Of a stretch of DNA of 64,000 nucleotides, positions 1 to 64,000 are shown piece by piece. The notes beneath the pieces were generated by a model. The model did no database searches. It saw only the letters and a program-made list of their open reading frames with translations, and was not told the DNA's origin. The DNA is taken from the sequence record KC801932; one strand, written 5' to 3'. The DNA comes from Escherichia phage Lw1. The position numbers and the translations under genes are program-made. How positions within the stretch are numbered: the first letter of the stretch is position 1; each line of letters begins with the position of its first letter.

Positions 1-47
1 TAGTCTCTCTACGTGGCTTAGAGGCGTTTTTAAAGGTGGTTGGATAA

Positions 48-440
48 ATGGCTGTTAACCTTCGCTTACTATACAGCGATATCGACCCGAACTTAACGAA
101 AGACTGGAACAAAGACGTTACCTCCTCGAAAGGGGCGGCAGCAGTAAAGAACAGTCTAATCGGTATCGTAACGACACAAAAAGGCACACGTCCTTTCGAT
201 AGCAACTTTGGTTGTGAGATAGGAGAGCAGATTTTCGAGAACATGAACCCGTTAACAGCGGAATCAGTAAGAACCTCGATTGTATCCGCGATCCGCGCAT
301 ACGAACCCCGTGTTTACAATCTGAATGTTGAAGTGATCCCACAGTATGACGAAAACGCGATCACCGTAACCGTTTACTACAGTATCATTGATGAACCGGA
401 AGAGATTGAAAAAATCAAACTCCAGCTATCATCCTCATAA
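48..440 (+). CDS. 25: baseplate wedge subunit gp25 (lysozyme-like fold)
   Basis: 130 aa; near-collinear with recalled T4 gp25 (LYSDIDP..DWNKDV, KNSL.GI.TT.KG.RPFD..FGC, IDEPEEIEKIKLQL); terminator immediately downstream. Confidence 0.85.
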   Translation: MAVNLRLLYSDIDPNLTKDWNKDVTSSKGAAAVKNSLIGIVTTQKGTRPFDSNFGCEIGEQIFENMNPLTAESVRTSIVSAIRAYEPRVYNLNVEVIPQYDENAITVTVYYSIIDEPEEIEKIKLQLSSS

Positions 441-442
441 CA

Positions 443-476
443 AAAAGCCCCTTCCTTTCGGTTGGGGCTTTTTTAT
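443..476 (+). terminator. hairpin + U-run terminator after gene 25 (aaagccccttcctttcggttggggctttttt)
   Basis: GC stem followed by T6; identical 30-nt sequence recurs at 37722-37753. Confidence 0.7.
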
Positions 477-477
477 G

Positions 478-711
478 TTAACGGGTTTTGAGATTAACCA
501 GCCATGAAGTTTGTGTTTCTAAGCTAATCGCTTTCCAGTCATACGCGACACTATATCCAGAATAAGTTTGACACACAACAGCATTTTCATTCAGAAACTT
601 AACTTTGTGCTTCGCTTCCTCTTCGTTCAAAGCAGCGCACACGAAGTTCTTTTCATACACGCCACCGTTAGGCTGGATAATGGTTTCTTCAATCAGATAT
701 ACACTGTTCAT
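478..711 (-). CDS. hypothetical protein (77 aa)
   Basis: ORF in minus-strand gene array; overlaps next gene start by 4 nt. Confidence 0.5.
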   Translation of the reverse strand: MNSVYLIEETIIQPNGGVYEKNFVCAALNEEEAKHKVKFLNENAVVCQTYSGYSVAYDWKAISLETQTSWLVNLKTR

Positions 712-923
712 GCTAATTCCTTCTCGATTGCTTCGATGATGTGGAGAACGTAACCGTTCAATTCTTTTGCTTTGTTGGCGGCTTCAACCATACCGTAACG
801 AGGAACTTCTAAAACGTTCGCACCTTCGAGCAGGTTGCTTTCGATGTCTACGATTACGTAGCTTTCACCGATTACCGCGCCTTTTCTCCAGTCTTTTACG
901 AATTTCATCATTTTAGCTTTCAT
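708..923 (-). CDS. hypothetical protein (72 aa; start moved to internal ATG MKAKMM)
   Basis: AGGAACGAG RBS before internal ATG at 923; the upstream extension to 983 only reads through the conserved PeSL-like cassette. Confidence 0.5.
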   Translation of the reverse strand: MKAKMMKFVKDWRKGAVIGESYVIVDIESNLLEGANVLEVPRYGMVEAANKAKELNGYVLHIIEAIEKELA

Positions 924-945
924 TTTCTCGTTCCTTTTGGCTGTT

Positions 946-1000
946 CCGTTTCGATATGTGTAATATAGCAAAGCCCTCACCATTAGGCAAGGGCTTTTTG
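946..1000 (-). promoter_or_regulatory. PeSL-like cassette 1 (hairpin + TGnTATATT extended -10 + ACACATATCGAAAC)
   Basis: minus-strand reading: hairpin, TGCTATATT, conserved leader, RBS, ATG; one of six near-identical copies. Confidence 0.6.
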
Positions 1001-1005
1001 TATTT

Positions 1006-1650
1006 TTAGAACTTATTATACAGGATGAAGTTTATTCCTATAGAATTCAATGCTTTACATGCAGCATCGAGGTCTTTAGGTTCTATTTCGATGCTATACT
1101 TAATGCTCTTGAGTACAGGAACTGTTTCGGATTCAAAAGAATCAAGAGTAGGAGTTTCCTGAACTGGTTCTGATGATTTCGTAATCACAATTGATTCCAG
1201 TTCGGATTGAAAGCGCGAAATCGCTTTCTTGTTTGCATACTTGAATTCTTTTGCGTATGCAAACAGCGCACGAATTTTCGAACGGGTTGTGACTACCGTA
1301 CTTTCCTTGTACTCAGCACTACGCAGAAACGATTTGTTGTTGATAAACATTTCTGCTGCAACCAGATTGTTTTTGTTGAAGTATGCTATCATTTCGCTCC
1401 GAGAATGAGTATATACAAATACATACACTTCACGATCTACTGTATACAGACGAGTATATACATGGGCTAAAAATAGATTTTCGCATACCTTATTAAAACG
1501 GTCTTCATTACTGATTGTTGAATTTCGTCTTTCTTTTGTATACGCGGAAAATGCAGAGGATTTGAAGTTCTTAGAGAGTTCTTCTATTTCCTCAATCGTT
1601 TTACCGACCATTAACCTCAACAGTTTTTCATTTTTTGATACATAAGCCAT
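1006..1650 (-). CDS. hypothetical protein (214 aa)
   Basis: ORF with no recognised motif. Confidence 0.5.
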   Translation of the reverse strand: MAYVSKNEKLLRLMVGKTIEEIEELSKNFKSSAFSAYTKERRNSTISNEDRFNKVCENLFLAHVYTRLYTVDREVYVFVYTHSRSEMIAYFNKNNLVAAEMFINNKSFLRSAEYKESTVVTTRSKIRALFAYAKEFKYANKKAISRFQSELESIVITKSSEPVQETPTLDSFESETVPVLKSIKYSIEIEPKDLDAACKALNSIGINFILYNKF

Positions 1651-1666
1651 ATTTCAATTTCTCTTT

Positions 1667-1957
1667 TTAGTGCATAAAAGATTTGATGTAGGTCACAATA
1701 TGTTCCCGACACGAGTCTACTGAGGTGTTTTCAGCAATAGCTGCATTGCAGAAGATTTCACCATCAAGCCAAAACGACAGCAGATATTGAATATCCCTTC
1801 CTTCGTTTTCCTCCTGGTGTTTCTTGATCCGTTCAAAGGCATCTTCGACGCTTTCGGTAGCGGTCAACAGTTCAGAATCACCATCAACCCCAGCCATTTC
1901 CCCAGCTTCTTCGCTGAATTCGCTTTCCAGTTCTTCCCAGTATACGATCGTTATCAT
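1667..1957 (-). CDS. hypothetical highly acidic protein (96 aa)
   Basis: about 23 Asp/Glu versus about 6 Lys/Arg, strongly negative net charge. Confidence 0.5.
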   Translation of the reverse strand: MITIVYWEELESEFSEEAGEMAGVDGDSELLTATESVEDAFERIKKHQEENEGRDIQYLLSFWLDGEIFCNAAIAENTSVDSCREHIVTYIKSFMH

Positions 1958-2090
1958 TGATTACCCCAAACAGATTTTACATTTACAGAGAGGACATTCT
2001 GCCTCTTTAACGCGTAGGCGTTTCGTTGTTGTCTTCTTTGCCGTATTGTGATCATATACATGAAGACAACGGAAGCAGATCACCAAACGT

Positions 2091-2558
2091 TTAGCCGTCA
2101 TAACCGCCACCGCATTTAACATCACCTTCAATGAACAGTTCGCGGTTGTCTCTCAAAAGATTGTATTTCTTTTCGAGTTCCGGCCCGAATGCGTCAGCGT
2201 CTTCATAATAGCTATAATTATAACAACCGCATTCATCATCCCATTCAGGATCATCACCGCATTCGTTGAAATGTACCACTTTGATATCATCAACGCCCAG
2301 TTCTTTCATTTTATTCCAGATATACCGGATGTCAACGCTATGATAACTGAATGCTTCAAGGGTGATACTATCACCATCAATTTGAGGAATACCCCATTTA
2401 GAACGTTGGTCATCGGTAATGATATCCAGTAAAGATTCTACGTTTTCATGTCCGTAAATCTTCGCGACCTCTTCCTCTTTACCAGGACGAACAAGCCCGA
2501 TCCCGATAATAAAGCTACTGCTTGAACTGTTACTTACAAAACCAGAACGGATCTTCAT
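2091..2558 (-). CDS. hypothetical protein with N-terminal leader MKIRSGFVSNSSSSSFI (paralog A, 155 aa)
   Basis: first 17 aa identical to ORF 5968-6480, remainder unrelated; ATGA start/stop overlap with upstream membrane-protein gene. Confidence 0.6.
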   Translation of the reverse strand: MKIRSGFVSNSSSSSFIIGIGLVRPGKEEEVAKIYGHENVESLLDIITDDQRSKWGIPQIDGDSITLEAFSYHSVDIRYIWNKMKELGVDDIKVVHFNECGDDPEWDDECGCYNYSYYEDADAFGPELEKKYNLLRDNRELFIEGDVKCGGGYDG

Positions 2559-2746
2559 CGTCTTACCTCGTATTTCGCGTTCTCAGCGATTTTTTCTTGA
2601 TAGATGTTATATGACATTACCAGAGGCGCAATCGCCACGATAAGCCCTATAAAGCACACAGAGAACTCACGTTTATTGAAAGCCAGGAACGCAATTGCGC
2701 TCCCGACTACAAACACACCTAATGCCAGTAAGAAGAATAGCGTCAT
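2555..2746 (-). CDS. small membrane protein (63 aa, two predicted TM helices)
   Basis: hydrophobic segments LLALGVFVVGSAIAFLAF and FIGLIVAIAPLVM. Confidence 0.5.
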   Translation of the reverse strand: MTLFFLLALGVFVVGSAIAFLAFNKREFSVCFIGLIVAIAPLVMSYNIYQEKIAENAKYEVRR

Positions 2747-3360
2747 TTCGGCAACGTGTCCATTTTGCGTGATTTTTCCAACAGGGTTTTGATTACCGTA
2801 TCCATCGCCTGTTCTGTATCACCATCATGATAGATGATCGCGGTTTGATGCAAACCTTTCACCAAACGATTAATAATGTACGCCATTTCGGTCGGTAACA
2901 GTTTACCCGTTTCGTTGAATTTTTCAAACAGTTTGAACAGTTCTTCGTTATTCCCTTTCTTACTGAAATTGAAATTGTGCATACCAGACAGAAGACCATC
3001 CAGATACAGAACTGTTTTGTTATCAGAGCGGAGGTGTCCACCGATTTTGTAGTAGTTGCTGAAAACGTATGGCGCTTCACGAACATCATTGATTTCTAAA
3101 CCAGCATCATCGATATTGCCTACGTGGGAGAAGAAATCCGCATCGTTATCGAACAGGTTGATCGCGCCTTTCTTGTACGGGAAGCCAGCCAGATTAATGA
3201 CCCCCTTTTCATACGCATTATCGTTATCAACGACAACGTATTCAGGAAGCATAGGGGCATACGGTTTGTTTTTGTCGTGGTTTTCGCGATACGCTAAAGG
3301 TTCAGCCAGATAGAGGATATCGCCTTGTTTGACTTCATCCCAAAAGATATTACGTGACAT
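2743..3360 (-). CDS. hypothetical protein (205 aa; start at MSRNIFWDE)
   Basis: ORF track extension to 3528 overlaps the upstream gene and is rejected; start set at the internal ATG just downstream of the 3375-3395 hairpin. Confidence 0.45.
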   Translation of the reverse strand: MSRNIFWDEVKQGDILYLAEPLAYRENHDKNKPYAPMLPEYVVVDNDNAYEKGVINLAGFPYKKGAINLFDNDADFFSHVGNIDDAGLEINDVREAPYVFSNYYKIGGHLRSDNKTVLYLDGLLSGMHNFNFSKKGNNEELFKLFEKFNETGKLLPTEMAYIINRLVKGLHQTAIIYHDGDTEQAMDTVIKTLLEKSRKMDTLPK

Positions 3361-3400
3361 ATTAAATTCCTCAATATGCCCCCTTTCGGGGGCTATTTCA

Positions 3401-5620
3401 TTACAGTTTAACTTCTTTTTCTTCCAGAACGATTTCGCAATCGAATGTTGCATCTTTCCAGAACTCATGCGGGATGATTTTGTCTGCTTTAACCGATACT
3501 TTGGTTTCTTCAAAATCCAGATCCGCAAACCAGGCGTGGCCTACAACGATACCGTACATTACACGGCTCAGGCGCTTGTTCAGTGCGCGTACTTCGTTGA
3601 TGGTTGCCTTTGTTTCTTTATCAAGGTACTCGATTACCTTATCCTTGTCAAGCGCTGCGAGTTCAGCTTTAACAGCATCGTAAGCCCACAGGATGATCAG
3701 GTCGCCGTTGTTCAGTTTCTTCTTACCTTCGGCACGTTTCGCAACAGTTGCCGCTACAGCAGGAAGGGAGGAAACACCCTTGATTTTCAGATTCAGTTCT
3801 TTCGACATATAAACATCAGTCGAATCGGTACGGGTTACTTTCGGGGAGAATCCATAATCACGAATACCCTGTTCAGATAACCATTCACCAGCGGCTTCAC
3901 CGTATTTCTGTTTCAGACCTTCGGCATTACGTAAACCGATCGCGTCGTCACGGAAGAACTTCATCACCTTCTGACGACCTTTCAGGATTTCCAGACGGAT
4001 AGAGTCGTTTACATACTCTTTACCGGAGATCCCGCGAGTCATCGCACGGTTAACCAGAGGCAGACTTGTAAAGTCAACCAGTACCGACATGCGGTCTTCA
4101 CCGATTTTTGCCAGCGGCTTGATAGTCAAACCAGAAGCGCGAAGGTTTTTCAGTGTCGGAATATCGGTTTCCAGTGGCAGAACCTTAACGTTTACGATCC
4201 CATCTTTAACGATGGTGAAGTTACGCACCTGCTTAGTTTCGATTTTTTCCGGCAGTCCCAGTTCTTTCTGTTTGCTTTCTGGGATAGTTACGTAACCTTG
4301 CAGATCCGTGTTAATGGAAATGTTAGGACGTGAACTGTTGCCGACCAGATGTTTAACCGATACTTTGGTTGTTGTCTGGGTAAATTTCGGTGTCCATATT
4401 TCGTGCGTTACCATTTGTGCGGCTAATGCTTTGCGTTCTTCCGGTGTTTTCGCATTTGCGATCTGTTCTGACAGTTGATCCAGAGTATCATCTTCTTTCT
4501 GTACTGTCTGACGGCCTGTACGGTTGTACGCCCAGTGTTCAGAAGACAGGTCGATCACTGTGTCAGTTTCTGCCAGCAGTTCGAGAGCATCAACCAGAGT
4601 GAATGCGTTTTCGTCTGGAACCATGTTGTAATCAACACCTTCAATCAGACGTTTACCCGCATCAACTACCGCTTCCGCGATCAGGTCTTTGGCGTTGGAA
4701 TAATCCTGCTTAGTAAAGCAGTTATCGTAAGCCTTAATCAGACGAACGTCACCGACTTTTTTCAGCACTTTCCATGCCAGATCAGGGTTCATGGTATGAA
4801 GTGCATGATACAGAACCACGTACAGAACCTGTTCACCTTCCATCGTAGCCGGATCAAATCCGTCGATATCGTTGATTGCGTTTTCACCCAGCGCCCAGAT
4901 GTTTTTGATGTGTTCTGGAACCAGTACAACACCATTTGCAGCGTTCAGGACATACACGCGCCCTTCGTCCAGATAGATCGCATGGGTAGCGTCACCGACC
5001 TTGACTTCAACACGCGGTGATGTTTGCGCGGTGATGATTTCAGCAAATGCTGGCTCGTATGCGTCGAAACCTTCAACGAATTTATGCAATGCGTTGGTTG
5101 CTTCTGCCATTTTTTCCAGCAGCGGACGGTTTACATAATAACCGTATTCCAAGAACGCGATGCTGTTAAAAGTCAGCGGGAGAACCGCACACGCTTTCAG
5201 GATGTCATCGGTACGCCAGCAGTTATCATAACCATCCGTAAGGAAGATCAGGCTGTTCAGATTGCCGTTTTCGGATTGCAGATCAGTTGCGATTTCCGCA
5301 GCCAGGTTCAGAGGTTCAACGAAACCAGTACAACCAGTGGGTTTCAGATAGCGGTCGATCGCGGTGCAGATGTTAGTCAGATCGGATACGTTGCTAACCT
5401 TCTCACCACGGAACACAGTACCGTAATCGCCTTTGCTGGAGAAGTACAGAATCGAAACTGTATCATCCTGTTTAACCAGACTCGCCAGGTTTGCTTTCAG
5501 ATGTTTACGGATTTTCGGGAGTTCGTTATACATAGAACCGGAAACGTCACACACGAAAACGTGGTTGGTCGGAGTCGGCTTCGATACTGCGTTTTTGAAT
5601 TCGATATTTGTAATTGACAT
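3401..5620 (-). CDS. von Willebrand factor A (vWA) domain protein, 739 aa
   Basis: N-terminal MIDAS-type motif VFVCDVSGSM ... LYFSS ... FLTDG (DxSxS..T..D); long C-terminal region of unknown function. Confidence 0.6.
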   Translation of the reverse strand: MSITNIEFKNAVSKPTPTNHVFVCDVSGSMYNELPKIRKHLKANLASLVKQDDTVSILYFSSKGDYGTVFRGEKVSNVSDLTNICTAIDRYLKPTGCTGFVEPLNLAAEIATDLQSENGNLNSLIFLTDGYDNCWRTDDILKACAVLPLTFNSIAFLEYGYYVNRPLLEKMAEATNALHKFVEGFDAYEPAFAEIITAQTSPRVEVKVGDATHAIYLDEGRVYVLNAANGVVLVPEHIKNIWALGENAINDIDGFDPATMEGEQVLYVVLYHALHTMNPDLAWKVLKKVGDVRLIKAYDNCFTKQDYSNAKDLIAEAVVDAGKRLIEGVDYNMVPDENAFTLVDALELLAETDTVIDLSSEHWAYNRTGRQTVQKEDDTLDQLSEQIANAKTPEERKALAAQMVTHEIWTPKFTQTTTKVSVKHLVGNSSRPNISINTDLQGYVTIPESKQKELGLPEKIETKQVRNFTIVKDGIVNVKVLPLETDIPTLKNLRASGLTIKPLAKIGEDRMSVLVDFTSLPLVNRAMTRGISGKEYVNDSIRLEILKGRQKVMKFFRDDAIGLRNAEGLKQKYGEAAGEWLSEQGIRDYGFSPKVTRTDSTDVYMSKELNLKIKGVSSLPAVAATVAKRAEGKKKLNNGDLIILWAYDAVKAELAALDKDKVIEYLDKETKATINEVRALNKRLSRVMYGIVVGHAWFADLDFEETKVSVKADKIIPHEFWKDATFDCEIVLEEKEVKL

Positions 5621-5629
5621 TTAAATTTC

Positions 5630-5968
5630 TCAGTATTTGGTTGTTTTATGTGCGTTTAAAATGCTTTGGATTTTTTCGGAAATCGTTTGCTGGTCTGGTT
5701 CACATCCCAACTTACCGCCAATCACCTTATAAAAATCTTCAACAGAGCTTACGTTAAAATCCGACATATCGAAACCTAAAGAATACATATGTGGATTTGT
5801 AAATTTGTAAACACCTACATCATACTCGTTAAGGTCGAAACGTTCAAGATATTTCTTCAAAGAGAATAAATCGAACGGTAGCGGAAGATGTTGTTCAATC
5901 GATACAGGTTCCCCCAGCTTATGCGCTTTTAGCGTTGCCGCTTTCGTGTACGTCATTTCTTCTTTCAT
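5630..5968 (-). CDS. hypothetical protein (112 aa)
   Basis: ORF; ATGA overlap with upstream gene. Confidence 0.5.
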   Translation of the reverse strand: MKEEMTYTKAATLKAHKLGEPVSIEQHLPLPFDLFSLKKYLERFDLNEYDVGVYKFTNPHMYSLGFDMSDFNVSSVEDFYKVIGGKLGCEPDQQTISEKIQSILNAHKTTKY

Positions 5969-6480
5969 CAGTGGTGACTCTTTGATGTATGTTCAAGGTT
6001 ACGGAAGATGTCGCCGTGTTCCATTTGTGTTCCAACAGGTCCGCATTCATCCGAGTAAGTAAACTCGTAGATAAACACACCGTTCTGATTACCGTACTTC
6101 ATGTTGTACTCTTCATACAACCACATCTTGATCAGAGCGTCTTTCTCTTCGGTTTCTAAATCGTACCAATCCCGACCATCATATGCAAGCGCAATTTGAG
6201 GATTTGAACGATAACGGGTTTCCGCGCTATCTTCGGTTTCCCAATCATAACGCTTATCGTCATAAAACGATTCAAAGCTGTTACCCATATGACCGCCCAA
6301 ATCACGGTGTACATGGTTGATCACTTCTTCGGATGTCAGCGACGGGGTATAGTAACCGCACGTAGGATGACAGTCACCCATCATTTCGCGCAGGTTGTCG
6401 ATATTAGTCGGATCTTTCGGGAACCGGACAATGAAACTACTTGATGAGCTATTGCTCACAAAACCAGAACGGATTTTCAT
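5968..6480 (-). CDS. hypothetical protein with N-terminal leader MKIRSGFVSNSSSSSFI (paralog B, 170 aa)
   Basis: same 17-aa N-terminus as 2091-2558, encoded with synonymous differences; ATGA overlap with upstream gene. Confidence 0.6.
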   Translation of the reverse strand: MKIRSGFVSNSSSSSFIVRFPKDPTNIDNLREMMGDCHPTCGYYTPSLTSEEVINHVHRDLGGHMGNSFESFYDDKRYDWETEDSAETRYRSNPQIALAYDGRDWYDLETEEKDALIKMWLYEEYNMKYGNQNGVFIYEFTYSDECGPVGTQMEHGDIFRNLEHTSKSHH

Positions 6481-6728
6481 TGTGCATCCTCAAAATTAAT
6501 TAAATCTTTTGTAATCGTAGGTATGTCTTTTTTCGAAACGGTCGCGTTACACAACAGTTTCCCCGTGAAACCATCGTATATACTGACGCTATAATAGGCA
6601 CACGTACATTTGACTTTCTCTAGTCTTTTCATTTCGTCAATGATTACATGGATGGAAACGGATGTCGCCTTTAAATCAACTAATTCATAATAATCATGCG
6701 ATACAGTTTCAAGAGTATAGATATTCAT
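6477..6728 (-). CDS. hypothetical protein (83 aa)
   Basis: ORF in overlapping gene chain. Confidence 0.45.
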   Translation of the reverse strand: MNIYTLETVSHDYYELVDLKATSVSIHVIIDEMKRLEKVKCTCAYYSVSIYDGFTGKLLCNATVSKKDIPTITKDLINFEDAQ

Positions 6729-6934
6729 GGTTTGCCTTTTGTTTCGGATTTCAGGACGATGTTACTGTAAGGATCTTTTGCTACCAGTTCCCACAGGTCG
6801 CCAGGGTGTTCACCGCTACGGTAAACCGACGAACATATAATCTCATTAAATTTGCTTACGGCTTCGTCGATGTCGTCATACCCGTGTTTGAGGGGCTTAC
6901 GATTACACCGGATGAAAAACATTTCTTTATTCAT
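6725..6934 (-). CDS. hypothetical protein (69 aa)
   Basis: ORF in overlapping gene chain. Confidence 0.45.
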   Translation of the reverse strand: MNKEMFFIRCNRKPLKHGYDDIDEAVSKFNEIICSSVYRSGEHPGDLWELVAKDPYSNIVLKSETKGKP

Positions 6935-7205
6935 TGACTTTCACCATATTAGACATTATTTCTTCAAATGTCACGGGAATTTCTTTAGGATCGCGATCAC
7001 CATCGTCCCATTCCTCTCGATGTCCTTTAATTTTGCTAACTGCGATCTTTTTGTCGTTTTCCCACACGGTTACTTCAATGCGGTCGCCAACGTAAGGAAA
7101 GCTGGGGTGTTTGTTGATTGCATCAACACAGGTTTGGAGGGATTCAGAGACTTGAATGACTTCACCGAAATCATAATCTCCATGACGGGCCAGAACATAG
7201 ATCAT
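6927..7205 (-). CDS. hypothetical protein (92 aa)
   Basis: ORF in overlapping gene chain. Confidence 0.45.
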   Translation of the reverse strand: MIYVLARHGDYDFGEVIQVSESLQTCVDAINKHPSFPYVGDRIEVTVWENDKKIAVSKIKGHREEWDDGDRDPKEIPVTFEEIMSNMVKVNE

Positions 7206-7375
7206 AGAACCCCCAGGGTGCGCCCCATTTTACTCATGATATCAGCAAATATCATGAAGTTGACAATAAACACAACGACAATACAAATATTAGATGTTAT
7301 GCGATGCCCTCGTTCGGCACATGCCATAGAAAGATATAACAACACATAAAGGAAAACAATTATTAGCCATAGCAT
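7202..7375 (-). CDS. small membrane protein (57 aa; start at MLWLII)
   Basis: GAGGA RBS 9 nt upstream of ATG at 7375; hydrophobic throughout. Confidence 0.45.
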   Translation of the reverse strand: MLWLIIVFLYVLLYLSMACAERGHRITSNICIVVVFIVNFMIFADIMSKMGRTLGVL

Positions 7376-7385
7376 AATATAATCC

Positions 7386-7589
7386 TCACTGGATATAGCG
7401 GTTGTAGTTGACGTGCCACATGAGACTTGACACAACATCATAAGCAAGCAAAGAGAACAAGACAAAAGTCACTATCAAAAGGATAGCTAACCAAGTAGTT
7501 CCGATCTGGTGTTTTGAAGATAACAACAAACACACGATACTGACAAAAGAAAGTACAGTGATAACAAGCATCACGATTGAAGGGGCCAT
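7386..7589 (-). CDS. small membrane protein (67 aa)
   Basis: two hydrophobic helices; GAGGA RBS; preceded by terminator hairpin 7607-7622. Confidence 0.5.
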   Translation of the reverse strand: MAPSIVMLVITVLSFVSIVCLLLSSKHQIGTTWLAILLIVTFVLFSLLAYDVVSSLMWHVNYNRYIQ

Positions 7590-7630
7590 AATACAATCCT
7601 CACAAAAGCCCCTTTCGGGGCTTGATTTAA

Positions 7631-7909
7631 TCAGTGTCCGAACACACCACGAATTGATTCAGCGAAAGCGTAGAACGCGGGGTTGTTTTCTTTCAACATT
7701 GCTTCTGATTTCAAAAGATACTCACCTTTAAACTTAGTACCAAACAGACAGTAAGAGAAAGAGCGATCCCACATGAAGCAGTTGTAATACTCACCACAAC
7801 GAACTTCAACCATCACGTAACCAGGATTAGAACCTTCGGCATACTCTTTCAGGAGGTTGTATTTCGCATCAGCACCAGGAAAACCAGCCAGCAAATCGTT
7901 GTAAGTCAT
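7631..7909 (-). CDS. hypothetical protein (92 aa)
   Basis: ORF followed by hairpin terminator. Confidence 0.5.
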   Translation of the reverse strand: MTYNDLLAGFPGADAKYNLLKEYAEGSNPGYVMVEVRCGEYYNCFMWDRSFSYCLFGTKFKGEYLLKSEAMLKENNPAFYAFAESIRGVFGH

Positions 7910-7981
7910 GATGTATTCCTTTTTCGGTTTCGTTTCAACAAGGACACTGTATTATAATTCAATCATCATTGCAAGCACTTT

Positions 7982-8236
7982 TTAAAAAAGATGCGTTAAA
8001 TGTCCTGCATTGCTGGGGTATTCGACGTAATCACCACGGAAGATGTTCAAATCTTTATCAAATTTAAACCCATGTCCTTGAACATCTTCATGACGAGATA
8101 CATAAGATACTCCATACTTTTCAAGGTCTTCCATATACATTTCGGTGATTCTCTTCGCTTTATCCAATCCGCGTCCCTCAAATCGAGAACGTCGATAATT
8201 CGCAAGAAGAAACGCATATAATTCTTCGTATGTCAT
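7982..8236 (-). CDS. hypothetical protein (84 aa)
   Basis: ORF; overlaps upstream methyltransferase gene end. Confidence 0.45.
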   Translation of the reverse strand: MTYEELYAFLLANYRRSRFEGRGLDKAKRITEMYMEDLEKYGVSYVSRHEDVQGHGFKFDKDLNIFRGDYVEYPSNAGHLTHLF

Positions 8237-9144
8237 TTCAATACCTTTCTGATTTGTTTCGCTATGGCTTCGATCACGGGTATTGAAACTGAATTTCCCG
8301 CTTGACGATATGCCTGTTTTTTACTATCCGGTATGATAAATGAATCAGGGAATCCCTGCAAACGAAAACACTCACGGGGAGTAAGTCTTCTGGGGTTCTT
8401 TCCTTCCTGCAACACCAGACATTGAACGCCGTCCTTGTAATACTGCTGGGTTATCGTCCCAGTGTGCGTAGAATCGCTTGTGACGGCCTGATAACCAAAC
8501 CCCTTACCATTCGCCTTGTTTCGTTCCTTACGCTCTCTAAAGCCTTTCCACGCGTTATCTGATAGGGTGTATGAATCATCAGCATCTTCGAGGATATCGC
8601 CCACTCTCGTAGGGGTACGCGGAGGAACAGGAAACGAAAAGAATACATCATCCAGGAAGCAAACAATAAACACACGTTCACGTCTTTGTGGTAGTCCGAA
8701 ATCTTTTGTATTCAGTCGTTGATAGAATACGTTATATCCTTCGGCCTCCAGAAGCCCGTAAATCGTTTTAAACGTCTTCCCCTTGTCATGGGTTAGTAGT
8801 TCAGGCACGTTCTCAAAGAACAGCACACGGGGCTTTTTAGCGCGTATGATGCGGAGTATTTCAAAGAACACAGTACCGCGAACATCATCGAACCCCAGTT
8901 TTAATCCTGCTTTACTGAATGCCTGACACGGGAACCCAGCCAACAGGATATCGTGATCAGGTACTTCGGTTTCTTTTATCTGGAACAGATCTCCCTGTAG
9001 GTTATCATTGCCCCAGTTTTCGATATATGTTTGCTGTGCGAACTTGTCGATTTCAGACGTTAAAAGGCATTCGACACCGCCGAACGCCTTATCAAATCCT
9101 AATCGAACCCCGCCCACACCAGCACAGAGGTCAATTATTTTCAT
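8233..9144 (-). CDS. DNA (cytosine-5)-methyltransferase, Dcm-like
   Basis: all canonical C5-MTase motifs in order: I DLCAGVGG, IV GFPCQAFS, VI FENVPEL, VIII QRRERVF, IX RLTPRECFRLQGFPDSF, X GNSVSIPV. Confidence 0.9.
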   Translation of the reverse strand: MKIIDLCAGVGGVRLGFDKAFGGVECLLTSEIDKFAQQTYIENWGNDNLQGDLFQIKETEVPDHDILLAGFPCQAFSKAGLKLGFDDVRGTVFFEILRIIRAKKPRVLFFENVPELLTHDKGKTFKTIYGLLEAEGYNVFYQRLNTKDFGLPQRRERVFIVCFLDDVFFSFPVPPRTPTRVGDILEDADDSYTLSDNAWKGFRERKERNKANGKGFGYQAVTSDSTHTGTITQQYYKDGVQCLVLQEGKNPRRLTPRECFRLQGFPDSFIIPDSKKQAYRQAGNSVSIPVIEAIAKQIRKVLK

Positions 9145-9401
9145 ACGTCAAAATCAATCTCGTCAATTTTGTATGAGTTTTCGTCAATGTCCGCCCATAG
9201 GGTTACATTGACGTGTTTACTATCTTCGTACAGATTACGCCCGTTCATCCCGCCCGTGTAATTGCTTTCGGTACGTTCAGTAACTTCCAGTCGGAGGCTA
9301 TCGCGCATGATCTGAACAACAGCCTGTTCCAGCGTAACCGCGTCTGGGTTTTTGGTATCGCCCAGTACAACGTCTTTAACGTTCAAAATAACATCAGTCA
9401 T
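9141..9401 (-). CDS. hypothetical protein (86 aa)
   Basis: ORF. Confidence 0.45.
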   Translation of the reverse strand: MTDVILNVKDVVLGDTKNPDAVTLEQAVVQIMRDSLRLEVTERTESNYTGGMNGRNLYEDSKHVNVTLWADIDENSYKIDEIDFDV

Positions 9402-9685
9402 TAGTAAAATTTCCCATAGGTGTTGAAATTTACGTGCGTCGGGCTTGCTTCTTCAACACGAATTTCATAATCATAATCCTCATTTGTTACGGAACGATCA
9501 TGTTTGATGACATCAACGATATATACCCGGAAGAATGCATGATACAGCGCATCGCGGATCTTTTCAGCAAGTACCGGAGGCTCACTATACAGGTTAATCA
9601 TATCGGAAACAATATCCTCTACGCGAGGAATATCGCGTTTATCAATATAACCAGTATATAAATTTACTTCTTTCATTAATGCCAC
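9401..9685 (-). CDS. hypothetical protein (94 aa)
   Basis: ORF. Confidence 0.45.
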   Translation of the reverse strand: MALMKEVNLYTGYIDKRDIPRVEDIVSDMINLYSEPPVLAEKIRDALYHAFFRVYIVDVIKHDRSVTNEDYDYEIRVEEASPTHVNFNTYGKFY

Positions 9686-9921
9686 TCCGTTTCGATACCG
9701 TATTTGTATGCGTCAATCCCCAGAGGGGTGATCAACAGACACATATCAGTATTTTCGTTTGGCGACTTAAACGCCGCAGTTGCGTAACCTTTTTCAATCA
9801 GGGCATTACGCCCTGATTTACTGGGTACGTCATCGAAATCCAATGTTAACACCTGTGATGCATATCTGTAAAGTTTATACAGCACGTCAATTTCAGCACC
9901 GGATAATTTCGGGAATGTCAT
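9676..9921 (-). CDS. hypothetical protein (81 aa)
   Basis: ORF. Confidence 0.45.
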   Translation of the reverse strand: MTFPKLSGAEIDVLYKLYRYASQVLTLDFDDVPSKSGRNALIEKGYATAAFKSPNENTDMCLLITPLGIDAYKYGIETEWH

Positions 9922-10916
9922 TTGTAGTACCCCACAACGTGATCGCGATAAACGCGTTCGATAAAGTCGTTCCAGAACTCGCGATCAACCTCTTTCGGAT
10001 AATTAGAGACTGCTGCAAGGCGTTCGACTTCACCCATGATTTCTTCCAGCTTTTCCTGGACAAAAGTGAAAGGTTTCGTTCCGGCTTTAACTTCTTTTAA
10101 AAGCTGGCTCTCTTCCAGAGGATATACGATATCACCATGTTTGTAAATGCTGATAAGCTGTAAGCCTCCGCGCAATGCGTGAGAAAGTGCTTTCCAGTCG
10201 ATCCCGTTGTTGGCTTCTGCCTGTCTTGCTCGTTCACCATATTCGTCCCAGAGTTTATACACTGACTTTTTCATTTCAGCTACGGTGATCGTAGACTGGA
10301 ATTTGCGCCCCAGCACTTCATAGAAGTCCTGACAACCGGATTTCAGGGTTTTGTCTGTAGTGAATCGACAGAACTCATTGGTCGGGAATGTGTGAGAGAC
10401 TTCACCAACTTTGATGTGATGTGTTGCGTCACCCAGATTAGACGGCATACGAACAATGCGGCTATTTGGTGTATCCTGCAACACATCGTATACTTCACGC
10501 AGTGCAGCCAGGCGAGAACCTTTAACGCCATACTTCGCCGCTTGCTTACGAACATAACCAAACAGGCCAGTTAGTTCCGTAGTGTAGAAACGTGAACGGT
10601 TAGCGCGGATATACTGCCAGATTTCGGAGTTAGCGATCATCTTACTATCATCAGCATGAAGCATATCGAGCGCTACGGTATCACCATCACACGCAAGGCT
10701 AATGAACTTAGGCAGACTATACAACTGACGGTCGATGTCGTCTACGGTGTTCTTAGAGCTTTTATCGCCCGTGCTCGTGTCGATAGTCTTCGGGGCTTTA
10801 CCCAGTAAGATATCGCGTGGATGCGGGAGAAAGATCCCTTTATAATCTTTGTCGCTTGTCGGGGTGTTCAGTCCATACAGGTGAGAACCGAACACAGTTT
10901 CCATTACAATTTTCAT
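9918..10916 (-). CDS. Pol-beta superfamily nucleotidyltransferase (332 aa)
   Basis: N-terminal GS-x9-[DE]h[DE] signature FGSHLYGLNTPTSDKDYKGIF with third acidic residue about 60 aa downstream (ALDMLHADD); helical C-terminal half. Confidence 0.55.
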   Translation of the reverse strand: MKIVMETVFGSHLYGLNTPTSDKDYKGIFLPHPRDILLGKAPKTIDTSTGDKSSKNTVDDIDRQLYSLPKFISLACDGDTVALDMLHADDSKMIANSEIWQYIRANRSRFYTTELTGLFGYVRKQAAKYGVKGSRLAALREVYDVLQDTPNSRIVRMPSNLGDATHHIKVGEVSHTFPTNEFCRFTTDKTLKSGCQDFYEVLGRKFQSTITVAEMKKSVYKLWDEYGERARQAEANNGIDWKALSHALRGGLQLISIYKHGDIVYPLEESQLLKEVKAGTKPFTFVQEKLEEIMGEVERLAAVSNYPKEVDREFWNDFIERVYRDHVVGYYK

Positions 10917-11311
10917 AGTTCAATACCTAATGTTTTTGCGATATCTTTCAGTTGAAATGTAGCGATTTCGGGAACAACAACATAATGAGTACCGAACTCT
11001 TTTCGTATTTTTTCGCACAGTTCAGTACGATACTGAATTTCATTGTATACAGTTTCGCTGCGATACATATAAAATCCACCCCATCCACCACCAGAACCCG
11101 AAGTCAACCCGCACTTACGATCGACTTTCTCAACGTTCCAGTCTTTCGCGTCAGCATCTTTGTTGGTGGATGCGTACAAGTATTGACGAGCAACCTTGAT
11201 TACGTGAAACACGCGAGGATTTTCGACTCTGCGATTATTGTAATTTCTTGTACCCGGATCGTAAATGGTATCACCCACTTTCACATCAGTTAAATCTTTC
11301 AAATTATTCAT
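10913..11311 (-). CDS. hypothetical protein (132 aa, Gly-rich GSGGGWGG)
   Basis: ORF; overlaps neighbours by 4 nt. Confidence 0.45.
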   Translation of the reverse strand: MNNLKDLTDVKVGDTIYDPGTRNYNNRRVENPRVFHVIKVARQYLYASTNKDADAKDWNVEKVDRKCGLTSGSGGGWGGFYMYRSETVYNEIQYRTELCEKIRKEFGTHYVVVPEIATFQLKDIAKTLGIEL

Positions 11312-11559
11312 TTCATTTTCCAGCAGTTTTTCTTTTCACAGTAGAATAACGGGAGTTTAGACAGCACCGGAGTAACCACATCTTCGCCCGTTTTCGTATT
11401 ATGTGTCAGTTCAACAGTCAACGACTGACCAGAAGCAGATTTCACAATATCCAGTTCTAGGATCTCACGATTACCCTTTGTATTGATTTCCGCAACATAG
11501 TAATCATGCCCGTTGATATCGACAACATCGCCCATCAGAATGCTTCTGGTATGTTTCAT
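11308..11559 (-). CDS. hypothetical protein (83 aa)
   Basis: ORF. Confidence 0.45.
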   Translation of the reverse strand: MKHTRSILMGDVVDINGHDYYVAEINTKGNREILELDIVKSASGQSLTVELTHNTKTGEDVVTPVLSKLPLFYCEKKNCWKMK

Positions 11560-12131
11560 TTGAATGTCACCTTCGTATACAGCGAGGACATCAAAGAACG
11601 GTCAACACCGTCAATAACAATCATACCCTGGTACGCGTCTTTGTCTTTGCGGGAGTACATACGGCACAGCAGCGAACCATCTTTTGCGATGTATTCAACC
11701 TGGTATGTGCGACGTTCTGTTTTCAGAATATCACCAATAGCAACCGGACGTTCTACCTTTTCACGAGTATTGAGCGCGAACGATAATACATTGTCACCAT
11801 CACAAACGACCGCTGTATCTTTCGCGGATACATCGCGACTGTCAATGCTATGGATGCTCACGGAATAAACACTATCGGAAATCAACATATGTGCATCACC
11901 GGAACCTACTTTAGCGATGATAGTTGATGCGGTCTTAGTACGCGTATCGGAAGCAAACACATACACAGTAATCGGTACACCACTTTGAGTGTCTTTCGCA
12001 ACAGATTGAACAGTGAACGATTCTTTTAACCCACGAGATCGTGAGTGATTGATATAAACACTATCACCAGGGATCAGAGCGCGACGGACAACTTTGGTTT
12101 CTTCGGTTTTAATAAATGCAGTTTTGTTCAT
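11556..12131 (-). CDS. hypothetical protein (191 aa)
   Basis: ORF. Confidence 0.45.
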   Translation of the reverse strand: MNKTAFIKTEETKVVRRALIPGDSVYINHSRSRGLKESFTVQSVAKDTQSGVPITVYVFASDTRTKTASTIIAKVGSGDAHMLISDSVYSVSIHSIDSRDVSAKDTAVVCDGDNVLSFALNTREKVERPVAIGDILKTERRTYQVEYIAKDGSLLCRMYSRKDKDAYQGMIVIDGVDRSLMSSLYTKVTFK

Positions 12132-12397
12132 AATGATTTCCTCTCAAATTCTTCATCAGATTTCCAGTACACGTTAAAGTTACGGCAATCATGATCAGAA
12201 GTCAACGTATATTTTTCACTTGTTTTTTCATCGGTGATAACCATCGTTTCATTTTCGATAGAGTCAACACCATACACAAACACTTTATCACCGCGCGTAT
12301 TCAGGAACGCGTCACCTTCTTCAATCAACTGCCAACAGTTCACTGGTAAACCGCCCGTGCTTATCGGACGGCTAACAAGACAGTAAGGACGTTTCAT
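12128..12397 (-). CDS. hypothetical protein (89 aa)
   Basis: ORF. Confidence 0.45.
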   Translation of the reverse strand: MKRPYCLVSRPISTGGLPVNCWQLIEEGDAFLNTRGDKVFVYGVDSIENETMVITDEKTSEKYTLTSDHDCRNFNVYWKSDEEFERKSL

Positions 12398-12582
12398 TAA
12401 TCAGCAAGCCTTATGTTATTTGGATCTGGAACGAAAGTATCTTTCTGGGTAATCATGAACACCAGGAAAGCGGCGATTTCAGGATCATCAATAACGTTGA
12501 ACTTGCGTTTGCCTTTCCAGCGTACCGCGATTTTACCATCATCGAGTTTTCTGATTGCTGCAACTTCTGCTTTCTGAGTCAT
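12397..12582 (-). CDS. hypothetical protein (61 aa; start at MTQKAEV)
   Basis: GGAGG RBS before ATG at 12582; upstream extension is read-through of PeSL-like cassette 2. Confidence 0.5.
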   Translation of the reverse strand: MTQKAEVAAIRKLDDGKIAVRWKGKRKFNVIDDPEIAAFLVFMITQKDTFVPDPNNIRLAD

Positions 12583-12593
12583 AATTACCTCCT

Positions 12594-12650
12594 TCGTTTC
12601 GATGCCCCTAATATAACAAAAGCCCTCACGCGAACGCAAGGGCTTTTTTA
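12594..12650 (-). promoter_or_regulatory. PeSL-like cassette 2
   Basis: hairpin aaaagccctcacgcgaacgcaagggctttttt + TGTTATATT + conserved leader. Confidence 0.6.
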
Positions 12651-12750
12651 ATCTTTTTATCGACAGAAAGGACAACTAAACTTATCGCCGCTTCCACCAT
12701 GACGAGGACAGCAAATTTTTTCGATTGGTGTCATTGTTAAAATTTTCATT

Positions 12751-13809
12751 TTAAAGTCCAGTAAACGCAACGATAATCTGATAGTGGTCATCGAAGAACT
12801 CACCACGTTTCTGTTTGACTTCGTGCATAGGCATCCAGAACGCCTCTGCTGCATCGTCAGCGCCTCCCATAATACGGGGCAGACTTCCATCATTGTTAGG
12901 CTCTAACTTGATGTATTGCGCTACAGTCGGTTTTGAGAAGTGTACGGAACGCTTCGGATGGTCGAACAGCATAGAATTGCGGATTGAACCACGGATAACC
13001 TTTTCAGGAACCTTGATCCGAACTTCTTCGAGCAATTCGCGGATCGCACAATCCAGGAACGTTTCATTCGCGTTTTTGTGTCCACCTGGCAGGGCTAATG
13101 CGCCTTTACCTGGTGCAAACTTACGACGAATCACTAACACATGGTTATTACAAACAACCACGCTATCACCAGTACAACAGTTTAACGCGTCGGGGTATGG
13201 GTACGCTTTGAACTTCTCCAGTTCATCTTCCCATTTCTCGAACTCGTAGTACAAGCGCCAGAACGTATCGGTCATCATCCATCCGTTAAGAGAACCCACG
13301 ACAGCAGCAGGAACATAACGGGCGATCTTCTCGTCCCATCCATTTTTATGTAAAAAGATGGTTGGACGCAGGTCGGTAGCAGATAAATCTTTGCCGTCAA
13401 CCTTAACCGGATCAACCGGAACATGAGTCCATCCGAACGCTTTAAGCCAGTACGAATCAGCATCTTTTTCGTAACCGTAGATCGCGATGTTATCGCCTTT
13501 GGTTTCGTCGATTGCTGTACGAACAGAGGTTTTCCATTTTTCTTCATTGTAAAGGTAATCTGGAATCGGCTTGAATTGCACACGGGCTACATCTTCGTAT
13601 TTGAACTCAGACAGTAACCAGCTTGTAATCATACGTTCCCGTTCGGTTGCCGTCAGCGGGTTTAAAACGTTAGGGTAAGCATAAGCTGAACCCAGGAGGA
13701 TATAAACGGTCTTCGACTCTTCCAGTGCTTTACGCACCATTGCCGCGTGACCATTATGGAAGGGTTGGAATCTGCCAATTACGACAGCTTTATCAAATTT
13801 GTATTTCAT
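12751..13809 (-). CDS. bifunctional NMN adenylyltransferase / Nudix hydrolase (NatV/NadM-like)
   Basis: N-terminal (H/T)xGH nucleotidyltransferase motif GRFQPFHNGH; C-terminal Nudix box GGHKNANETFLDCAIRELLEEV; start set at MKYKFDK with GTGGAG RBS. Confidence 0.8.
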   Translation of the reverse strand: MKYKFDKAVVIGRFQPFHNGHAAMVRKALEESKTVYILLGSAYAYPNVLNPLTATERERMITSWLLSEFKYEDVARVQFKPIPDYLYNEEKWKTSVRTAIDETKGDNIAIYGYEKDADSYWLKAFGWTHVPVDPVKVDGKDLSATDLRPTIFLHKNGWDEKIARYVPAAVVGSLNGWMMTDTFWRLYYEFEKWEDELEKFKAYPYPDALNCCTGDSVVVCNNHVLVIRRKFAPGKGALALPGGHKNANETFLDCAIRELLEEVRIKVPEKVIRGSIRNSMLFDHPKRSVHFSKPTVAQYIKLEPNNDGSLPRIMGGADDAAEAFWMPMHEVKQKRGEFFDDHYQIIVAFTGL

Positions 13810-13834
13810 AACGTGCTCCACGTTTAAAGGGTAA

Positions 13835-13933
13835 TCATAAAACAGACGCAATAATCAATACACCAAGCAAACCGCCAATAAAGCCGAAGAATAGCGAAAT
13901 GAAGATAGATAAGATGATCTGTTTTATGTTCAT
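13835..13933 (-). CDS. possible 32-aa hydrophobic peptide
   Basis: ATG..TGA ORF below ORF-track size cut-off; single predicted TM helix; low confidence. Confidence 0.25.
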   Translation of the reverse strand: MNIKQIILSIFISLFFGFIGGLLGVLIIASVL

Positions 13934-13985
13934 TATAGTATTCTCGTTCTAAGAATCAAGCCCCCAGTGCGGGGGCTTTAAAATC

Positions 13986-14912
13986 TTATTTACGGGAATC
14001 GAAAATCACTTTACCAGCGTAATCCGAACCCATGACAGTCTGAGGTACACCACCTTTATAACGGGTAGAGTAGTTCATCTGTACATCCAGTTCTTTCCAG
14101 CGGATCATTTCTGGGGTAATTGTGCGTTGCAGTACGGCGTTAGCCTCCGCTTCTTTCTTCGCTGCGTACAGTTTAGCATCAGCATCACGTTCGTTGGCAA
14201 TCGCATCGTTTTCACGCGCCTGACGATTTGCTTCCGCTTGTTTTACCTGTTGCTGTGAAGTCTGTTCGACTTTTGCCAGTTCCGCACGAGCGGCGTTAAC
14301 CTGTTCTTCACGAATTTTCGTGTTAGTTACCTGTTCCATGATAACATCCGGCAGGGTGATATCCTGCAAGAATACCTGTTTCACGGTGTAACCGTAAGGA
14401 CGCGCATACTCTTCGACTTCCTGTTGAATTGCGGTCTGCAACTGGTTCTGGATCTTAGCATCAAACAGATCCTGTGCTTTTGGAACCGATTTGCCGAACT
14501 CGCGAACGGTTGACAGCAGTTTTTCGGTTACATACTTATCCAGTGCCTGTTCCTGGTCTCCCGCGTTGATGCGGTTGATAGGCGCTTTGTTACCGTCAAA
14601 TTGCAGCATAACGGTCATATCAACAGTGGATTTAAACTTATCCTGTGAAGGAACCTGCAATTTATCGAACTTCTTCGCAATGTCTTTCGTGCTGAAAGTA
14701 TCGAAATCAGCCAGCGGGTTTACGATATGGAAACCAGGCAGTACAGGTTTCGGAGAAACCTTACCCATGAAGGTCTGAGTTTTGACCGTGCCGTCCTGTA
14801 CTACTGTAAAGGAGTTCGGAACCAGCCACAGTGCGGCTACTACGCCCAGAGCGATCAGAGTGGTTTTCTTCGGGTTGTTCAGGATAGTATTCATATTCAT
14901 AGTATGTCTCAT
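13986..14912 (-). CDS. SPFH/band-7 (prohibitin-like) domain membrane protein
   Basis: N-terminal TM helix LIALGVVAALWLV, then SPFH-like core and long Ala/Gln/Glu-rich coiled-coil tail. Confidence 0.55.
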   Translation of the reverse strand: MRHTMNMNTILNNPKKTTLIALGVVAALWLVPNSFTVVQDGTVKTQTFMGKVSPKPVLPGFHIVNPLADFDTFSTKDIAKKFDKLQVPSQDKFKSTVDMTVMLQFDGNKAPINRINAGDQEQALDKYVTEKLLSTVREFGKSVPKAQDLFDAKIQNQLQTAIQQEVEEYARPYGYTVKQVFLQDITLPDVIMEQVTNTKIREEQVNAARAELAKVEQTSQQQVKQAEANRQARENDAIANERDADAKLYAAKKEAEANAVLQRTITPEMIRWKELDVQMNYSTRYKGGVPQTVMGSDYAGKVIFDSRK

Positions 14913-14976
14913 TTAAGTTTATGTTTCAATTCGATAGTTATTCTATCATCACCATTCAGCTTGTCAAATACTTTTT

Positions 14977-15360
14977 TTAAGAAAGTTTTGTCAGCTTGTA
15001 AATCGTTTGATAGCACAAGCCTTTTATCTCGTCCAGGATGTTCTTCAATGAACTATCAACTGCGTCGTAGATTTCTTCGGCTTCGGCGGCTATTTTACGG
15101 AGATACGCTACCGTGTCAAGCACATTTTCAACTTTTAATACGGGTTTGTACCTTCCGGTAATGCCTATATGGATTTCGGTGAACTTATCGACCAGATCCT
15201 GCATATCTTCGTAAAACCCTTCATATGCTTTATGCTGTGAGTATGAACCAGTCGCAAAGTGTGCGCTGTGCATATACGTAACAGACATTAGGCATGTGCC
15301 GATAAAGGCATCGATCTTACTTGTGGTATCGCGTTCTGTAATTTCGTTAAACGTCTGCAT
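14977..15360 (-). CDS. hypothetical protein (127 aa)
   Basis: ORF. Confidence 0.45.
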   Translation of the reverse strand: MQTFNEITERDTTSKIDAFIGTCLMSVTYMHSAHFATGSYSQHKAYEGFYEDMQDLVDKFTEIHIGITGRYKPVLKVENVLDTVAYLRKIAAEAEEIYDAVDSSLKNILDEIKGLCYQTIYKLTKLS

Positions 15361-15370
15361 CTTTCATCCC

Positions 15371-15652
15371 TTATGAACGATGAATAGAAGCGAATTCAGT
15401 TGCTACCCTAAGCCCTAAGCGTTTGCATTCAGGTTCAGATTTACACTGTTTCTGCTGCCATTTTCGTTCCATATAATTATAGAAAAGTTCACTTGTATTT
15501 ACGCTGGGAGGGATGGTGTCTAGATACACCTGTAGCGCTGCATTGATGTAGTAGTCGAATTCTTTCGGTACGACTGAATCATCTGCGTGTGATGCTGGAG
15601 ACAAGATTAACAAACCAAACATCAGCGCTTTGGATATGCGTTTAATGTTCAT
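15371..15652 (-). CDS. small secreted protein (signal peptide MNIKRISKALMFGLLILSPASHA)
   Basis: signal peptide with AxA cleavage motif; TATAAATA on minus strand at 15713-15720. Confidence 0.5.
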   Translation of the reverse strand: MNIKRISKALMFGLLILSPASHADDSVVPKEFDYYINAALQVYLDTIPPSVNTSELFYNYMERKWQQKQCKSEPECKRLGLRVATEFASIHRS

Positions 15653-15760
15653 AAGCAATTTCTCTACGTGCTTACGGATCACCAATAGACCCGTTCCTGT
15701 ATATATTTATAGCAAAAAAGGGGCAATAAGCCCCCTTATGTTAAATCGATATAAAAATAA

Positions 15761-16153
15761 TCAGGTTATGTCATACCAGCATAAGCTACGCTCATATGCG
15801 CGGATCTTGTTGGCGTTTTCGATGTTTTCATCCCACCCAATTACACCAGCTTTCATCCGGCGCAATTCCTGACGCATCTTTTCACGAACTTTTGAATCTA
15901 TGCGCTTCTTTGCAATTTCGAGCATAACGGAAATGTCACCATGTGCTTTGTTACCGTCGCGGTTCACGTTCTTATCAAACCGGATATATGCGCAACCTGA
16001 TTTGTGTTTCCAATTGGTTGTATACCAACGTAAACCATCAGGGCTTTCCCCGTGTTGTGCATAATACTGTGAAAATGCTTTTGTCTCTTCGATCTGTTCG
16101 ATAGAGGACTTATCACGGGCTGGAACATATTTGTTACGGTAAGTACGGCTCAT
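15761..16153 (-). CDS. hypothetical protein (130 aa)
   Basis: ORF followed by hairpin + T6 terminator at 15722-15745. Confidence 0.45.
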   Translation of the reverse strand: MSRTYRNKYVPARDKSSIEQIEETKAFSQYYAQHGESPDGLRWYTTNWKHKSGCAYIRFDKNVNRDGNKAHGDISVMLEIAKKRIDSKVREKMRQELRRMKAGVIGWDENIENANKIRAYERSLCWYDIT

Positions 16154-16183
16154 AATGACTCTCCTTTGTTGTCTGATTACACC

Positions 16184-16768
16184 TTAACAGTTCACACCGA
16201 CTTTATCAAGCACCTTTTCATGATAATGCTTGCGACACAACGAAACGTATTTGTCTTCGGCTCCGATTTCGACTTGCGCCCCTTCTGTTACGAAGTTGCC
16301 TTGTGCGTCGATACGGGCGACCGTAGTTGCTTTACGTCCACAGTGACACATTCCCCTCAGTTCGCGGATCTCGTCAGCCCAGGCAAGCAACCAGTAAGAA
16401 CCCTCGAACAGATTCAACTGAAAGTCGGTACGCAACCCGTAGCACATCACAGGAATTTCGAGTTCATCGACAATACGACACAGATCGAAAACGTTTTTCT
16501 TCGAGAGGAATTGCGCTTCATCAACGAAGATACAAGAGATATTATTCCGGCGCAGGATATCCCAGAACAGATCCATTCTGGGTGCAATCAGTTCACAATT
16601 TGCACTTAGCCCAACACGAGAAGCAACAGTGTGTGATGTGCGAGTATCAAGCATAGGCTTGTAGATCACAACGTTCATACCGCGTTCTTTGTAGTTGTAT
16701 GCGTCTGTTAACAGACGCGCACTTTTGCCAGCGTTCATTGATGCGTAGTGATAATACAGTTTAGCCAT
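16184..16768 (-). CDS. tk: thymidine kinase
   Basis: P-loop YASMNAGKSARLL, FVDEAQF, C-terminal zinc ribbon CHCG..C..H; collinear with recalled T4 Tk. Confidence 0.9.
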   Translation of the reverse strand: MAKLYYHYASMNAGKSARLLTDAYNYKERGMNVVIYKPMLDTRTSHTVASRVGLSANCELIAPRMDLFWDILRRNNISCIFVDEAQFLSKKNVFDLCRIVDELEIPVMCYGLRTDFQLNLFEGSYWLLAWADEIRELRGMCHCGRKATTVARIDAQGNFVTEGAQVEIGAEDKYVSLCRKHYHEKVLDKVGVNC

Positions 16769-16973
16769 GTTTAGCCCGTTCCTCTGCTACTGCATCAAAC
16801 ACCGCGTCTTCAACTTCTTTTTCGACGAATGAAATGATTTCATCAACCATGCGATCGATGTATAATTGGTTGACATTGCGCGAATCTGGATCATCTTCTG
16901 CTGCATAATCCTGGTAAAGTTCTCCCAGTTCTTTCAGCTTGTGTTTTAACACTTTTTCTTCTTGAACTCTCAT
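16761..16973 (-). CDS. hypothetical protein (70 aa)
   Basis: ORF overlapping tk start. Confidence 0.45.
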   Translation of the reverse strand: MRVQEEKVLKHKLKELGELYQDYAAEDDPDSRNVNQLYIDRMVDEIISFVEKEVEDAVFDAVAEERAKHG

Positions 16974-17146
16974 TCTCTCGCCTCTTTACGTTCTTTATCG
17001 ATTAAGTCATCAACGAAACTGACAATATCATCCCACCAGTCCAATGCTTCCTGTGATGCTTTCGCGTCACCTTCGAGGAAACGATCGCGGGACTTTACGA
17101 AGTTCTCTACTTTCTTATAGAGTTTTTCTTTATCTGCGTTGATCAT
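16970..17146 (-). CDS. hypothetical small protein (58 aa)
   Basis: ORF below track cut-off; ATGA overlaps at both ends couple it to neighbours. Confidence 0.35.
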   Translation of the reverse strand: MINADKEKLYKKVENFVKSRDRFLEGDAKASQEALDWWDDIVSFVDDLIDKERKEARE

Positions 17147-17619
17147 AATTCCACCTTACGCATATCAATAGACGGATCGAAGTGTACCACGATGGTCGGA
17201 TAGTCGCCAGTAGAATCGTTTATAATGTCTTTAATGCGTTCCCAGTCGCCTCCAGCAAGCCCCGCACCAATAAGAGGGTAACGTTCAGGACACGCCCTGG
17301 CGCTTTCCACGGCGCTTTCAAAGCATGAACGGATTGCGTCGTAATCCACTTGTGGGCCAGCACCCCAGAACTTAAACTGGGTATAGGCGTTGAACACCAT
17401 ACGACCATCCTCTTGAACATAAACAGAGTTACGGCCCAGTTTTTTCTGGTTGCCTTTAAGCGTCATTGCATCCATTCGAAACGCGCCAGGGATTTTCTTC
17501 TTTACTTCTTTTGCAATCCCCGCACCCATATTACAGAAGCAGTTACACCCATGAATCAGGTGTACGTCACGACGAAGGAACAACTCAACAGCGTTCCCTT
17601 TAATCTCTTTGATAATCAT
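17143..17619 (-). CDS. macrodomain protein, TARG1/DarG-like (ADP-ribose processing)
   Basis: LIHGCNCFCNMGAGIAKEV matches the recalled H-C-x-S/N-x-D/C-x-x-MGAGIA core of TARG1/OARD1-type macrodomains; second Gly-rich loop GAGLAGGDW. Confidence 0.55.
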   Translation of the reverse strand: MIIKEIKGNAVELFLRRDVHLIHGCNCFCNMGAGIAKEVKKKIPGAFRMDAMTLKGNQKKLGRNSVYVQEDGRMVFNAYTQFKFWGAGPQVDYDAIRSCFESAVESARACPERYPLIGAGLAGGDWERIKDIINDSTGDYPTIVVHFDPSIDMRKVEL

Positions 17620-17711
17620 TCTTTATTACCCATTTTATAGCCGATCCCAATGACCAGCCCCATCAAAATAACCGCGCTTATCAAAAGCGCGAATTGTAGA
17701 CCTATGCTCAT
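17616..17711 (-). CDS. possible 31-aa membrane peptide
   Basis: ATGA-coupled to macrodomain gene; hydrophobic core LLISAVILMGLVIGIG. Confidence 0.3.
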   Translation of the reverse strand: MSIGLQFALLISAVILMGLVIGIGYKMGNKE

Positions 17712-17851
17712 TTAAATTGATCGTCCCATAGTTGCCACGCTTCCAGTTCATCATTGTATTCAGGGAGTGAACGTTCCCCTGGTTTCTTGACGTAATACCA
17801 GATAATGATAGCAACGGCGATAACAGTACCGTAAAAGATAATTAATCCCAT
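17708..17851 (-). CDS. possible 47-aa membrane peptide
   Basis: TAATG-coupled to upstream gene; N-terminal TM helix. Confidence 0.3.
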   Translation of the reverse strand: MGLIIFYGTVIAVAIIIWYYVKKPGERSLPEYNDELEAWQLWDDQFK

Positions 17852-18177
17852 TAGTATAATCCTATTCCGGCGTTATATTCATCCACCAGATAGGTACGCA
17901 GTTTTTCGCAGCGTTCCTTATTCGGTGCGCGGGTACAGAGTTTCATCATTGGTTCAGACTGCAAGAACTCGCGTTGTTTAGCCAGCTTTTGACGTTTGTA
18001 CAAGTGCGCGTTTTCTTCGCCCCACACATAAGCCGCGTCCAGTTGTTCCGCGATCACCTGGTAACATACCACAGTATCTTTAATGTCTCGATGGTCGCAG
18101 AGTTCAGACAGACGGTTGTCATCAACAGCGAACACGGAACCAGAAACCAAAGTCAGCAACAGCGCAAGTTTTTTCAT
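17851..18177 (-). CDS. small secreted protein (signal peptide MKKLALLLTLVSGSVFA)
   Basis: classical signal peptide. Confidence 0.5.
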   Translation of the reverse strand: MKKLALLLTLVSGSVFAVDDNRLSELCDHRDIKDTVVCYQVIAEQLDAAYVWGEENAHLYKRQKLAKQREFLQSEPMMKLCTRAPNKERCEKLRTYLVDEYNAGIGLY

Positions 18178-18179
18178 TA

Positions 18180-18581
18180 TTACTCTCCAAGTACGTAAAC
18201 AAAGCGGTCTTCGATTGAATCGTTAACACATTCGTAAATTCCCCCAGCGCGTACAGCTTTACGAATGCCGGATTTTACGATTTCCATGATCTCTTTGTTG
18301 CTTCCCCATACATTCAAATTGAAGTATAGCGCACATTCGATTGGATAGTCTTCTACGTTGCGATACACATCATCACTTTCACATACAAACAGTATGCGCT
18401 TTTCTTCTCCATATTCGAAGTAAATGCTAAACGCGTTCATACTGTTTTTATCAACAGTGATTTGAGTGATTTTAACGTTCGGTTTGCTTTTGAGTTCAGC
18501 AAGAACACTCTGAATAATAGATAACGCATTCAGTTTAATAAGTCCGCATTTTCCTACAATAACACGATGTGATGTACTCAT
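18180..18581 (-). CDS. hypothetical protein (133 aa)
   Basis: ORF; preceded by hairpin/promoter cassette 18585-18650. Confidence 0.45.
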   Translation of the reverse strand: MSTSHRVIVGKCGLIKLNALSIIQSVLAELKSKPNVKITQITVDKNSMNAFSIYFEYGEEKRILFVCESDDVYRNVEDYPIECALYFNLNVWGSNKEIMEIVKSGIRKAVRAGGIYECVNDSIEDRFVYVLGE

Positions 18582-18648
18582 AATTCAACCCTCAATAGTT
18601 GGTACACACATAATAAAAAAGCCCCTGCAAAAATGCAAGGGCTTTCGA

Positions 18649-19296
18649 TTAAATAATTTGCTTTTCTTCTAACAGTTTCGCGGTATGGTTAACCATGCGA
18701 GCATAATCACGGGCTTCTTTCTTCGTATACTTGAAGCCAGCGTTATAGCTTGCCAGCGCCTTTTTCAAGTCGCCTTTGTGGTAATCAAGCCAGTATTCCA
18801 GTTCATGAATGGCAAACTTAGAACCTCCCCGAAGGGATTCGAGCTTATTGATTACTACGCGTTTGGAATATGATTTATCCATCCGTGCGGAAGCACTGTT
18901 TACAGTGACTTGCCAACAGCCATAAGCATGATGACCTTTTTTGCCCTTTCCGGTGTTCTCACATGCGCGAGATTCGATCCAGGCAATAGCCGCTAAATGA
19001 TATCCCAAACGTTTCGATTTTTCTTTTTCAGCAGGTTTTGCAGTCGTTAGATCATAGTCGTTGCCAACTCTGAAAGCATACTCCAAAACCTTTTTCTGCT
19101 TTGGTGTAATTTCGTCCAATTCCTTGACATATGCAGGGGCATTGGCTGGTGCTTTCTTGATCACTGTTGCCTGTTGAAGCGGAAGTGTTGACTGAACAGC
19201 AGGAAGTTTTTCGATGAATTCTCCTAGCGGATCTGTCTTTGCGTGACCAGAAAAAGAGCATAAGAAAATGCTGGTCGCTAAAATAATTTTCTTCAT
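18649..19296 (-). CDS. secreted lytic transglycosylase-like (SLT domain) protein
   Basis: signal peptide; SLT-like motifs IESRACEN...GAYGCWQV and ASYNAG. Confidence 0.5.
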   Translation of the reverse strand: MKKIILATSIFLCSFSGHAKTDPLGEFIEKLPAVQSTLPLQQATVIKKAPANAPAYVKELDEITPKQKKVLEYAFRVGNDYDLTTAKPAEKEKSKRLGYHLAAIAWIESRACENTGKGKKGHHAYGCWQVTVNSASARMDKSYSKRVVINKLESLRGGSKFAIHELEYWLDYHKGDLKKALASYNAGFKYTKKEARDYARMVNHTAKLLEEKQII

Positions 19297-19356
19297 TGAT
19301 TAGTACCTTTTGTAACAAGAGAGGGCAATGATACCCTCACCTTATTATTTACGCAA

Positions 19357-19917
19357 CTAAAATTCTGGTTCTTCCGACTCACCCAGTTTATTGATGATGA
19401 ATTCAGCAACGTTATAGTTTGAAATCGACTTATTGGGATCGTACAGGGAAACGAGTTTTTCGAAAGATACTTGTACGACTTTCTTAAAGTGGACACCCCA
19501 GTTAGTAAAAAAGATCTCACTATTATCGAAACCACAATCAGGACTGAATAAAGCGCGATACTTATATCCGCTATAACCTTCCAGTCGGCTACTATGGTGT
19601 GCGTTACTGGTGATAAGGAAACGCCCCTGATGTGTTTCAACAACATAAAAGAAACCCAGACGTTCTTTATCATCAAATATACTGACAAATTTACGATGTG
19701 ATTCCTCGCGTTCAACACGGGTTTCAATGGCTTTCCATGTTGGTTCGTATTCAGGCCAGTCGTGTTCAACAACAACAGCCTTTAACGGTTCTTTACCATC
19801 ACGGGAACGCTGGCGTTCAACCCGTCGCGCAATAAAACGCAACTTTAGTTGGTCTTCGTATGACATTTTATCTACATCAGACAGTTTGATCACGATATAC
19901 TTTTGTTCGCGTTCCAT
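19357..19917 (-). CDS. hypothetical protein (186 aa)
   Basis: ORF. Confidence 0.45.
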   Translation of the reverse strand: MEREQKYIVIKLSDVDKMSYEDQLKLRFIARRVERQRSRDGKEPLKAVVVEHDWPEYEPTWKAIETRVEREESHRKFVSIFDDKERLGFFYVVETHQGRFLITSNAHHSSRLEGYSGYKYRALFSPDCGFDNSEIFFTNWGVHFKKVVQVSFEKLVSLYDPNKSISNYNVAEFIINKLGESEEPEF

Positions 19918-20093
19918 TATTTCACCACGATTTTATTATGACAGATAGGACAGGTGATCATTCTGTAGGTATCACGACCACCAGTGTAATCAGTATGCGT
20001 TTCTTCACGCACGTCTGTAGCATCATAGGAAAGAAGTGTTTCACATTTCCGACAGATCACTTCTTTTGGTTGCATCTTAACGACTTGTACCAT
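19917..20093 (-). CDS. small zinc-ribbon protein (58 aa; CRKC ... CPIC)
   Basis: ORF below track cut-off; paired CxxC motifs; TAATG coupling to downstream gene. Confidence 0.4.
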   Translation of the reverse strand: MVQVVKMQPKEVICRKCETLLSYDATDVREETHTDYTGGRDTYRMITCPICHNKIVVK

Positions 20094-20100
20094 AATAACC

Positions 20101-20298
20101 TCAGTTCAGATTTAAGTTGACTTTACTACCGCACTTAGGGCAGGTAATGAACTTCTTCACGATGTAGTCAGCAGGACTATAAAACCCGTTGTAAATGGTT
20201 ACTGTCTTGCTTTGAATGTCTTCCAGTTCGTATTCTAACCCAGTACGACAGGATTCACAAACAGTAATTAATTTTGGCGAAACGATAATTTTGATCAT
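20101..20298 (-). CDS. small zinc-ribbon protein (65 aa; CESC ... CPKC)
   Basis: GAGGT RBS before MIKIIV; same CxxC..CPxC architecture as neighbour. Confidence 0.45.
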   Translation of the reverse strand: MIKIIVSPKLITVCESCRTGLEYELEDIQSKTVTIYNGFYSPADYIVKKFITCPKCGSKVNLNLN

Positions 20299-20312
20299 GT
20301 ATACCTCACGAA

Positions 20313-20335
20313 AAAAGGGGCCGAAGCCCCTTTGA
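20313..20335 (-). terminator. hairpin ggggcttcggcccc + T6 terminator
   Basis: perfect GC stem, UUCG-type loop, T-run on minus strand; same stem recurs at 35161-35185. Confidence 0.7.
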
Positions 20336-21679
20336 TTAAAAGTTGTCTTCGACGAATGCTGCCAGGCGTCCACGATACACAGTATTCAGGATTATGTGAC
20401 TAGCATGGTCATATTCTTTAAGTTTTTCAACAGCATAGACAAAACCGTTGTTTACAGCAGTGTTTCGCGGGTTGTCAATCTGCTTAATATTCCCGCATAG
20501 TATCAGAAGTGTATTCTCTCCGCAACGGGAAATAATGGATTTTATTTCATGGTTGCTCAAGTTTTGACATTCGTCAACAATCAGCACTGAACCTTTACCA
20601 GGATCTGGGTGTCCGATAGAACGCCCACGGAAGTAATACAGGCTAGGGAACTGCACCACGCCTTTTTCCAGAAGTCCTTCAACGTACTTGTCAACTTCCG
20701 GTTGATCCTTAAACAGAATATTCAGGCTCGTGATACACGGTTCAACCGATGGTCGGAGTTTTTCACCCAGAGTACCAGGCAAGAACCCTATTTCACCAGA
20801 CAGCGGACTATCTGCCTTGACATACATCAGGTTTGCGAAGTGTCCCGCGTTAACCATGTGCATTGCGCCAGCAACCGCCAGCATTGTTTTACCCGAACCC
20901 GCCGCACCCATGATGGTCACAACGTCATTGTTCTTGTCCAGGATCGCATCAACGAATGACGCTTGCAGAGCATCGCGGGGCTGAATTGTTTTCATCAGCT
21001 TACGCTTTAACGCTTGTTCGTGCTTAATAGGCAACACTTCAAGCTGAAACTCTCCAGCAGCCACCACACGCCCTACAATCTCACCATCCGATAGAATGTA
21101 TTGGTTAGGGTAGAAATCCGCGTCAGGAAGCGATGAATACGTTATAACGGCAACAGGCCCGACATACTCCATGACTTCGACAGTTTCCCAGAACAGCGGC
21201 AGGTCGATATAACCTGAATACAACACATCACTATCTTTCAGCGAGTCATCGCCAGTGTATTGAAGAACCGGACAACCTTTAGACATCGCGATCAACAGCA
21301 TGTTAATGTCACGAGTCACCAGCGTTGCGCCCTGTTGAATACAGGTTGCAATGATCCGCGCATCCTGTTTATCGAGAGGGAACTCTTCGGGGCCGACATA
21401 ATCGACAATTTTGAGTGTTACACTTTCCGGTACTGCTGGGTTTGTTAAGTTTAACGAAACCCCTGTTTGGGTAATTGCTTCATAATTTTGTCCCAGGATT
21501 GCTTTGGACAATAGCCGGATCGCCAGTCGTGCTTCATGAGCGGTTCGCTCTTTGCTTTTCAGGTGATCCAGTTCTTCCATCGTTGCAGCAGTGATAATAA
21601 TTTCAGTATCAGGTTCGATGAAAGAGTAAACTGAATAGGGGTTCGAGATCAAAACGTTTGTATCGAGAACATATTTCAT
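20336..21679 (-). CDS. phoH: PIN-domain PhoH-like ATPase (YlaK-type)
   Basis: N-terminal PIN-like acidic core (LDTNVL...), Walker A GAAGSGKT, Walker B VDECQN. Confidence 0.8.
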   Translation of the reverse strand: MKYVLDTNVLISNPYSVYSFIEPDTEIIITAATMEELDHLKSKERTAHEARLAIRLLSKAILGQNYEAITQTGVSLNLTNPAVPESVTLKIVDYVGPEEFPLDKQDARIIATCIQQGATLVTRDINMLLIAMSKGCPVLQYTGDDSLKDSDVLYSGYIDLPLFWETVEVMEYVGPVAVITYSSLPDADFYPNQYILSDGEIVGRVVAAGEFQLEVLPIKHEQALKRKLMKTIQPRDALQASFVDAILDKNNDVVTIMGAAGSGKTMLAVAGAMHMVNAGHFANLMYVKADSPLSGEIGFLPGTLGEKLRPSVEPCITSLNILFKDQPEVDKYVEGLLEKGVVQFPSLYYFRGRSIGHPDPGKGSVLIVDECQNLSNHEIKSIISRCGENTLLILCGNIKQIDNPRNTAVNNGFVYAVEKLKEYDHASHIILNTVYRGRLAAFVEDNF

Positions 21680-21727
21680 AGAAATTTCCTGTTAATTGCG
21701 GGAACGAGGATTCGCCCCGCACTGCAA

Positions 21728-22195
21728 TTACATACCCAAACGGATGATATGGATATATGGGAACGGGTGTAAATGGCTACGCATACAATAAGTGAGTGTG
21801 CGCACCAGTTCGTAACGTTCGTCCCTTGTTGTGTCGCATTCATCGAAAATCAGGTTGATCGCCTGATGTTCAATTCTACGACCGCGAAATATCGAATCCA
21901 GATCCTGTTTAACTGATAACAGAACTGTATTGTCGCAGTTTTTATCAAGTTCGTATCGAGTAGCACTGTCGATCGCCATATGCTTAGTCGGCGCAACGTA
22001 GATATTCAACACACCTTTTGATTGTTTGATGATATCAAACGCCGCTTTGGTTTTGCCACTCATACGCCCCATATCCAGAGCGGTTTCAAATACTGATACT
22101 TCCCCGATCTGTTCGCCCCATCGACCTTCAATGATACGGGACAGGTGCATATTTCTCGACTGCCTTACAGCGTCAACATAAAATTGTGAAATCAT
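21728..22195 (-). CDS. hypothetical protein (155 aa)
   Basis: ORF. Confidence 0.45.
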   Translation of the reverse strand: MISQFYVDAVRQSRNMHLSRIIEGRWGEQIGEVSVFETALDMGRMSGKTKAAFDIIKQSKGVLNIYVAPTKHMAIDSATRYELDKNCDNTVLLSVKQDLDSIFRGRRIEHQAINLIFDECDTTRDERYELVRTLTYCMRSHLHPFPYIHIIRLGM

Positions 22196-22204
22196 GTTAT
22201 CGCC

Positions 22205-22600
22205 TTACGCAAGTTCAATATGCGGCGCGTCGATGAACTTAGTTTCAATAGGAAGACGCGGATCATTCTTCCAGTTGATACCGAAACGCAGTTTCACGCC
22301 CAGTTCATCACCAGCTTTTTTCATTGCGTCCAGGACAGGCAACCACACTTTCGGGTTTTTCTGCCAACCTTCCGGCAGTACACTAGGATACAGATCCACA
22401 GCATCGCCAGTGATGTGCTTTGATGCCATTGTCTGAGATACACCCTGGCGCACGTATTCGCGCTGTTGCTCTACGGTACGCAGACCTTCACGTACACCGA
22501 AATCAACGGTTGAGAGTTCAAGAGCACGGTTTACAACCTTAACCAGTTCAGGCTTAACACCTTTCAGGTTGTTCAGGCTTTTCTGACTAAATTTAAACAT
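22205..22600 (-). CDS. L-alanyl-D-glutamate peptidase (peptidase M15), T5-type endolysin
   Basis: 131 aa; collinear with recalled T5 endolysin (KPEL.KV..RALELS..DF....G.RT...Q, SKHITGDA.D, GVKLRFG, HIEL). Confidence 0.75.
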   Translation of the reverse strand: MFKFSQKSLNNLKGVKPELVKVVNRALELSTVDFGVREGLRTVEQQREYVRQGVSQTMASKHITGDAVDLYPSVLPEGWQKNPKVWLPVLDAMKKAGDELGVKLRFGINWKNDPRLPIETKFIDAPHIELA

Positions 22601-22666
22601 ACATACCTCTTTATGAAAATACCCTATGGGCTACACAGGGTATTTACGGTTTAAGAGGCGCAACAG

Positions 22667-23062
22667 TTACATTTCCCAGAGAGCATCATCCGCTCTACGG
22701 ATGGTCCATTCTCTGTGCATTTTACGACTTTCTTCTCTGATTTCGAGAGGCAGATTATCGTTGTTGATTTGGTCAACATATTCCCGTGCATCTTTTTCGC
22801 TAAGGAAAAAAGCATGGAAATTATAATGATTGCGCCCCAATACATTTCGATCCATCAATGAACATCGACTATGATTTTCCCAGTCATTGTAAATGGTAAT
22901 ACACTTAACAAATAACCCGATTCCACGATGATTATACGGGAATCCAGTGATGATATGTTTACGACCCATTTCTGCTTTAACACCAGTGATGCTAAACACT
23001 TCATACAGAATAGCACCAGGTTTAATGTCTTTCAGTTGAGCACGTTTTTCAAAAGCATTCAT
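22667..23062 (-). CDS. hypothetical protein (131 aa; start at MNAFEK)
   Basis: GTGAGGTG RBS before ATG at 23062. Confidence 0.45.
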   Translation of the reverse strand: MNAFEKRAQLKDIKPGAILYEVFSITGVKAEMGRKHIITGFPYNHRGIGLFVKCITIYNDWENHSRCSLMDRNVLGRNHYNFHAFFLSEKDAREYVDQINNDNLPLEIREESRKMHREWTIRRADDALWEM

Positions 23063-23117
23063 AATATACACCTCACAATTAGTTTTCATATACAGATTAC
23101 CATAGTCAGGTTATCTG

Positions 23118-23438
23118 TCAACAGGGATTATCGTTTTTTGATGGAAAAGTTAACTGGAACAAACGGTCATGCAACGCGTCGATACGTTCACACGCTTGCT
23201 TGAGTATCACTTTATCCCCCGCGCTGGTTGTCTCAATGCAGCCCAGTTCGTCCGCATCAATCGCGATCACATCATCCATCAGTGAAGCGAATATGTTCAC
23301 GTCAGGGTGAGTCAGTTCCTGTATTTCCAATATCATCCCGTCATGCTGGGATAACAGTTCGATGATATCTCTTTGCAGATCTCCCTGGTACGGGAAACCT
23401 GTTTGAAGATGGTTGATTATTCTTTCTGCTTTGGTCAT
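23118..23438 (-). CDS. hypothetical protein (106 aa)
   Basis: ORF after terminator 23455-23476. Confidence 0.45.
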   Translation of the reverse strand: MTKAERIINHLQTGFPYQGDLQRDIIELLSQHDGMILEIQELTHPDVNIFASLMDDVIAIDADELGCIETTSAGDKVILKQACERIDALHDRLFQLTFPSKNDNPC

Positions 23439-23476
23439 ATTTCACCTACAAAAAAGCCCCTTTCGGGGCTTCTGGA

Positions 23477-23740
23477 TTAAAGTTCACAGCAACGGCACAC
23501 ACCGTAATTGCTGAAAGGTTCTTCGCCGCTCAAATAAGCCCAGAAGTCGCAAGCCTGTTCAGCGGTTTCGAAGATTGCAGCCTCGTAGAAACCACGTTCT
23601 TCATTACCTGCTTCGTTGATATAAACCGGAGTCCAGAGGCTCGGTTTGAAGCAGTCAGAAACAACTACCCAACCATCTTTCGCTTTCATTGCTTCTTTAT
23701 TCGCTTCAACCATTTCCAGAATTTCGTTCAGTAAGCTCAT
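23477..23740 (-). CDS. hypothetical protein (87 aa)
   Basis: ORF. Confidence 0.45.
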   Translation of the reverse strand: MSLLNEILEMVEANKEAMKAKDGWVVVSDCFKPSLWTPVYINEAGNEERGFYEAAIFETAEQACDFWAYLSGEEPFSNYGVCRCCEL

Positions 23741-23811
23741 TTTGAATCCCCTTTAATCCGTTTCGTTGTCTACGAGAGAGATATTATCATACTGGGGATT
23801 CATGTCAACAC

Positions 23812-24075
23812 TTATTCGAAACGAATCGTGCTATTTTTGAAAAACATTCCAGAGCACACAGCACCAGCGATCGGTTTACCGTTTACGCCCGTAGCCGTAA
23901 ATCCGGTTGCGTATGTATCCTTTTCAGAACAGGAAAACCAGCTATATCCTGTGAACTGAATATTCGAATACCCTTGCGCTTCCAGGATACGCTGTGCTTC
24001 TCGTTCGTCGGTACAGCTTGATTGCAATAGAACGAGAACCACAACCAGTAAGACACATCCAATAACTTTAAACAT
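23812..24075 (-). CDS. putative lipoprotein (87 aa)
   Basis: hydrophobic signal ending LLQSSC (lipobox-like). Confidence 0.45.
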   Translation of the reverse strand: MFKVIGCVLLVVVLVLLQSSCTDEREAQRILEAQGYSNIQFTGYSWFSCSEKDTYATGFTATGVNGKPIAGAVCSGMFFKNSTIRFE

Positions 24076-24077
24076 AA

Positions 24078-24524
24078 TTACACTCTTTTTAAGTTGGTTT
24101 TACCTGCTTGAACCCAGCTAACACCTAAAGAACCACAACGGAAACCGCTGATAGCACCGAGACATACAGTTGTATGACTGAAAGTGTTAGGTAAATCGAC
24201 CTGGTTATCAGGAGAGATACCCAAATCATGTACGCTTACATCAGTTGCATACAGATAACCACCAGACACATACAGGGAATTGATCGAACCGAACGCGTCA
24301 TTAGGCCATTTAAAACGGTATTTGTCGCCCCATAGCTCAACTTCATACACCTGATATTCATCGAACAGAGGATCGTTACCCTTCGTTGCTGTATAAAGAG
24401 CACTACGCCATTCATACAGCTTTGCTTCAATGTCACTGACATTGATTTCTTTGCCAGCGCTTAAATCATCAAGCACTTGCTCAAGTTCGCGGATTGCTCC
24501 GCTTAATTCACAAGAAAGATTCAT
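24078..24524 (-). CDS. hypothetical protein (148 aa; start at MNLSCEL)
   Basis: ATGA coupling to upstream gene. Confidence 0.45.
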   Translation of the reverse strand: MNLSCELSGAIRELEQVLDDLSAGKEINVSDIEAKLYEWRSALYTATKGNDPLFDEYQVYEVELWGDKYRFKWPNDAFGSINSLYVSGGYLYATDVSVHDLGISPDNQVDLPNTFSHTTVCLGAISGFRCGSLGVSWVQAGKTNLKRV

Positions 24525-24880
24525 ACAATACCCTCTTCTTTGAGCACTTCCCAAATAAGTTTATCCAGGTGCATTAGGTTCCACATAACAGAGTCATACG
24601 AACCCAGCGAGCGGGAGTAAATTACACCCCATGAACGATATGCTTTTTGAAACTCTTCCGCGCTGTTTGTATCGCACGGCATATCATCACCAGAAGCGAT
24701 CAGCAGTTTAAACACCATCAGGCTGTTGAGCAGTTTTGAACTTGCGTCCTGTTCTCTCAGCTTAGACCAATACCGTTCGATAATCGCTTTTGCTTTCGGT
24801 TCAGTAATACGCCCATTACTACAACGTTCACGATACACATACATCAGTTCATCGAGTATTTCTGTCATAACACACCCCAT
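24521..24880 (-). CDS. hypothetical protein (119 aa)
   Basis: ORF. Confidence 0.45.
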   Translation of the reverse strand: MGCVMTEILDELMYVYRERCSNGRITEPKAKAIIERYWSKLREQDASSKLLNSLMVFKLLIASGDDMPCDTNSAEEFQKAYRSWGVIYSRSLGSYDSVMWNLMHLDKLIWEVLKEEGIV

Positions 24881-25191
24881 TTACTTTTGATTCTGTTGCA
24901 TTCTTCCGCACACTCTTTTTCCGCAAGGATTTTGCGAACAACCGCGTTTCTGATTTTCCAGAGATAATCGATCATCTGCATATCTTCGGGAGTGTGATAA
25001 CCTTTCATATCGCATTCAAATACGATAGCATCGCGTTCTGACATTGCCATTATCGCGGTAGCCGAACAAATGGTCATCCCACTATATTTTTCAATCAACG
25101 ATTCCAGTGTACGCTTTTCTGCCGGAATGTCAACAGTTATCGGAACAGGACGGATTCTTGTAGTCGAATCGTCGAAGGATTGATAAATCAT
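24865..25191 (-). CDS. hypothetical protein (108 aa)
   Basis: ORF. Confidence 0.45.
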   Translation of the reverse strand: MIYQSFDDSTTRIRPVPITVDIPAEKRTLESLIEKYSGMTICSATAIMAMSERDAIVFECDMKGYHTPEDMQMIDYLWKIRNAVVRKILAEKECAEECNRIKSKWGVL

Positions 25192-26342
25192 TTTAACTCC
25201 ACTGCATAAACATCGGTTTCGGGGGCTTTGTGTACGCGCATATCTTTACCACATACCGCATAAGCCGGACAGTTGCGACAACCGTTATGATCCGTGTTGC
25301 CTGTCAGTTCTTTACGGAACTGTTTTGTTTTCGGGTGTTCCCAGATATCTTTGATAAAATCATCGGCTTCAAGGACATTCAAACCTTCACCCCAGCCACC
25401 TTCAACCCAACGTTCGGTAAACGAGCAAGGGAAGAATTCGCCTTTTTCGTTGATGTAAGAGCTAAACATCGTCGCTTCACAATCTTCCGCATACTGCTTG
25501 TATTGTTCGAAGTTCGGGTGTCCCTCCATCGCTTCAACGAAAGCTGGGGCTGAACAGCTATCGAATCCAAATCCTACACCAGAATCAAGGCAGTATTCAA
25601 CAAGTTTTTTGTATTGTTCGCGGGTGACTGTATCCCAGTTCTTACCACGTCCCTTTTGTTTCAGACCCAGGAACACGATCGCGTTGACTTGTTTCAGGCG
25701 CGGATCATTACGCACAGCATCAACAACGGTAAACGCATCATCATAGGTCTTTGAGCTAACCATGAAATGTAGGTTGATTTGCTGTTGTCCTGCTTCTGCC
25801 AGGTTTGCGACGGAATCGAAAGCAACATCGAAGCCAGCATGTTTATAAACCGATACTGCAACAGCCCCAGCAACCGCCGCTAAACGCGCTGCAACGTCTT
25901 TTGATACATCAGCAATGGTAAGGTTCGGTACAATGCCTTTAGAACGCGCATAGGCCATCATATCGAACATATCAGGGTTTGTTTGTCCCTGTGCATCAGC
26001 ACCGAGTGCGCATTGGGTTAACCAGGGCATTTTATCAATGATGGATTTGAAAGAAGCAAGATCCATATTGTAGCCGTTCGGGTTATTGGACTTGTAACAG
26101 AAACCACACAGCTTACCAGCGGGGCCATTACATTTAGTTGTGATCTCGATATCGAGGATAAAAGGAAAATGACTATAAATAGGATCGTCAGCAGGAGTTT
26201 TGCCCCAAGTCATCATATGACCTGTTTTCATATCAAAATTAAAATTAACCTCTTCGGAACGATAGATTTTCTTTCCTTTCGCTTCCAGTAGAAGTCCAAC
26301 AGGCGTTTTGATATGTTTGGCGTTTACTTTAACGTGTCTCAT
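25188..26342 (-). CDS. Fe-S protein, radical-SAM-like with C-terminal SPASM/twitch-like Cys motif
   Basis: ITTKCNGPAGKLCGFCY (Cx7Cx2C, rSAM-like TxxCN..C.FCY context) and C-terminal CRNCPAYAVC (Cx2Cx5C); start set at MRHVKV with GAGGT RBS. Confidence 0.45.
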   Translation of the reverse strand: MRHVKVNAKHIKTPVGLLLEAKGKKIYRSEEVNFNFDMKTGHMMTWGKTPADDPIYSHFPFILDIEITTKCNGPAGKLCGFCYKSNNPNGYNMDLASFKSIIDKMPWLTQCALGADAQGQTNPDMFDMMAYARSKGIVPNLTIADVSKDVAARLAAVAGAVAVSVYKHAGFDVAFDSVANLAEAGQQQINLHFMVSSKTYDDAFTVVDAVRNDPRLKQVNAIVFLGLKQKGRGKNWDTVTREQYKKLVEYCLDSGVGFGFDSCSAPAFVEAMEGHPNFEQYKQYAEDCEATMFSSYINEKGEFFPCSFTERWVEGGWGEGLNVLEADDFIKDIWEHPKTKQFRKELTGNTDHNGCRNCPAYAVCGKDMRVHKAPETDVYAVELK

Positions 26343-26354
26343 AGGAACCTCATA

Positions 26355-27083
26355 ATGTATTACGTTTACAGAATCACAAATGTTATAGAGAACAAGCACT
26401 ATTATGGATCAAGAAAACCTAAAAAGTCAATGCTTGCTTCCGACGATTTAGGGAAACACTATTTCAGTAGTTCCCGTGATAGTCATTTCATCCAAGATCA
26501 GAAGGAAAATCCAGGACACTACAAATATAAAGTAATCGTATCGGGGTTGTCAAGGGAAAAGGCGATGAAACTTGAGAAAAGGTTACACGAAATCTACAAG
26601 GTGGACACGAACCCACATTTTTATAACAAACACATACACAACAGCGTTGATTTTTCATGTACACCAGAAACAGGAAAGAAGATTTCACAAACACACCAGA
26701 AATATGCAGCAAAGAAAATTTCAGAATCACATAAAAGGCGATTCAAGGAAGGTATAGCATCACATAAAGGAGAGAACAACCCACGATACAACGATCATCG
26801 GTCTTATGAAGAGATACACGGAGAAGAAAAAGCGGAGACTATACGCAAAGCACAATCTGAATCAAGAAGAGGAAAAGGCAATTCCCGCGCGGTTACGTGG
26901 AAATTTACTTCCCCTAATGGAGAAGAATTTTTAGTTGAAGGAGAATGTAAAAAGTTTTGCAAAGACAGAAATATTTCCATGCGTAAACTGAAAACCTATC
27001 TGGGTGAAGTCATCACAACATGCGATAAACCCTACTATATCTCTAAGAATACCGTAGGATGGAAATTAGAAAAGATTATTTGA
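26355..27083 (+). CDS. GIY-YIG homing endonuclease (Seg-like)
   Basis: N-terminal MYYVYRITN...HYYGS (GIY..YIG), basic C-terminal DNA-binding region; lone plus-strand gene among minus-strand genes. Confidence 0.7.
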   Translation: MYYVYRITNVIENKHYYGSRKPKKSMLASDDLGKHYFSSSRDSHFIQDQKENPGHYKYKVIVSGLSREKAMKLEKRLHEIYKVDTNPHFYNKHIHNSVDFSCTPETGKKISQTHQKYAAKKISESHKRRFKEGIASHKGENNPRYNDHRSYEEIHGEEKAETIRKAQSESRRGKGNSRAVTWKFTSPNGEEFLVEGECKKFCKDRNISMRKLKTYLGEVITTCDKPYYISKNTVGWKLEKII

Positions 27084-27330
27084 ATCTTCTTTTACGTTCG
27101 TCAGCCAATTCTTGTTTGTACGTTTTAATGTACTTCCCGTTAAGAATTCGAAGTTGCTGGAAAACTTTGTTGCACAAAGCACGTTTCGCTTTGTATTCTG
27201 GTGTATTGCGGATTGATTCGATCGTCATACCCATTTCGTTTTTAGGGTAAGCGCTCAACTCCCTGCCGATCTCTCTGTACCAGTTGCTTAACTGGTCACG
27301 CTTTGCTTTGTACTCTTCAAAAGTTAACAT
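27076..27330 (-). CDS. hypothetical protein (84 aa)
   Basis: ORF; degenerate PeSL-like hairpin upstream at 27347-27384. Confidence 0.45.
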   Translation of the reverse strand: MLTFEEYKAKRDQLSNWYREIGRELSAYPKNEMGMTIESIRNTPEYKAKRALCNKVFQQLRILNGKYIKTYKQELADERKRRFK

Positions 27331-27481
27331 AACAATCTCCGGTTTAGTTTCTATGTGTGTAAGGTATCATTACCATACACACAAAGCAAGCTATATTTTC
27401 AAAATTAATCGGAATAATACAAAACAGAACACAGCAGAAAACACCCAACATACAACGAAGAACAACGCGATTCTTTTCAAA

Positions 27482-27634
27482 TCATTCAAGGAATCTTCCA
27501 AAATCGGTTGCAACATCTTTCGGATCTGCTTCAAGTTCATACAGTTCACGAGCTAACGAACTTGGTTTGATATCACGCCCTAAATGGGCACTAACGGCAC
27601 TTAACCACTTAATGTAAGGATCGAACTTGCTCAT
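27482..27634 (-). CDS. hypothetical small protein (50 aa; start at MSKFDP)
   Basis: shortened from ORF-track call to avoid overlap with upstream gene. Confidence 0.3.
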   Translation of the reverse strand: MSKFDPYIKWLSAVSAHLGRDIKPSSLARELYELEADPKDVATDFGRFLE

Positions 27635-27644
27635 GGTATGCCTT

Positions 27645-27896
27645 TTATTTGATGCGTACTGCGTTGAAAGCCTGGTTACGAAGTTCGAAAGCCTGTTCAA
27701 GCTGTTCCGTGGTGAACAGAGGGCTGTCAGTGTTCGTAGTGAAACTGCAAATCGTTTTGCTGTCTGCGTTGACTTCTTCAACAACGATATCATAACCCCA
27801 GATCCCGCTAAGTTCGCACTTCACATTCCGGTACTTGATGTATACCGCAACAACATCTTCTTTCTTATAATTCCGGCTTTTGTAGATGATTTCCAT
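27645..27896 (-). CDS. hypothetical protein (83 aa)
   Basis: GGAGGA RBS; PeSL cassette 3 upstream. Confidence 0.5.
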   Translation of the reverse strand: MEIIYKSRNYKKEDVVAVYIKYRNVKCELSGIWGYDIVVEEVNADSKTICSFTTNTDSPLFTTEQLEQAFELRNQAFNAVRIK

Positions 27897-27908
27897 GATA
27901 TCCTCCTT

Positions 27909-27960
27909 CGTTTCGATGTGTGTAATATAACAGATCAGGGTTATCGAGTTTTAGCAATTC
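27909..27960 (-). promoter_or_regulatory. PeSL-like cassette 3
   Basis: cgtttcgatgtgtgtaatataac core (TGTTATATT on minus strand); weaker hairpin. Confidence 0.5.
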
Positions 27961-27967
27961 GTGCTAA

Positions 27968-28246
27968 TTATGCCATTTTCTTAGCGATTTTCCAGGCGGC
28001 TTTGAACGCTGGAACGTCTTCAATCTCAACCCAGAAACCAGATCCGAAACCATCATTGTAGCAAGGACAACCGTCGCAGTAGTTTTCCCAGGTCATCACT
28101 TCACCACCAACAGAAGCACCAGTTTCCATAGCGCGTAACGCATCTTCAACTTTTTCCAGTTTTTCGGCGTTGTCGTCGTAAATGGTGAAGTACCATTTGC
28201 CGTTGTATTCGTTACCCAGTTTGATTGCTTCGCGAACAAGTTTCAT
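27968..28246 (-). CDS. hypothetical protein (92 aa; start at MKLVRE)
   Basis: AAGGAAA RBS; ORF-track extension begins at a TTG inside the cassette. Confidence 0.5.
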   Translation of the reverse strand: MKLVREAIKLGNEYNGKWYFTIYDDNAEKLEKVEDALRAMETGASVGGEVMTWENYCDGCPCYNDGFGSGFWVEIEDVPAFKAAWKIAKKMA

Positions 28247-28269
28247 GATGATTTCCTTTTTGTCTGTTT

Positions 28270-28327
28270 CGTTTCGATGTGTGTAATATAACAAAACCCC
28301 TCACCATAGGCAAGGGGTTTCTTTAAC
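28270..28327 (-). promoter_or_regulatory. PeSL-like cassette 4
   Basis: core identical to cassette 3 plus hairpin aacccctcaccataggcaaggggtt. Confidence 0.6.
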
Positions 28328-28335
28328 AAAACGTG

Positions 28336-28584
28336 CTATTTTGTTTCTTCGAGGATTCGAAGGATTTCGGCGCGGGGGATCGGATGTTTTGCCAGCTCAC
28401 GGATCGCATGATCAAGATGCGTTTTACACATCAAGAATTCTTTCCCGCATTTGTGGCATGTCGCATACATATCACCATGTATACGGTCGATTCCATCCAT
28501 CACATAATACTTCATAAAGACGTAAGGTGTTCCACCATTCCAGCCCCGCGCAACGTGATTACACTCTCGATTGAACCATGACAT
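28336..28584 (-). CDS. hypothetical protein (82 aa, Cys/His-rich)
   Basis: ORF. Confidence 0.45.
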   Translation of the reverse strand: MSWFNRECNHVARGWNGGTPYVFMKYYVMDGIDRIHGDMYATCHKCGKEFLMCKTHLDHAIRELAKHPIPRAEILRILEETK

Positions 28585-29186
28585 CAGTAATACCCTGGAT
28601 CTTTGAAGTGTGCTTTCATGTATCGCAGAATTTCATGAAGCATCTGGATTTGCTCATGTCCACGTTGTGAAGACATATCGATCATGACGCGAGTCATTTC
28701 GACGTTCTCCAGGCTTGATATACGCTGTTTTAAGGCGTTGTTTTCCTCTTCCAACTCAACCATACGGTCATATGCTTTGATACGCTCCAGAGGCATATCA
28801 GGGCGCTGTTTGAGGACACGGGCGCGGGACACTTCGCATTCGTGATTTGCTTTCCAGTGATCACGTTCACTAGCAATTTTATCGTTCTCCTGGTGTAGAC
28901 GTACAATCTCTTTAAGGAGGCGTTCAGTGGTATCGGGATCAAACGAAACCATGTATTGCATCAGGGATTGCAACCACAGATCCTCTAGCACCGACTGTAA
29001 CGCTTTAGGCCCAATAATGGTAAACGCGCGTTTCTTCATGTTGCTACCGAAACCGTAGTTAACGTTACCCGTAATCGAACCTGGTTGATTCGTACCATCC
29101 CACTTGTCACCGATAACAGGTTTTACTTGCTGAATAGCACGATTCAGTATTTCTAATTCTTCATCTAAAATCATTTCATATCCCAT
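28584..29186 (-). CDS. hypothetical coiled-coil protein (200 aa)
   Basis: ORF. Confidence 0.45.
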   Translation of the reverse strand: MGYEMILDEELEILNRAIQQVKPVIGDKWDGTNQPGSITGNVNYGFGSNMKKRAFTIIGPKALQSVLEDLWLQSLMQYMVSFDPDTTERLLKEIVRLHQENDKIASERDHWKANHECEVSRARVLKQRPDMPLERIKAYDRMVELEEENNALKQRISSLENVEMTRVMIDMSSQRGHEQIQMLHEILRYMKAHFKDPGYY

Positions 29187-29575
29187 AATTCATATTGTGA
29201 GCGAAGGATAGCGTAAAGGCTACCGATATGGATCGTGTCTACCGGACACTGGAACAGATCCCCGCGCATCATGTTAAACTCGATATCGTTACGTTCAACA
29301 TAGTTGCCGATCATTGATGTCCAGCCCATCACCAGGTTGTAACCATCTTCCGATAACCCATAAGCCAACTTAACCAAGATGCATCGCTTATCAGCCAGTT
29401 CTACGCGCATATGGGTACTGGTATGGGTGACCTTGTTCGGGAATCTGCGAAACATTTTAGTAAGGAGTTTTGCGGTTTCAATATTGAACGCCAGTTCTTG
29501 ATCCTTACTGGTCTGGTTATCATGACGACGATCCAGATATTTCTTCATTTTCGGATTCAGATTCACATGTTGCAT
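29171..29575 (-). CDS. hypothetical protein (134 aa)
   Basis: ORF. Confidence 0.45.
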   Translation of the reverse strand: MQHVNLNPKMKKYLDRRHDNQTSKDQELAFNIETAKLLTKMFRRFPNKVTHTSTHMRVELADKRCILVKLAYGLSEDGYNLVMGWTSMIGNYVERNDIEFNMMRGDLFQCPVDTIHIGSLYAILRSQYELWDMK

Positions 29576-29784
29576 AATATATCCCTCACAGGTTTATAAC
29601 GTTCTTTTCCAGTGCCGTTGCATGAACTGCATTTTGGCGATCCGTGGTTATCATATCGCCCCGAACCATTACATGCAACACATTTCCGTAATTTCCAGCC
29701 ATACACGAACCGCATGTAATAATCGGTTCGTGCTGCCTTGCGCTCATGGAAGTTCATACTTTGTTGTAAACCTGAACAACCCAC
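29563..29784 (-). CDS. small zinc-finger protein (CVACNGSG ... CSSCNGTG, DnaJ-like CxxCxGxG repeats)
   Basis: two CxxCxGxG motifs; start position uncertain. Confidence 0.4.
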   Translation of the reverse strand: MGCSGLQQSMNFHERKAARTDYYMRFVYGWKLRKCVACNGSGRYDNHGSPKCSSCNGTGKERYKPVRDILCNM

Positions 29785-29957
29785 ATTTCGATGTTCGGCG
29801 CGTAAGTAACGTTTACCATCGGCATAGTGCGGTATTTGTAAGCGGCTTTGTACGCATCGAGTTCAGTTGGAACACAGAAAGAGAAACCGTTGTCATAACG
29901 TTCTGCGTTAGAAACTTCATAACCAACTACAGCAGCAATATTTTTGTTCATGTTCAT
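29754..29957 (-). CDS. hypothetical protein (67 aa; start at MNMNKN)
   Basis: AAAGGAAAAC RBS; PeSL cassette 5 upstream. Confidence 0.5.
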   Translation of the reverse strand: MNMNKNIAAVVGYEVSNAERYDNGFSFCVPTELDAYKAAYKYRTMPMVNVTYAPNIEMWVVQVYNKV

Positions 29958-29978
29958 GATGTTTTCCTTTCTGTGTTT

Positions 29979-30034
29979 CGTTTCGATGTGTGTAATATAC
30001 AAAAAAGCCCCTGCATTGCAAGAGGCTTTTGAAT
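29979..30034 (-). promoter_or_regulatory. PeSL-like cassette 5
   Basis: core cgtttcgatgtgtgtaatatac plus hairpin agcccctgcattgcaagaggct. Confidence 0.6.
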
Positions 30035-30993
30035 TATTTTGGCAATTTTTTGATTAATGCTTGTAAGTCGTTGATTTTAGAAAACAGTTCATCGCTATAT
30101 CGCATCAATTCCTGTCTGCGTTTCGCAGCCCATGAAACCAATGTTTTTGCATCATCAACACCATAAGTGTATCCATCAGCGGATAGACGAATGATCGCAC
30201 GAGAACCGTAGTCAGCATTTGCATGTTCGATTAAAAACTTCACCGCTTCGAGAAGTTCGGAATCTTCCTTACTGACTAGAACACCGTTATCATCAGGAAA
30301 TTCGTTTTCATCATGAACACTTGCAAAATCAAGGTCGATATAATCATCCTGATTCACCTGGCGGCGCGTGTTGTCTTCGAGACTTTCAATCTGTGAAACC
30401 ATAGTTTCGACCGGATCTCTTTCAATTGGTTCTCTGTCGGTTCCTACTTCTTCCAGGAACATCAACAACCAACCAGGGATCAACGAATCAAAAGAACGCT
30501 GAATATGGCTTGCATGGTCACTACCCAGTATTTTCAACGCACAACCGTCTTTAGTAGCGGTATGGATATAGATAACATTACGGTCACGCATACGGCGGCT
30601 ACCATGAGAAAGATAGCGACGTAGCGAAGTGTTATGTCCATAGCGTCCCAGATCCAGGTTACACAGGGAATCAATAGCCCCACGGTTAGCAATCCGGTAG
30701 CGCGTACCAGTTTCAAATCGCAACTTTTCGGTAGTCACTGGTGTGAATTCTTCGTAAAGAATGTAATATTCTTTCGGGATCTCGCGATCAAGAACTCTCA
30801 ATACACCATTCTCCGAAGGAGTGAGCACAGAACGAACATTACCGTTCGCATCGCAATGTACCTGCATGACTTGAGGATAATAGAACCCTTTAGCCTTTAG
30901 GGTGTATTCATGCAAACGACTCAAGCGCTTTCTGTAGTACCATTTACCAGTAACAAACGGGGTTGCAGATCCTGCTAAACTAATTGGTTTCAT
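30034..30993 (-). CDS. hypothetical protein (319 aa), co-transcribed with DUF262 gene
   Basis: ATGA overlap with upstream DUF262 ORF; no motif recognised. Confidence 0.5.
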   Translation of the reverse strand: MKPISLAGSATPFVTGKWYYRKRLSRLHEYTLKAKGFYYPQVMQVHCDANGNVRSVLTPSENGVLRVLDREIPKEYYILYEEFTPVTTEKLRFETGTRYRIANRGAIDSLCNLDLGRYGHNTSLRRYLSHGSRRMRDRNVIYIHTATKDGCALKILGSDHASHIQRSFDSLIPGWLLMFLEEVGTDREPIERDPVETMVSQIESLEDNTRRQVNQDDYIDLDFASVHDENEFPDDNGVLVSKEDSELLEAVKFLIEHANADYGSRAIIRLSADGYTYGVDDAKTLVSWAAKRRQELMRYSDELFSKINDLQALIKKLPK

Positions 30994-31523
30994 TTTGTGG
31001 CCTTATACATTTCAATTACGCGTTTCATGTGCTCTTGTGATTGAGGCACACCAGCGAAGTTCAATTTAATGAAGAATTCAAGACGATCCTTTTTGGTGCA
31101 TTCATCCAGCCCCAGGGCAGGTAATGACAAGTTTTCAAAGGCTCGTTGTTCATGTCGTTGCATATCATCCCAGAACAGACGGGAACCATCCGGCATAGGA
31201 ATCCCAATCTCACCCTCATAGACTTTGATGATAGTCGTCAGGCGTTGTTTCCCGTCGATTACTTCTACCCAATGGGATTCATTGAATTCACTATCAACGG
31301 CAATCGCGATAATACCACATGGGAAACCAGTGATCAACGTAGTCAGGAATTCATCTTGTTCTTTCTGCGTCCACACGTAGGGGCGCTGATACGATGGATT
31401 CAGATCCAGATCCTTATTTTTCCACCAGTGAATATAACTTCCAACCATGATCGCATGTTCACGACTTTTGAAAGTTATCCGTTCACGAATTCGGTTACGG
31501 GCTGGGATATCATCTTTAGACAT
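30990..31523 (-). CDS. DUF262 (ParB/Srx-like, GmrS N-terminal-type) domain protein
   Basis: NPSYQRPYVWTQ ... VIDGKQRLTT resembles the DUF262 QR-x-yvW and DGQQR motifs. Confidence 0.5.
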   Translation of the reverse strand: MSKDDIPARNRIRERITFKSREHAIMVGSYIHWWKNKDLDLNPSYQRPYVWTQKEQDEFLTTLITGFPCGIIAIAVDSEFNESHWVEVIDGKQRLTTIIKVYEGEIGIPMPDGSRLFWDDMQRHEQRAFENLSLPALGLDECTKKDRLEFFIKLNFAGVPQSQEHMKRVIEMYKATK

Positions 31524-31845
31524 TATGGATCACCCACAGCAATAAACAAGAATTGATAACCGCGAAAGTGGTACAAATTGCAGCAAAAACACGCGCATTA
31601 TGAACATCAGTTTTCAGTTCTGCGATCTCTTGATCCTTTTCGCTTTCGAATTCGTCGCGGGTTCCATAGTAACCAGGATCAGCAGGGGTAGCAATACGCA
31701 CAGCATCTTTTTCTACAATAGTCGCATAACCATTGTTTACATTTGTTGCACCGTACCAATCACCACGGTCATTGTTAATGATCAGGTGTTGTCCCTTTTC
31801 ATTGTGCTTTGCTTCACCAGTGACAACTACACGTTTACCGTTCAT
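31516..31845 (-). CDS. hypothetical protein with C-terminal TM helix (109 aa)
   Basis: ORF. Confidence 0.45.
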   Translation of the reverse strand: MNGKRVVVTGEAKHNEKGQHLIINNDRGDWYGATNVNNGYATIVEKDAVRIATPADPGYYGTRDEFESEKDQEIAELKTDVHNARVFAAICTTFAVINSCLLLWVIHNV

Positions 31846-31848
31846 AAT

Positions 31849-32109
31849 TTATTCCTTCACATGTTGTAACAGGAAGTCTAACAGCTTTCCTTCCTCTTGC
31901 ATAGCATAAACTTTATTAAGTTTTGCGATGTTTTGAAAATCAGTGGTGTCGGCATATTCCCAGACACCATCATCAGAAACAATAGCACCCACTGATAAAC
32001 CAGTTTCGGGGTTGCGAGTTAACGCCAGCCCCAGCGGGTGCAATATTTCTTTGTTGATTTTCCAGATCAGCCCCATATCGGACAGGGTGTTGAAATCAAC
32101 AATTTTCAT
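31849..32109 (-). CDS. hypothetical protein (86 aa; start at MKIVDF)
   Basis: shortened to avoid overlap with upstream gene. Confidence 0.4.
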   Translation of the reverse strand: MKIVDFNTLSDMGLIWKINKEILHPLGLALTRNPETGLSVGAIVSDDGVWEYADTTDFQNIAKLNKVYAMQEEGKLLDFLLQHVKE

Positions 32110-32110
32110 G

Positions 32111-32497
32111 TTATGCCTTTGGGACAACACCGAATGCCAGAAGACCCATACGATGATCGTTATCTGCCTCTTCACGGAAGAAATAGTATTGTTCATCGGA
32201 AATATCGATTACGGTGATACCCTCTTTCAGATACGGCAACAGATATAACGGGATCAGCATCAAATCAGATTCACTGCTCCATTTACGGAAACCCAGATTT
32301 TCCATTTCTTCCCGCGTCAAATCATTAGGATCTACCGGAAAGAAATTAGGCGATTTCATCAGGCGACCAGGAAGGTCACGAATATTGCTGATTGCGAATT
32401 CCGTTCCCCATGAAGTGTATTCAATAGGTTCGGCGGCACGGGTTGCGGTAGCAACGAGAATCATTTGGCACAGTTGAAAAGTATTTGGATTGCTCAT
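32111..32497 (-). CDS. hypothetical protein (128 aa)
   Basis: ORF. Confidence 0.45.
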   Translation of the reverse strand: MSNPNTFQLCQMILVATATRAAEPIEYTSWGTEFAISNIRDLPGRLMKSPNFFPVDPNDLTREEMENLGFRKWSSESDLMLIPLYLLPYLKEGITVIDISDEQYYFFREEADNDHRMGLLAFGVVPKA

Positions 32498-32907
32498 GAT
32501 ATAGATCCCACAAGTTTAGTCAGAAGGTGTCCCATAGTCTTACGCGCATGATCGCGGATTTCGCTATAAGGAACATATTTGAAACCATCCATTTCTGTTA
32601 TAGTTCGACCATTCTTAACGAAGGTTGACGCACAGAAACATTTTTCGGCTTCGGGGTAAGTATCGCCTTTGTAGACAAACAATGCAAGTTTTTTCTTGTT
32701 TGTATAGTCCAAAACACCCAGGCTGATCAGTTGGTCGGGGAACACTTCAAAGCCAGTTTCTTCGAAGCATTCACGAATAGCAGCATCAATATGGGCTTCG
32801 CCTTTTTCAACATGCCCCTTTGGGATATCCCAGTGGGGCGTTTCGGTAGCGTGACCCATTAGAATGCTGCCGTTATTCAGAAAGAGAATACCAGCAGACA
32901 ATTCCAT
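32494..32907 (-). CDS. Nudix hydrolase (NudE-like)
   Basis: Nudix box GHVEKGEAHIDAAIRECFEETG; start set at MELSAG. Confidence 0.8.
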   Translation of the reverse strand: MELSAGILFLNNGSILMGHATETPHWDIPKGHVEKGEAHIDAAIRECFEETGFEVFPDQLISLGVLDYTNKKKLALFVYKGDTYPEAEKCFCASTFVKNGRTITEMDGFKYVPYSEIRDHARKTMGHLLTKLVGSIS

Positions 32908-32908
32908 G

Positions 32909-33136
32909 TTATACCCCTTTAGAGGTAAACTGTGCGTCGTATGCTGCAAGTGCATTATCTGCACGTTTTTTCGCTTCGGTATGCCCACGACTATCATTGA
33001 TAGCACGACGATACATTTCGACCCAGAATACGCGACGTGTATCTTCGTTCGCTTCAAACAGTTTAATATCGCGGTATACGTTTTGCTCTTTGATCATTTG
33101 AGCAAGTTGCAGGTCATGTTCGGTTTGGAAAGTCAT
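32909..33136 (-). CDS. hypothetical protein (75 aa)
   Basis: ORF. Confidence 0.45.
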   Translation of the reverse strand: MTFQTEHDLQLAQMIKEQNVYRDIKLFEANEDTRRVFWVEMYRRAINDSRGHTEAKKRADNALAAYDAQFTSKGV

Positions 33137-33387
33137 AATTCACCCATTTCTTTCAGTTCAGTTTTGAGTTTTTCGAGCGTAGATTGATATTGAATGCCTT
33201 TCATGTTTGACAGACGGCTATAATACAATGTACGCGTTTCGTTAATTTCTGCCAACACTTCTTGATCTAACTTAGAAGAATCAGCACCGAATGCCATATG
33301 AAACAGCGCTTCGGCTGTAGGGGCAAACCCATGTTGAAAGGCTATACCCAGTTTTGGTTCAAATTGCATCAGGGAAACATTAGCCAT
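33133..33387 (-). CDS. hypothetical protein (84 aa; start at MANVSL)
   Basis: shortened from ORF-track call. Confidence 0.4.
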   Translation of the reverse strand: MANVSLMQFEPKLGIAFQHGFAPTAEALFHMAFGADSSKLDQEVLAEINETRTLYYSRLSNMKGIQYQSTLEKLKTELKEMGEL

Positions 33388-33673
33388 AATATTCTTCGTA
33401 GTCCTCGCAATCTGGGAGATACGTTTCGCAGAACATGCACAACGTGAAGAAAGTAGGCTGGCGAATCCCTGGATTATCAGGTAGATACATCCAGAACGTG
33501 TTAGCAAACACGATGAAGGTTTTCAGGTTTTCAACGGTTACTTCGCTGATACCATCATAACCGGATTGAGCAATAGCGCGTTCCAGGGGAACATGGTATT
33601 GCTGGCAGTAGTCGGCGTAATGTTCACTCAATACCATTGAGTTAGCCGCTTTTACGAGATCGATAATTTTCAT
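33380..33673 (-). CDS. hypothetical protein (97 aa)
   Basis: ORF. Confidence 0.45.
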   Translation of the reverse strand: MKIIDLVKAANSMVLSEHYADYCQQYHVPLERAIAQSGYDGISEVTVENLKTFIVFANTFWMYLPDNPGIRQPTFFTLCMFCETYLPDCEDYEEYYG

Positions 33674-34008
33674 GCTTTTACATATTCCACTTTAACAGGT
33701 TTGGCGATAAGGTGATCTTTGGTGTAACCTTGTCCGTCGCAAACATCACAAACGATTTTGAAATCTTCCATTTGGTCGACCCATCCATAATCAGGCAATC
33801 CAGAAGGGTACGTGTTGAAGGTTTTAACACTGTATCCTTTCCCATCACACTTAGGGCATTTATACGGGTATTTCGATTTGATCGCACTATACAATTGACC
33901 CAATGTGGTCGAATGATCAAAGTGTATAACAAATGCTTCAATGTCAGCAATACGCAGTTCGTTTGGCTTGATCACAGTAAACACATTTGAAGGTATGTTT
34001 GAGCGCAT
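33670..34008 (-). CDS. zinc-finger protein (CPKCDGKG ... CDVCDGQG)
   Basis: two CxxCxGxG motifs; start set at MRSNIP. Confidence 0.45.
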   Translation of the reverse strand: MRSNIPSNVFTVIKPNELRIADIEAFVIHFDHSTTLGQLYSAIKSKYPYKCPKCDGKGYSVKTFNTYPSGLPDYGWVDQMEDFKIVCDVCDGQGYTKDHLIAKPVKVEYVKA

Positions 34009-34250
34009 AATATATTTCTCACTTAAAGAATTTTTTGATGAAAGAGAGGAACAATCCACCACCGAACATGATCCAGTATCCCGCGCCGTCACCGTGAAAC
34101 AGGACGTAAACCGCGACACCATAACAAAAGATTTCTGCAATATTCAGTAAGTTTCTCATAATCCCCTCCCTTTTCTCTACACCAGGTATTTTACCAGAAA
34201 ATAGACTACTGTCAACAACAAAGTTTTATCAACGATACGATCACCAGTCA

Positions 34251-34391
34251 TCAGTAGTCACCCATAGGTTGAGAAGAAGCAACGCTCAATACGAGGAAAG
34301 AGCACTTGTTGATCCGGCAATATTCTTTTGCACAGTGAACACTACCTTTCATCACAAACCCGTTTGAGAACACCAACCAGTAAAGTTTCAT
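34251..34391 (-). CDS. hypothetical small protein (46 aa; start at MKLYWL)
   Basis: AGGAGGTAA RBS; PeSL cassette 6 upstream. Confidence 0.4.
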   Translation of the reverse strand: MKLYWLVFSNGFVMKGSVHCAKEYCRINKCSFLVLSVASSQPMGDY

Positions 34392-34403
34392 GATTACCTC
34401 CTT

Positions 34404-34458
34404 TGTTTCGACACCCCTAATATAACAAAAGCCCCTGCACGAATGCAAGGGCTTTTTC
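34404..34458 (-). promoter_or_regulatory. PeSL-like cassette 6
   Basis: core tgtttcgacacccctaatataac plus hairpin agcccctgcacgaatgcaagggct. Confidence 0.6.
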
Positions 34459-34626
34459 AAATATTTTTCAACATGCGTAGTTGAGGTGGACAATCTGGAG
34501 AAGCAATCAAACGATCCAGGCGAGACATAACGCGACGGTATCCGTCATACTCAAACTTGATTTTAGGCGGTACGTAGTTCACGTTAATTGCGTTGCGCGT
34601 GTTAATGTTCGCTTCGTACTCAGGGA

Positions 34627-35148
34627 TCACGAACTCTCGCCGCGATGTTCGATGTGCTCCGTGATATCCTCAACAGTCTTATCAAGGTCCAGAGATTCAG
34701 CATCTTCCTTGATAATAGTCAAATCTACAGGCAGTGTCAACAGTCTTTTCACTCCGCTGATATCTTCGATACGAGAATCATACGCAAGGGTAACATGCGG
34801 TTTGTAGTTGTCAAAATCGTAAGTCGCTCCGGCATCCATCGCATCATTGAAACGGCTATGCAGATAATCAGACTCCAGAACACCGACGATAGTGTTACCG
34901 TATTTTGTGTCCCACTTCTCTACGTCAACCAGTCGGGCAGGTTCAGAGATACCAGAGGCAGGGAACAAATCAACCGTCTTACGGCTATACACAATCGTTG
35001 TATGAAGTTTTTCAGCAGACACCGGATTCTCTACACCCAGAAGTTTTTGCACTTGTGCAAGCGCTTCACAGGAAGCCTGATCGAACTTCGCACACATATA
35101 GATCCCCGAATCAACTACGGGTTTCGCAACTTCAATAAAACTTTTCAT
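34627..35148 (-). CDS. acb1: 2H phosphoesterase, Acb1-like anti-CBASS nuclease (T4 gene 57B position)
   Basis: two H-x-T-x motifs (LHTTIVYS and PHVTLAYD) about 70 aa apart; immediately downstream of 57A as 57B is in T4. Confidence 0.7.
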   Translation of the reverse strand: MKSFIEVAKPVVDSGIYMCAKFDQASCEALAQVQKLLGVENPVSAEKLHTTIVYSRKTVDLFPASGISEPARLVDVEKWDTKYGNTIVGVLESDYLHSRFNDAMDAGATYDFDNYKPHVTLAYDSRIEDISGVKRLLTLPVDLTIIKEDAESLDLDKTVEDITEHIEHRGESS

Positions 35149-35160
35149 GTGTACTCCAAA

Positions 35161-35185
35161 TGAAAAAGGGGCCGAAGCCCCTAGT
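35161..35185 (-). terminator. hairpin ggggcttcggcccc + T5 terminator between 57A and acb1
   Basis: same stem-loop as 20313-20335. Confidence 0.6.
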
Positions 35186-35202
35186 GGTTAAACGCCTAAG
35201 CG

Positions 35203-35454
35203 TTAAGCATCTTTTGTTTCTGCGTCATCGGCTTCCGGCAGAAGTGCTTTGATAGCACCCAGCAGAGCATCAGGGGTTACACCCTGGGAACCGTCGATTT
35301 CCAGCAGACCGCAAATTTGACCGACGAGTTGGCGATGGCTTTGCAGTTCCTGATCTTTACCCTGAATGATTTCGTTCAGATCGAATACACGGGCTTTCAG
35401 AAGCAGGATGTCACTTTGCAGTTGCTGGGTTTGGTTTTTGGTTTGTTCAGTCAT
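35203..35454 (-). CDS. 57A: tail fibre assembly chaperone gp57A
   Basis: 83 aa, coiled-coil, acidic C-terminus; recalled similarity to T4 gp57A; synteny with gene 1. Confidence 0.75.
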   Translation of the reverse strand: MTEQTKNQTQQLQSDILLLKARVFDLNEIIQGKDQELQSHRQLVGQICGLLEIDGSQGVTPDALLGAIKALLPEADDAETKDA

Positions 35455-35465
35455 TGTTTACACTC

Positions 35466-36125
35466 TTAAAAGTTAAATACATTCAGCACGTCAGTTTTCA
35501 ATTCACCAAGCGTACCATTATTTAGGATGATAATATCGTTTGGTTGGGGTTTCAATCCTTTCTCAGTTGAATGGCTATCGTCTTCCCCAGTTTCGCGTTC
35601 GATGAATACAAATTTAGTCCCGAACTTGCTCAGGTATTTATATTCATGTTTTTGTCGAACGTCTGTAATGATAAAGTGATCTTTATCGGATTTCAAGATT
35701 TTCTTCAATACAATGTCAGTCCATACAGAATCGTTCTCATTGCAAACGATGTCAGTACCGAAAACCTGCATCAAACGGCGTATTGTCCAGGGATGTTTGT
35801 TTGTTTGGCAAATTTCATACGCGATGATATCAGCATTATTAAGCCAGTACCCGCGTTTAGTCAACGATTCAATGCCATTAGCAAACAGCATACGCGCACC
35901 TTCGTTAGACATCAACAGGGGTGCTTCCCGATCCCCTGAATAGAATGGGTTTGTTTTAGAGAGTTCTCGCAGATAGCGATCCCCTGATGCAGACATTCCA
36001 TTTCTCAGGATACTCTTTATTTCATCAGCAAGCGCGATTGCTTCAACGTTCTGATAGTTATCCAAAACGAATTGAGAAACGGTGTCTTTACCTGTTCTCT
36101 TTTTTCCGCAAATACCATAAATCAT
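35466..36125 (-). CDS. 1: deoxynucleoside monophosphate kinase gp1
   Basis: P-loop GICGKKRTGKDT, WTIRRLMQVFGTD, ITDVRQ; collinear with recalled T4 gp1. Confidence 0.85.
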   Translation of the reverse strand: MIYGICGKKRTGKDTVSQFVLDNYQNVEAIALADEIKSILRNGMSASGDRYLRELSKTNPFYSGDREAPLLMSNEGARMLFANGIESLTKRGYWLNNADIIAYEICQTNKHPWTIRRLMQVFGTDIVCNENDSVWTDIVLKKILKSDKDHFIITDVRQKHEYKYLSKFGTKFVFIERETGEDDSHSTEKGLKPQPNDIIILNNGTLGELKTDVLNVFNF

Positions 36126-36661
36126 GATTCTTTTTTCCGTGGAGTCGGCACGAGTACCTTTCCGTCTATCTCAATTTCCATATGTGCGAAGTTGAACATA
36201 GCCATACAGGAAACGGCTTCATCCGAGTCATTAGTGTACATAAGCTCAAGCTCTCCCAGGTTGGAGGGCCAAGCACCATAAAAGCGAAATGTCGCCACAG
36301 TTTTTGATTGCGAGTTATCCAGGATGTGTAAAGCCATTGCCTGTTGTGGTTCACTCCATCGAATTGAATCGAAGGTGTTAAAATCACAGGTTCCAAGCAT
36401 CCACAGGTAAACACCCAGATACGAACGCAATTCTTCATCAACAGCAAAACGGATAGTCAACGGATCGAACTCCATTGCAGATCCAGGGATTTTCCCACGG
36501 ATCATAGGGTTCAATGGTACGTCCGTAATTGGAATGTTGACAGAAGGTAGTGTAACACCCTGAATTTGTAGTTTCAACCCTTTCATATAATCATTATCAG
36601 GAATATCTAACATAAAGTTAGTTGGTGAAATCTGGTTCAGGATCATAGCAGTAGTGTTCAT
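36122..36661 (-). CDS. 3: tail tube terminator / tail completion protein gp3
   Basis: 179 aa in the conserved 4-2-3-1 order; called by size and synteny only. Confidence 0.55.
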   Translation of the reverse strand: MNTTAMILNQISPTNFMLDIPDNDYMKGLKLQIQGVTLPSVNIPITDVPLNPMIRGKIPGSAMEFDPLTIRFAVDEELRSYLGVYLWMLGTCDFNTFDSIRWSEPQQAMALHILDNSQSKTVATFRFYGAWPSNLGELELMYTNDSDEAVSCMAMFNFAHMEIEIDGKVLVPTPRKKES

Positions 36662-36695
36662 TAATGATCTCCATTTTGTAGATATTTATGTAGAC

Positions 36696-36860
36696 CGTGA
36701 GCGAAGCGAACACACGAACGAAGTGAGTGTTTTTAACTCAACTACATAATTATATATTTATATTTTATATATAGAGAAAAATGTAGTTTTTGGTATGGTT
36801 TTTAACCAACTGTAAACTATCCGTCTTCGCTTCGCTTGACGGAACTCGCTTCGCTCGTGA
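36696..36860. repeat. composite inverted-repeat element: GAGCGAAGCGA / TCGCTTCGCTC arms flanking an AT-rich core with nested CTACAT..ATGTAG palindrome
   Basis: left arm 36699-36709, right arms 36827-36836 and 36846-36856; alternating TA tract 36750-36775; TATAAATA on minus strand at 36755-36762. Confidence 0.6.
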
Positions 36861-36931
36861 TCTTGAAAAACTATTTGACCCTTTCAATAAATAGGTATAT
36901 CATACCTATACTTTCAAAAGAGATTGAAAAC

Positions 36932-37717
36932 ATGAAATCATTCAAAGAACTACTGTCTGAATCTGTTCAGACCAAAAAATTTGCTAAAACTGTTGATCTG
37001 GTTGACCGTGGTAATGCTTCAAAAGGTCAGATCGGTTTCCTGCACTTTGCACACGGTGCTGATTACGATGTGTATGCGCCGGACTCTCACGATCTCGCCT
37101 ACTTCGGTAAAGGTGTTGTTCGCCTGAAAGGTAAAACCACTGGTAAAACTCAGGCTGCATATGTTGACTGGGCGAAAGGTACGGTTTCTTTCTATAGCGG
37201 CGATCCGGCAGATGACCTGAAATTCGACAAGCCAGCGAAATTCAAAGGCGCTTCCCTGTACAAAGAAGCCGAAGAAAATCTGGATCTGTATAATCAGTTA
37301 GCGGAAGACTTCGAAATTGATGTACCGATGGATGAAGCACTGGTGAAAGGTAAGGTGTACAAGCTCCCAAGCAACGATATGCGCTTGCTGTATACCGGAC
37401 GTACCAAAAACAAGCCTACAGGTGAATACGCTGTGTTTACGGTTGTAGATGCCTCCGGTAAGCCTCGTCTGGTATCGGGTAAACGATTTACCCAGGAATA
37501 CAAAGGCGATATGCTGTCTAAACTGGTTCTCGCTGAATCGGAAGATCTGAACGAGGCCGCTAAAGGCATTCGCGAAAAAGTTATTGCGGTGTTGGTGAAG
37601 CGCGGGTTTAACGAAAAAGATGCAGAAAAGATGGTTGATAAAAACCTAAAAGATGCGATGAAAGTTCGCCCTGGTGCAACTCCAGGAAAACTAGCGGAAA
37701 TCGTGAGCACCTTGTAA
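36932..37717 (+). CDS. candidate internal head protein with capsid targeting sequence
   Basis: N-terminus MKSFKELLSE matches the T4 IP CTS pattern MKTYQEFIAE with an L-x-E protease site; E. coli-optimal codon usage; AATAAATA upstream; plus-strand insert in minus-strand module. Confidence 0.5.
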   Translation: MKSFKELLSESVQTKKFAKTVDLVDRGNASKGQIGFLHFAHGADYDVYAPDSHDLAYFGKGVVRLKGKTTGKTQAAYVDWAKGTVSFYSGDPADDLKFDKPAKFKGASLYKEAEENLDLYNQLAEDFEIDVPMDEALVKGKVYKLPSNDMRLLYTGRTKNKPTGEYAVFTVVDASGKPRLVSGKRFTQEYKGDMLSKLVLAESEDLNEAAKGIREKVIAVLVKRGFNEKDAEKMVDKNLKDAMKVRPGATPGKLAEIVSTL

Positions 37718-37721
37718 AAAT

Positions 37722-37753
37722 AAAGCCCCTTCCTTTCGGTTGGGGCTTTTTTT
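37722..37753 (+). terminator. hairpin + T7 terminator, same sequence as 443-476
   Basis: identical 30-nt sequence. Confidence 0.7.
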
Positions 37754-38606
37754 AATATCGGTTCCAAACTTTTTTCGCGCTGTATGGTTTTCCTTTCGAC
37801 TGGAAAGCCTGTGTAGGCAACCAAACTGCTTTCGCCCAGTCTTTTGGGGCTATCTCTGCAAGAGGTGATCGCAGGTGCGCAGGTAAGTATGCTTTGATCA
37901 TTTGATCTGCACCGCGCATCCCTTTCACGTTGTTCCAGTTGATTTTCAATCTGGTTTTGTTTGAAAGGCGATCTGTTGAACCATAACCACGTTTCAACAG
38001 TTCTTCTAAAAACTCTTGACGGGCTTTAGGTGGCGCATAGTGCAAGTTCAAACCGTACAGAACAACGTTACCCGCTTTAGAACGTCCTGAACCCAGGAAG
38101 ATGATTAGCGGGAACCGATCCCAGTATGGTAAGGTGTCTTTATATTTCGCGTCATACACGAACGTATACAGGCGACCTGTTGCTGGTTTCGCTACCCTGT
38201 GCGTTTTGATGCTGGTTTTGATGAAGTCACCAAACCAATCGGTTGAATCCTTTTGACGTTTCGCAGCAGAAACACCAACTGTAATTTTCCGTAAACTATT
38301 TCGGAAGTCGTTGATGATGTCAACTGTATGTTTTTTGCGATAGTCATTGCGTTTTCGTCGGGCTTCGGTTTCTGCTGTACGTCGCGAGATTTCATCATCA
38401 ATCTGCTGTTTATAGCGGTGCATAGACTTTGTGAACGTTGCGTATGCAATCCCGTTTTCGTCCGCGAATTTTTTGGCTGTCATGCCTTTTAATTTTGCGC
38501 GTCTGAATTTAACACCCAGTTCAACCCATTCACCAAGTTTTCGCTTCGGTGGCGGTTTCGGCTTATCTTCTTCTGCGATGATCTCAAACTCAAATATAAA
38601 ACTCAT
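37752..38606 (-). CDS. 2: DNA end protector protein gp2
   Basis: 284 aa basic protein between genes 4 and 3; size and synteny with T4 gene 2. Confidence 0.65.
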   Translation of the reverse strand: MSFIFEFEIIAEEDKPKPPPKRKLGEWVELGVKFRRAKLKGMTAKKFADENGIAYATFTKSMHRYKQQIDDEISRRTAETEARRKRNDYRKKHTVDIINDFRNSLRKITVGVSAAKRQKDSTDWFGDFIKTSIKTHRVAKPATGRLYTFVYDAKYKDTLPYWDRFPLIIFLGSGRSKAGNVVLYGLNLHYAPPKARQEFLEELLKRGYGSTDRLSNKTRLKINWNNVKGMRGADQMIKAYLPAHLRSPLAEIAPKDWAKAVWLPTQAFQSKGKPYSAKKVWNRY

Positions 38607-38627
38607 AATTCCCTCCGTTTAGGGTAT

Positions 38628-39095
38628 TTATTGCCCTTTCCATCCAAATACACGTTTCAACGTGTCTTCTGTGATGATCTTAAACTCCCAGCCCTTTTGT
38701 TTTGCTGCTGCATTAGCGGCTTTCCATTTGTCAATGTTTACTGCATAAGTATACAGCGCATCAACAAATTTCTTTTTGTTGTGAACGTTGTTATTCGCTG
38801 GTTTCGGTGGTGGCAATGTTTCTTTCATCGGTTTGACTTCCCATAGGTAGGTCACTCCGTTATCCATTTCAACATAAAAATCCATGAAGTAACGCCGTCT
38901 TTTACCGTCTGCGTTGCTGAAATAGGGGATAACAACCTCTTCACTGTTCCAGCGCTTTACATGCGGGTTTCGATCAAGCCAGTTCATAATATATTTTTCC
39001 CAGCTTGAACGATACGTTATCTTTCGGGGATCGCCTTTATATTTTGTGATGTTCTGGGGCATAAAAGACCCCTTGTACGTCTGTCTTCCAGCCAT
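38628..39095 (-). CDS. 4: head completion protein gp4
   Basis: 155 aa; MAG.QTYKGSF...KYKG...ITYRSSWE...EE..IPYFS recalled from T4 gp4; divergent from gene 53. Confidence 0.8.
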   Translation of the reverse strand: MAGRQTYKGSFMPQNITKYKGDPRKITYRSSWEKYIMNWLDRNPHVKRWNSEEVVIPYFSNADGKRRRYFMDFYVEMDNGVTYLWEVKPMKETLPPPKPANNNVHNKKKFVDALYTYAVNIDKWKAANAAAKQKGWEFKIITEDTLKRVFGWKGQ

Positions 39096-39138
39096 TTTAG
39101 ATCCTAAATATAGTAAACATTAGATAGGGGAAATTACA

Positions 39139-39693
39139 ATGTTGTTCTCATTCTTCCCGCCTGTTGATTATAAAGGCACACCAACTACTGATATCTACCG
39201 CGATTATCGTTTTTACTTCAATCGCGTAATCAGGAATTATAAGCCCCGCACATATCAACTGACAGGATCATTAAGACCTGAACAATTAGCGGAAACGCTA
39301 TACGGAAACCAACAATACTACTGGGTTATCCTGATGCTCAATGATAATTACGATCCGTTCTATGGATGGATTACAGATCAGGAAACCGCTTATCAATGCG
39401 CTGTTCAGCGTTATTCGAAAGTAGGTGGTGAGCAAGTTCTTTACCATATGGACGGACAAAGCAACCGTTATTATAACCTGGTTGAAGATCCGACTAACCC
39501 CGGTCATTGGTATGACAAGGGTGATAAAGATATGCGTTATTTGCAGTATCAGGGAACTTTAGTCCCTGTAGATATTTATGAAGATGCCGTGTTGCAAAAT
39601 GAAGCACTTCGTACCATTAAAATTATCAATCCCTCTGATATTCAATCGTTTGTAAGCGATTATATCAAGGAAATGGAAAAGGCGAACACATGA
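39139..39693 (+). CDS. 53: baseplate wedge subunit gp53
   Basis: MLF.FF.P..Y...TDI.R.Y..YF.R, NDNYDP.YGWIT.QE.AYQ, YDKGDK, collinear with recalled T4 gp53. Confidence 0.85.
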   Translation: MLFSFFPPVDYKGTPTTDIYRDYRFYFNRVIRNYKPRTYQLTGSLRPEQLAETLYGNQQYYWVILMLNDNYDPFYGWITDQETAYQCAVQRYSKVGGEQVLYHMDGQSNRYYNLVEDPTNPGHWYDKGDKDMRYLQYQGTLVPVDIYEDAVLQNEALRTIKIINPSDIQSFVSDYIKEMEKANT

Positions 39694-41456
39694 GATACGG
39701 TGGAAATGCAAACTCCCCGTTTTTTGATGGGGTTGTTGAAGAAGTTGATGACCCGTTATTTCTGGGACGGGTTCGGGTTCGCGTATTTGGTGAACACCCA
39801 GCACAGAAACAGAAATCTGAAACTATCGGTATTCCTGTTGAGGAATTGCCGTGGATGGTTCCTATCCAGAACATCACCAGCGCTGCTGTATCAGGAGTTG
39901 GGTTCTCTCCGACTGGTATCGTAAGAGGTAGCTTTGTATTCGGCGTATGGCGCGATAAATGGCATCAGGACGGCGTTATACTGGGAACCTATGCAGGGCA
40001 GTATGTTGAGAAGCCCGACACTCAGAAAGGCTTCTGTGACCCGTTTGGTGAGTATCCCCGCTACGTTGGTAACGATGTCAACGTATTGGCTCGTGGTGGT
40101 GTAGAAGGTAGGACATCAAGTAGTGTTGTTATCCGTGATGCAAACAGTTCATTGGCAGTAAACCCAGACGATCGCCCACTGGACGAAATACCGGAAGATA
40201 ACCGACCGGACACTGGCGGTTTCACCATTGAAACAATGATCAAGCAGGATGAAGGTATTCGGTTGACGTGGTATTATGATGTTAAAGGTTATACAATCGG
40301 GATTGGACACTTTTTCTTAACCGCTCCACAAGGTACAGATCCGGCAGTTGTTAACGCAGCGTTATCTAAACAAATTGGTAGAACTGTTACTGGTGTTCCT
40401 GGATCAATCACAGCAGAAGAAGCGGGCGTTTTATTTCAGCAAGATTTAGCTAAAGTTCATAGAGATATTCAGAATAATAGCAAAGTTCGTGAAGTATATC
40501 ATGATCTTAACCGTCCGCGCCAGATGGCTATTGAAAACATGTGCTTTCAGATGGGTGTTGGTGGTGTAGCAAAATTTACAAATGCTCTGGCTGCTATGAA
40601 GAGTCAGGACTGGCAAACCGCCTACAACGAACTGAGAAACTCAACATGGGCTAACCAGACACCAGGACGTTCTTCACGCGTATCTAAAATCGTGCTGACC
40701 GGAAACCTTGAATCATATGGTGTTATGGTTCCAGATCCAGAAGGAAGAAGCCTAAGCGCTGCTTATAACGCTGTAGTTCTGCAAGCCAGTAACCCAGAAG
40801 ACCCTTTTGTTCCTGGTGATACCCGTGTAATGTTCGAGGAACCAAAATCTGCATACGCTGCTGAATATCCTTACAATATGGTGTTTGAATCTCGTTCGGG
40901 ACATATTCAAGAATTCGACGATACACCAGGATTTGAACGTTATAACCGCGTTCACCCGGCAGGGACATATGAAGAAATTCGTCCTGATGGAAGCCGTGTC
41001 GTAAAAATTATGGGTGATGATTATCAGATTGTTATGCAGGGCAGGAAACTGAACGTTAAAGGCAATTTGCAAGTGGTAGTCGAAGGTGATGCGTTCATTT
41101 ACAATATGGGTAACGTTCAACAGACTGTTGATGGAAACGTAACTGAGTTCGTGCGCGGTAACGTAAACCAGACTGTCGAGGGTGAATATGTGGGACGCGT
41201 AAAAGGTAACGCAGAATTAACCGTCGAAAAAGATGCTACTATAAACGTGGATCAGAATTTAATGGCTAACGTTAAACAGAATGCAACTGTTAACGTAACC
41301 GAAGATGCAACTGTTACCGCAAAAAATGCGATGATGGATATTGAACAAGACTTCGATTTAAACGCGAACAATATCACAATGGTTGCCCGACAAAATACAT
41401 TAATAGATTCCGGTTCTCTGACTAAGATAACTGGTGGAACAGTCCAGGTAGGTTAA
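39690..41456 (+). CDS. 5: baseplate central spike / tail lysozyme gp5
   Basis: N-terminal OB domain (LGRVRVRVFGEH), T4-lysozyme-type domain (GYTIGIGHF), C-terminal beta-helix VxGxxxxxVEG repeats. Confidence 0.9.
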   Translation: MRYGGNANSPFFDGVVEEVDDPLFLGRVRVRVFGEHPAQKQKSETIGIPVEELPWMVPIQNITSAAVSGVGFSPTGIVRGSFVFGVWRDKWHQDGVILGTYAGQYVEKPDTQKGFCDPFGEYPRYVGNDVNVLARGGVEGRTSSSVVIRDANSSLAVNPDDRPLDEIPEDNRPDTGGFTIETMIKQDEGIRLTWYYDVKGYTIGIGHFFLTAPQGTDPAVVNAALSKQIGRTVTGVPGSITAEEAGVLFQQDLAKVHRDIQNNSKVREVYHDLNRPRQMAIENMCFQMGVGGVAKFTNALAAMKSQDWQTAYNELRNSTWANQTPGRSSRVSKIVLTGNLESYGVMVPDPEGRSLSAAYNAVVLQASNPEDPFVPGDTRVMFEEPKSAYAAEYPYNMVFESRSGHIQEFDDTPGFERYNRVHPAGTYEEIRPDGSRVVKIMGDDYQIVMQGRKLNVKGNLQVVVEGDAFIYNMGNVQQTVDGNVTEFVRGNVNQTVEGEYVGRVKGNAELTVEKDATINVDQNLMANVKQNATVNVTEDATVTAKNAMMDIEQDFDLNANNITMVARQNTLIDSGSLTKITGGTVQVG

Positions 41457-41458
41457 TC

Positions 41459-43531
41459 ATGATCATGGATTATGAAACGATAATTGATGGAATTATGCAA
41501 AATTTTCAGCATCCTTGTGATGCTGAAATACCTGCTGGATCGTACAGACGTATTATCTGGCAGGGACATACAGAAGACTACCCCGCTGTTGGGGTAGAAT
41601 GGGATACTGAAATCATTCCGATCGGGACGCATCTTTACACGCAATCCCCGTTCGGACAGAAAAGCGATCCGCTTCCGGTAGTCAACTCCCCAGGAACCGA
41701 TCCAGGAACTGGGGAAGCAACCGGGATTCTGGTAGAGAAGATTGGTTATTATTTCACCACACAACAGGAAATTGACGATTATATCACTTCTATTGGTGCA
41801 ACGAAACTAACTGGTAACGATTGGTACGGCGCGGATCTGACAAAAGCAAACCTGTTTAAAAATCCGGGGGAACTCGCAATGTATAAAGTCGAGAACTCTG
41901 GTGGTTATCTGATGACTTCTGGACCTCGCTGTGATCCACGTATCAGACAGGCTTATAACGTCGATACAGGGGCGTTTACGAGCATTGATTACGATTGGAA
42001 TGGTAATCGTATTGCTTACATGAAACATGACGACACAGGGGCGCACAATTGCAAATACGTAGGGATGATGGTCAACACCAACGCAGATACGAGCATTCCT
42101 CCGGTTCCTCCGGCTATGCCGTCTGTGTATGGTGCGTTACCGAGCGAAATTTCAATGATGCGATCTGGTTTGGGTTGTGTTCCGGCGACCGTTGGGTTTG
42201 CCTACACAAACATCAGTGATGCGATGCTCGAAGCATGGAACGAAACCAGGAAATCATTCAAACTTGTATTTGACATGCTTTCTGGGATCACTAAATCGGG
42301 TTCTGGTGGTATTTCTACAATGTATGATGGTTTGTGTATCGCGATGGAAGAAATTGCAGCAGGTGCTCTTGCTTTATCCCAGCAAGCATGGCAAGCCGCA
42401 ATGAAAGTGTTTCGTGATGTTATTTCATCAGCATTGAACATTGTAGGTGGTGCGTGGGACATGATAAAAAGTTTTCTGCCTACGGTGACCATTATGGGTG
42501 TGTCGATAAACATATACGATCTGATTTTTGGTGATAACTCTGTTCAGACACTAAAAGACGCATTTCAGGCAATCATTGATTCTGGTGTACAAACATATGA
42601 AGCAATCATAAACGAAATATATGCCACTATAGGCAGTGTTTACAATTATGCGGTAGAATATGTCAAGGCTGGCGCTAGAGACCTCGTAGACGCGTGTAGT
42701 GCGTTATTTGATTGGTGTATTACTATGTTCCAGAATGGTTGTGTGGCACTGGTTGATTTATACGGAAGGATCATGCAGATCTGGTCAATGCCTCCGATGG
42801 TTCCAAACCCGTTATGGGCTGCTGTTTTGGCTATCAGAAACATCCTTATGCAGATCAAACCTCTTGATATAATTTTAAGCGGTAACTTTCCTGGTTTTAC
42901 TGCGATGGACTTGTACCAATGGGCGCAAGAAAAAGTCAAGGAATTTATTGATCAATCATACGAACAGATACGCGGATATTATGAACAGGCTAAAAATCTT
43001 TACAACATGCTAACATCGCAGACTCAGGAAAGGGATGCAATAAAACGTAAATTTGACCAGTATCTTAACTGGATGTGGGGTGCTGTTACTGATGCTGCTA
43101 CCGCTGCATATCAGGCCGCGTTGGACGCTGCAAACGAAGCAATCGAACAAACAAAGGCAATGATAGATGGTGTTAAAGCACAGATAGCCGCTCTACAGGA
43201 CGCGTTGAAAGACACGTACAGTCTCGCAATGGAAGAGTTAAAGAAACTGCCTATCATGCAGCAGATTAACGAATTCTTAGGCTACTGTGGTATTGCTTTC
43301 GATGACTTACTGAAAACGTATGATAACGCGGTTACGGGCGCAAAATCCCTGTATAAAAACTTTGTGGACAGTTCCCGATCGTTCAAGGATACCTGCAAGG
43401 TGATATACAACCAGATATGTACGCTGGCACTAAGTAAGGTGACTCAATACGTGAATAAACTGTTGTCTCTAATCGGACTGATGATCAATTTCGCATCAAT
43501 CAATATTTGCGTTCCGATGATTCAACTATAA
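41459..43531 (+). CDS. large hypothetical protein (690 aa) between genes 5 and 6
   Basis: ATG 3 nt after gene 5 stop; predominantly helical with hydrophobic stretches and hydrophobic C-terminus; no T4 counterpart of this size recalled at this locus. Confidence 0.6.
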   Translation: MIMDYETIIDGIMQNFQHPCDAEIPAGSYRRIIWQGHTEDYPAVGVEWDTEIIPIGTHLYTQSPFGQKSDPLPVVNSPGTDPGTGEATGILVEKIGYYFTTQQEIDDYITSIGATKLTGNDWYGADLTKANLFKNPGELAMYKVENSGGYLMTSGPRCDPRIRQAYNVDTGAFTSIDYDWNGNRIAYMKHDDTGAHNCKYVGMMVNTNADTSIPPVPPAMPSVYGALPSEISMMRSGLGCVPATVGFAYTNISDAMLEAWNETRKSFKLVFDMLSGITKSGSGGISTMYDGLCIAMEEIAAGALALSQQAWQAAMKVFRDVISSALNIVGGAWDMIKSFLPTVTIMGVSINIYDLIFGDNSVQTLKDAFQAIIDSGVQTYEAIINEIYATIGSVYNYAVEYVKAGARDLVDACSALFDWCITMFQNGCVALVDLYGRIMQIWSMPPMVPNPLWAAVLAIRNILMQIKPLDIILSGNFPGFTAMDLYQWAQEKVKEFIDQSYEQIRGYYEQAKNLYNMLTSQTQERDAIKRKFDQYLNWMWGAVTDAATAAYQAALDAANEAIEQTKAMIDGVKAQIAALQDALKDTYSLAMEELKKLPIMQQINEFLGYCGIAFDDLLKTYDNAVTGAKSLYKNFVDSSRSFKDTCKVIYNQICTLALSKVTQYVNKLLSLIGLMINFASINICVPMIQL

Positions 43532-43534
43532 ATA
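43527..43534 (+). promoter_or_regulatory. T4-type late promoter TATAAATA upstream of gene 6
   Basis: exact TATAAATA 20 nt upstream of the gene 6 ATG. Confidence 0.6.
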
Positions 43535-43554
43535 CCCGATAAAGAGGGGTAATA

Positions 43555-45468
43555 ATGGCTACCGTAAAGAAACAAATTAATCAGATCCCCGATATTTTCG
43601 TCGGGGCTACTTTTGATGAAATCAAATCAGATTTAATTAACTGGCTTCGTGGTCAGGAAGAATTTAAGGATTACGATTTCGCTGGCTCTCGTATGAACGT
43701 ACTGGTTGACCTGCTTTCGTATACTACACTGTACATTCAGCAAATGAGTAACACCGCACTATTCGAATCATTCATTCGAACTGCGGCGCTTCGTAGTTCT
43801 GTTGTACAAAAGGCTCAGGATCTGGGATATATGCCGGACTCTCGCACCGCTGCAAATACCTCGATTCTAATTACTGCAAAGAACCCGCTGAACCCTACGT
43901 CAATTCGTATTCCACGAGGGACGAAGTTTATCGGTACTGTAAAAGAAACAAACAGCTTCCCGTTTGTCGTATCCGATGACGTGGTGATCGTGCGTGACAA
44001 AGACAACAACTATGTTTCTATGTTAAACATTGTCCAGGGGCGTTTAGTTCGTACTGAGGTAATCTACGATGGTTCTACTATCCTGATTCGCGATCCGAAT
44101 ATAGACCGTAACCAGGTGCGTGTGTCTATCAACGGGGCGCAATGGGATGACTGGACAAACGAAAGTATCGTAAACGCAACGGGCGCAAGTACCGTGTTTT
44201 ATATGCGGGAAACCGTTGACGGACACACTGAGGTTTACTTTGGTGAAGGTGAAACCAGTCAACAGGTGGCAGGTGGTGCTCTTACCGCTGACTACATCGG
44301 GGGCTTGAAACCTGCTAACGGTTCTGTCGTTGTTATTGAATATATTTCAACCAATGGCGAAGAAGCAAACGGTGCGGAAAACTTTGTTTACGTGGATACG
44401 TTGACAAATATCAGCATTACAAGTATTGTTGAGAACCCGACCAACTCTCAGGACTACGTAGGTGCTGATGGTGGCGGTGAACCGGAAGACATTGAGCGTA
44501 TTCGTGAACTTGCTCCGATCATGCGTGAAACACAACGTCGTTGTGTTACTGCGTCGGATTATGAATCGTTCCTGTCTCACAGATTCGGTTCGGTGATCCA
44601 AGCTGTACAGTGCTTTACTGACAGTGAAAAACCTGGATATGCGTTTATCGCGGTTAAACCGAAATCAGGGTTGCGCTTAACCTCTGTGCAGAAAGAGGAT
44701 ATGCAAAACTATCTGGCGAAGTATAACCTTGCGACGATCACGCCGTCTATTCTCGACCCTAACTATCTGTATATTGTACAAAACATCAAAGTTACGTATG
44801 ATATCAGTAAATTGATTGAGTCAGAAGAATGGCTTCGTGGTCAGGTAATCAACGAAATCGACAAATACTATACTGATAACGTTGAAATTTTCAACAAATC
44901 ATTCAGTAAGTCCAAGATGTTGACCTATGTTGATAACGCGGACGTGTCGATCATCGGTTCTTCTGCAACGATTAACATGTTGCGTGAACTCGATAACTAT
45001 TACAGTGCTCCGATGTCTGGTATTCATTTCTTAAACCAGGTCGCATCACGATCCATTATATCGAACGGATTCAAGTATACAAATGCTGATGACGATTCAT
45101 ATGATGTGCGTTATGCGTCTACTGATATGGACACTACGACCGGACTTGCTAAAATCGTAATAGGGCCATTTAAAGATGGTGATATCTCAATCACTCCGTA
45201 TGCTGGGGATGATTTCGATAAATACCCTGGGGTGACGGACAGAACGAAATACTATGAGGTCGGTTATGTTGAACATTACAACGACTTCATTAGCTTCGAT
45301 CTGGGTGTTTTAAACGTCCCATCAGAACGCTTTAGCGCTGCTTATATCGAACTGACGGCTAAACCATTAGAGGAAACTATCTTTACCCGTGATGGTTCTC
45401 TGATTGTGTTTGAAAACGATCTGCGTCCTCAATATACCACGTTGACGATGAACCCGATCAGCCAATAA
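43555..45468 (+). CDS. 6: baseplate wedge subunit gp6
   Basis: IP.IFVG.TF.EIK..LI.WL.GQ.EF.DYDF.GSR.NVL.DLL.Y.TLYIQQ recalled from T4 gp6. Confidence 0.85.
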   Translation: MATVKKQINQIPDIFVGATFDEIKSDLINWLRGQEEFKDYDFAGSRMNVLVDLLSYTTLYIQQMSNTALFESFIRTAALRSSVVQKAQDLGYMPDSRTAANTSILITAKNPLNPTSIRIPRGTKFIGTVKETNSFPFVVSDDVVIVRDKDNNYVSMLNIVQGRLVRTEVIYDGSTILIRDPNIDRNQVRVSINGAQWDDWTNESIVNATGASTVFYMRETVDGHTEVYFGEGETSQQVAGGALTADYIGGLKPANGSVVVIEYISTNGEEANGAENFVYVDTLTNISITSIVENPTNSQDYVGADGGGEPEDIERIRELAPIMRETQRRCVTASDYESFLSHRFGSVIQAVQCFTDSEKPGYAFIAVKPKSGLRLTSVQKEDMQNYLAKYNLATITPSILDPNYLYIVQNIKVTYDISKLIESEEWLRGQVINEIDKYYTDNVEIFNKSFSKSKMLTYVDNADVSIIGSSATINMLRELDNYYSAPMSGIHFLNQVASRSIISNGFKYTNADDDSYDVRYASTDMDTTTGLAKIVIGPFKDGDISITPYAGDDFDKYPGVTDRTKYYEVGYVEHYNDFISFDLGVLNVPSERFSAAYIELTAKPLEETIFTRDGSLIVFENDLRPQYTTLTMNPISQ

Positions 45469-45475
45469 TTTTAAA

Positions 45476-45502
45476 CCCCTGTCATCCGGCAGGGGTTTTT
45501 TG
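45476..45502 (+). terminator. hairpin aacccctgtcatccggcaggggtt + T-run
   Basis: GC stem + TTTTTTGTTT. Confidence 0.6.
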
Positions 45503-45547
45503 TTTCCTAAATATGGGATATAAGTAACGCAAATTTGGAGAAACATA

Positions 45548-48500
45548 ATGATTAAAGCGCCGTCAATTACCAGTTTGCGCGTTGATAAACTGGCTGCTAA
45601 CTTCGTTTATTTGAAGTGGGATAGCGTCGGCATGGATTTTTACTATGTCGTGGAAATGGCTGAAACTCGCGGTGCGGGTGGTGCTGTGATTCCAGATGCG
45701 GATCTAACATGGTTCCAGTTGGGCTATGCGTATGTGAACGAATGGTTCTCTACTGCTGTGCAACCGGATAGCTTTTACAAATTCCGTATTAAGGTTACAC
45801 ATCAGGGATTTGAACCGTCTGATTGGGTTTACAGTGATGAACTCTGGACATTCACCCTTAACGCCTACGCATATTCAACCATGCGCGAATTTACACCAAG
45901 TGACGCATTTATAAACGAAAAATTCGCAAAGAACAATCAGAATTACGTGAATTTTAATACAGATGTGGTAATGGCAGCGTTGATGAAAGAAGACTTCGTG
46001 TTTTCTCCACTGTACACTGACGTATCCCAGATTAGTGATAAGATTCTTACACAGGAAAACTATCACGAGATCCAGGATCACATTGAACACGTTTGTAATG
46101 ACATTAACAGAACTTTTCTGGTAGCGTCAAACGGTTTGTTATATCTGTTTGAACGTTTTCAGAACATGGCTAAGGTATCCAATGACAAGGGGCAAACATG
46201 GCATTACTACAAGGCGTTTAACGACCGCGTAGGAAACCCCGTATCGCGCTCTGTAGCGTACCAAAGCACAAACACAACATATGTACTGGGTTATGACCGG
46301 ATCTTCTACGGGCGCACTTCAACGGATATTCGCTGGTCTGCGGACGATGTGCGATTCTCTGCTGATGACGTTACGTTTGCTAAACTGGGGAACCAGGCAG
46401 GGCTTGATTTCGACGTTGACTCATACAACACATTTGCAAAACTGCCTGGTGATGTATCGAAATATGCAGAAGCAATTGCATGTTCTGATGAATGGCTTTA
46501 TGTTGTAGCAAAAAACGTTATGCGTCGTATCGCTCTGAAACAGACACCGATCGACACCGATCCGAGTTCACCAACGTTCGGGGAAAAGATTTTCGACACA
46601 ACAAGCTATACTGTTGTACCAGGGAATGATAAAATTGTTGTTAAGAAAATGGATGTAATGAACGGTATATTATACGCGCTCGTTTCGGGTGAAGTAAAAA
46701 CAGCTCTACAAGATCCGACAAAACCGGAAAACGTTGTTCCGTCTGATGATTCTGGTGTGTATCAATGGCAAGAAGACACTAAAACTTTTGTTCGCCTGTA
46801 CGGTAATACAGAAGAGGAACGTTTCTTCATTGAACACGAATATACCAATATGTCAACAAACGGGAAAGAGATTTTTATCTCTGTTGCAAATTACAAGTAT
46901 CCTGGGACTTTGCCAGATCCAGAACTGTTGGTCACTAACCCTGAATTAATCAGTGCTGTGAAATATGATTTGCGTCCTGGTTACACTGCCAGCCTGTCGA
47001 TTAACTTCGCAACTATTCGCGCACATATCGACGACCCTACAGTATGGGAGTTCGGGCCGCAAGAATATTACAACGAAGCAAACTATAGCTGGTTTTTCCG
47101 TGATTCCGTTCGTACATGGATCACTAATGACAACCGTCCGTTGGTGGTATATCCGAAAATTGTATATGAACTCGTTACGGATACTGCGGGACCGTCCTCT
47201 ACGTTGCGCGTCAACAAAGAAGTATGGGATCGCGGACATGTTACGATTTACATAAACAACATCAAGTTCACAGGGTTCACAAAGTATACAAACGGCGTGT
47301 TGCTGTATAAAAGTTCCGGTGAAATTATCGGGTTCTTTGAACTGAGTTATCGTGCTCGTGATAGTCTAACGATTTTCTGGAAACCAGACAACACATTGCT
47401 GATTGCTGATTTAATCCAACAGGAACGCGAACAGCCTTACGTACCGGATCTGTCTTCTGGACTGATTGACCCAGATTTAAGCCATATGATTACTCGCTTT
47501 GCACCTCAAAGCTATCTGGATCAGGAATACTTCGAAAAGTTCGGTGAATACTATTTGCAATTCGTTTCTCTGGGTGAAAACACCTACTATAACAAGTTGC
47601 TGAACCTAATCAGGAACAAATACCCACGCGAGAAAAACAGCGTTGAATATCTGTGGTCGGAAGTAAACCGTCGCAATATCTACCTAGATAAAACGAAGCG
47701 TGATCAGGTTGTACGATTCTTTGAATCCCGTGCTAGTGATTTTTATTCTACGAAGGGGATCGAGGCAAGCTATAAATTCCTGTTTAAACTCCTGTATAAC
47801 GAAGATGTGTCTGTAGAGATTGAAAGTTCAAACACCCTCGAATATGATATTTTGGTTTCTTCAACGAATATCAGTCAGGATATTGTAGGACGGACGATCT
47901 ATACACCAACTGCACGAGCAAACGTAACGTACATCGAACGAGATTACAAAGACGGGCAACTGCGTTGGTCGATGACGTTACACAACGTGATCGGTAACTT
48001 CCTGGAAGGGCAGGTCGTTAAGTCTGAAAAGACTAATTTCACAGGTAACATACTGCGTGGTGTTCGTGGTAAGCAAATGGCGAATAACTCGATCGACTAC
48101 TTCAACCGTGGGCGCTCGTATTATGTGATGAAAATCCGTTCAAACCTTCCGGCTTCCCGTTATAAGGATGACGTGTTACGGTTTGTGCATCCGGTAGGAT
48201 TTGGCTTTATCGGTATTACCATGCTTACGGTTTTCATTAACTCCGGTTTATCGATGACGCATAGTGAAACGATAATTGATATCCTTCGAAACTATCGTTT
48301 TGATAGTGGGTATCCTAAGTTCTGGCCCGATCGTGTTGCGCGTCTGGATGGTAACGGAAACCAGACATTTGACCTTGTGACAGGCGAAGCATTGTACGAA
48401 CCTCACCCTAACGCGGGGCAACCGTTCGATGTTCCTCCAGAATACGACATTGACGAACAACCGCTGAATGGTGTATTGCCGTCCGCGCGTAGATTCGATC

Positions 48501-48631
48501 AAAGTCCGCTGTTCGATAGTTCTGCGGTTAAATACTCTCAGTTCCGTAACTTAGTGGAAAAACGATTGAAAGACGACGCGGGTAATCCTCGCGATCCGAA
48601 TCCACCGACTCAGATAAAGGTAGGAAAATAA
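45548..48631 (+). CDS. 7: baseplate wedge subunit gp7
   Basis: 1027 aa (T4 gp7 about 1032) in conserved 6-7-8 order. Confidence 0.75.
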   Translation: MIKAPSITSLRVDKLAANFVYLKWDSVGMDFYYVVEMAETRGAGGAVIPDADLTWFQLGYAYVNEWFSTAVQPDSFYKFRIKVTHQGFEPSDWVYSDELWTFTLNAYAYSTMREFTPSDAFINEKFAKNNQNYVNFNTDVVMAALMKEDFVFSPLYTDVSQISDKILTQENYHEIQDHIEHVCNDINRTFLVASNGLLYLFERFQNMAKVSNDKGQTWHYYKAFNDRVGNPVSRSVAYQSTNTTYVLGYDRIFYGRTSTDIRWSADDVRFSADDVTFAKLGNQAGLDFDVDSYNTFAKLPGDVSKYAEAIACSDEWLYVVAKNVMRRIALKQTPIDTDPSSPTFGEKIFDTTSYTVVPGNDKIVVKKMDVMNGILYALVSGEVKTALQDPTKPENVVPSDDSGVYQWQEDTKTFVRLYGNTEEERFFIEHEYTNMSTNGKEIFISVANYKYPGTLPDPELLVTNPELISAVKYDLRPGYTASLSINFATIRAHIDDPTVWEFGPQEYYNEANYSWFFRDSVRTWITNDNRPLVVYPKIVYELVTDTAGPSSTLRVNKEVWDRGHVTIYINNIKFTGFTKYTNGVLLYKSSGEIIGFFELSYRARDSLTIFWKPDNTLLIADLIQQEREQPYVPDLSSGLIDPDLSHMITRFAPQSYLDQEYFEKFGEYYLQFVSLGENTYYNKLLNLIRNKYPREKNSVEYLWSEVNRRNIYLDKTKRDQVVRFFESRASDFYSTKGIEASYKFLFKLLYNEDVSVEIESSNTLEYDILVSSTNISQDIVGRTIYTPTARANVTYIERDYKDGQLRWSMTLHNVIGNFLEGQVVKSEKTNFTGNILRGVRGKQMANNSIDYFNRGRSYYVMKIRSNLPASRYKDDVLRFVHPVGFGFIGITMLTVFINSGLSMTHSETIIDILRNYRFDSGYPKFWPDRVARLDGNGNQTFDLVTGEALYEPHPNAGQPFDVPPEYDIDEQPLNGVLPSARRFDQSPLFDSSAVKYSQFRNLVEKRLKDDAGNPRDPNPPTQIKVGK

Positions 48632-49623
48632 TGGCTCAACAAAACATCTACCGTGCGGTCGTAACTGGTAAGTTCCGCACGGAAAACATGATGAACTTTC
48701 GTGATATGATCGGGGATGACCCCGATCACAACTCGATTTATATGTCAATCGGGAGAACAGAACAATGGGCTGATAATGAATCAGATCCTGAGTTTGCTCC
48801 CCCGTATCCGAACGATGATACAGATGGTATTGTTGATATGTGGACGCATATGATCGGCACGACGAAAGTTCCTGGCGAAATGATTGATGCAATCGTTCCG
48901 CGTAAAGACTGGGGCGATACTCGATACCCAAACCCGAAAATATTCTATGTGAATGATATCGTGGTTGTCAACTCCGCTCCTTATAACCGTACTGACTATG
49001 GTAAAGGATGGATGGTATACCGCGTTGTAGACGTTCCTGATATCGGTTCTTGCTCTATCTCCAGTATCACGGGTAAAGTTGAATGTGTGCGCATTGGTGG
49101 CGTTTGGACGCCTACTCATGAATCTGTCGAACCCCCGCGCGGGGAAGCAAACGGGATTGATATGGGTGACGGGTATATTTGGGAATATCTCTATACTATC
49201 CCTCCTGATGTCGTGATCAACCGTTGCACAAACGAACATATTGTCGTTCCATTCCCTGATGAACTTGAAGAAGATCCGGTACGCTGGGGTTACGATAACG
49301 TGATTAAATGGTATCCAGATATGTATGATTTGGTGTTCCGTATGAAGGTACACTCAATGCGATTCCGTGCATATATGGATTCTCTGTTCTTCCCGCAAGC
49401 CTCATTACCTGGCAACCGTGGGTTCCGTCAAGTCAGCGTGATTGTTAACCCTCTGCTCAAAAAGGCGCAACCAACAGATCCAGAAGTGAAAGCAACCGGA
49501 CAATTTTATACACGGGATCAGCTTGAACTTGATTCAGGGCAAATGATCTACATGGAAAACAGACAACCGATTATTCGTTCTCCTGATCAGACCGAAGAAG
49601 TCAGTATTATTTTCGAATTCTAA
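48631..49623 (+). CDS. 8: baseplate wedge subunit gp8
   Basis: 330 aa, TAATG coupling to gene 7, synteny. Confidence 0.7.
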   Translation: MAQQNIYRAVVTGKFRTENMMNFRDMIGDDPDHNSIYMSIGRTEQWADNESDPEFAPPYPNDDTDGIVDMWTHMIGTTKVPGEMIDAIVPRKDWGDTRYPNPKIFYVNDIVVVNSAPYNRTDYGKGWMVYRVVDVPDIGSCSISSITGKVECVRIGGVWTPTHESVEPPRGEANGIDMGDGYIWEYLYTIPPDVVINRCTNEHIVVPFPDELEEDPVRWGYDNVIKWYPDMYDLVFRMKVHSMRFRAYMDSLFFPQASLPGNRGFRQVSVIVNPLLKKAQPTDPEVKATGQFYTRDQLELDSGQMIYMENRQPIIRSPDQTEEVSIIFEF

Positions 49624-49633
49624 GGAAAACATA

Positions 49634-50497
49634 ATGGCATATCAAACAGGCAAAAAATTAATTGACGTGGGGCAGATCGGCAACCCGTCAACTGGTGACC
49701 CGCTGTATGACGGCGGTGTAAAACTTAACGAAATCATCACCAACGTGTATAACGCGTTTGGTGATGTGCGTTTACTGACTGCAAACGATGGTGTGGGTAC
49801 AATGCTGCTCCACGCTACCGGATATTTTCAGAAGTTACCACGTACCTATTATTCAGGCAATCCGATCGAACTGGGTTCCTTGCATGATATGGATACGTCA
49901 ACAGGACCGATCACGGTTGTTCTTCCTTCTGGCAAAGCGGGTGAAGGATGTTATTTCATAAATAGTAACGGTAGTATTTCTGTTGACCGTCCTCTGGTGT
50001 TCCGTCCTCAAGTTGGCGATAATATCAAAGGTGTCCAGGATCAGCTTTACATCACCTCTCCATACACCCAGATTAAATTGTGGTGTGTTAAGAAAGAGGG
50101 TTCTGTAACCACATGGGATTATTCAGTCGAATCAATGTTCGGCTCTAAAACAATGCCAGTGGATACTACCAAACTAATTCTGAAAGCATCACCGACCGCA
50201 ATTCCTTTATTCGGTTACACTGAATTCAGCGGGGCGAAATTGCTCGTATATGCTGAAAGTATGACAGGAACAGTCAATAAAATGGCTGAAATCCTTCTCG
50301 CGGTAGACCGTATTGCTAAAGGCGTGTATTCAACAGAATATGCTGTTCTGAAAAATAGCGATGACGATATGTACACCCTTACTTTCACTGTCGGCGCTGG
50401 TGATGTGGTATATGCAAACGTACAATCCAAAGTCGAAGATCGCATTAAGTTTTCGATTAAAGCGATTGACACCATTAAATCAGGGATCGCAGCATGA
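49634..50497 (+). CDS. 9: baseplate wedge / long tail fibre attachment protein gp9
   Basis: KKLID.G.IGN.STGD...DGG.K.N, YNAFGD, FINSNGSISV, SPY...L.C, W.YS.ESMFG recalled from T4 gp9. Confidence 0.85.
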   Translation: MAYQTGKKLIDVGQIGNPSTGDPLYDGGVKLNEIITNVYNAFGDVRLLTANDGVGTMLLHATGYFQKLPRTYYSGNPIELGSLHDMDTSTGPITVVLPSGKAGEGCYFINSNGSISVDRPLVFRPQVGDNIKGVQDQLYITSPYTQIKLWCVKKEGSVTTWDYSVESMFGSKTMPVDTTKLILKASPTAIPLFGYTEFSGAKLLVYAESMTGTVNKMAEILLAVDRIAKGVYSTEYAVLKNSDDDMYTLTFTVGAGDVVYANVQSKVEDRIKFSIKAIDTIKSGIAA

Positions 50498-52311
50498 AAC
50501 AAGAAATTATTATAGGTAACGTGGTTGATGACGGCGCTGGCGATTACTTACGCCGTGGTGGTCAAAAAACAAACGCGAACTTTACCGAATTATATGAAAA
50601 GCTGGGTGACGGGGAAATCCCTCACCCAGCGGGTGCGTGGAAAACGCATTCCGCTCCTACATTGAACCCTATTTTTGGTGATTCATGGGCGCTGAATACC
50701 AGTAACAACCGTATTACTGTAAACCTCCCTAAAGGGGGCGTAAGCGATTATAACAAGGTTATTCGTCTGCGTGATGTTTGGAGTAAATGGGCGGTTAACA
50801 ACGTGCGTATCGTTCCGGCAACGGGAGACACCATCAAAGGTTCACCAACTTACAAAGAACTGTACAAAGATTTCATGGATGTTGAACTGGTTTATTGTGC
50901 TCCTGGGCGTTGGGAATACGTCGAGAACAAACAGGTTGACAAAATAACAACTTCGGATCTGGCTACCGTAGCGAAAGAAACCTATATCGCAACTCAGGGA
51001 CAGACAGACTTCCCGAATGTGTTCGGTCCTGGCAACATGTACAACGTTCGTGCTCTCGAAGTCTACTATCGTGGTAACTTGCTGTACATCGACGATAAGA
51101 ACGGCTTTAATGAAGCAAACAGTGATTACGGTTCGCCTGGGGCAACTGCGGGGCAACTCGTAGAACTGGATGGAACCAACATACGCCTTAAACGTCCCTG
51201 TAACGCTGGTGACACGCTTCAATTTGTCACCTATATGGATGGTATAGCAACATGGCGTTCGACGTATGAAGCGCATACAATGCGCGTATACAACACTGGA
51301 GACACTGAACTTGTGAGCGTACCTGGTGAAATCTGGGTTGGCGATCTGGCTAACAAGAAAGAATTCACCACTGCTGAATTTGGTATCAGTTCCCGTGTGT
51401 TGATTAACCCGAATTCATTCGAACTGCTGCTGAACGGTCGTCAGCTTGTAAAAGCAGGTGATGCGGATCTTCCTACGTTTGTTTGTGAAGGTGCGGAAGG
51501 TTATGATGAAGATAGCTGTTTGGCTAACTCCGGTTTATGGGTTCCGTCTGGACAGGATTACAGTCTAATCTTTGTTAACTCTATTGTGACTGGGATTAAG
51601 TTTCATCAGGCACTGGAAACCCGCGATGTGGTAACAATCCGTTGGTTCAATAACGATATCGGAACCGTAATGGAATGGGACGGCGTAGGCGGTATTAAAG
51701 AGCATACGGATAAACTGTATCTGAATAACGAAGACGAATTGACTTTGGTTAATCAGATTGAATATACAGACTACAACAACCCGTCACAAAAAACAATGCG
51801 TAAGGTTGCAGATCCTTTCGTTGGTCGTCTGTTGGATTTGCAAGCGTTTTTCGATGTGATTCACCCTATTGGGACAATTTACGAAAACGCACACAACGAC
51901 GCAAACCCAGGCGATTATATGGGATTTGGTATCTGGACACGATATGCAGAAGGGATGTTTATTGCTGGTTGGACTACCGATGCAGCAGATAGCGATTTTG
52001 GGCTGAACAATAACGATCTGGATGGTTCCGGTCAACCTACACACACATCAGGTGGTACTGGTGGTGAACGCGGCTACGAAATCAAACCGATCAACGTTCC
52101 ACAAATCGAATCTACCGATAAAGTTCTGATTAAGGACGATAACGGGATCATTATCATTGGTGGTTGTCAGGTTGACCCAGATGCAACAGGACCAGGATAC
52201 ACTAAATACCGTGAGGATGTATTGAAAGTAAATCAGGGTAATACTACTCCTGATAAGCTGAAAACGCTCCCTCCGTATATTACTGCACATCGCTGGATAA
52301 GGGTAGCATAA
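50494..52311 (+). CDS. 10: baseplate wedge subunit gp10
   Basis: 605 aa (T4 about 602), ATGA coupling, synteny. Confidence 0.7.
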   Translation: MKQEIIIGNVVDDGAGDYLRRGGQKTNANFTELYEKLGDGEIPHPAGAWKTHSAPTLNPIFGDSWALNTSNNRITVNLPKGGVSDYNKVIRLRDVWSKWAVNNVRIVPATGDTIKGSPTYKELYKDFMDVELVYCAPGRWEYVENKQVDKITTSDLATVAKETYIATQGQTDFPNVFGPGNMYNVRALEVYYRGNLLYIDDKNGFNEANSDYGSPGATAGQLVELDGTNIRLKRPCNAGDTLQFVTYMDGIATWRSTYEAHTMRVYNTGDTELVSVPGEIWVGDLANKKEFTTAEFGISSRVLINPNSFELLLNGRQLVKAGDADLPTFVCEGAEGYDEDSCLANSGLWVPSGQDYSLIFVNSIVTGIKFHQALETRDVVTIRWFNNDIGTVMEWDGVGGIKEHTDKLYLNNEDELTLVNQIEYTDYNNPSQKTMRKVADPFVGRLLDLQAFFDVIHPIGTIYENAHNDANPGDYMGFGIWTRYAEGMFIAGWTTDAADSDFGLNNNDLDGSGQPTHTSGGTGGERGYEIKPINVPQIESTDKVLIKDDNGIIIIGGCQVDPDATGPGYTKYREDVLKVNQGNTTPDKLKTLPPYITAHRWIRVA

Positions 52312-52973
52312 TGACACAATTTATTTCAAAGACAAGGGAGGGGGCGAAAGTCCCTTCTCGTGAAGCAGACTTTTTGCAATATGAAATGGGTACGAAAGAA
52401 CCCCTTATTGGTGGTAAACGTACCATCGGCGGTGCAAACGTTGATCAGCTTCGCAAAGGGATAGACTATCCCAACGTACAATCAGCAATCGATGACCTGT
52501 ATTCTCTGACTCAACAGATCCCGATTAACGGGGTTATCATGATGACAGAAGACAGTCCACCGACCGCTGTTCAGCAGGTAGAAACAATCACGTTTGATGG
52601 AACTGTACAAAATCCAGATCCAGACCAAACGAAAGCAACCGTTCATGTTTATGGCTTTCCGTTTGTATTCGATAACACAACGAACGCCTCTACGGTATGC
52701 GAAACAGTATTCAACAAGTTTACTGAATTTGTCAACGACGAAAAATATTTCGATCTGGTTACGCGTAAAGGATTGAACGGGGAAATTCTGGAAGTTCGTT
52801 TTATTGATGCGGTTCCACATCCGGTAACTAACGCAACAGAAAACGGGATCTCTATGGTTGGTGTAATCGACGTACAGGCGCGTTCTGGTTACGGTACGTG
52901 GTCGAAACTGGGTGAGATTGATCTTGCTGTAACTCCACCTGTTCCGATTTATTATTTCAAACGTATTGCGTAA
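52311..52973 (+). CDS. 11: baseplate wedge subunit gp11 (short tail fibre connector)
   Basis: 220 aa (T4 219), synteny. Confidence 0.7.
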   Translation: MTQFISKTREGAKVPSREADFLQYEMGTKEPLIGGKRTIGGANVDQLRKGIDYPNVQSAIDDLYSLTQQIPINGVIMMTEDSPPTAVQQVETITFDGTVQNPDPDQTKATVHVYGFPFVFDNTTNASTVCETVFNKFTEFVNDEKYFDLVTRKGLNGEILEVRFIDAVPHPVTNATENGISMVGVIDVQARSGYGTWSKLGEIDLAVTPPVPIYYFKRIA

Positions 52974-52982
52974 GGATAACCA

Positions 52983-54374
52983 ATGAGTAACAACACAATT
53001 AACCACGTAAGCGATGCGTCAGTTTACGTGACTTTCGATCCGGCTGGTACGCAATGGCCTTCGACGTTTACCAACGTACAGCAAGCCCTAGCCTCTATAG
53101 GCTCATGGGCGCGTGAAGATGTGGGTTTGCCTAACGCTGCCCCTGGTGTGCGTGGTATCGCTGCTATTGCTACCGAGGCGATGATTGACGCAGGTACTGA
53201 CACCGAAACGATCGTTACTCCAGCGCTGTTGGCATATCGTTTACAGAATCCTCATGCGTCACAAACTGTATGGGGTTATACCCGTTATGCGACCGATGCA
53301 GAAGCAACCACAATCACTAACGATTTGGTTTCTGTAACTCCGCGTTCTGTTGATGTTATTTTCAACACCAGACAAGCAACAGAAACTGTATGGGGTTCTG
53401 CGAAACTGTCAACTACAGCACAAGCAACATCAGGTACTGATGACACAACCGCAATGACTCCATTGAAGGTTAAACAAGCGATCTCCGCTCTGGTTCCGGT
53501 TCAATCTAACGCAACGGAAAGTTCGTTCGGTTTGGTTCAGTTGGCTACGGTTGCAGAAGTCCGCGCAGGTACTATCCGCGATGGATTTGCAATTTCACCA
53601 TATACGTTTATTCGTCTGAATGCAACAGAATCCGATCTAGGTATTATTCGAATAGCTTCACAGGGTGAAGTCAACACAGGCGCTGATGATACAAAAGCTG
53701 TTACCCCGCTGAAACTGGCTAACTTGAAAGGTTCTGGTAGCGCGTTTGGTTTGGTTAAATTATCAACAGATGTAAACACAGGGCTGGCGAACACAGCGCT
53801 TTCTGCTGGTGCTAACGTGGTTCCGAGCAACCGTGATAGTGCAATTACTGGTGGTGCTCTGTATCAGGGTTCAGTTACTGGTGCTAATAAATACCAAACA
53901 CATAGCGACGTTGAAGCAAATATTCCTATTGGGTGTATGATGCTCGCGGCATTCAACTCAGATTACGGAAACCTGTTTATCGCAAACGGTCGCGCGATGA
54001 ATAGAAACGCAAACCCAGAACTATTTGCACGTATTGGCTACGCATATGGCGGTAGTGGTGATATTTTCAACCTCCCAGATATGCGCGGGGTTGCTGCTCG
54101 TGGTTTCGATGCGGGACGTGGGTTAGATCCTGGTCGCGGGTTTGGTACATATCAGGCCGATGCGTTTGCGTATCACGAACATAACCTACAGATGATTTTG
54201 CTGAACGGCGGTAATATTCCATCAAGTCAGGCTGTTTATGAACTGAAATGGGCCAAGAAAAATGACCAACGAATCTATGATTTAGATCCGAACTATAGCA
54301 AAGCTAAGGGTGTTGGTGCTAACGAAACGCGAATGAAAAACGTTGCGGTCAACTATGTAATTCGAGTACGATAA
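52983..54374 (+). CDS. 12: short tail fibre protein gp12
   Basis: MSNNT..HVS....YV.FDP; repeated TPLK/ATES.G..QLATVA.VR.GT; C-terminal LPDMRG...NETR.KN..VNYVIRV recalled from T4 gp12. Confidence 0.85.
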   Translation: MSNNTINHVSDASVYVTFDPAGTQWPSTFTNVQQALASIGSWAREDVGLPNAAPGVRGIAAIATEAMIDAGTDTETIVTPALLAYRLQNPHASQTVWGYTRYATDAEATTITNDLVSVTPRSVDVIFNTRQATETVWGSAKLSTTAQATSGTDDTTAMTPLKVKQAISALVPVQSNATESSFGLVQLATVAEVRAGTIRDGFAISPYTFIRLNATESDLGIIRIASQGEVNTGADDTKAVTPLKLANLKGSGSAFGLVKLSTDVNTGLANTALSAGANVVPSNRDSAITGGALYQGSVTGANKYQTHSDVEANIPIGCMMLAAFNSDYGNLFIANGRAMNRNANPELFARIGYAYGGSGDIFNLPDMRGVAARGFDAGRGLDPGRGFGTYQADAFAYHEHNLQMILLNGGNIPSSQAVYELKWAKKNDQRIYDLDPNYSKAKGVGANETRMKNVAVNYVIRVR

Positions 54375-54386
54375 AGGGGTTAATCC

Positions 54387-56675
54387 ATGATTTCAAAACT
54401 TAACCCGTTACCAAAGATCCCGTTTGTTGATGGTGTCCCTTCGGACACCACACAAACCCCGATCAGTTGGATTCTTAACGGTGAGACTCTCGACGGGGCC
54501 AAAACAAAGGTCACTAGCGAGGGTTCTTTAAACAGATGCGGCGTTCTGGTTCAAAAGAACGCGGTGCAATTGGAAACAAACACCATTACGCAAACGGCAA
54601 AAATCAACGAAGTTATCGATCAAGTTAACCTCATTAGTGAAAACCTCGCGGCTATTTCTGATGAAAGCGTGATCGAAAAACTGGATCAGGTCGTTGCTGA
54701 TGTGGAAGTGTTAAAAGTCGATATGACTGCGGTTCAAGGTTCTACCGCAAGCAATACCCTGAAAATTCAGGATCTCGATAAAGATATCGGGACATGGGAT
54801 GCTACAACAGATCCAAAACACCGAACCATTCGCAAAGATATTATTTTTCTGAAAGGGGAAATGGGCGCATATCCTGGATTTAATCAGGACGGTGACGTAG
54901 ATCCTACTTCAACTGGCTCTGGAATGAAATACAAAATCATGACGAACGCGCAAGCGATTTCGATTCATGAAGGGCGTATTACCAGACTGGAAGACGATTG
55001 GGCCAACTCAGATGTAGGCCATTTAACTGATGAAGTTACCGACTTGCGTAATGAAATGGGGCCGAAACATTTAGCAACGTTTGAATCGGTGTACGTTCGT
55101 CTGAATAAAATTGGTACGGATATCACTGGGATTAATACCGAACTGACAGAAATCAACCAATATATCGGTCGTACTGGTACAGGTGGTTCTGGAAGTATTT
55201 CTGCTCGAATGACTACGGCAGAAACGAATATTGTTACTCTGCAAACGCAGATGAATGATTCTTCCGTTGGTGTTCTTCCTCGCGTAATTTCTCTTGAAAA
55301 CCAAGTTGGGAATTCGCAGGTTCCGGGTAGTATTCGTTATGATATCAGTAATATCAAACGTGACATTAGCGACCTGAATATGGTTGTTGGTGAATCAAGC
55401 GATGAAGGGCTACGGGGCGAAATGGCTCAGGTTATGTCCGATATCGGTACAGATTCACAACCTACAAGCATTAAAGGCCGTCTGCTTAACGTAGAGAATA
55501 CGCAGCGCGACGATCACCAGCGTTTGATTGATGTCGAATCTATTGTTGGTAACACCTCAAGCGGACTTGTTGCGGCTAACATCGCAATGGGTAAAGCGGT
55601 TTATGGTGATGCAACCAGTTCAGATCCGTTCCTCAAAGACGGTATTCAGAAAACGACTCGCGATAGCAAAACTGCAATTGGTGTCAACACTACAGGTTCT
55701 GAAACTGGAATCTATAAGTTGATTTCCGATCTGACTGCTCGTGTTGCTGCTCTGGAAAGTGGTTCTGGTAGTGATCTCGAACAGCGTGTTTCCGATCTTG
55801 AAGTCAATAAAGCATCGCATCAGGACGTTACAAACGCACTGGTTCCGTATATTACTGAAACTGAGGCCGATATCAAGTACGAACCGAAGAAGATTCCGCT
55901 TGCGTTCACTCAAAACCTCGTTGGTCGAAATGATTATATCGAAGGTGATGACATTTCTCTGATGGTTACTGTATCTGGTGGTAAAGTCCCTTATGCGTAC
56001 CAGTGGAAGAAAGACAACGCGAACGTAGGTACGAACGCATCAAGTTTGATGATCCAGACCATCACATCGGCTAACGCTGGCGTGTATAAGGTTGAAGTAA
56101 CTGACGCAGATAACACGGTTATCACTTCTAACGAATTGACAATTGCTGTTTATCCGGTTCCTCAGTTCGATACTAACCTGGCTGATAAATCAGTGGTTGA
56201 CGGTGATCCTCTGACTCTGGAAGTTGTGTATAGCGGCGGTAAACCTTCGTACACTTACGAGTGGTTCAAAGATAACTCTGTTATCTCTGGGGCAACATCA
56301 GCAACATTTACCAAATCTGCGGTTACAAGTGCCGATGCTGGTGAATACTATGTTTCTGTGACTGACTCGATGAACAACCAAAATGATTCAGTGAAAGCAA
56401 ATGTGACGGTAACACCACGTCCTGCACTGGCATTCACTACGGATCTGAGTTCTACTAAATCATATAGCACAGGTGCTGATATGGACCTTGCTGTTGTCGT
56501 AACTGGTGGTAAAACACCATATACGTACAAATGGTTTAAAGACACTGCGGAAATTTCCGGTCAGACAGGCGCAAGCCTTACCACTGTAGCAGAAGATGGA
56601 GTGTATAAAGTCGAAGTGACTGATGCACTAACGACTAAAATCACATCAACTGAATGCACGGTAACTGTTGCATAA
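54387..56675 (+). CDS. wac: fibritin (wac, whisker) with three C-terminal Ig-like domains
   Basis: N-terminus LP.IPFVDG......ISWI.NGE..GA.T...SEGS.NR like recalled T4 Wac; central coiled-coil heptads; three about 85-aa repeats (GGK.PY.Y.WFKD....G.....T..A..GVYKVEVTD) replace the foldon. Confidence 0.75.
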   Translation: MISKLNPLPKIPFVDGVPSDTTQTPISWILNGETLDGAKTKVTSEGSLNRCGVLVQKNAVQLETNTITQTAKINEVIDQVNLISENLAAISDESVIEKLDQVVADVEVLKVDMTAVQGSTASNTLKIQDLDKDIGTWDATTDPKHRTIRKDIIFLKGEMGAYPGFNQDGDVDPTSTGSGMKYKIMTNAQAISIHEGRITRLEDDWANSDVGHLTDEVTDLRNEMGPKHLATFESVYVRLNKIGTDITGINTELTEINQYIGRTGTGGSGSISARMTTAETNIVTLQTQMNDSSVGVLPRVISLENQVGNSQVPGSIRYDISNIKRDISDLNMVVGESSDEGLRGEMAQVMSDIGTDSQPTSIKGRLLNVENTQRDDHQRLIDVESIVGNTSSGLVAANIAMGKAVYGDATSSDPFLKDGIQKTTRDSKTAIGVNTTGSETGIYKLISDLTARVAALESGSGSDLEQRVSDLEVNKASHQDVTNALVPYITETEADIKYEPKKIPLAFTQNLVGRNDYIEGDDISLMVTVSGGKVPYAYQWKKDNANVGTNASSLMIQTITSANAGVYKVEVTDADNTVITSNELTIAVYPVPQFDTNLADKSVVDGDPLTLEVVYSGGKPSYTYEWFKDNSVISGATSATFTKSAVTSADAGEYYVSVTDSMNNQNDSVKANVTVTPRPALAFTTDLSSTKSYSTGADMDLAVVVTGGKTPYTYKWFKDTAEISGQTGASLTTVAEDGVYKVEVTDALTTKITSTECTVTVA

Positions 56676-56682
56676 TTTAACA

Positions 56683-56703
56683 AGGGGCGCAAGCCCCTTT
56701 TGA
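56683..56703 (+). terminator. hairpin aaggggcgcaagccccttttg
   Basis: GC stem + T-run immediately after wac. Confidence 0.6.
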
Positions 56704-56710
56704 GGATCAT

Positions 56711-57634
56711 ATGATTACGAACAACCCTGAACAATTGAAGGATGAAATTCTTCGTCGTCTGGGCGCACCAATCATCAAAATCGAAATCACACAAGACCAG
56801 ATTTACGATTGCATTCAACGCGCACTGGATCTGTATGCGGAATATCATTACAACGGAACAAACAAAAGCTATATTATTCTGACACTGGGCGAAGATAACC
56901 CACGCAACGTATTTGATTTGAGCAAAGAACACATTTTCGCGATCACAAAAGTATTGCGTACAAATATCGGTTCCCTGGTTTCTATGGATGGTACAGCGGT
57001 TTATCCGTGGTTTACCGATTTCCTGATGGGGCTTACTGGTGGTTCATTGGGCGGTCGCTGTTCATCCAGTGTATACGGTATGAACGCATACGGTGCGGAT
57101 CTGGGGTATTTTACACAGATGATGTCCTATCAGCGCTCGATGCAAGATTTGCTGGCTCCGTTGCCTGATTACTGGTACAACGATGACACTGGTCAATTTT
57201 GCGCATGGGGTAAAGTCAACTACGGTGATATCATTGTTATTGAAGCGATGGTCCGTTCTTTCGTTGACGTTCCTAGTGCCGTAGGAAGCGTTGCAGGATA
57301 CGCTACAGCGGGTTCTAACGCAGTAGAAGACCAATCTATAGCCGACATCTACGATAACCCTTATAACGCGGTTGTGGGCGGTGTACGTGCGGGGCAGGGA
57401 ACAACTGTTACTGGTGGAACCTCTGCATATAACAACCGTTGGGTAAAAGACTACTCGACCGCGCTGGTAAAAGAAATCAACGGACAAATTCTGGCTAAGT
57501 TCCAGGGTATGCAATTGCCTGGTGGTGTTGCTCCTGATGGAACGCGACTGATCCAGGAAGCAGAAACCAAATTACAAGGATTGCGCGACGAACTGATTTC
57601 TATGTCTGACGCAGTTCCTATTATTATGGTGTAG
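56711..57634 (+). CDS. 13: neck protein gp13
   Basis: 307 aa (T4 309), synteny. Confidence 0.7.
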   Translation: MITNNPEQLKDEILRRLGAPIIKIEITQDQIYDCIQRALDLYAEYHYNGTNKSYIILTLGEDNPRNVFDLSKEHIFAITKVLRTNIGSLVSMDGTAVYPWFTDFLMGLTGGSLGGRCSSSVYGMNAYGADLGYFTQMMSYQRSMQDLLAPLPDYWYNDDTGQFCAWGKVNYGDIIVIEAMVRSFVDVPSAVGSVAGYATAGSNAVEDQSIADIYDNPYNAVVGGVRAGQGTTVTGGTSAYNNRWVKDYSTALVKEINGQILAKFQGMQLPGGVAPDGTRLIQEAETKLQGLRDELISMSDAVPIIMV

Positions 57635-57642
57635 GGGGAATA

Positions 57643-58389
57643 ATGCAAAACTGGGATGAAAGTTTATTCGCTCAGTTGTCAACGGGAGAGGGAGTTGATC
57701 GCAACTTAAAGGATCAAGTTACTAACCCGTATGTAAACTGGTACAAATATAACCCGACACAACAGCTACACGATTCACTGACAGCAGAATCCATACAGAT
57801 GAAATCACCTGATATGTATTATGTCAGACGTGAATTTGTGAATATAGATAAAATACTGGGTGAAGACCGAGAATCTAAATTTACGAAATCGTGGAAGATT
57901 GCGGCATATATTGAATCATACGCCAACTACGAAGGACAGCGGGACTTCTTTAGCAAATTTGGGTTGAGTTCTAACGACGAAATGACGCTGGTACTGAATC
58001 CGCGTTTATTTGCACATCAAACTGATGGTGGTATTCCTGTGTTGGGGGATTTGATTTATTTCCCTATGGACAACAGCCTGTTTGAAATTACATGGGTGGA
58101 AGCAGATCCGTTCTATCAGTTCGGTGATCGTCCTCAACGTAAAATCAACCTGGCTAAATTCATCTACACGGGCGAAGAATTGGCTCCTGAATTGCAGCGA
58201 AACGAGGGAATCCATATTGAACCTGATGCAGAACTGGATCTTGAACCTATTCGAAATCTCGACGGGCTGGCAGATATCAACATTGAACAGTACGAAGAAG
58301 ACAAAGAATTTGAAAAAGAAAGTGACGAGTTCATCGATTCTTTTGATGTTGTCAACGGACGCGGATCTCCATTCGCAACGTTGCCCTAA
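57643..58389 (+). CDS. 14: neck protein gp14
   Basis: 248 aa (T4 256), synteny. Confidence 0.7.
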   Translation: MQNWDESLFAQLSTGEGVDRNLKDQVTNPYVNWYKYNPTQQLHDSLTAESIQMKSPDMYYVRREFVNIDKILGEDRESKFTKSWKIAAYIESYANYEGQRDFFSKFGLSSNDEMTLVLNPRLFAHQTDGGIPVLGDLIYFPMDNSLFEITWVEADPFYQFGDRPQRKINLAKFIYTGEELAPELQRNEGIHIEPDAELDLEPIRNLDGLADINIEQYEEDKEFEKESDEFIDSFDVVNGRGSPFATLP

Positions 58390-58398
58390 ATAGTTTAT

Positions 58399-59172
58399 AT
58401 GGGTATAGGCGAAAGTCTGTACCCTCTTCGAAGAGGATTTTATGATATGGTTGCAAAAATCTCTATAGAACAAAGAGAACATCAATTAAAAGAACGTTGT
58501 GCGGAATTAGAACTATCTTTTGATGGATGGGTAGACCAATCAGCGATCACAAAATATTCAAAGTTTTATGTTGTTTGCAGTAAAGGACATAGAACAGAAA
58601 AACAGATCAAACCATTTGTCAACAAAAGTCGTCCAAACGGATGTTATTTGTGTTCCCCTAAGATGAAAATATCAAAGGAAAACAGAATCGAGGAAATCAA
58701 AACTCTTGCAGATTCAATTGGATATACATTCGTAGATTTCGTTGGGGTGTATAAAGATGCACACACAAAAATATCAATGGTTTGCGATAAAGGCCATAAT
58801 TGGGATGTAAGTATAGTTGCTTTTCTCAATCAAGGTCATCGCTGTAAAAAATGCGCAACGTCTGGGTTCAATCCGAACAAACCAGCATACGTATACGTAC
58901 AATCACTATCTGGAAAATTTCTGAAATTTGGGATAACCAACAGAACACCAAAGAAAAGAATGTGTGCGCAATCAAATAAATCCGTTTATAAACACGAACT
59001 GGTTTATCAAAAATTATTCGATAAAGGTATTGATGCAATGAGTATTGAACAGAAGATCAAACAATCTCTTGTTTGTGGCGTAGTCGATAAATCAGATATG
59101 ATGGATGGATATACAGAAACAACAGATATATCCAATTACGATAAACTGTTGAATATTATAGAAGGAGTATAA
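58399..59172 (+). CDS. T5orf172/GIY-YIG-like putative homing endonuclease inserted between genes 14 and 15
   Basis: two C-x-KGH...C-x2-C zinc-finger-like modules followed by AYVYVQSLSGKFLKFGITNRTPKKR (GIY-YIG-like); start may be the internal MVAKIS. Confidence 0.5.
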   Translation: MGIGESLYPLRRGFYDMVAKISIEQREHQLKERCAELELSFDGWVDQSAITKYSKFYVVCSKGHRTEKQIKPFVNKSRPNGCYLCSPKMKISKENRIEEIKTLADSIGYTFVDFVGVYKDAHTKISMVCDKGHNWDVSIVAFLNQGHRCKKCATSGFNPNKPAYVYVQSLSGKFLKFGITNRTPKKRMCAQSNKSVYKHELVYQKLFDKGIDAMSIEQKIKQSLVCGVVDKSDMMDGYTETTDISNYDKLLNIIEGV

Positions 59173-59174
59173 AA

Positions 59175-59992
59175 TTGTTTGGCTACTGGTATAATAGCTC
59201 ACTGCGTAACTACATTGTTCTTATGGGACAATTGTTTAACCATGTTCAGGTTAAAAGAGTTCGCGGCGACCAAGAAAAATTTATTAAGGTTCCAATTACC
59301 TACGCATCGAAAGAGAAATTTCTTGCTTCCATGAATAAACTCAACTATGCGTATAGTCAGGAAAACGTAGCAAAGACGGAAACCATTTTACCGCGAATGA
59401 ACTTATCACTGGTCGATCTGCAATATAACGCAATTCGTAAAACCAGCATCGCGGTCAACCAAAAAATGACGCAATTGCAATCACCCCGCAAGACGATCAC
59501 GCAGTTTAACCCTGTGCCTTATCGTTTAATTTTTGAACTGGGTGTGTATACGCGATATGAAGACGACATGTTTCAGATTGCAGAACAGATTTTACCGTAT
59601 TTTCAACCACATTTCAACTGCAAGATTACCGAACTGCATAAGAACGAAATCACAGTTGACCGAGACATCAAAATCAGTCTCCAGTCGGTTGCACCAGATA
59701 CAACGTTTGAGGGCGAAGCATCACAGCGCCGACATGTTGAATGGTCTTTCATGTTCGAATTGCAGGGTTATCTGTACCCGCCTGTTACTGACGTTAAGGG
59801 CGAAATCAGAACAGTATACACGGATTTCTTTGCCAATATGAACCCATTGGATAAAGATAACTTTGAATCCGTTGATAGTCAAGCCGATCCGGTAGATCTG
59901 CCTTTGCAGGATTACACGGGCGAAGAATATATTCAGACGTATTCGCACGATAAGCCGATCCCGTCTGGTGATGAACCTCCTAAGCCGAGGGA

Positions 59993-59996
<4 letters not shown>
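59175..59996 (+). CDS. 15: tail sheath stabiliser / tail completion protein gp15
   Basis: MFGYWYNSS.RNY..LMG.LF recalled from T4 gp15; apparent TTG start with GGAG RBS 7 nt upstream. Confidence 0.85.
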
Positions 59997-62336
<2,340 letters not shown>

Positions 62337-62354
62337 ATTAGAGGAAATTCTATA

Positions 62355-64000
62355 ATGGCTTTACAATCTCCAGGTATTGAAACCAAAGAAACATCGGTAC
62401 AATCTACCGTTGTTCGAAATTCAACTGGTCGCGCTGCCATTGTTGGTAAATTTTCATGGGGGCCAGCTTATCAGATCCGTCAGATTTCTAACGAAGTCGA
62501 ACTGGTAAACTATTTTGGTTCCCCAGACAACCTAACCGCTGATTATTTCATGAGTGCTGTTAACTTCTTGCAGTACGGTAATGATCTCCGTGTGGTTCGT
62601 GTTGTCGATAAAGATGCCGCAAAAAACGCAAGCGCAATTTTTAACCAGATCAAAACAACCATTGCTTCGCAGGGTTCCAACTACACCGTTGGCGACGTAA
62701 TTAAGGTAAAATATAGCAACAACGTAGTTGAAGAAAATGGTAAAGTGTCAAAAGTTGACAGTAACGGCAAAATCCTTGCGGTAGTCATCCCAAGCGAAAA
62801 AATCGTTGCTCGTGCAAAACAGATCGGGACTTATCCAGATATTTCTACTGGCTGGACTACTGAAATCGTTTCTCAGTCTTCTGGTGTGTCTGCGTCAATC
62901 ACGATCGATGGTATCGAAAGCGATTCTGGTATCACTCTGCTGAACCTGGATATTGCTAAAGAAACCATTCAAGGAACTGCGTTCCAGACACTGACCCAGA
63001 AATACCAGATCCCATCTGTTGTGGCTCTGTATCCTGGCGAACTGGGTTCTACTGTAGAGGTGGAGATTATCTCCAAAGCTGCTTACGATTCTGGCGCTAT
63101 GATTTCCGGTTTCCCTTCTGGGATCTCCGTTAAAAACAGCGGTCGCTCTGTGATGACTTATGGTCCACAGACCGAAAACCAGTACGCTTTTGTTGTGCGT
63201 CGTGGTGGTATTGTACAAGAATCTTTCATCGTGTCAACAGAAAAAACCGACAAAGATATCTACGGCGTAAACATCTATATGGATGACTTTTTCGCTAACG
63301 GTGGTTCACAGTACGTATTCGGTACTTCTATGAACTGGCCTAAAGGCTTCTCCGGTATTCTAGAATTTGGTGGTGGTTTGTCCTCAAACGACACCGTAGG
63401 CGCTGATGAACTGATGACTGGTTGGGATATGTTCGCTGATCGCGAAGCCCTTCACGTCCCGCTGCTGATTGCTGGTGCTTGTGCTGGTGAAACCGTAGAA
63501 GTAATGTCTACTGTTCAGAAGCATGTTATCTCGATCGGTGACGAACGTCAGGATTGTACTGTGTTTGTATCGCCTCCGCGTTCTCTTCTGGTGAACATTC
63601 CTCTTGCTCAGGCAGTGGATAACATCGTTGAATGGCGTATGGGATATACAATCAGTGGTAACACTCCGGTAGACAACAACCTGAACGTAAGTTCAAGCTA
63701 TGGCTTCCTGGATGGTAACTATAAATATCAGTATGATAAATACAATGACGTGAACCGCTGGGTTCCGCTGGCAGGTGATATCGCTGGCCTGTGTGTTTAC
63801 ACTGATAGCGTTGCGCAACCGTGGATGTCTCCGGCTGGTTACAACCGTGGTCAGATCCGTAACTGCATTAAACTGGCTATTGAACCGCGTACTGCACACC
63901 GTGACGCGATGTATCAAGTTCAGATTAACCCGGTAACAGGTTTTGCAGGTGGCTCTGGTTTCGTTCTGTTCGGTGATAAAACACTGACTAATGTTCCGAG
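62355..64000 (+). CDS. 18: tail sheath protein gp18 (3'-truncated by window end)
   Basis: MALQSPGIETKETSVQSTVV.NSTG.AA..GKF.WGPA.QI.Q..NEV.LVN.FG and FLQYGNDLRVVR recalled from T4 gp18; TATAAATT 16 nt upstream of ATG. Confidence 0.9.
   Translation, partial: MALQSPGIETKETSVQSTVVRNSTGRAAIVGKFSWGPAYQIRQISNEVELVNYFGSPDNLTADYFMSAVNFLQYGNDLRVVRVVDKDAAKNASAIFNQIKTTIASQGSNYTVGDVIKVKYSNNVVEENGKVSKVDSNGKILAVVIPSEKIVARAKQIGTYPDISTGWTTEIVSQSSGVSASITIDGIESDSGITLLNLDIAKETIQGTAFQTLTQKYQIPSVVALYPGELGSTVEVEIISKAAYDSGAMISGFPSGISVKNSGRSVMTYGPQTENQYAFVVRRGGIVQESFIVSTEKTDKDIYGVNIYMDDFFANGGSQYVFGTSMNWPKGFSGILEFGGGLSSNDTVGADELMTGWDMFADREALHVPLLIAGACAGETVEVMSTVQKHVISIGDERQDCTVFVSPPRSLLVNIPLAQAVDNIVEWRMGYTISGNTPVDNNLNVSSSYGFLDGNYKYQYDKYNDVNRWVPLAGDIAGLCVYTDSVAQPWMSPAGYNRGQIRNCIKLAIEPRTAHRDAMYQVQINPVTGFAGGSGFVLFGDKTLTNVP

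Follow-up and report, generated by a model that had tools for sequence, protein, structure and literature searches.

The natV gene of Escherichia phage Lw1 encodes a protein whose sequence fully supports its assignment as a bifunctional NMN adenylyltransferase (NMNAT)-Nudix enzyme of the NatV/NadM type, as found in the phage NadV + NatV NAD+ salvage pathway. We propose that this gene very probably constitutes the Nmnat half of the two-enzyme pathway formed by NadV and NatV (NARP2), which by homology would counter NAD+-depleting defences. Lw1 has a genome of 176,227 bp and belongs to the RB43 group (PMC3861415); the window analysed here is a stretch of 64,000 nucleotides of its sequence record KC801932. 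The Lw1 gene is already known, and the published list of NARP2 phages already includes Lw1.

The natV gene and its product

The initial annotation had placed an NMNAT-Nudix coding sequence at positions 12751–13809 of the window. This interval proved exact, with the gene on the minus strand, and both of the motifs that had been named, GRFQPFHNGH and a Nudix box, were found in the translated product. The minus-strand translation of the interval is uninterrupted, starts with MKYKFDKAVVIGRFQPFHNGH and runs from an ATG at 13809–13807 to a TAA stop at 12753–12751; the plus-strand translation of the same interval contains many stops. The protein is identical (100%) to the annotated Lw1 protein P0001 and is the orthologue of RB16p129, of the NatV/NadM-Nudix type. 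Of eight other window proteins compared, six match Lw1 proteins exactly, among them Lw1_gp114, gp130, gp195, the short tail fibre, the whisker protein and PhoH, and two gave no exact match. We rejected a longer, TTG-initiated ORF (extending to 13851), which has no Shine-Dalgarno sequence and overlaps an upstream small ORF; the annotations of both Lw1 and RB16 start at the ATG at 13809. The gene is surrounded by a minus-strand rI/tk/vs/nrdC.11 region, and regions of this type hold typical T4 early genes. The features of the gene and of its product are the following:

12751–13809, minus strand: coding sequence of the bifunctional NMN adenylyltransferase/Nudix (ADP-ribose pyrophosphatase-type) protein, 352 aa plus stop
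13816–13819, minus strand: Shine-Dalgarno sequence GGAG, read from the sequence, 6 nt 5' of the natV ATG
13351–13803, minus strand: NMNAT domain (HIGH-superfamily nucleotidyltransferase), aa 3–153, delimited by NCBIfam NF010365 (aa 3–153) and aligned with the NMNAT domains of 2qjo and 2qjt
13747–13758, minus strand: H-x-G-H motif H18-N19-G20-H21, the ATP-binding/catalytic signature, with H18, G20 and H21 invariant in 15 sequences
13366–13383, minus strand: second NMNAT motif S-x-T-x-x-R, SATDLR at aa 143–148, with R148 invariant and T145 present in at least 90% of the sequences
12790–13164, minus strand: Nudix hydrolase domain, aa 216–340, Pfam PF00293 (E 7e-15), aligned with the Nudix domains of 2qjo and 2qjt
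13015–13083, minus strand: Nudix box GHKNANETFLDCAIRELLEEVRI, aa 243–265, of the form G-x5-E-x7-R-E-L-x-E-E-x-R-I

Both solved homologues align with the protein over its full length, in collinear fashion: Synechocystis slr0787 (2qjo) matches aa 2–350 with chain residues 4–338 (E 7.6e-54), and Francisella NadM (2qjt) gives an E-value of 6.5e-46. Among phage proteins, NatV of phi-pp2 (species Schizotequatrovirus KVP40) is 40.5% identical over 348 aa, and PHROG 395 matches the full length at 5e-100. The Pfam family PF01467 (CTP_transf_like, cytidylyltransferase-like) is found at aa 10–70 (E 1.5e-8), and the top NCBIfam matches are all models named 'bifunctional nicotinamide-nucleotide adenylyltransferase/Nudix', matched end to end. 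Given these Pfam, NCBIfam and PHROG 395 matches, the NMNAT-Nudix identity is real and far beyond chance. The protein scores below the curated cut-off of all seven NCBIfam PRK05379 equivalog models (best 265 versus 397 bits), and we therefore assign it to the phage clade (PHROG 395) and not to any of the narrow bacterial subfamilies. The sequence features that define the NadM-Nudix/NatV family are all present, namely HxGH, SxTxxR, the Nudix box and full-length collinearity. Orthologues in RB16, GAP161 and many further phages are already annotated as bifunctional NMNAT/Nudix, and numerous records still name them 'cytidyltransferase' or 'hypothetical protein'.

The GRFQPFHNGH motif corresponds to aa 12–21, with HNGH at aa 18–21, and SATDLR aligns with SSTAIR in slr0787 and NATEFR in Francisella NadM. 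The Nudix motif quoted in the initial annotation, GGHKNANETFLDCAIRELLEEV, sits at aa 242–263. Across 15 homologues, down to 40% identity, the invariant positions comprise R13, H18, G20, H21 and R148 in the NMNAT part, and G242, G243, E249, R257, E258, L259, E261 and E262 in the Nudix part, where some 20 residues besides the Nudix box are also invariant across the family. The box follows the textbook Nudix consensus except for an R in place of the penultimate G, a change also seen in slr0787 (EETRL). Substitution of the catalytic His or of the Nudix Glu residues had been named as grounds for abandoning the assignment; on alignment to 2qjo, 2qjt and the 15 homologues none of them is substituted, and both domains thus look fully competent, as far as can be judged from the alignment.

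The NadV partner in Lw1 and its relatives

The window contains no Nampt-sized gene, as had been noted from the sequence, and both a domain scan of its ORFs and a six-frame tblastn search came back empty. A Pfam scan detected a NAPRTase/Nampt domain in none of 10 window ORFs of at least 380 aa, which correspond to VWA, PIN-PhoH, SPASM/radical-SAM, gp5, gp6, gp10, gp12-like, fibritin and large terminase proteins, and to one ORF with no Pfam match; an eleventh ORF of this size (45548–48631), outside the Pfam scan, was covered by the tblastn search. That search, run over the whole window with the NadV proteins of RB16 and IME-CF2, found neither NadV nor a remnant of it (best E = 4.5). A human NAMPT sequence served only as a bait for phage NadV genes, and the NadV sequences of IME-CF2 (477 aa) and RB16 then took its place.

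The partner is reported from elsewhere in the same genome. Table S2 of Osterman et al. ('Phages reconstitute NAD+ to counter bacterial immunity', bioRxiv 10.1101/2024.02.11.579819) gives the sequence of a Lw1 Nampt, KC801932_00235, which it classes as 'Nmnat-associated'. The 399 residues compared are 92.5% identical to RB16 NadV and 95.2% identical to IME-CF2 NadV, and among them are the Nampt motifs LHDFGARG, RPDSG and GMGGGLLQ. Lw1 NadV was not among the 40 sampled members of a 154-member NadV cluster at 90% identity. On the basis of the published supplementary table and of synteny in relatives, Lw1 encodes NadV. The window DNA is 84–93% identical over long stretches to that of the Pseudotevenvirus phages RB16, RB43, CfP1, Miller and IME-CF2, reaching 99.4% identity to RB16 at its right end. 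Since the last base of the window corresponds to RB16 position 129,442, and RB16 NadV occupies 150,521–151,954, NadV of Lw1 is expected about 21 kb to the right of the window; by synteny with RB16 it would lie about 72 kb from natV, on the other strand, between the srd/rnlB side and dam/nrdC. The two genes have the following positions in relatives:

RB16: NMNAT-Nudix 77,775–78,836; NadV 150,521–151,954; opposite strands
Miller: NMNAT-Nudix 79,270–80,325; NadV 150,578–152,008
RB43: NMNAT-Nudix 78,941–79,996; NadV 150,873–152,303
GAP161: NMNAT-Nudix 76,122–77,168; NadV 149,632–151,062

The distance between NadV and the NMNAT-Nudix gene is 70–72 kb in every close relative examined (RB16, RB43, Miller, CfP1, IME-CF2 and GAP161). 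Relatives with NadV include RB16, RB43, Miller, CfP1, IME-CF2, GuL6, GAP161 and others, and tblastn recovered a full-length NadV in each close relative, with 89–100% identity to that of IME-CF2. The initial annotation had presented the enzyme as lacking an adjacent NadV partner. With a Lw1 Nampt in Table S2 and NadV in all close relatives, this angle turns out to be an artefact of the 64-kb window, and the first of the two explanations offered at the time, a partner located elsewhere, is the correct one. T4-like phages do not generally keep the two genes side by side: phi-pp2, a phage of the KVP40 type, also has no NadV in the 4 kb around its NatV gene. Because the two genes are non-adjacent in the T4-like phages examined, a NatV gene that looks orphaned in 64 kb of sequence should not be taken to have lost its partner.

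The co-occurrence of the two genes extends well beyond these relatives. The phage collection has 435 records with a NatV homologue and 429 with a close NadV homologue, and the hosts of the two sets are distributed almost identically. A published survey found NadV in every NadM-containing phage, and Nmnat is also present in 94% of the phages with a KVP40-type Nampt (10.1101/2024.02.11.579819). This strict co-occurrence argues for NadV and NatV being a functional unit.

Transcription signals and small ORFs around natV

Three further elements frame the gene, two of which are candidate transcription signals:

13932–13959, minus strand: sigma-70-type (T4 early-like) promoter candidate TTGATT-16-TATAAT, matching the consensus at 10 of 12 positions
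12618–12647, minus strand: intrinsic-terminator-like hairpin 3' of natV, with a 13 bp stem and a 4-nt loop followed by a T-rich tail, predicted dG -18.9 kcal/mol
13978–13958: stable hairpin (dG -16), 8 nt past the stop of the upstream SPFH/band-7 gene

The KP15 counterpart of the promoter candidate is a perfect consensus, TTGACA-16-TATAAT, and both the consensus match and the conservation across genera are suggestive of a functional promoter. The terminator-like hairpin is kept in RB16, RB43, GAP161 and KP15, as is the Shine-Dalgarno sequence. Taken with its own predicted promoter and terminator, natV would seem to form an independent early-type transcription unit, as these signals suggest.

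The Pseudotevenvirus orthologues (RB16p129, RB43ORF138c) are 87–97% identical to the Lw1 protein (97% for RB16, 87–90% for RB43), and those of the KP15 group 73%. Orthologues in Pseudotevenvirus, Slopekvirus and Karamvirus share the gene order of Lw1 (SPFH gene, natV, small ORFs) within the rI/tk/nrdC.11 early region, and the promoter, Shine-Dalgarno sequence and terminator are likewise common to them. They present no functionally significant difference from Lw1, and the 3' flank is mosaic.

Between the SPFH gene and natV, the minus strand holds a hydrophobic ORF of 32 codons, MNIKQIILSIFISLFFGFIGGLLGVLIIASVL (13933–13835). Its conservation reaches from Lw1 to the Slopekvirus KP15 and follows a coding-like pattern, the variable sites being distributed 8:1:13 by codon position and the codon changes relative to KP15 comprising 10 synonymous and 5 conservative ones; the records of RB16, RB43, GAP161 and KP15 carry no annotation of it. 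This predicted membrane micropeptide might belong either to the natV unit or to the neighbouring SPFH gene. On the other side, Lw1 and RB43 have an ORF of 30 codons with Cys and His residues after the natV stop; GAP161 lacks it, and other DNA takes its place in RB16 and KP15. The window also holds a second Nudix gene, of the T4 NudE type, at 32497–32907.

Proposed role and comparison with known systems

In the proposed pathway, NadV would convert nicotinamide and PRPP to NMN, and the NMNAT domain of NatV would, by homology, convert NMN and ATP to NAD+. The Nudix domain would act as an ADP-ribose/NAD(H) pyrophosphatase, as do its KVP40 and bacterial homologues, and would probably serve in the clearance or recycling of ADP-ribose and in tuning the NAD+ level. 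Together, NadV and NatV would maintain NAD+ during infection and could defeat defences that deplete NAD+, type I Thoeris and DSR2 among them. While the domain architecture, the intact catalytic residues, the orthology and the presence of NadV in Lw1 and its relatives come from the present comparison, the activities and the anti-defence role that we infer for the Lw1 enzymes are transferred from the roughly 40% identical KVP40 NatV, slr0787 and Francisella NadM. The KVP40 NARP2 pair renders type I Thoeris and DSR2 ineffective and raises NAD+ during infection (10.1101/2024.02.11.579819). Lw1 presents the genomic combination that defines NARP2, an Nmnat homologous to KVP40 NatV and, via Table S2, a Nampt of the KVP40 clade.

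That Lw1 lacks NadV, and that its enzyme works alone on host-derived NMN (for instance from NAD-dependent DNA ligase) or on ADP-ribose, might be read from a 64-kb window free of NadV and its remnants and from the apparent independence of natV as a transcription unit. Yet the Lw1 Nampt KC801932_00235 is listed as 'Nmnat-associated', all close relatives examined have NadV 70–72 kb away, at a site that the window does not reach, and no NadM-containing phage of the published survey was without NadV. There is thus no need to invoke an orphan enzyme, with the Lw1 Nampt listed and NadV carried by the relatives, and we consider one extremely improbable. We give practically no credence to the idea that the protein is another nucleotidyltransferase and not an NMNAT, as the 'cytidyltransferase' label in RefSeq and PHROG would have it. 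The Pfam family is indeed named 'Cytidylyltransferase-like', and many orthologue records carry that label or 'hypothetical protein', but such a generic label is just the name of the Pfam/PHROG superfamily. NMNAT/NadM models top every library, NMNAT enzymes rank first among the solved structures, the protein has the SxTxxR motif of NMNATs, and its orthologues include the KVP40 NatV group, which is characterised biochemically.

The balance between the two domains deserves more attention. The main selected role could be the destruction of ADP-ribose, of ADPR-derived molecules or of NAD(H), with the NMNAT activity being secondary and NatV partly independent of NadV. The invariance of the Nudix box and of some 20 further residues of the Nudix domain would fit such a role, as would the separation of natV and NadV by 72 kb on opposite strands. 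The Nudix domain of KVP40 NatV is moreover said to favour ADP-ribose, NAD+ and NADH, a preference reportedly described by Lee et al. in J Bacteriol in 2017. A regulation of NAD+ levels by the Nudix domain has also been proposed (PMC9503650). However, conservation is no less strict in the NMNAT motifs, the tight genomic pairing with NadV points to selection on NMN adenylylation, and a separate Nudix gene of the T4 NudE type is already available at 32497–32907, so that we regard a primarily hydrolytic role as very unlikely. The wide separation of the genes and the predicted promoter of natV leave some room for a job of NatV that does not depend on NadV. This might consist in re-adenylylating NMN released by the host's NAD-dependent ligase, or in clearing ADP-ribose through the Nudix domain to ribose-5-phosphate and on to PRPP, which would close a loop from ADPR and nicotinamide to NAD+; the ADP-ribose would stem from defence NADases or from the phage's own ADP-ribosyltransferases. 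None of the observations calls for such a job, and we consider it unlikely, at about the level of an outside chance.

The preferred reading, in which NatV completes the NARP2 pathway begun by NadV, has little significance beyond a correct annotation, the pathway being published and characterised and Lw1 being catalogued. The KVP40 pair is reportedly toxic when cloned in E. coli. The pair of the RB43 group offers a convenient native system for NARP2 genetics, as these phages infect E. coli and other Enterobacteriaceae.

Compared to known systems, the Lw1 protein most resembles KVP40 NatV (Lee, Li & Miller 2017; Osterman et al. 2024), which has the same two domains and a similar length (about 340–352 aa). 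Both are encoded by T4-like (Straboviridae) phages, and both have a non-adjacent NadV/Nampt in the genome; they differ in host, Vibrio for KVP40 and enterobacterial for Lw1, and share about 40% identity. KVP40 carries further pyridine-nucleotide genes. The HxGH, SxTxxR and Nudix box motifs are also common to slr0787 (2QJO) and Francisella tularensis NadM (2QJT, 2R5W), which, unlike the phage protein, are cellular housekeeping or salvage enzymes. Phage-encoded NAD+ reconstitution is likewise achieved by NARP3, composed of the NadR-like Bas30_86 and a PnuC transporter (Sci Adv 2026, PMC13464706), and by NARP1 (Adps and Namat). In NARP3, too, a HIGH-superfamily domain catalyses the closing NMNAT step, but this domain is fused to a ribosylnicotinamide kinase instead of a Nudix domain, and its input is imported nicotinamide riboside instead of the product of NadV. 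NARP1, in turn, relies on ADPR-PP chemistry and operates without an NMNAT.

A putative micropeptide gene upstream of natV

On the minus strand, the interval between natV, the NMNAT-Nudix gene, and the SPFH/band-7 gene upstream of it holds a short reading frame and a hairpin:
13986-14912 (-), SPFH/band-7 gene, upstream of natV
13958-13978 (-), GC-rich hairpin, AAGCCCCC-loop-GGGGGCTT, dG -16 kcal/mol, 8 nt past the SPFH gene stop
13835-13933 (-), conserved hydrophobic, single-TM-like ORF of 32 codons, MNIKQIILSIFISLFFGFIGGLLGVLIIASVL, with the SPFH/band-7 gene on one side and natV on the other

The 32-codon ORF carries no annotation in the records of the related phages RB16, RB43, GAP161 and KP15. 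Its variable sites are split 8:1:13 by codon position, and its codon changes relative to KP15 comprise 10 synonymous and 5 conservative ones, a pattern that suggests a genuine micropeptide gene. Since its ATG overlaps the -10 element of the predicted natV promoter, its translation would need transcripts reading through from the SPFH gene. The hairpin overlaps the -35 element of the same promoter candidate; five phages keep its stem, with a different loop sequence in each. Because of its weak T-run, the hairpin was not picked up by the terminator scan.

Naming in public records is uneven here: RefSeq labels the SPFH/band-7 gene 'lipoprotein', and natV orthologues appear inconsistently as 'cytidyltransferase', 'ADP-ribose pyrophosphatase', 'bifunctional protein' or 'hypothetical protein'.

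The natV 3' flank and mosaic relatedness

A second short frame lies on the other side of natV:
12657-12749 (-), Cys/His-rich ORF of 30 codons, MKILTMTPIEKICCPRHGGSGDKFSCPFCR, directly 3' of natV

It starts 1 nt past the natV stop (TAAAATG), ends just ahead of the terminator, and possibly encodes a mini zinc-ribbon peptide. RB43 has this ORF with the C..H...CPFC pattern retained; it is missing from GAP161, and unrelated DNA takes its place in RB16 and KP15. The site looks like a mosaic indel hotspot. The natV 3' flank resembles RB43, not RB16. Judged by identity, relatedness along the window is mosaic: positions 60000-64000, the terminase/tail-sheath end, are 99.4% identical to RB16, whereas positions 1-25000 reach only ~92% to RB16 and ~90% to Citrobacter phages.

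Further genes of the window

Five other genes deserve mention:
3401-5620 (-), Lw1_gp114, 739 aa, von Willebrand factor A domain at the N-terminus
20336-21679 (-), PIN-domain and PhoH-like ATPase fusion, 447 aa (Pfam: PIN_4, aa 3-141; PhoH, aa 232-436)
25188-26399 (-), SPASM-domain (radical-SAM-type) protein, 403 aa
32497-32907 (-), stand-alone Nudix hydrolase of T4 NudE type, 82% identical to RB16p172
54387-56675 (+), fibritin/whisker protein, 762 aa

Lw1_gp114 and the SPASM-domain protein both lie within an early region rich in hypothetical genes, and neither has a known role in phages. The PIN-PhoH fusion is conserved in the RB43 group. The stand-alone Nudix hydrolase is the second in the window, separate from the NadM-type Nudix domain of natV. 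Beyond its Fibritin_C region, towards the C-terminus, the fibritin/whisker protein carries SprB-type repeats together with Ig-like ones (Pfam: Ig_3, Ig_2, I-set; aa 592-671), an unusual decoration when compared to T4 Wac.

Follow-up and report, generated by a model that had tools for sequence, protein, structure and literature searches.

In Escherichia coli, HflK and HflC form a heteromeric pair of SPFH (band-7) proteins that modulates FtsH, and QmcA is the SPFH member of an SPFH-NfeD pair with YbbJ. Erlin, prohibitin and HflK/C are anchored in the membrane by their N-terminus and carry their domain on the far side of it, whereas the SPFH domain of QmcA is cytoplasmic.

Phage-encoded relatives of these proteins have been on record for some time. 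The SPFH/band 7 annotation of the phage gene described here dates to 2006 and 2010: a Pfam SPFH match was listed for RB43ORF139c, 44RRORF098c and Aeh1ORF064c (Nolan et al. 2006; PMC1524935), and the record of Escherichia phage RB16 names the product, 304 amino acids long, a [quoted passage not shown] The SPFH identity of our gene is already known, being in the public annotation of the near-identical RB16. A preliminary description of this DNA had implied that an SPFH protein in a phage is a novelty. It is not, given the RB16 annotation, the 2006 report for RB43, 44RR2.8t and Aeh1, and a protein-level search that finds a relative encoded in 722 phage records from the T4-like, T5-like and N4-like groups. 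T4 itself may lack the gene. According to a 2026 paper, the presence of an SPFH gene in phages is still unexplained (PMC13239085), and our literature searches found no functional study of a phage SPFH protein.

The window, by which we mean the whole stretch of 64,000 nucleotides that was analysed, comes from Escherichia phage Lw1 (KC801932), an RB16-like T4-type phage (Pseudotevenvirus). The 1.4-kb region of interest is 97.9% identical to that of Escherichia phage RB16 and 90-95% identical to those of Citrobacter phages Miller and CfP1 and of RB43. All genes in the region from tk to the NadM gene are oriented on the minus strand. The features are as follows.

16768-16184, minus strand: tk, the first gene of the listed order
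Between tk and rI, minus strand: an ORF of 130 amino acids, from the ORF list
15371-15685, minus strand: rI antiholin gene (PF24205 Antiholin, E = 4e-26; annotated as rI in RB16)
14977-15360, minus strand: rI.-1, directly upstream of the SPFH gene (PF19174 DUF5856, E = 2e-25; annotated as rI.-1 in RB16)
14940-14967, minus strand: sigma-70-type promoter-like site, TTGACA-16-TAGAAT with a TG extension (11 of 12 consensus positions)
13986-14912, minus strand, probable start 14900: SPFH/band-7 gene (Pfam PF01145, phrog_200, AF2 model, Foldseek)
13958-13978, minus strand: GC-rich hairpin AAGCCCCC-GCACU-GGGGGCUU, 7 nt past the SPFH stop codon
13932-13959, minus strand: sigma-70-type promoter-like site, TTGATT-16-TATAAT (10 of 12 positions), directly after the hairpin
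13835-13933, minus strand: predicted gene for a hydrophobic microprotein, 32 codons (conserved frame, coding-type substitutions)
12751-13809, minus strand: gene for a NadM-type bifunctional NMN adenylyltransferase/Nudix protein (Pfam NUDIX and CTP_transf_like)

The ORF list confirms the two central ORFs, on the minus strand, with the coordinates and the peptide sequence that the preliminary description had given. The product of the NadM gene matches the NCBIfam family PRK05379 at E = 1e-78, a score that nevertheless stays under the equivalog cutoff. We consider it somewhat probable that the locus as a whole holds an accessory SPFH cage protein and a separate, translated microprotein, and that the two are not a dedicated pair. 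The SPFH gene and the peptide gene would then be neighbours in the variable tk-rI region, each an early accessory gene in its own right.

The SPFH protein: identity, start and membrane orientation

The large ORF encodes a genuine SPFH/band-7 protein. Residues 46-220 match Pfam Band_7 (PF01145) with 57.5 bits (cutoff 23.6 bits; E = 2.3e-15), and among the PHROGs the protein falls in phrog_200 (E = 1.5e-79). In an AF2 model made with 36 homologues (mean pLDDT 79.9), a transmembrane helix (residues 14-33) is followed by an SPFH alpha/beta domain (35-186) and by two helices (189-264 and 267-284), the first of them rich in Ala, Glu and Gln (A16, E10 and Q9 among 76 residues). When this model is compared with the PDB by Foldseek, the top matches are all SPFH proteins (erlin1/2, prohibitin, HflK/C, stomatin, QmcA, flotillin), with a probability of 1.00, E-values down to 6e-15 and approximately 270-320 aligned columns. 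The preliminary description had read an N-terminal transmembrane helix, an SPFH-like region and an Ala/Gln/Glu-rich coiled coil from the translation. All three are borne out by the model, Pfam and Foldseek, which agree in predicting the SPFH fold.

By sequence, the family is about equidistant from QmcA, prohibitin and HflC. The protein has no NCBIfam match at E <= 0.01 and no match to a PADLOC defence system. A search of 1.84 billion representative proteins gives no more than 583 matching clusters at E <= 1e-3, and we therefore regard the family as a small, distinct clade of SPFH proteins.

The length of 308 amino acids in the preliminary description is correct for the ORF read from its first ATG (14912) but probably not for the protein. 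This ATG is not preceded by a Shine-Dalgarno sequence, is not conserved, and adds four codons that are not conserved either. The relatives use as their start the codon that corresponds to Met5 (14900), which has GAGA in front of it and gives a product of 304 amino acids. Met5 is likely the true start. The name “lipoprotein,” which RefSeq attaches to this protein and which originates in phrog_200, was considered and rejected. There is no lipobox cysteine, and since the number of cysteines in the whole protein is zero, the label is wrong.

The protein is predicted to be anchored in the membrane by its N-terminal hydrophobic segment. Hydropathy reaches its maximum (1.96) at residue 19, and a segment of this kind is predicted in 244 relatives longer than 250 amino acids. 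Which side of the membrane does the SPFH domain face? In 176 of these 244 family members there are more Lys and Arg residues in the N-terminal flank of the segment than in the C-terminal flank, with the reverse in 34 (means 2.23 vs 1.23), and the bias is stronger in the T5 and Aeromonas orthologues. In the phage protein itself, the flank that immediately precedes the helix contains R2, K15 and K16, and the 15 residues that come next after the helix have a net charge of 0. Judged by the positive-inside rule alone, this distribution suggests a cage that faces the periplasm, as in HflK/C and prohibitin.

In the opposite arrangement, the SPFH domain would be cytoplasmic, as in QmcA, YqiK and flotillin, and the protein would scaffold microdomains on the cytoplasmic face of the membrane instead of building an HflK/C-like cage. 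The sequence comparison offers this arrangement some footing, with QmcA the best match among solved structures (E = 7e-6 with the single sequence, E = 2e-7 with the profile), as do the 34 family members of opposite charge bias. We nevertheless think it unlikely in view of the 176 relatives with the N-flank bias and of the three basic residues that precede the helix in the phage protein; in addition, Foldseek places erlin, prohibitin and HflK/C at least as high as QmcA. The C-terminal tail of the model is of low confidence, yet it contains a conserved motif, GGVPQTV. This motif and the long helix, seen in a single-chain model, are compatible with assembly into a ring or cage.

In the reading that we prefer, with the domain in the periplasm, the product would be a bitopic inner-membrane protein composed of a short, positively charged N-terminus, one transmembrane helix and the SPFH domain. 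The C-terminal part would consist of a coiled-coil helix of approximately 75 residues, a second helix and the conserved tail. All SPFH proteins of solved assembly (HflK/C, QmcA, prohibitin, erlin, stomatin and flotillin) suggest by analogy that such a protein would probably build a homo-oligomeric ring or cage and so enclose a patch of the inner membrane, and the charge distribution would have this cage face the periplasm. Its likely role would be to sequester or shield membrane proteins during infection. A first guess is that it controls access to a membrane protease such as FtsH or keeps the membrane intact and energised until programmed lysis. The exclusion of other phages is a further candidate role.

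Distribution and context of the SPFH gene

The carriers of the SPFH gene include approximately 180 enterobacterial T4-like phages and several hundred T5-like phages, the latter at 76-80% identity. Identity falls to approximately 57% in the T4-like phages of Aeromonas and to approximately 30% in Vibrio phages, one of which is N4-like. Homologues are also found in bacterial chromosomes, in single copy, in Morganella and Providencia (51-54%) and in Methylococcales and Methylophaga (approximately 38%). The near-identical copies in T4-like and T5-like phages lie on unrelated backbones, and we therefore attribute them to horizontal transfer.

Does the gene have a partner? A tblastn search finds no second SPFH paralogue in the 64-kb window, and none of the relatives examined has more than one copy of the gene. 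Pfam gives no NfeD match in the adjacent genes or in the ORF of 32 amino acids. For the chromosomal homologues of Morganella and Methylophagaceae, the comparison was made on lists of the surrounding ORFs, in which no obvious partner gene appears. Judged by gene content and sequence, the phage SPFH family is a stand-alone clade, in whose neighbourhood we found neither an NfeD gene nor a second subunit.

In T5st0, a viable mutant, a deletion of 8.5 kb removes the whole T5 orthologue (76% identity). At the wild-type T5 locus, identity to st0 is 100% as far as the annotated recombination site and the match stops there; the st0 region gives no SPFH hit. The T5 orthologue is thus dispensable for lytic growth. 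The SPFH function would be accessory and not essential.

In Aeromonas phages the SPFH gene is found beside genes for a pilin-like protein and a lipoprotein, and in the window it is found beside the gene for the periplasmic antiholin RI. Such neighbours are compatible with an envelope-directed role of the SPFH protein and prove nothing.

With its 722 records in at least three phage families, and with 76-80% identity across unrelated T4-like and T5-like backbones, the SPFH gene is widespread. It poses a modest question about how large virulent phages manage the inner membrane of the host. The points added here are that the “lipoprotein” label is wrong, that the T5 orthologue is dispensable, and that the SPFH clade is distinct and stands alone.

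The 32-codon ORF and its neighbours

The small ORF downstream of the SPFH gene has the predicted product MNIKQIILSIFISLFFGFIGGLLGVLIIASVL. The peptide is of the single-pass hydrophobic type, with one Lys near the N-terminus, a hydrophobic stretch of 27 residues, a GxxxG-type glycine motif (G17/G20/G21/G24) and no hydrophilic tail. Among the 152 ATG-started ORFs of 28-45 amino acids in the six frames of the window, it has the highest GRAVY value (2.10).

The ORF is intact in all 22 of the T4-like loci that we fetched, among which it occurs in 10 different DNA sequences that encode 6 variants of the protein. The sole change of length is a clean indel of one codon in Yersinia phage JC221, and the position of the stop codon is conserved. 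The substitutions are of the kind expected for coding DNA: dN is 0.072 and dS 0.87 in comparison with Slopekvirus, dN is 0.23 and dS 1.72 in comparison with JC221, and dN/dS ranges from 0.08 to 0.13. The 17 differences from Slopekvirus fall 6/0/11 on codon positions 1/2/3 (binomial p = 0.0014 for 0 of 17 on the second), and the variable columns across lineages are distributed 15/5/21. Synonymous codon changes number 35 in the peptide frame; the two other frames have 5 and 1. The frame that the preliminary description had picked out is thus conserved in relatives, with a coding-type pattern, and is therefore more than a chance ORF. From this pattern we conclude that the ORF is a real, conserved gene for a predicted membrane microprotein.

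Could the ORF nonetheless be untranslated? The segment would then be a terminator-promoter intergenic region plus the 5′ leader of the NadM mRNA, and its translation would be hydrophobic only since the DNA is T-rich. A strong promoter-like -10 hexamer does lie over the ATG, from which transcripts would begin inside the ORF; the Shine-Dalgarno sequence is weak (GAG, 9 nt upstream); and several curated records, those of RB16 and RB43 among them, leave the ORF unannotated. Such a segment would, however, be hard to reconcile with the low dN/dS, the near-invariant second codon positions, the excess of synonymous changes in frame, an only indel that removes or adds exactly one codon, and the conserved stop. 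The start region is also unpaired in the predicted fold. We regard an untranslated segment as very improbable.

Searches of Pfam, PHROGs and PADLOC assign the peptide to no family at a significant level, and NCBIfam has no match for it at E <= 0.01. Two candidate identities were rejected. One is a LydA-type holin (PF16083): the cutoff of this family is 28.4 bits, and the only variant with any hit reaches 16.1 bits (E = 0.012). The other is a remnant of a TM2-domain protein (PF05154), for which there is no Pfam hit at E <= 10, and BLASTP aligns 8 residues, F(V/T)GGLFG(V/I). The preliminary description called the ORF unannotated, which is true of RB16, RB43, GAP161, JC221 and Taquito; the annotations of Klebsiella phage VAC66 (ORF231) and Escherichia phage UPEC03, however, include it as a hypothetical protein. 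We suggest that it merits annotation as a conserved membrane microprotein.

The signals around the two genes bear on how they may be expressed. In the promoter-like site upstream of the SPFH gene, both hexamers are kept in nine T4-like relatives, with a variable spacer; the site is absent in JC221, where the SPFH gene abuts rI.-1. The site fits early transcription. Between the SPFH and peptide genes, the 71-nt region of the hairpin has a predicted folding energy of -22 kcal/mol (z = -4.9 vs shuffles). The stem is conserved and the loop variable, and in JC221 the stem differs in sequence yet pairs. Because the U-tail is weak, a terminator scan did not call this hairpin, which looks like a leaky intrinsic terminator or like a stem that stabilises the RNA. 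The second promoter-like site has a -10 hexamer that overlaps the start codon of the peptide (TATAATG). It is a perfect TTGACA-16-TATAAT in the Slopekvirus relatives; UPEC03 has a deletion of the -35 hexamer, and JC221 lacks the element. Since this candidate internal promoter overlaps the ATG, its transcripts, if it is active, would lack the start codon of the peptide. Translation of the peptide would then need read-through from the SPFH promoter, tying its expression to that of SPFH. Inspection by eye led us to reject a middle promoter of the MotA type, and likewise a late promoter, in front of the peptide, as neither spacing nor sequence fits. On the other side, the NadM gene starts 25 nt past the stop codon of the peptide and has a GGAG ribosome-binding site; both the spacer and the GGAG are conserved.

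Does the microprotein belong with SPFH or with NadM? We searched for the peptide in IMG/VR and metagenomes with a degenerate DNA pattern. The pattern is found in 7 IMG/VR and 6 metagenome contigs, all of which have SPFH upstream and NadM downstream, and within the clade that has the peptide the coverage of the entire 1.4-kb region is 80% or more in 173 of 177 records. As SPFH, the peptide and NadM never separate in these data, they cannot tell an association of the peptide with SPFH from one with NadM. No such peptide follows SPFH in 30 T5-like loci, in the Aeromonas T4-like phages, or in the N4-like and other Vibrio phages. No small membrane partner is common to the SPFH genes of T5-like, Aeromonas, N4-like and other Vibrio phages and of bacterial chromosomes. 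The co-location of peptide and SPFH pointed out in the preliminary description therefore stands, but the functional pairing that it implied does not follow: the T5-like, Aeromonas and Vibrio SPFH loci lack the peptide, and in the window a hairpin and a promoter-like element intervene. A functional SPFH-peptide pair is possible but unsupported, and we would not expect it.

It is tempting to picture the microprotein as dedicated to the SPFH cage, either as its client or as its regulator: a minimal replacement for NfeD with its glycine-zipper helix inside the ring. The two genes are adjacent in the 22 fetched T4-like loci and in 13 environmental contigs, and both products are predicted membrane proteins. 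Solved cages among the Foldseek neighbours enclose transmembrane partners (QmcA-YbbJ, 8z5g; HflK/C-FtsH, 7wi3 and 9cz2). An active internal promoter would leave the peptide translatable only from the SPFH transcript. Other small membrane proteins also occur near SPFH, namely the pilin-like protein in Aeromonas phages and a transmembrane protein of 70 amino acids in the N4-like Vibrio phage. These small neighbours are, however, mutually unrelated from lineage to lineage, and orthologues with 76-80% (T5-like) and 57% (Aeromonas) identity do without the peptide. The hairpin between the two genes is conserved, and a product of 32 amino acids without a family match is too short for the soluble domain of NfeD. 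Small membrane ORFs are common in the early regions of phages. A dedicated client of the cage is accordingly a doubtful proposition.

We think it quite unlikely, too, that the microprotein serves the NadM/Nudix protein, for example by tethering it to the membrane or by regulating it, with the adjacency to SPFH being incidental. The arrangement of the genes would agree with this: the peptide is separated from NadM by the conserved 25-nt spacer with no hairpin in it, while the hairpin and promoter-like site divide it from SPFH. There are also partial parallels in other phages. In Aeromonas T4-like phages, a TM2 protein of 77-81 amino acids (PF05154, E = 8e-20) precedes NadM with a 1-nt gap, and in Stenotrophomonas phage YB07 an annotated CDS of 84 amino acids with a hydrophobic segment lies before NadM. 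No small membrane ORF, however, precedes NadM in Cronobacter S13, Vibrio ValKK3, Acidovorax ACP17 or Aeromonas AsFcp_1, and the similarity between the peptide and the TM2 protein is confined to the 8 residues given above. A small membrane ORF before NadM in 3 of 7 lineages, with unrelated proteins, is at the level of chance.

We prefer to see the microprotein as separate from SPFH. The ORF would be genuinely translated into a single-pass membrane microprotein. Since it lies after the hairpin and just before NadM, the peptide is more naturally the first cistron of a downstream unit, or a read-through product, than a partner of SPFH. The most far-reaching proposal would join the two genes: a periplasmic SPFH cage that captures a host machine such as FtsH, or that shields against superinfection or a membrane-targeting defence, with the microprotein of the RB16/RB43/Slopekvirus clade as its dedicated transmembrane client or regulator. 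We consider this decidedly improbable; if it were true, the glycine-zipper microprotein would be the smallest known SPFH partner. As they stand, our findings leave current understanding unchanged.

Comparison with known systems

More distant proteins with the same full-length fold are found in other phages and in many giant viruses, including Vibrio phage pVa5, Rhizobium phage Pasto, Streptomyces phage StarPlatinum, marseilleviruses, tupanviruses and pandoraviruses (Foldseek against BFVD, E = 2e-18 to 1e-12). Because their identity to the phage protein is only 14-22%, we regard them as separate acquisitions from the superfamily. Neither the BFVD entry names nor the papers found give a role for them.

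Among cellular proteins, HflK and HflC of E. coli share with the phage protein the N-terminal anchor, the SPFH domain, the long coiled coil and a C-terminal segment. The structural match is full-length (E approximately 1e-12 to 1e-13; 7vhq, 9cz2, 7wi3), and for the phage protein the charge bias favours the same orientation, N-terminus in and C-terminus out. The differences are that HflK/C is a heteromeric pair whereas the phage has one gene, and that the NCBIfam models of HflK and HflC do not match the phage protein at E <= 0.01. The profile of the phage family matches HflC marginally (E = 1e-3), in the coiled coil only.

QmcA-YbbJ of E. coli, as the pair with the best sequence match, also resembles the locus in its gene order, in which a single SPFH gene is followed by the gene for a small membrane protein. 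The phage peptide, however, has no match to NfeD and lacks the length for its soluble domain. The predicted orientation of the phage protein is opposite to that of QmcA, and a hairpin lies between the phage genes.

Much closer are the SPFH proteins of T5-like phages, annotated as “putative membrane protease” in a T5 fragment (AY734508) and as “band 7 domain-containing protein” in other Demerecviridae. They have the same architecture and are 76-80% identical over the full length. Their genes, in contrast, lie among tRNA genes on an unrelated backbone, with no peptide and no NadM downstream.

The closest described relatives are RB16p130 and RB43ORF139c, together with the orthologues in Pseudotevenvirus, Slopekvirus and other related T4-like phages (phrog_200). 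This is the same gene, with 99.7% amino acid identity to RB16 and 97% to RB43. In RB16 and RB43 it occupies the same slot, from rI.-1 to NadM, and there is no real difference between these genes and the one described here.

The promoter-like site and the NadM gene

The 32-codon hydrophobic microprotein ORF lies between the SPFH gene and the NadM gene, and its start codon is overlapped by the -10 hexamer of a promoter-like site.

Window 13932-13959 and 13931-13933 (-): promoter-like site and microprotein start codon
Window 12751-13809 (-): NMN adenylyltransferase/Nudix gene, bifunctional, NadM-type

In Slopekvirus relatives this site is a perfect TTGACA-16-TATAAT, and coding selection is clear in the microprotein ORF whose start codon meets the hexamer. 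In RNAs begun at the putative promoter, the microprotein ORF would form a leader ahead of NadM that cannot be translated.

Acidovorax phage ACP17 and Stenotrophomonas phage YB07 each have a nicotinamide phosphoribosyltransferase gene after their NadM homologue, and the two genes form an NAD-salvage pair. Pairs of this type have been linked to the countering of NAD-depleting defence. In Aeromonas phages 31.2 and 50AhydR13PP, a single base separates the end of a TM2-domain protein from the NadM start codon (coordinates internal to each fetched locus).

L056 1754-1999 (31.2) and L057 1766-1999 (50AhydR13PP): TM2-domain membrane protein, 77-81 amino acids (PF05154, E=8e-20)

Two further ORFs of the window

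Window 15761-16153 (-): conserved 130 amino acid ORF between tk and rI (phrog_7774, function unknown)
Window 8233-9144 (-): 303 amino acid ORF with PCQ and ENV motifs

The shorter ORF gives a weak PADLOC match to the SduA/DUF4263 model (E=0.0028). The motifs of the longer one are typical of C-5 cytosine DNA methyltransferases, and it is probably the counterpart of a methylase that Nolan et al. 2006 listed for RB43 (PMC1524935).

SPFH homologues and their surroundings

After the SPFH gene, Aeromonas T4-like phages encode a 72-75 amino acid protein whose N-terminus bears a type IV pilin-like methylation motif (PF07963, E=6e-8), and then a 202 amino acid protein with a lipobox; together they make up a small cluster of envelope proteins.

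L043 3445-4276 (Aeromonas phage 44RR2.8t) and L042 3487-4323 (phiAS4): SPFH-downstream proteins

Three bacterial-labelled assemblies encode an SPFH protein of 83-92% identity on contigs the size of phage genomes (approximately 174-178 kb), which are probably phage DNA.

L061, P0002, P0033: Flagellimonas marina (L061, 178,077-bp contig), Enterobacter asburiae, Klebsiella pneumoniae "plasmid"
L073 4001-7200: chromosomal SPFH homologue of Morganella morganii, 52% identity

The Morganella homologue stands alone, preceded by a long non-coding stretch; downstream are a 91 amino acid glycine-rich ORF and then a large ORF that, by eye, looks like an HlyD-type export protein.

T5 also has an SPFH orthologue. 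Comparison of the T5st0 locus with L028 shows that the 8.5-kb st0 deletion, in the tRNA region, takes in this gene.

L132 5675-5684: T5st0 locus (AY692264)

T5st0, a viable strain in wide use, is therefore a natural knockout of the SPFH gene.

Follow-up and report, generated by a model that had tools for sequence, protein, structure and literature searches.

The locus analysed here raises the question of what a small macrodomain protein, encoded among even smaller ORFs between homologues of the T4 genes tk and vs, does for the phage that carries it. The gene lies in a 64,000-nucleotide stretch of DNA from Escherichia phage Lw1 (the window) and is a 158-amino-acid ORF that runs from ATG to TGA at positions 17143..17619 on the minus strand. 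A first-pass annotation, made from the sequence alone, had placed a TARG1/DarG-like macrodomain here; the ORF is real, although its strand had to be corrected to minus. Its product matches Lw1_gp142 of Escherichia phage Lw1, a phage of the RB16/RB43 group, at 100% identity and is called gp142 below. Nucleotide identity over the region is 98% to RB16 and about 90% to the Citrobacter phages CfP1, IME-CF2 and Miller, which places the window in a Pseudotevenvirus genome.

We analysed the fold of gp142 with both sequence and structure comparisons. The protein matches the Pfam Macro profile (PF01661; gathering score 22 bits) with an E-value of 1.1e-5 and 25.8 bits over profile positions 1-117 of 118, and it matches PHROG 335 with an E-value of 1.3e-53. 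In a phmmer comparison with PDB sequences, the order of matches was BT1257 (1.6e-6), SCO6735 (2e-5), Mtb DarG (8.5e-5) and TARG1 (2.7e-4), followed by T. aquaticus DarG. An AlphaFold2 model, for which a 56-sequence family alignment served as input, reached a pLDDT of 92.5 and a pTM of 0.89. The best PDB matches of this model in Foldseek are TARG1 (E 8e-8) and the T. aquaticus DarG macrodomain (9e-8), then SCO6735 and BT1257; ranks 1-9 all belong to the ALC1-like/TARG1-like class, and yeast Poa1p and viral macrodomains stand lower. There are 75 PDB matches at E <= 0.001, and the best 50 matches consist of macrodomains and of designs derived from a macrodomain, each with a Foldseek probability of 1.00. 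In both PADLOC and NCBIfam searches, DarG was the sole match, through its N-terminal macrodomain part only. Both glycine-rich loops, which are predicted to bind ADP-ribose, are conserved in the gp142 family. These comparisons and the model identify gp142 as a macrodomain of the ALC1-like/TARG1-like class, which includes TARG1, DarG, SCO6735 and BT1257, and not of the MacroD, PARG or viral Mac1 type. The assignment agrees with that of the first-pass annotation, which had noted a likeness to the active-site region of TARG1/OARD1 and had named a structure comparison as a check on the fold; a macro fold was indeed recovered. The TARG1 segment that it had cited, SLAHCISEDCRMGAGIA, is correct and was aligned with gp142 by HMMER (PDB 4j5r). 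On the gp142 side, LIHGCNCFCNMGAGIAKEVKKKIPG corresponds to residues 21-45, and the recognised segment is the MGAGIA loop, M31-A36.

To assign the active site, we read conserved columns from the 56-sequence family alignment and used a separate alignment that adds T4 Tk.4 and the PDB sequences. Four segments of the family alignment contain invariant residues. The H23-G24-C25-N26 segment (codons at 17542..17553, minus strand) is invariant throughout, and its N26 corresponds to Asn27 of SCO6735 and to Asn23 of the PhiKZ protein AdfM, the residue altered in the N23A mutant. The first glycine-rich, phosphate-binding loop, M31-G-A-G-I-A36 (17512..17529, minus strand), is invariant at M31, G32, G34, I35 and A36, and aligns with MGAGIA of TARG1 and MGKGIA of DarG. 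The Y79-T80-Q81 segment (17377..17385, minus strand) is invariant in all 56 members and in T4 Tk.4. Finally, the second glycine-rich loop, G118-A-G-L-A-G-G-D-W126 (17242..17268, minus strand), is invariant as G118-x-G120...G124-D125-W126 and is of the SCO6735/BT1257 type, GCGLAGGxW.

The column of Q81 is the informative one for the catalytic mechanism. In the alignment it holds K84 of TARG1 and K80 of DarG, and it holds glutamine in SCO6735 (Gln85) and also in BT1257. Similarly, A122 of gp142 occupies the column of the TARG1 catalytic Asp125, and the Lys84/Asp125 dyad of TARG1 is thus Gln81/Ala122 in gp142. The family alignment contains no conserved lysine near Q81 (K83 of the Lw1 protein is a glutamine in T4). 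In SCO6735, Gln85 takes the place of the catalytic lysine and is itself held by Asn27; the Q85A mutant is inactive, and N27S retains almost no activity (PMC9411070). That enzyme removes thymidine-ADP-ribose made by DarT and protects cells from DarT (PMC9411070). Since the numbering of the 5e3b chain, offset by 20, reproduces the known residues Asn27, Gln85, Gly87 and Lys89 of SCO6735, N26 can, as far as sequence goes, safely be equated with Asn27 and Q81 with Gln85. The resulting residue-level map of gp142 is drawn from alignments, and by these the Gln81/Asn26 pair is a predicted active site of the SCO6735 type and not of the DarG lysine type.

SCO6735 (Streptomyces coelicolor; PDB 5e3b) and BT1257 (Bacteroides; 2fg1) are the best PDB sequence matches of gp142 and are, like it, free-standing single domains that combine a glutamine at the catalytic position with the HxCN asparagine and the GxGLAGGxW loop. 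However, they are cellular and not viral proteins, are only 27-29% identical to gp142, and have GWGKGF as their first loop, where gp142 has the TARG1-like MGAGIA. In addition, the water-positioning residue, Val/Ile in this subgroup (Val25 of SCO6735) and acting through its backbone, is Gly24 in gp142, and the mobile loop that bears lysines in SCO6735 is two residues shorter in gp142 (five shorter still in T4), with lysines that are not conserved. With its TARG1-like first loop, Gly24 and shorter mobile loop, the Tk.4-type family, judged by its sequences, is thus not simply SCO6735-like.

The gene has a counterpart at the same place in T4. gp142 and T4 Tk.4 (158 and 155 amino acids) are 35% identical (E 3e-27; residues 1-151 against 1-155) and share the invariant motifs HGCN...MGxG...YTQ...GAG, and both genes sit in a translationally coupled run between tk and vs. 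The order in the window is tk-orf70-orf58-macro-orf31-orf47-vs-orf133-vs.1, and that in T4 is tk, tk.1, tk.2, tk.3, tk.4, vs, vs.1, regB. The two proteins differ in that T4 is a Tequatrovirus and Lw1 a Pseudotevenvirus, in the loop after Gln81, which is five residues longer in gp142, and in the second glycine loop (GAGLAGGDW in gp142, GAGIGKGNW in Tk.4). By similarity and gene order, gp142 is the Pseudotevenvirus orthologue of Tk.4. T4 tk.4 (NP_049723) is annotated as ‘phosphatase; contains A1pp phosphatase motif’, and an A1pp match in the tk.4 orthologues of T4-like phages, RB43 included, has been known since 2006 (PMC1524935). We found relatives of gp142 in 2,727 phage records, which cover T4-like, rV5-like and Felix O1-like phages as well as phages of Pseudomonas and Vibrio; their annotations read ‘phosphatase’, ‘macro domain protein’ or ‘hypothetical’. 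Among myoviruses, about 41% carry a macro domain of some kind (PMC9503650).

The arrangement of the genes around gp142 is one of continuous coupling. The first-pass annotation had described the macrodomain gene as the head of an ATGA-coupled chain that runs into tk. The downstream part of that description stands: the macrodomain gene overlaps the 58-amino-acid orf58 by an ATGA stop/start at 17143..17146 (minus strand), which is the downstream cassette boundary, orf58 overlaps orf70 in the same way at 16970-16973, and orf70 and tk overlap by 8 nucleotides. The position at the head does not, as the chain also extends upstream, via two tiny ORFs to vs. The 31-amino-acid orf31 is joined to the macrodomain gene by an ATGA overlap at 17616..17619 (minus strand), which is also the upstream boundary of a gene-sized indel; the 47-amino-acid orf47 is joined to orf31 by another at 17708-17711, and the vs homologue and orf47 overlap by 1 nucleotide. 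Because the same ATGA coupling is found upstream of it, the macrodomain gene is an internal member of a long coupled run, which extends at least from orf133 (18180..18581) to tk. A promoter scan found 7 sigma-70-like sites, compared with 12.4 in shuffled controls, and none directly upstream of the macrodomain gene. The vs homologue matches PHROG 1256, and the vs.1 homologue, separated from vs by one further ORF, carries an SLT domain. Further upstream, a strong hairpin followed by a T-run (18646..18617) lies directly after vs.1. A gene encoding CTP_transf_like and NUDIX domains (NadM-Nudix-like) lies 3.3 kb from the macrodomain gene.

Published work on relatives of gp142 bears directly on its role. 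T4 without AdfA and without the NADAR enzyme AdfN stayed resistant to DarTG2 (PMC11825919), so another anti-DarTG2 factor was to be expected in T4. In a 2025 preprint describing HIDEN-SEQ, a T4 transposon library grown on a DarTG2 host yielded tk.4 as the single significant gene, and a clean tk.4 knockout sensitised T4 to DarTG2 (bioRxiv 10.1101/2025.11.20.689424). The gene was named adfM, for anti-DarT factor Macrodomain; from this genetic evidence, its authors inferred that the protein takes ADP-ribose off DNA (bioRxiv 10.1101/2025.11.20.689424). Independently, gp104 of PhiKZ was named ‘AdfM’ in a 2026 Cell Reports paper (PMC13309987). Purified PhiKZ gp104 strips DarT2-installed ADP-ribose from a TNTC oligonucleotide, its N23A mutant has reduced activity, and the protein rescues both DarT2 toxicity and phage growth (PMC13309987). 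The counter-defence against DarTG that the first-pass annotation had proposed is thus borne out in the T4 orthologue, and the idea of an anti-DarTG2 macrodomain is correct but already published for relatives of gp142.

The two proteins that now bear the name AdfM are quite different from one another. Like gp142, PhiKZ gp104 is a single phage macrodomain with a conserved catalytic-site asparagine, and it acts against DarTG2. However, it is imported into the phage nucleus and is of the lysine type, with an ‘FPTK’ motif; its identity is 37% to Mtb DarG (E 2e-26) and 27% to the Lw1 protein, and its E-value of 0.12 to T4 Tk.4 is no significant match. By these comparisons, two macrodomain lineages, the Tk.4 type and PhiKZ gp104, share one name. 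Because gp104 belongs to a different, lysine-type lineage, its biochemistry should be transferred to the Tk.4 type at the class level only.

The relationship to DarG, the antitoxin of DarTG2 (T. aquaticus and M. tuberculosis; PDB 5m31, 5m3i; NCBIfam NF048014), is also one of class. DarG shares the predicted substrate and is found by Foldseek, as given above, but it is a protein of about 330-340 amino acids with a C-terminal DarT-binding domain, which the 158 residues of gp142 do not include. gp142 scores 26.1 bits against NF048014, for which the family cut-off is 250, and matches positions 15-149 of 338 in that profile and 9-148 of 329 in the PADLOC profile. Lys80 of DarG is replaced by Gln81, and no darT lies beside the gp142 gene, which is flanked by small phage ORFs, vs and tk. 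Human TARG1/OARD1 (PDB 4j5r/4j5s), which cleaves thymidine-ADP-ribose, is similarly close in structure (TM 0.79, normalised to the target) and shares the CxMGAGIA loop. We rejected the possibility that gp142 is a captured DarG, as it lacks both the C-terminal domain and the lysine and stands at a near-equal distance from SCO6735/BT1257, DarG and TARG1: the BLAST scores of the Lw1 protein are 41-42 bits for SCO6735/BT1257, 39 for DarG, 38 for TARG1 and 37 for PhiKZ gp104. The earlier term ‘antitoxin-type’ macrodomain is therefore apt for the class, which is that of DarG, and less so for the protein, in which the catalytic lysine is an invariant glutamine and the DarT-binding domain is absent. 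gp142 would thus work like the DarG macrodomain, but it stands outside the DarG family.

By analogy with these proteins, we consider it likely that gp142 is a free-standing ADP-ribosyl glycohydrolase of the TARG1/DarG/SCO6735 class whose job is counter-defence against DarT2-type toxins. Infection would unleash a DarT2-type toxin of the host, which would put ADP-ribose on thymidines of single-stranded phage DNA, at TNTC motifs, and this modification would block replication or packaging. gp142 would then hydrolyse the thymidine-ADP-ribose bond, so that the DNA is restored and ADP-ribose is released. The chemistry would follow the scheme of SCO6735 and not the lysine scheme of DarG and TARG1: Gln81, held by Asn26, would position the distal ribose, and water would do the chemistry. 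Since every tested member of the class (DarG, TARG1, SCO6735 and fly Targ1/3) cleaves thymidine-ADP-ribose on single-stranded DNA, the class-level case for this hydrolysis is strong; for gp142 itself, we infer both the hydrolysis and the DarTG2 phenotype by analogy. The location of one bacterial relative in the immunity position behind an ART toxin module also counts in favour of this reading.

The chief rival to this reading is that reversal of DarT2 is only one of several activities of gp142. Most of the bacterial relatives that we sampled are stand-alone and have no neighbouring DarT, and the substrates met in nature could therefore be more varied, or others altogether. A broad-spectrum ADP-ribose eraser would act mainly on proteins or on other nucleic-acid adducts, which would fit with the activity of SCO6735 on both DNA and protein substrates (PMC9411070) and with the spread of relatives across widely differing phage lineages, in about 2,700 records. 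It would also fit with a Vibrio relative (48% identity), encoded two genes after an orphan Rhs-type Tox-ART-HYD1 toxin module, and with an Undibacterium relative that is translationally coupled to a DraG-like ADP-ribosylglycohydrolase. However, these are the only two of the six bacterial contexts sampled with ADP-ribosylation genes; a consistent DarT or ART neighbour was not found among the six, as an ART toxin and an ARH hydrolase occur once each and the other four contexts are uninformative. We therefore rejected guilt by association as an argument here, the contexts being too few and too mixed. Moreover, DarTG2 is the only reported condition that makes tk.4 important in T4 (bioRxiv 10.1101/2025.11.20.689424), T4 with Tk.4 is still strongly restricted by CmdTAC, an mRNA ADP-ribosyltransferase system, and SCO6735 is inactive on phosphate-linked adducts and on RhsP2 2'-OH RNA adducts. 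We thus regard a predominantly broad-spectrum role as rather unlikely. A related proposal, which we put forward only tentatively, is that the Tk.4-type macrodomains of T4, Lw1 and the roughly 2,700 records are a lineage of their own, kin of the free-standing bacterial erasers and not captured DarG antitoxins, in which a lysine-free Gln/Asn mechanism may allow wider substrates and blunt several ART defences at once. If this were true, some of the bacterial kin would confer immunity to ART toxins that are secreted.

Other substrates, or none, would be required by three further explanations, each of which is much less probable than counter-defence against DarT2. The first-pass annotation had offered self-regulation as an alternative, in which the macrodomain reverses the ADP-ribosylation or RNAylation of host proteins by phage Alt, ModA or ModB. 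T4 does have its three ARTs together with Tk.4, and writer-eraser pairs are common. However, when we searched the complete RB16 genome (98% nucleotide identity to the window over shared sequence) and the window by tblastn for T4 Alt, ModA and ModB, no homologue was detectable (best E 0.62), and RB43 carries the macrodomain gene and is reported to be without alt (PMC1524935). The relatives, furthermore, occur in many phage groups, and the class is the thymidine-ADP-ribose class. These results weaken the self-regulation alternative to the point where we think it very improbable. A small-molecule enzyme, acting on ADP-ribose-1''-phosphate or O-acetyl-ADP-ribose and perhaps linked to NAD salvage genes, would account for the ‘phosphatase’ annotation of Tk.4 and many relatives, for Poa1p among the fold matches and for the CTP_transf_like and NUDIX gene in the vicinity; but the label comes only from an old domain name (SMART A1pp), Poa1p ranks below TARG1, DarG, SCO6735 and BT1257, we noted nothing of the Tpt1/KptA type in the region that would supply Appr1p, and the T4 phenotype is specific to DarTG2 (bioRxiv 10.1101/2025.11.20.689424). 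There is, in our estimate, similarly little chance that such an activity is the main one. Least probable of all, and scarcely credible to us, is a non-catalytic antidote that binds DarT2 or its modified DNA and for which hydrolysis is secondary. It draws on the observation that catalytically dead SCO6735 Q85A, DarG K80A and TARG1 K84A still act as DarT inhibitors in vitro (PMC9411070), and AdfA and AdfB do work by binding DarT. The invariance of the full set of active-site residues across the family nevertheless argues for selection on catalysis, and the domain by which DarG binds DarT has no counterpart in gp142.

With counter-defence against DarT2-type toxins as the preferred reading, the anti-DarTG2 function of T4 AdfM would extend to the RB43/RB16 group. 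The present analysis introduces no new kind of biology; it adds the active-site assignment, the distinction between two lineages named AdfM, and natural pairs of phages with and without the gene. The conserved Gln-type site of the family should guide mutagenesis and work on the mechanism of AdfM.

The natural pairs emerged when we compared homologous loci by tblastn with the window proteins. Both orf58 and the macrodomain gene are present in Lw1 and in RB43 (macrodomain 77% identical), and both are absent from RB16. The other two phages each have one of the genes: CfP1 has the macrodomain (86%) and not orf58, and Miller has orf58 and not the macrodomain. At every junction of the locus, a stop codon overlaps a start codon, as ...GAATGA... 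or ...TTATGA..., and the junction of orf31 and orf70 in RB16 is the Lw1 sequence minus everything between two AGAATGA repeats. Such precise presence and absence, as read from these sequences, is what one would expect of an accessory gene on which selection fluctuates. In protein identity to CfP1, tk, orf31, orf47 and vs.1 reach 96-98%, so that the macrodomain (86%) is more diverged than these near-identical flanks, though orf70 (84%) and orf133 (86%) are equally so. RB43 shows greater divergence along the entire locus, and the 77% of the macrodomain falls within the 63-95% of its neighbours. Presence and absence among near-identical phages, together with faster divergence than the flanks compared, is consistent with an arms-race gene.

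Lw1 and RB16, as well as CfP1 and Miller, are thus natural test pairs with and without the macrodomain. Phages with and without the gene are predicted to differ in host range on Enterobacteriaceae that carry DarTG2, which is relevant to the choice of therapeutic phages, and if the Tk.4-type lineage does blunt several ART defences, the same pairs would be ready-made isogenic host-range tests. RB16, whose complete genome encodes no macrodomain anywhere, keeps an orthologue of AdfN/gp30.3 (42% identity), which lies outside the region covered by the window.

When the macrodomain locus of Lw1 (window 16970-17619) was compared with those of RB16 (locus L001, 2350-2400), Miller (L004, 1511-1551) and CfP1 (L005, 1340-1380), we found indels of whole-gene size that are bounded exactly by ATGA junctions. 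The RB16 locus is without both macro, the macrodomain gene, and its downstream neighbour orf58; the Miller locus is without macro only, and the CfP1 locus without orf58 only. Removing from Lw1 the stretch between two AGAATGA repeats yields the RB16 junction, and this correspondence in sequence suggests that small genes are shuffled here with coupled stop/start sites serving as recombination joints. Further upstream, the vs.1 homologue, which contains an SLT transglycosylase domain, is intact in the window (18649-19296, minus strand); in RB16 (L001 3404-4588) it is split, with an HNH homing-endonuclease gene alongside.

Between vs and macro lie two tiny ORFs of 31 aa (17616-17711) and 47 aa (17708-17851), both on the minus strand. 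Since their N-termini are strongly hydrophobic, the products are likely single-pass membrane peptides. Both ORFs show 97-100% conservation in RB16, Miller and CfP1; the PHROGs they match are without assigned function, and the RB16 and CfP1 annotations omit the 31-aa ORF.

The name AdfM was coined independently by two papers for phage macrodomains, namely T4 Tk.4 (10.1101/2025.11.20.689424) and PhiKZ gp104 (PMC13309987). Judged by their sequences, these proteins are members of different lineages: T4 Tk.4 is a Gln-type macrodomain, PhiKZ gp104 is Lys-type and DarG-like, and pairwise BLAST between the two gave no significant match. A bacterial relative with 48% identity to the macro protein is encoded in Vibrio rhizosphaerae (GCA_033542595.1; L006 5207-6459), where the gene order is an orphan toxin module matching Tox-ART-HYD1 (E 1.7e-15), an 83-aa ORF and then the macro relative; transposases and a complete Rhs toxin gene lie beside them. 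From its gene context, this macrodomain looks like an enzymatic immunity gene against a polymorphic ART toxin.

Another gene of the window (12751-13851, minus strand) codes for a protein of 366 aa that combines a cytidylyltransferase-like domain with a NUDIX domain and resembles NadM-Nudix (NMN adenylyltransferase/ADP-ribose pyrophosphatase). Together with a nicotinamide phosphoribosyltransferase encoded elsewhere in the RB16 genome, it looks like a phage NAD+ salvage pathway, into which macrodomain-released ADP-ribose could also feed.

The leftward gene run that includes macro is headed by a gene (20336-21679, minus strand) for a 447-aa protein in which a PIN domain (PIN_4, E 5.7e-16) at the N-terminus is fused to a PhoH-like ATPase (E 7.6e-36); directly upstream of this gene is a sigma-70-like promoter match (21773..21744). 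A 308-aa SPFH/Band 7 domain protein (13986-14912, minus strand), annotated as 'lipoprotein' in RB16, is encoded next to the rI.-1/rI lysis-inhibition genes.

What the first reader, a model, noticed from the sequence alone, without database searches (positions are those of the whole stretch)
17616..18177. Chain of overlapping tiny membrane or secreted peptide genes feeding into the macrodomain gene
A secreted 108-aa protein (17851-18177), a 47-aa TM peptide (17708-17851) and a 31-aa TM peptide (17616-17711) are linked by TAATG/ATGA overlaps and end in the macrodomain gene start. The two peptides fall below the ORF-track cut-off. Small membrane peptides in T-even early regions often act in superinfection exclusion or host-membrane manipulation.
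Basis: seen in the sequence. Interest (0 to 1): 0.35.

Follow-up and report, generated by a model that had tools for sequence, protein, structure and literature searches.

The report
Two tiny conserved phage membrane-peptide genes
Two very short genes (47 and 31 codons) between the vs and macrodomain genes of an RB16-like T4-type phage are real, conserved genes for single-helix membrane peptides, but relatives already list them as hypothetical proteins and their function is unknown, so the finding is sound but ordinary.

Summary
On the minus strand, ORFs 18177..17851 (108 aa), 17851..17708 (47 aa) and 17711..17616 (31 aa) are joined by TAATG, ATGA and ATGA overlaps and run into the macrodomain gene (17619..17143).

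The window is a Pseudotevenvirus, 98% identical to RB16. The 108-aa protein is the orthologue of T4 Vs. The macrodomain protein is the orthologue of T4 Tk.4/AdfM.

Both micro-ORFs are under purifying selection (dN/dS 0.03-0.10 and 0.15). Both have PHROG families (10683, 16377). Both are annotated as hypothetical proteins in Miller and RB43, and Margaery and Matisse annotate counterparts. Each is predicted to be one N-out/C-in transmembrane helix. The 47-aa peptide adds a cytoplasmic acidic helix with an invariant Y-x-DEL-x2-W-x2-WD motif.

They are not tied to the macrodomain gene, because RB16 and Miller keep both peptides but lack it. The overlaps are not special either: all eight genes from 18581 to 16184 are packed this way.

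Function remains unknown. Superinfection exclusion, holin, toxin and anti-defence roles are all untested. No similarity to any characterised family was found.

Verdict: real genes, already catalogued, low novelty. Side notes: Vs proteins all carry a signal peptide and four invariant cysteines, and genes are gained or lost exactly at the ATGA junctions.

The parts
18617..18646 (-). Intrinsic terminator hairpin after vs.1 (GAAAGCCCTTGCATTTTTGCAGGGGCTTTT + T-run). It marks the upstream boundary of the transcription unit.
   Evidence: 13-pair stem with T-run found by the scan. Conserved in 5 phages, and KP15 keeps the pairing through changes on both stem arms. Annotated as a terminator in Miller, CfP1, Margaery and KP15.
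18610..18615 (-). Invariant -10-like hexamer TATTAT directly after the hairpin. Together with TTGCAT (TTGACT in KP15) 17 nt upstream it forms a composite terminator-promoter of the PeSL type. Inferred start of the vs-tk operon.
   Evidence: Alignment. KP15 record annotates a 'putative middle promoter' at this place. PeSL description from PMC4122927. Promoter activity is inferred, not shown.
18180..18581 (-). First gene of the unit: 133-aa protein of unknown function (phrog_8072).
   Evidence: ORF list. phrog_8072 E 6.3e-71. GAGG Shine-Dalgarno upstream.
17851..18177 (-). Vs orthologue: 108 aa with a signal peptide and a helical domain carrying four invariant Cys (C27, C38, C81, C90).
   Evidence: phrog_1256 E 1.4e-22. 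28% identity to T4 Vs. Same position between vs.1 and tk.4 as in T4. 33-sequence alignment. AF2 model mean pLDDT 86.6. Best BFVD matches are Vs of phages S16 and phi25-307.
17708..17851 (-). 47-aa bitopic membrane peptide: TM helix at residues 2-22, a KKPGERSLP linker, and an acidic Trp-rich helix at 32-46 (motif Y-N-DEL-EA-W-QL-WD). Its start overlaps the Vs stop (TAATG).
   Evidence: phrog_10683 E 1.1e-35. dN/dS 0.027-0.099 with third-position bias. 60 phage records. Distant relatives in POP12 and P0008 keep the motif. AF2 helices 2-22 and 32-46. Annotated in RB16, Miller, RB43, CfP1, Margaery and leE.
17616..17711 (-). 31-aa membrane peptide, almost entirely one TM helix (residues 5-23) with a G18xxxG22xG24 face and a short basic tail (YKMGNKE). 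ATGA overlaps at both ends.
   Evidence: phrog_16377 E 2.8e-6; the Slopekvirus counterpart scores E 3.7e-23. dN/dS 0.15 against RB43/GuL6 with only conservative replacements. 79 records, all those examined syntenic. Annotated in Miller (96 bp) and RB43 (93 bp); a related 32-aa ORF is annotated in Matisse.
17672..17692 (-). Terminator-like hairpin inside the 31-aa ORF (TCGCGCTT-TTGAT-AAGCGCGG, then TTATTTTGAT). Lineage-specific, possibly a weak attenuator ahead of tk.4.
   Evidence: Scan hit. dG -11.4 kcal/mol, z -2.56. CfP1 annotates a terminator inside the homologous ORF. The GC-rich hairpin is absent in RB43/GuL6 (which have a different AU-rich hairpin without a T-run) and in Matisse, although the peptide is kept.
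17143..17619 (-). Tk.4/AdfM-type macrodomain protein, 158 aa.
   Evidence: 35% identity to T4 Tk.4, E 3e-27. Pfam Macro PF01661. Weak match to NCBIfam DarG antitoxin, E 4.7e-6. T4 Tk.4 was shown to counter DarTG2 (bioRxiv 10.1101/2025.11.20.689424).
16970..17146 (-). 58-aa acidic helical protein (phrog_19420), ATGA-coupled on both sides.
   Evidence: Present or absent as a cassette among close relatives.
16761..16973 (-). 70-aa protein (phrog_12899). Overlaps tk by 8 nt.
16184..16768 (-). Thymidine kinase (tk), last gene considered here.

Best explanation
The 47-codon and 31-codon ORFs are real accessory genes of an RB16-like Pseudotevenvirus. They lie in an eight-gene, tightly packed pre-replicative transcription unit: 133-aa gene, vs, 47-aa, 31-aa, tk.4/adfM, 58-aa, 70-aa, tk. 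The unit starts at a composite terminator-promoter just downstream of vs.1.

Shown here: both frames are conserved and under purifying selection, each peptide has one strongly hydrophobic helix, and they sit in the slot between vs and tk.4, where relatives carry two or three such micro-ORFs.

Inferred: ribosomes finishing vs restart at TAATG for the 47-aa ORF (an AGGA lies 8 nt upstream, inside the conserved GIGLY codons). They then restart at the two ATGA overlaps for the 31-aa ORF and tk.4, both of which have poor Shine-Dalgarno sequences. Both peptides would insert into the inner membrane N-out/C-in, because their Lys/Arg residues lie only after the helix. The 47-aa peptide would then display a conserved acidic, tryptophan-bearing helix in the cytoplasm as a binding surface. 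The 31-aa peptide would be little more than a TM helix with a small-xxx-small packing face. The most likely role, at about 0.3, is as small membrane modulators that bind a host inner-membrane protein and/or each other during takeover, in the manner of bacterial small membrane proteins. They act independently of the macrodomain gene.
For: ORFs and overlaps. Lineage: 98% identity to RB16 and about 90% to Miller/CfP1. Synteny vs.1-vs-tk.4-tk as in T4. Selection: 47-aa ORF dN/dS 0.027 against RB43 and 0.078 against Margaery; 31-aa ORF 0.15 against RB43/GuL6. Families: phrog_10683 E 1e-35 and phrog_16377 E 3e-6. Annotated as CDS in relatives. Distant 47-aa relatives in POP12 (55 aa) and P0008 (46 aa) keep a TM helix plus the Y-x-DEL-x2-W-x2-WD motif. 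In every locus read where a member of the 47-aa family is present, a second tiny TM ORF lies next to it (window, RB16, Miller, CfP1, RB43, GuL6, Margaery, leE, two IMG/VR contigs, POP12, L020). Topology and helices. Independence from tk.4: RB16 and Miller lack tk.4 but keep both peptides. Operon start.
Against: There is no direct evidence of translation, membrane insertion or any phenotype. The 31-aa test rests on only 19 substitutions. The family is narrow: the 47-aa type was found only in Pseudotevenvirus genomes, in POP12 and on one short sequencing-run contig, despite searches of 5.8 and 1.84 billion proteins. T4 itself has no ORF between vs and tk.4, so the genes are dispensable for the T4 way of life. 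The functional part (binding a host membrane protein, or pairing of the two peptides) is inference from architecture only.
Confidence: 0.8

Rival explanations
1. The 31-codon ORF is not a functional peptide. Either it is only a coupling 'bridge' that hands ribosomes from the 47-aa ORF to the weakly initiating tk.4, or the region acts as RNA (an internal terminator or attenuator hairpin at 17692..17672).
For: ATGA overlaps at both ends and a poor Shine-Dalgarno sequence for tk.4. Terminator-like hairpin, dG -11.4 kcal/mol, z -2.56. CfP1 annotators call a terminator there.
Against: The peptide is kept, with conservative hydrophobic replacements, where the GC-rich hairpin is absent: RB43/GuL6 carry only a different AU-rich hairpin without a T-run, and Matisse has none. 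The ORF persists in RB16 and Miller, where tk.4 is gone. All variants at this slot (phrog_16377; phrog_34526, which only weakly matches 16377; POP12 32 aa; L020 26 aa) keep a TM helix. No Rfam match near a gathering score.
Confidence: 0.08
2. The peptides act in superinfection exclusion or block of DNA entry, like T4 Imm/Sp.
For: Inner-membrane location is predicted. They are presumably expressed pre-replicatively, next to exported proteins Vs and Vs.1.
Against: No sequence similarity to any Imm or Sp family in PHROGs, Pfam or NCBIfam. The architecture (one TM helix, 31-47 aa) differs from Imm (83 aa, two TM, from my own knowledge) and Sp (periplasmic, from my own knowledge). No assay exists.
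Confidence: 0.1
3. They are counter-defence factors, placed in the same variable cassette region as the anti-DarTG2 macrodomain Tk.4/AdfM, that neutralise a membrane-bound host defence effector or sensor.
For: Direct neighbour of the tk.4/adfM orthologue. The slot is highly variable between close relatives, as accessory or anti-defence regions are.
Against: This is guilt by association only. The peptides occur without tk.4. No similarity to any described inhibitor.
Confidence: 0.12
4. They are membrane-damaging peptides (type I toxin-like or holin-like) that depolarise the host for shut-off or lysis timing.
For: Size and composition resemble Hok/TisB-type toxins (my own knowledge). One Slopekvirus record labels the neighbouring 34-aa TM peptide 'holin'.
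Against: No match to holin or toxin families. The genes sit in a vs-tk unit, not a lysis cassette. The 'holin' label is an unsupported annotation on a different peptide. No hit to any Rfam family, including antisense-RNA families, reached a gathering score in 16000-19500.
Confidence: 0.08
5. The peptides form one envelope module with the exported Vs protein, for example as membrane anchors or partners of periplasmic Vs.
For: In Pseudotevenvirus, Slopekvirus and POP12, vs is followed directly by 2-3 coupled TM micro-ORFs, although their sequences differ. Every Vs homologue has a signal peptide and four invariant Cys.
Against: T4 and phiP4-3 have vs without these ORFs between vs and the next gene. 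The predicted N-out/C-in topology leaves only 1-4 residues in the periplasm. L020 carries the peptide pair with no vs visible on the contig, which is only 999 bp.
Confidence: 0.1

Closest known systems
RB16p136, Miller gp149/gp148, RB43 ORF149c/ORF148c (PHROG 10683 and PHROG 16377, 'unknown function')
   Same: Same genes. The 47-aa peptide is 100% identical to RB16 and 98% to Miller. The 31-aa peptide is 100% identical to RB16 (unannotated there) and 97% to Miller gp148. Same position after vs.
   Different: Nothing of substance. In the window the 31-aa ORF is followed by tk.4, as in CfP1 and RB43. In RB16 it is followed by the 70-aa gene and in Miller by the 58-aa gene.
T4 vs-tk.4 region (vs.1, vs, tk.4/adfM, tk.3-tk.1, tk)
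   Same: Same gene order and strand. Vs and Tk.4 are orthologues. Same ATGA-type coupling.
   Different: In T4, vs overlaps tk.4 directly, with no TM micro-ORFs between them. The window also has an extra 133-aa gene between vs.1 and vs.
Bacterial small membrane regulators (AcrZ, MgrB, MgtS and similar; my own knowledge)
   Same: Under 50 aa, one TM helix, and a short soluble tail that could contact a larger membrane protein.
   Different: No sequence relationship. Phage-encoded. Target unknown. This is a resemblance in design only.
T4 superinfection-exclusion proteins Imm and Sp
   Same: Early-expressed phage proteins acting at the envelope.
   Different: No homology found. Different size and topology. 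No phenotype data.
PeSL composite promoter-terminator cassettes of T4-type hyperplastic regions (PMC2839356, PMC4122927)
   Same: A hairpin plus sigma-70-like hexamers at 18646..18610 heads this variable block of small ORFs. Gene content differs between near-identical genomes.
   Different: The gene-precise indels seen here occur at ATGA stop/start overlaps, not at PeSLs.

Membership tests
PHROG 10683 (47-48-aa T4-like phage membrane peptide, function unknown) | Full-length match to the family profile | tested here: met
   E 1.1e-35, residues 1-47 against profile 2-48 of 48.
PHROG 10683 (47-48-aa T4-like phage membrane peptide, function unknown) | N-terminal TM helix plus C-terminal Y-x-DEL-x2-W-x2-WD motif | tested here: met
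   KD 2.31 over residues 3-21. Motif invariant in 6 divergent members. AF2 helices 2-22 and 32-46.
PHROG 16377 (31-32-aa TM peptide upstream of tk.4) | Match to the family profile | tested here: met
   E 2.8e-6 for the window peptide. E 3.7e-23 for the Slopekvirus member. The score is modest because the peptide is short.
PHROG 16377 (31-32-aa TM peptide upstream of tk.4) | Conserved position, ATGA-coupled to the next gene | tested here: met
   Window, RB16, Miller, CfP1, RB43, GuL6, Matisse, KLB3 and PMBT1.
Vs family (T4 vs; phrog_1256; precomputed Pfam PF26829) | Sequence or profile similarity to T4 Vs | tested here: met
   phrog_1256 E 1.4e-22. BLASTP to T4 Vs 28% identity, E 5e-5. Homologues carry PF26829.1.
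Vs family (T4 vs; phrog_1256; precomputed Pfam PF26829) | Signal peptide, four conserved Cys and a helical fold | tested here: met
   33-sequence alignment. AF2 model. Best BFVD matches are Vs proteins, probability 1.0.
Vs family (T4 vs; phrog_1256; precomputed Pfam PF26829) | Binds and modifies host valyl-tRNA synthetase | not testable with these tools
   Biochemical property reported for T4 (cited in PMC8076793). The predicted export of the protein sits uneasily with it.
Tk.4/AdfM macrodomain (anti-DarTG2) | Macro domain and orthology to T4 Tk.4 | tested here: met
   PF01661 at 25.8 bits, above the 22-bit cut-off. 35% identity, E 3e-27 to T4 Tk.4. Weak DarG match.
Tk.4/AdfM macrodomain (anti-DarTG2) | Protection against DarTG2 | not testable with these tools
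   Shown for T4 only (bioRxiv 10.1101/2025.11.20.689424).
T4 Imm / Sp superinfection exclusion | Homology to Imm or Sp | tested here: not met
   No PHROG, Pfam or NCBIfam match other than the two unknown-function PHROGs.
T4 Imm / Sp superinfection exclusion | Exclusion phenotype | not testable with these tools
   Needs infection assays.
Holins | Match to a holin family and location in a lysis cassette | tested here: not met
   No holin PHROG or Pfam hit. The genes lie between vs and tk. The only 'holin' label is on a different Slopekvirus peptide and is unsupported.
Type I toxin peptides (Hok, TisB, Ldr, Ibs) | Known toxin family or cognate antisense RNA | tested here: not met
   No Pfam or NCBIfam hit. 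No Rfam hit near a gathering score in 16000-19500.

The most novel reading that the evidence does not exclude
The vs locus may be an envelope-directed module rather than a translation-related one. Vs proteins would be exported, disulfide-bonded periplasmic proteins; all 33 homologues carry a signal peptide and four invariant Cys. The two or three TM micro-peptides that follow vs in several genera would work with it at the inner membrane. That would mean the textbook label 'valyl-tRNA synthetase modifier' is incomplete or attached to the wrong compartment.
Probability: 0.1. Interest if true: 0.55.

Novelty: already known. Interest (0 to 1): 0.2.

Why it matters
It has small practical value. It shows that two sub-50-codon ORFs that gene callers often skip are real conserved genes; the 31-aa ORF is unannotated in RB16, CfP1, GuL6 and leE. 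They should be annotated as membrane peptides. It corrects the reading of the neighbours as Vs and Tk.4/AdfM. If a function were found, it would add to the few known roles of phage micro-proteins. The variable slot next to an anti-defence gene is a reasonable place to look. As it stands this is a typical hyperplastic-region cassette of a T4-type phage.

Tried and rejected
(1) Vs as a paralogue of the periplasmic antiholin rI (both have a signal peptide and Cys pairs). hhalign probability was 1.7%, aligning only the signal peptides. Rejected.

(3) The terminator-like hairpin in the 31-aa ORF as the conserved element. It is not conserved in RB43/GuL6 or Matisse. Rejected as the main explanation.

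(4) The alternative same-strand frame 17635..17814 (59/39 aa) as the real gene. Substitutions fall on third positions of the 47-aa and 31-aa frames. Rejected.

(5) A wider family for the 47-aa peptide. The word-indexed search found 5 close relatives. A profile search of 1.84 billion representatives found 2 true relatives plus one spurious repeat protein. The metagenome scan found none. The IMG/VR scan returned the same five genomes.

(6) Pfam and NCBIfam scans of both peptides found nothing meaningful. Rfam found nothing near a gathering score.

(7) Primary literature on how the T4 vs ORF was assigned. It is not held in the library, so the conflict between signal peptide and ValRS binding could not be resolved.

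(8) Literature on small membrane proteins of RB43/RB16-type phages found nothing relevant.
Full report
**What is there.** All genes in this part of the window are on the minus strand. The mechanical ORF list and the raw sequence give this order:
- vs.1-like gene, 19296..18649 (215 aa)
- a strong hairpin terminator, 18646..18617
- a 133-aa gene, 18581..18180
- the 108-aa gene, 18177..17851
- the 47-aa ORF, 17851..17708
- the 31-aa ORF, 17711..17616
- the macrodomain gene, 17619..17143
- a 58-aa gene, 17146..16970
- a 70-aa gene, 16973..16761
- tk, 16768..16184

They are not special to the peptides. Every junction from 18581 to 16184 is a 2-nt gap or a 1-, 4- or 8-nt overlap, so the whole eight-gene block is one tightly coupled unit.

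**Whose genome.** The 3.3-kb stretch is 98% identical to Escherichia phage RB16 over 80% of its length, and about 90% identical to Citrobacter phages Miller, CfP1 and IME-CF2. All are Pseudotevenvirus. The gene order matches the T4 region regB - vs.1 - vs - tk.4 - tk.3..tk.1 - tk.

**The neighbours.**
- The 108-aa protein is the Vs orthologue. It matches phrog_1256 'valyl tRNA synthetase modifier' at E 1.4e-22. It is 28% identical to T4 Vs. Its homologues carry PF26829. The best viral fold matches of a confident AF2 model (mean pLDDT 86.6) are Vs proteins of phages S16 and phi25-307.
- The macrodomain protein is the Tk.4 orthologue. It is 35% identical to T4 Tk.4 at E 3e-27 and matches Pfam Macro and, weakly, the DarG antitoxin model. 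T4 Tk.4 was recently named AdfM and shown to protect against DarTG2. In the same study a vs deletion impaired plaque formation on minimal medium only (bioRxiv 10.1101/2025.11.20.689424).

**Are the two micro-ORFs genes?** Yes, with high confidence for the 47-aa ORF and good confidence for the 31-aa ORF.
- The 47-aa peptide matches phrog_10683 at E 1.1e-35. The 31-aa peptide matches phrog_16377 at E 2.8e-6.
- tblastn finds the 47-aa frame in 60 phage records and the 31-aa frame in 79. Every copy whose locus was read lies in the same position.
- Pairwise Nei-Gojobori estimates for the 47-aa ORF give dN/dS 0.027 against RB43, 0.037 against GuL6 and 0.07-0.10 against the Margaery/leE type. Against RB43, 20 of 27 differences fall at third codon positions.
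- For the 31-aa ORF, dN/dS is 0.15 against RB43/GuL6. Of 19 differences, 10 are at third positions, and all replacements are conservative (L/M, L/I, S/T, A/V, K/R, E/Q).
- The alternative same-strand frame (17635..17814) is therefore not the selected one.
- The ORFs are annotated as hypothetical proteins in several records. The 47-aa ORF appears in RB16, Miller, RB43, CfP1, Margaery and leE. The 31-aa ORF appears in Miller and RB43. Related 32-aa ORFs appear in Margaery and Matisse.

**What the peptides look like.**
- The 47-aa peptide has a hydrophobic stretch at residues 3-21 with no charge before it and KK directly after it. A linker (PGERSLP) and an acidic tail (EYNDELEAWQLWDDQFK) follow. 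AF2 with the small family alignment gives helices 2-22 and 32-46 at moderate confidence.
- Two distant relatives keep the same plan and the invariant Y-x-DEL-x2-W-x2-WD motif: a 55-aa ORF in Pectobacterium phage POP12, and a 46-aa protein (P0008) from a sequencing-run contig.
- The 31-aa peptide is essentially one TM helix (residues 5-23) ending in GLVIGIGYKMGNKE. This gives a G-xxx-G-x-G face and a short basic tail. The Slopekvirus counterpart keeps G-xxx-A.
- By the positive-inside rule both peptides would sit N-out/C-in. This is inferred.

**Context across relatives.** The slot between vs and tk.4 always holds small TM ORFs in these genera, but their identity changes:
- Window, RB16, Miller, CfP1, RB43 and GuL6 have the 47/48-aa peptide plus the 31-aa peptide.
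- Margaery, leE and two IMG/VR contigs have the 48-aa peptide plus a 32-aa TM peptide of another PHROG (34526).
- Slopekvirus Matisse, KLB3 and PMBT1 have 38-aa, 34/37-aa and 32-aa TM peptides.
- POP12 has a 32/43-aa TM ORF followed by the 55-aa relative.
- The 999-bp contig L020 again shows the 46-aa relative followed 4 nt later by a 26-aa TM ORF.
- T4 has nothing between vs and tk.4.

In every locus read, a member of the 47-aa family has a second tiny TM ORF beside it. This is compatible with the two acting together, but does not prove it.

**No functional tie to the macrodomain gene.** Among genomes at least 90% identical, all four combinations of tk.4 and the 58-aa gene occur after the 31-aa ORF: window (+,+), RB16 (-,-), Miller (-,+) and CfP1 (+,-). 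Each indel is gene-precise and sits on the ATGA overlap, with 4-7 nt of microhomology. The peptides are retained in all four. So the 'feeding into the macrodomain gene' is packing and translational coupling, not a functional unit.

**Expression model (inferred).**
- The hairpin at 18646..18617 is conserved, and KP15 keeps its pairing through changes on both stem arms. It is followed by an invariant TATTAT 17 nt after TTGCAT (TTGACT in KP15). KP15's annotators place a middle promoter there.
- This arrangement matches the composite promoter-terminator (PeSL) elements described for T4-type hyperplastic regions (PMC4122927).
- The 133-aa gene and vs have good GAGG/GGAG Shine-Dalgarno sequences. 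The 47-aa ORF has AGGA 8 nt upstream, inside the conserved GIGLY codons of vs. The 31-aa ORF and tk.4 have poor ones, so termination-reinitiation at ATGA is the likely route.

**Rivals.**
- A terminator-like hairpin lies inside the 31-aa ORF (17692..17672; dG -11.4 kcal/mol, z -2.56), and CfP1 annotates a terminator inside the homologous ORF. This GC-rich hairpin is not conserved in RB43/GuL6, which have a different AU-rich hairpin without a T-run, or in Matisse. The peptide is conserved in all of them. At most the hairpin is a lineage-specific attenuator layered on a coding sequence.
- Roles in superinfection exclusion, as a holin or toxin, in anti-defence, or as a Vs partner all remain possible. 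None has supporting evidence beyond location and architecture.
- No similarity to Imm, Sp, holins, type I toxins or any characterised family was found in PHROGs, Pfam, NCBIfam or Rfam.
- The 'holin' label in one Slopekvirus record is on a different peptide and is unsupported.

**Breadth.** Searches of 5.8 billion proteins (word-indexed) and 1.84 billion representatives (profile search), plus scans of IMG/VR and JGI metagenomes, found no relatives of the 47-aa peptide outside this narrow group. No bacterial homologue was found.

**Side observation on Vs.** All 33 aligned Vs homologues, T4-type sequences included, have an N-terminal signal peptide and four invariant cysteines. The mature domain is a confident helical bundle with no PDB relative. 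That predicts an exported, disulfide-bonded protein. This sits oddly with the classical description of Vs as a factor binding cytoplasmic valyl-tRNA synthetase (cited in PMC8076793). The primary papers that assigned the ORF could not be read here. A suspected relationship to rI was tested and rejected.

**Verdict.** However, they are the same genes already deposited as hypothetical proteins in close relatives and grouped in PHROGs. Their arrangement is typical of T4-type hyperplastic regions, and nothing here points to a new mechanism. Interest is low (0.2). The most novel reading not excluded is that vs and the peptides form an envelope module, at about 0.1 probability.

Noticed in passing
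window 17616-17619, 17143-17146, 16970-16973 (compare L001, L002, L005): Gene-precise cassette polymorphism at ATGA stop/start overlaps. Four genomes at least 90% identical show all four presence/absence combinations of tk.4 and the 58-aa gene: window (+,+), RB16 (-,-), Miller (-,+), CfP1 (+,-). Breakpoints fall on 4-7 nt of microhomology such as AGAATGA or ATGAT.
   Followed up: yes
window 17851-18177 (-); alignment A4: Every Vs ('valyl-tRNA synthetase modifier') homologue, T4-type sequences included, has a signal peptide and four invariant Cys. The fold is a confident helical bundle with no PDB relative. Predicted export conflicts with the textbook cytoplasmic role.
   Followed up: partly
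window 18610-18646 (-): Composite terminator-promoter (PeSL-like). The hairpin pairing is kept in KP15 through changes on both stem arms, and an invariant TATTAT lies 17 nt after TTGCAT/TTGACT. It heads the vs-tk block.
   Followed up: partly
L009 (KP15) 1545-1733 versus L010 (Matisse) 2543-2641: In KP15 the third TM peptide is replaced by a 62-aa soluble protein related to the window's 58-aa gene, but it keeps the last ~9 codons (LYRNNKNDH) of the TM peptide. The swap preserved the segment that carries the tk.4 start region.
   Followed up: partly
window 18649-19296 (-) versus L001 3404-4588: vs.1 (signal peptide plus SLT lytic-transglycosylase domain) is intact in the window. In RB16 it is split, with an HNH homing endonuclease gene next to the fragments.
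   Followed up: no
L020 582-806: A 999-bp sequencing-run contig carries a 46-aa relative of the 47-aa peptide. It is followed 4 nt later by a 26-aa TM ORF. Upstream is the end of a YadA-anchor-like ORF, and downstream is a CxxC ORF like leE gp142.
   Followed up: partly
P0002 (Citrobacter phage IME-CF2): IME-CF2 annotates a 72-aa fusion of the 47-aa peptide to the alternative frame. This is probably a 1-nt indel or sequencing error near the stop. The 31-aa frame is still intact there.
   Followed up: no
window 2555-2746, 7386-7589, 13835-13933, 30534-30641 (all -): Other short minus-strand ORFs (63, 67, 32 and 35 aa) with strongly hydrophobic helices. They may be further unannotated membrane micro-proteins.
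   Followed up: no
L021 1100-1204 (Klebsiella phage KLB3): A 34-aa TM peptide between vs and tk.4 is labelled 'holin' in the record. No family match or context supports this.
   Followed up: partly
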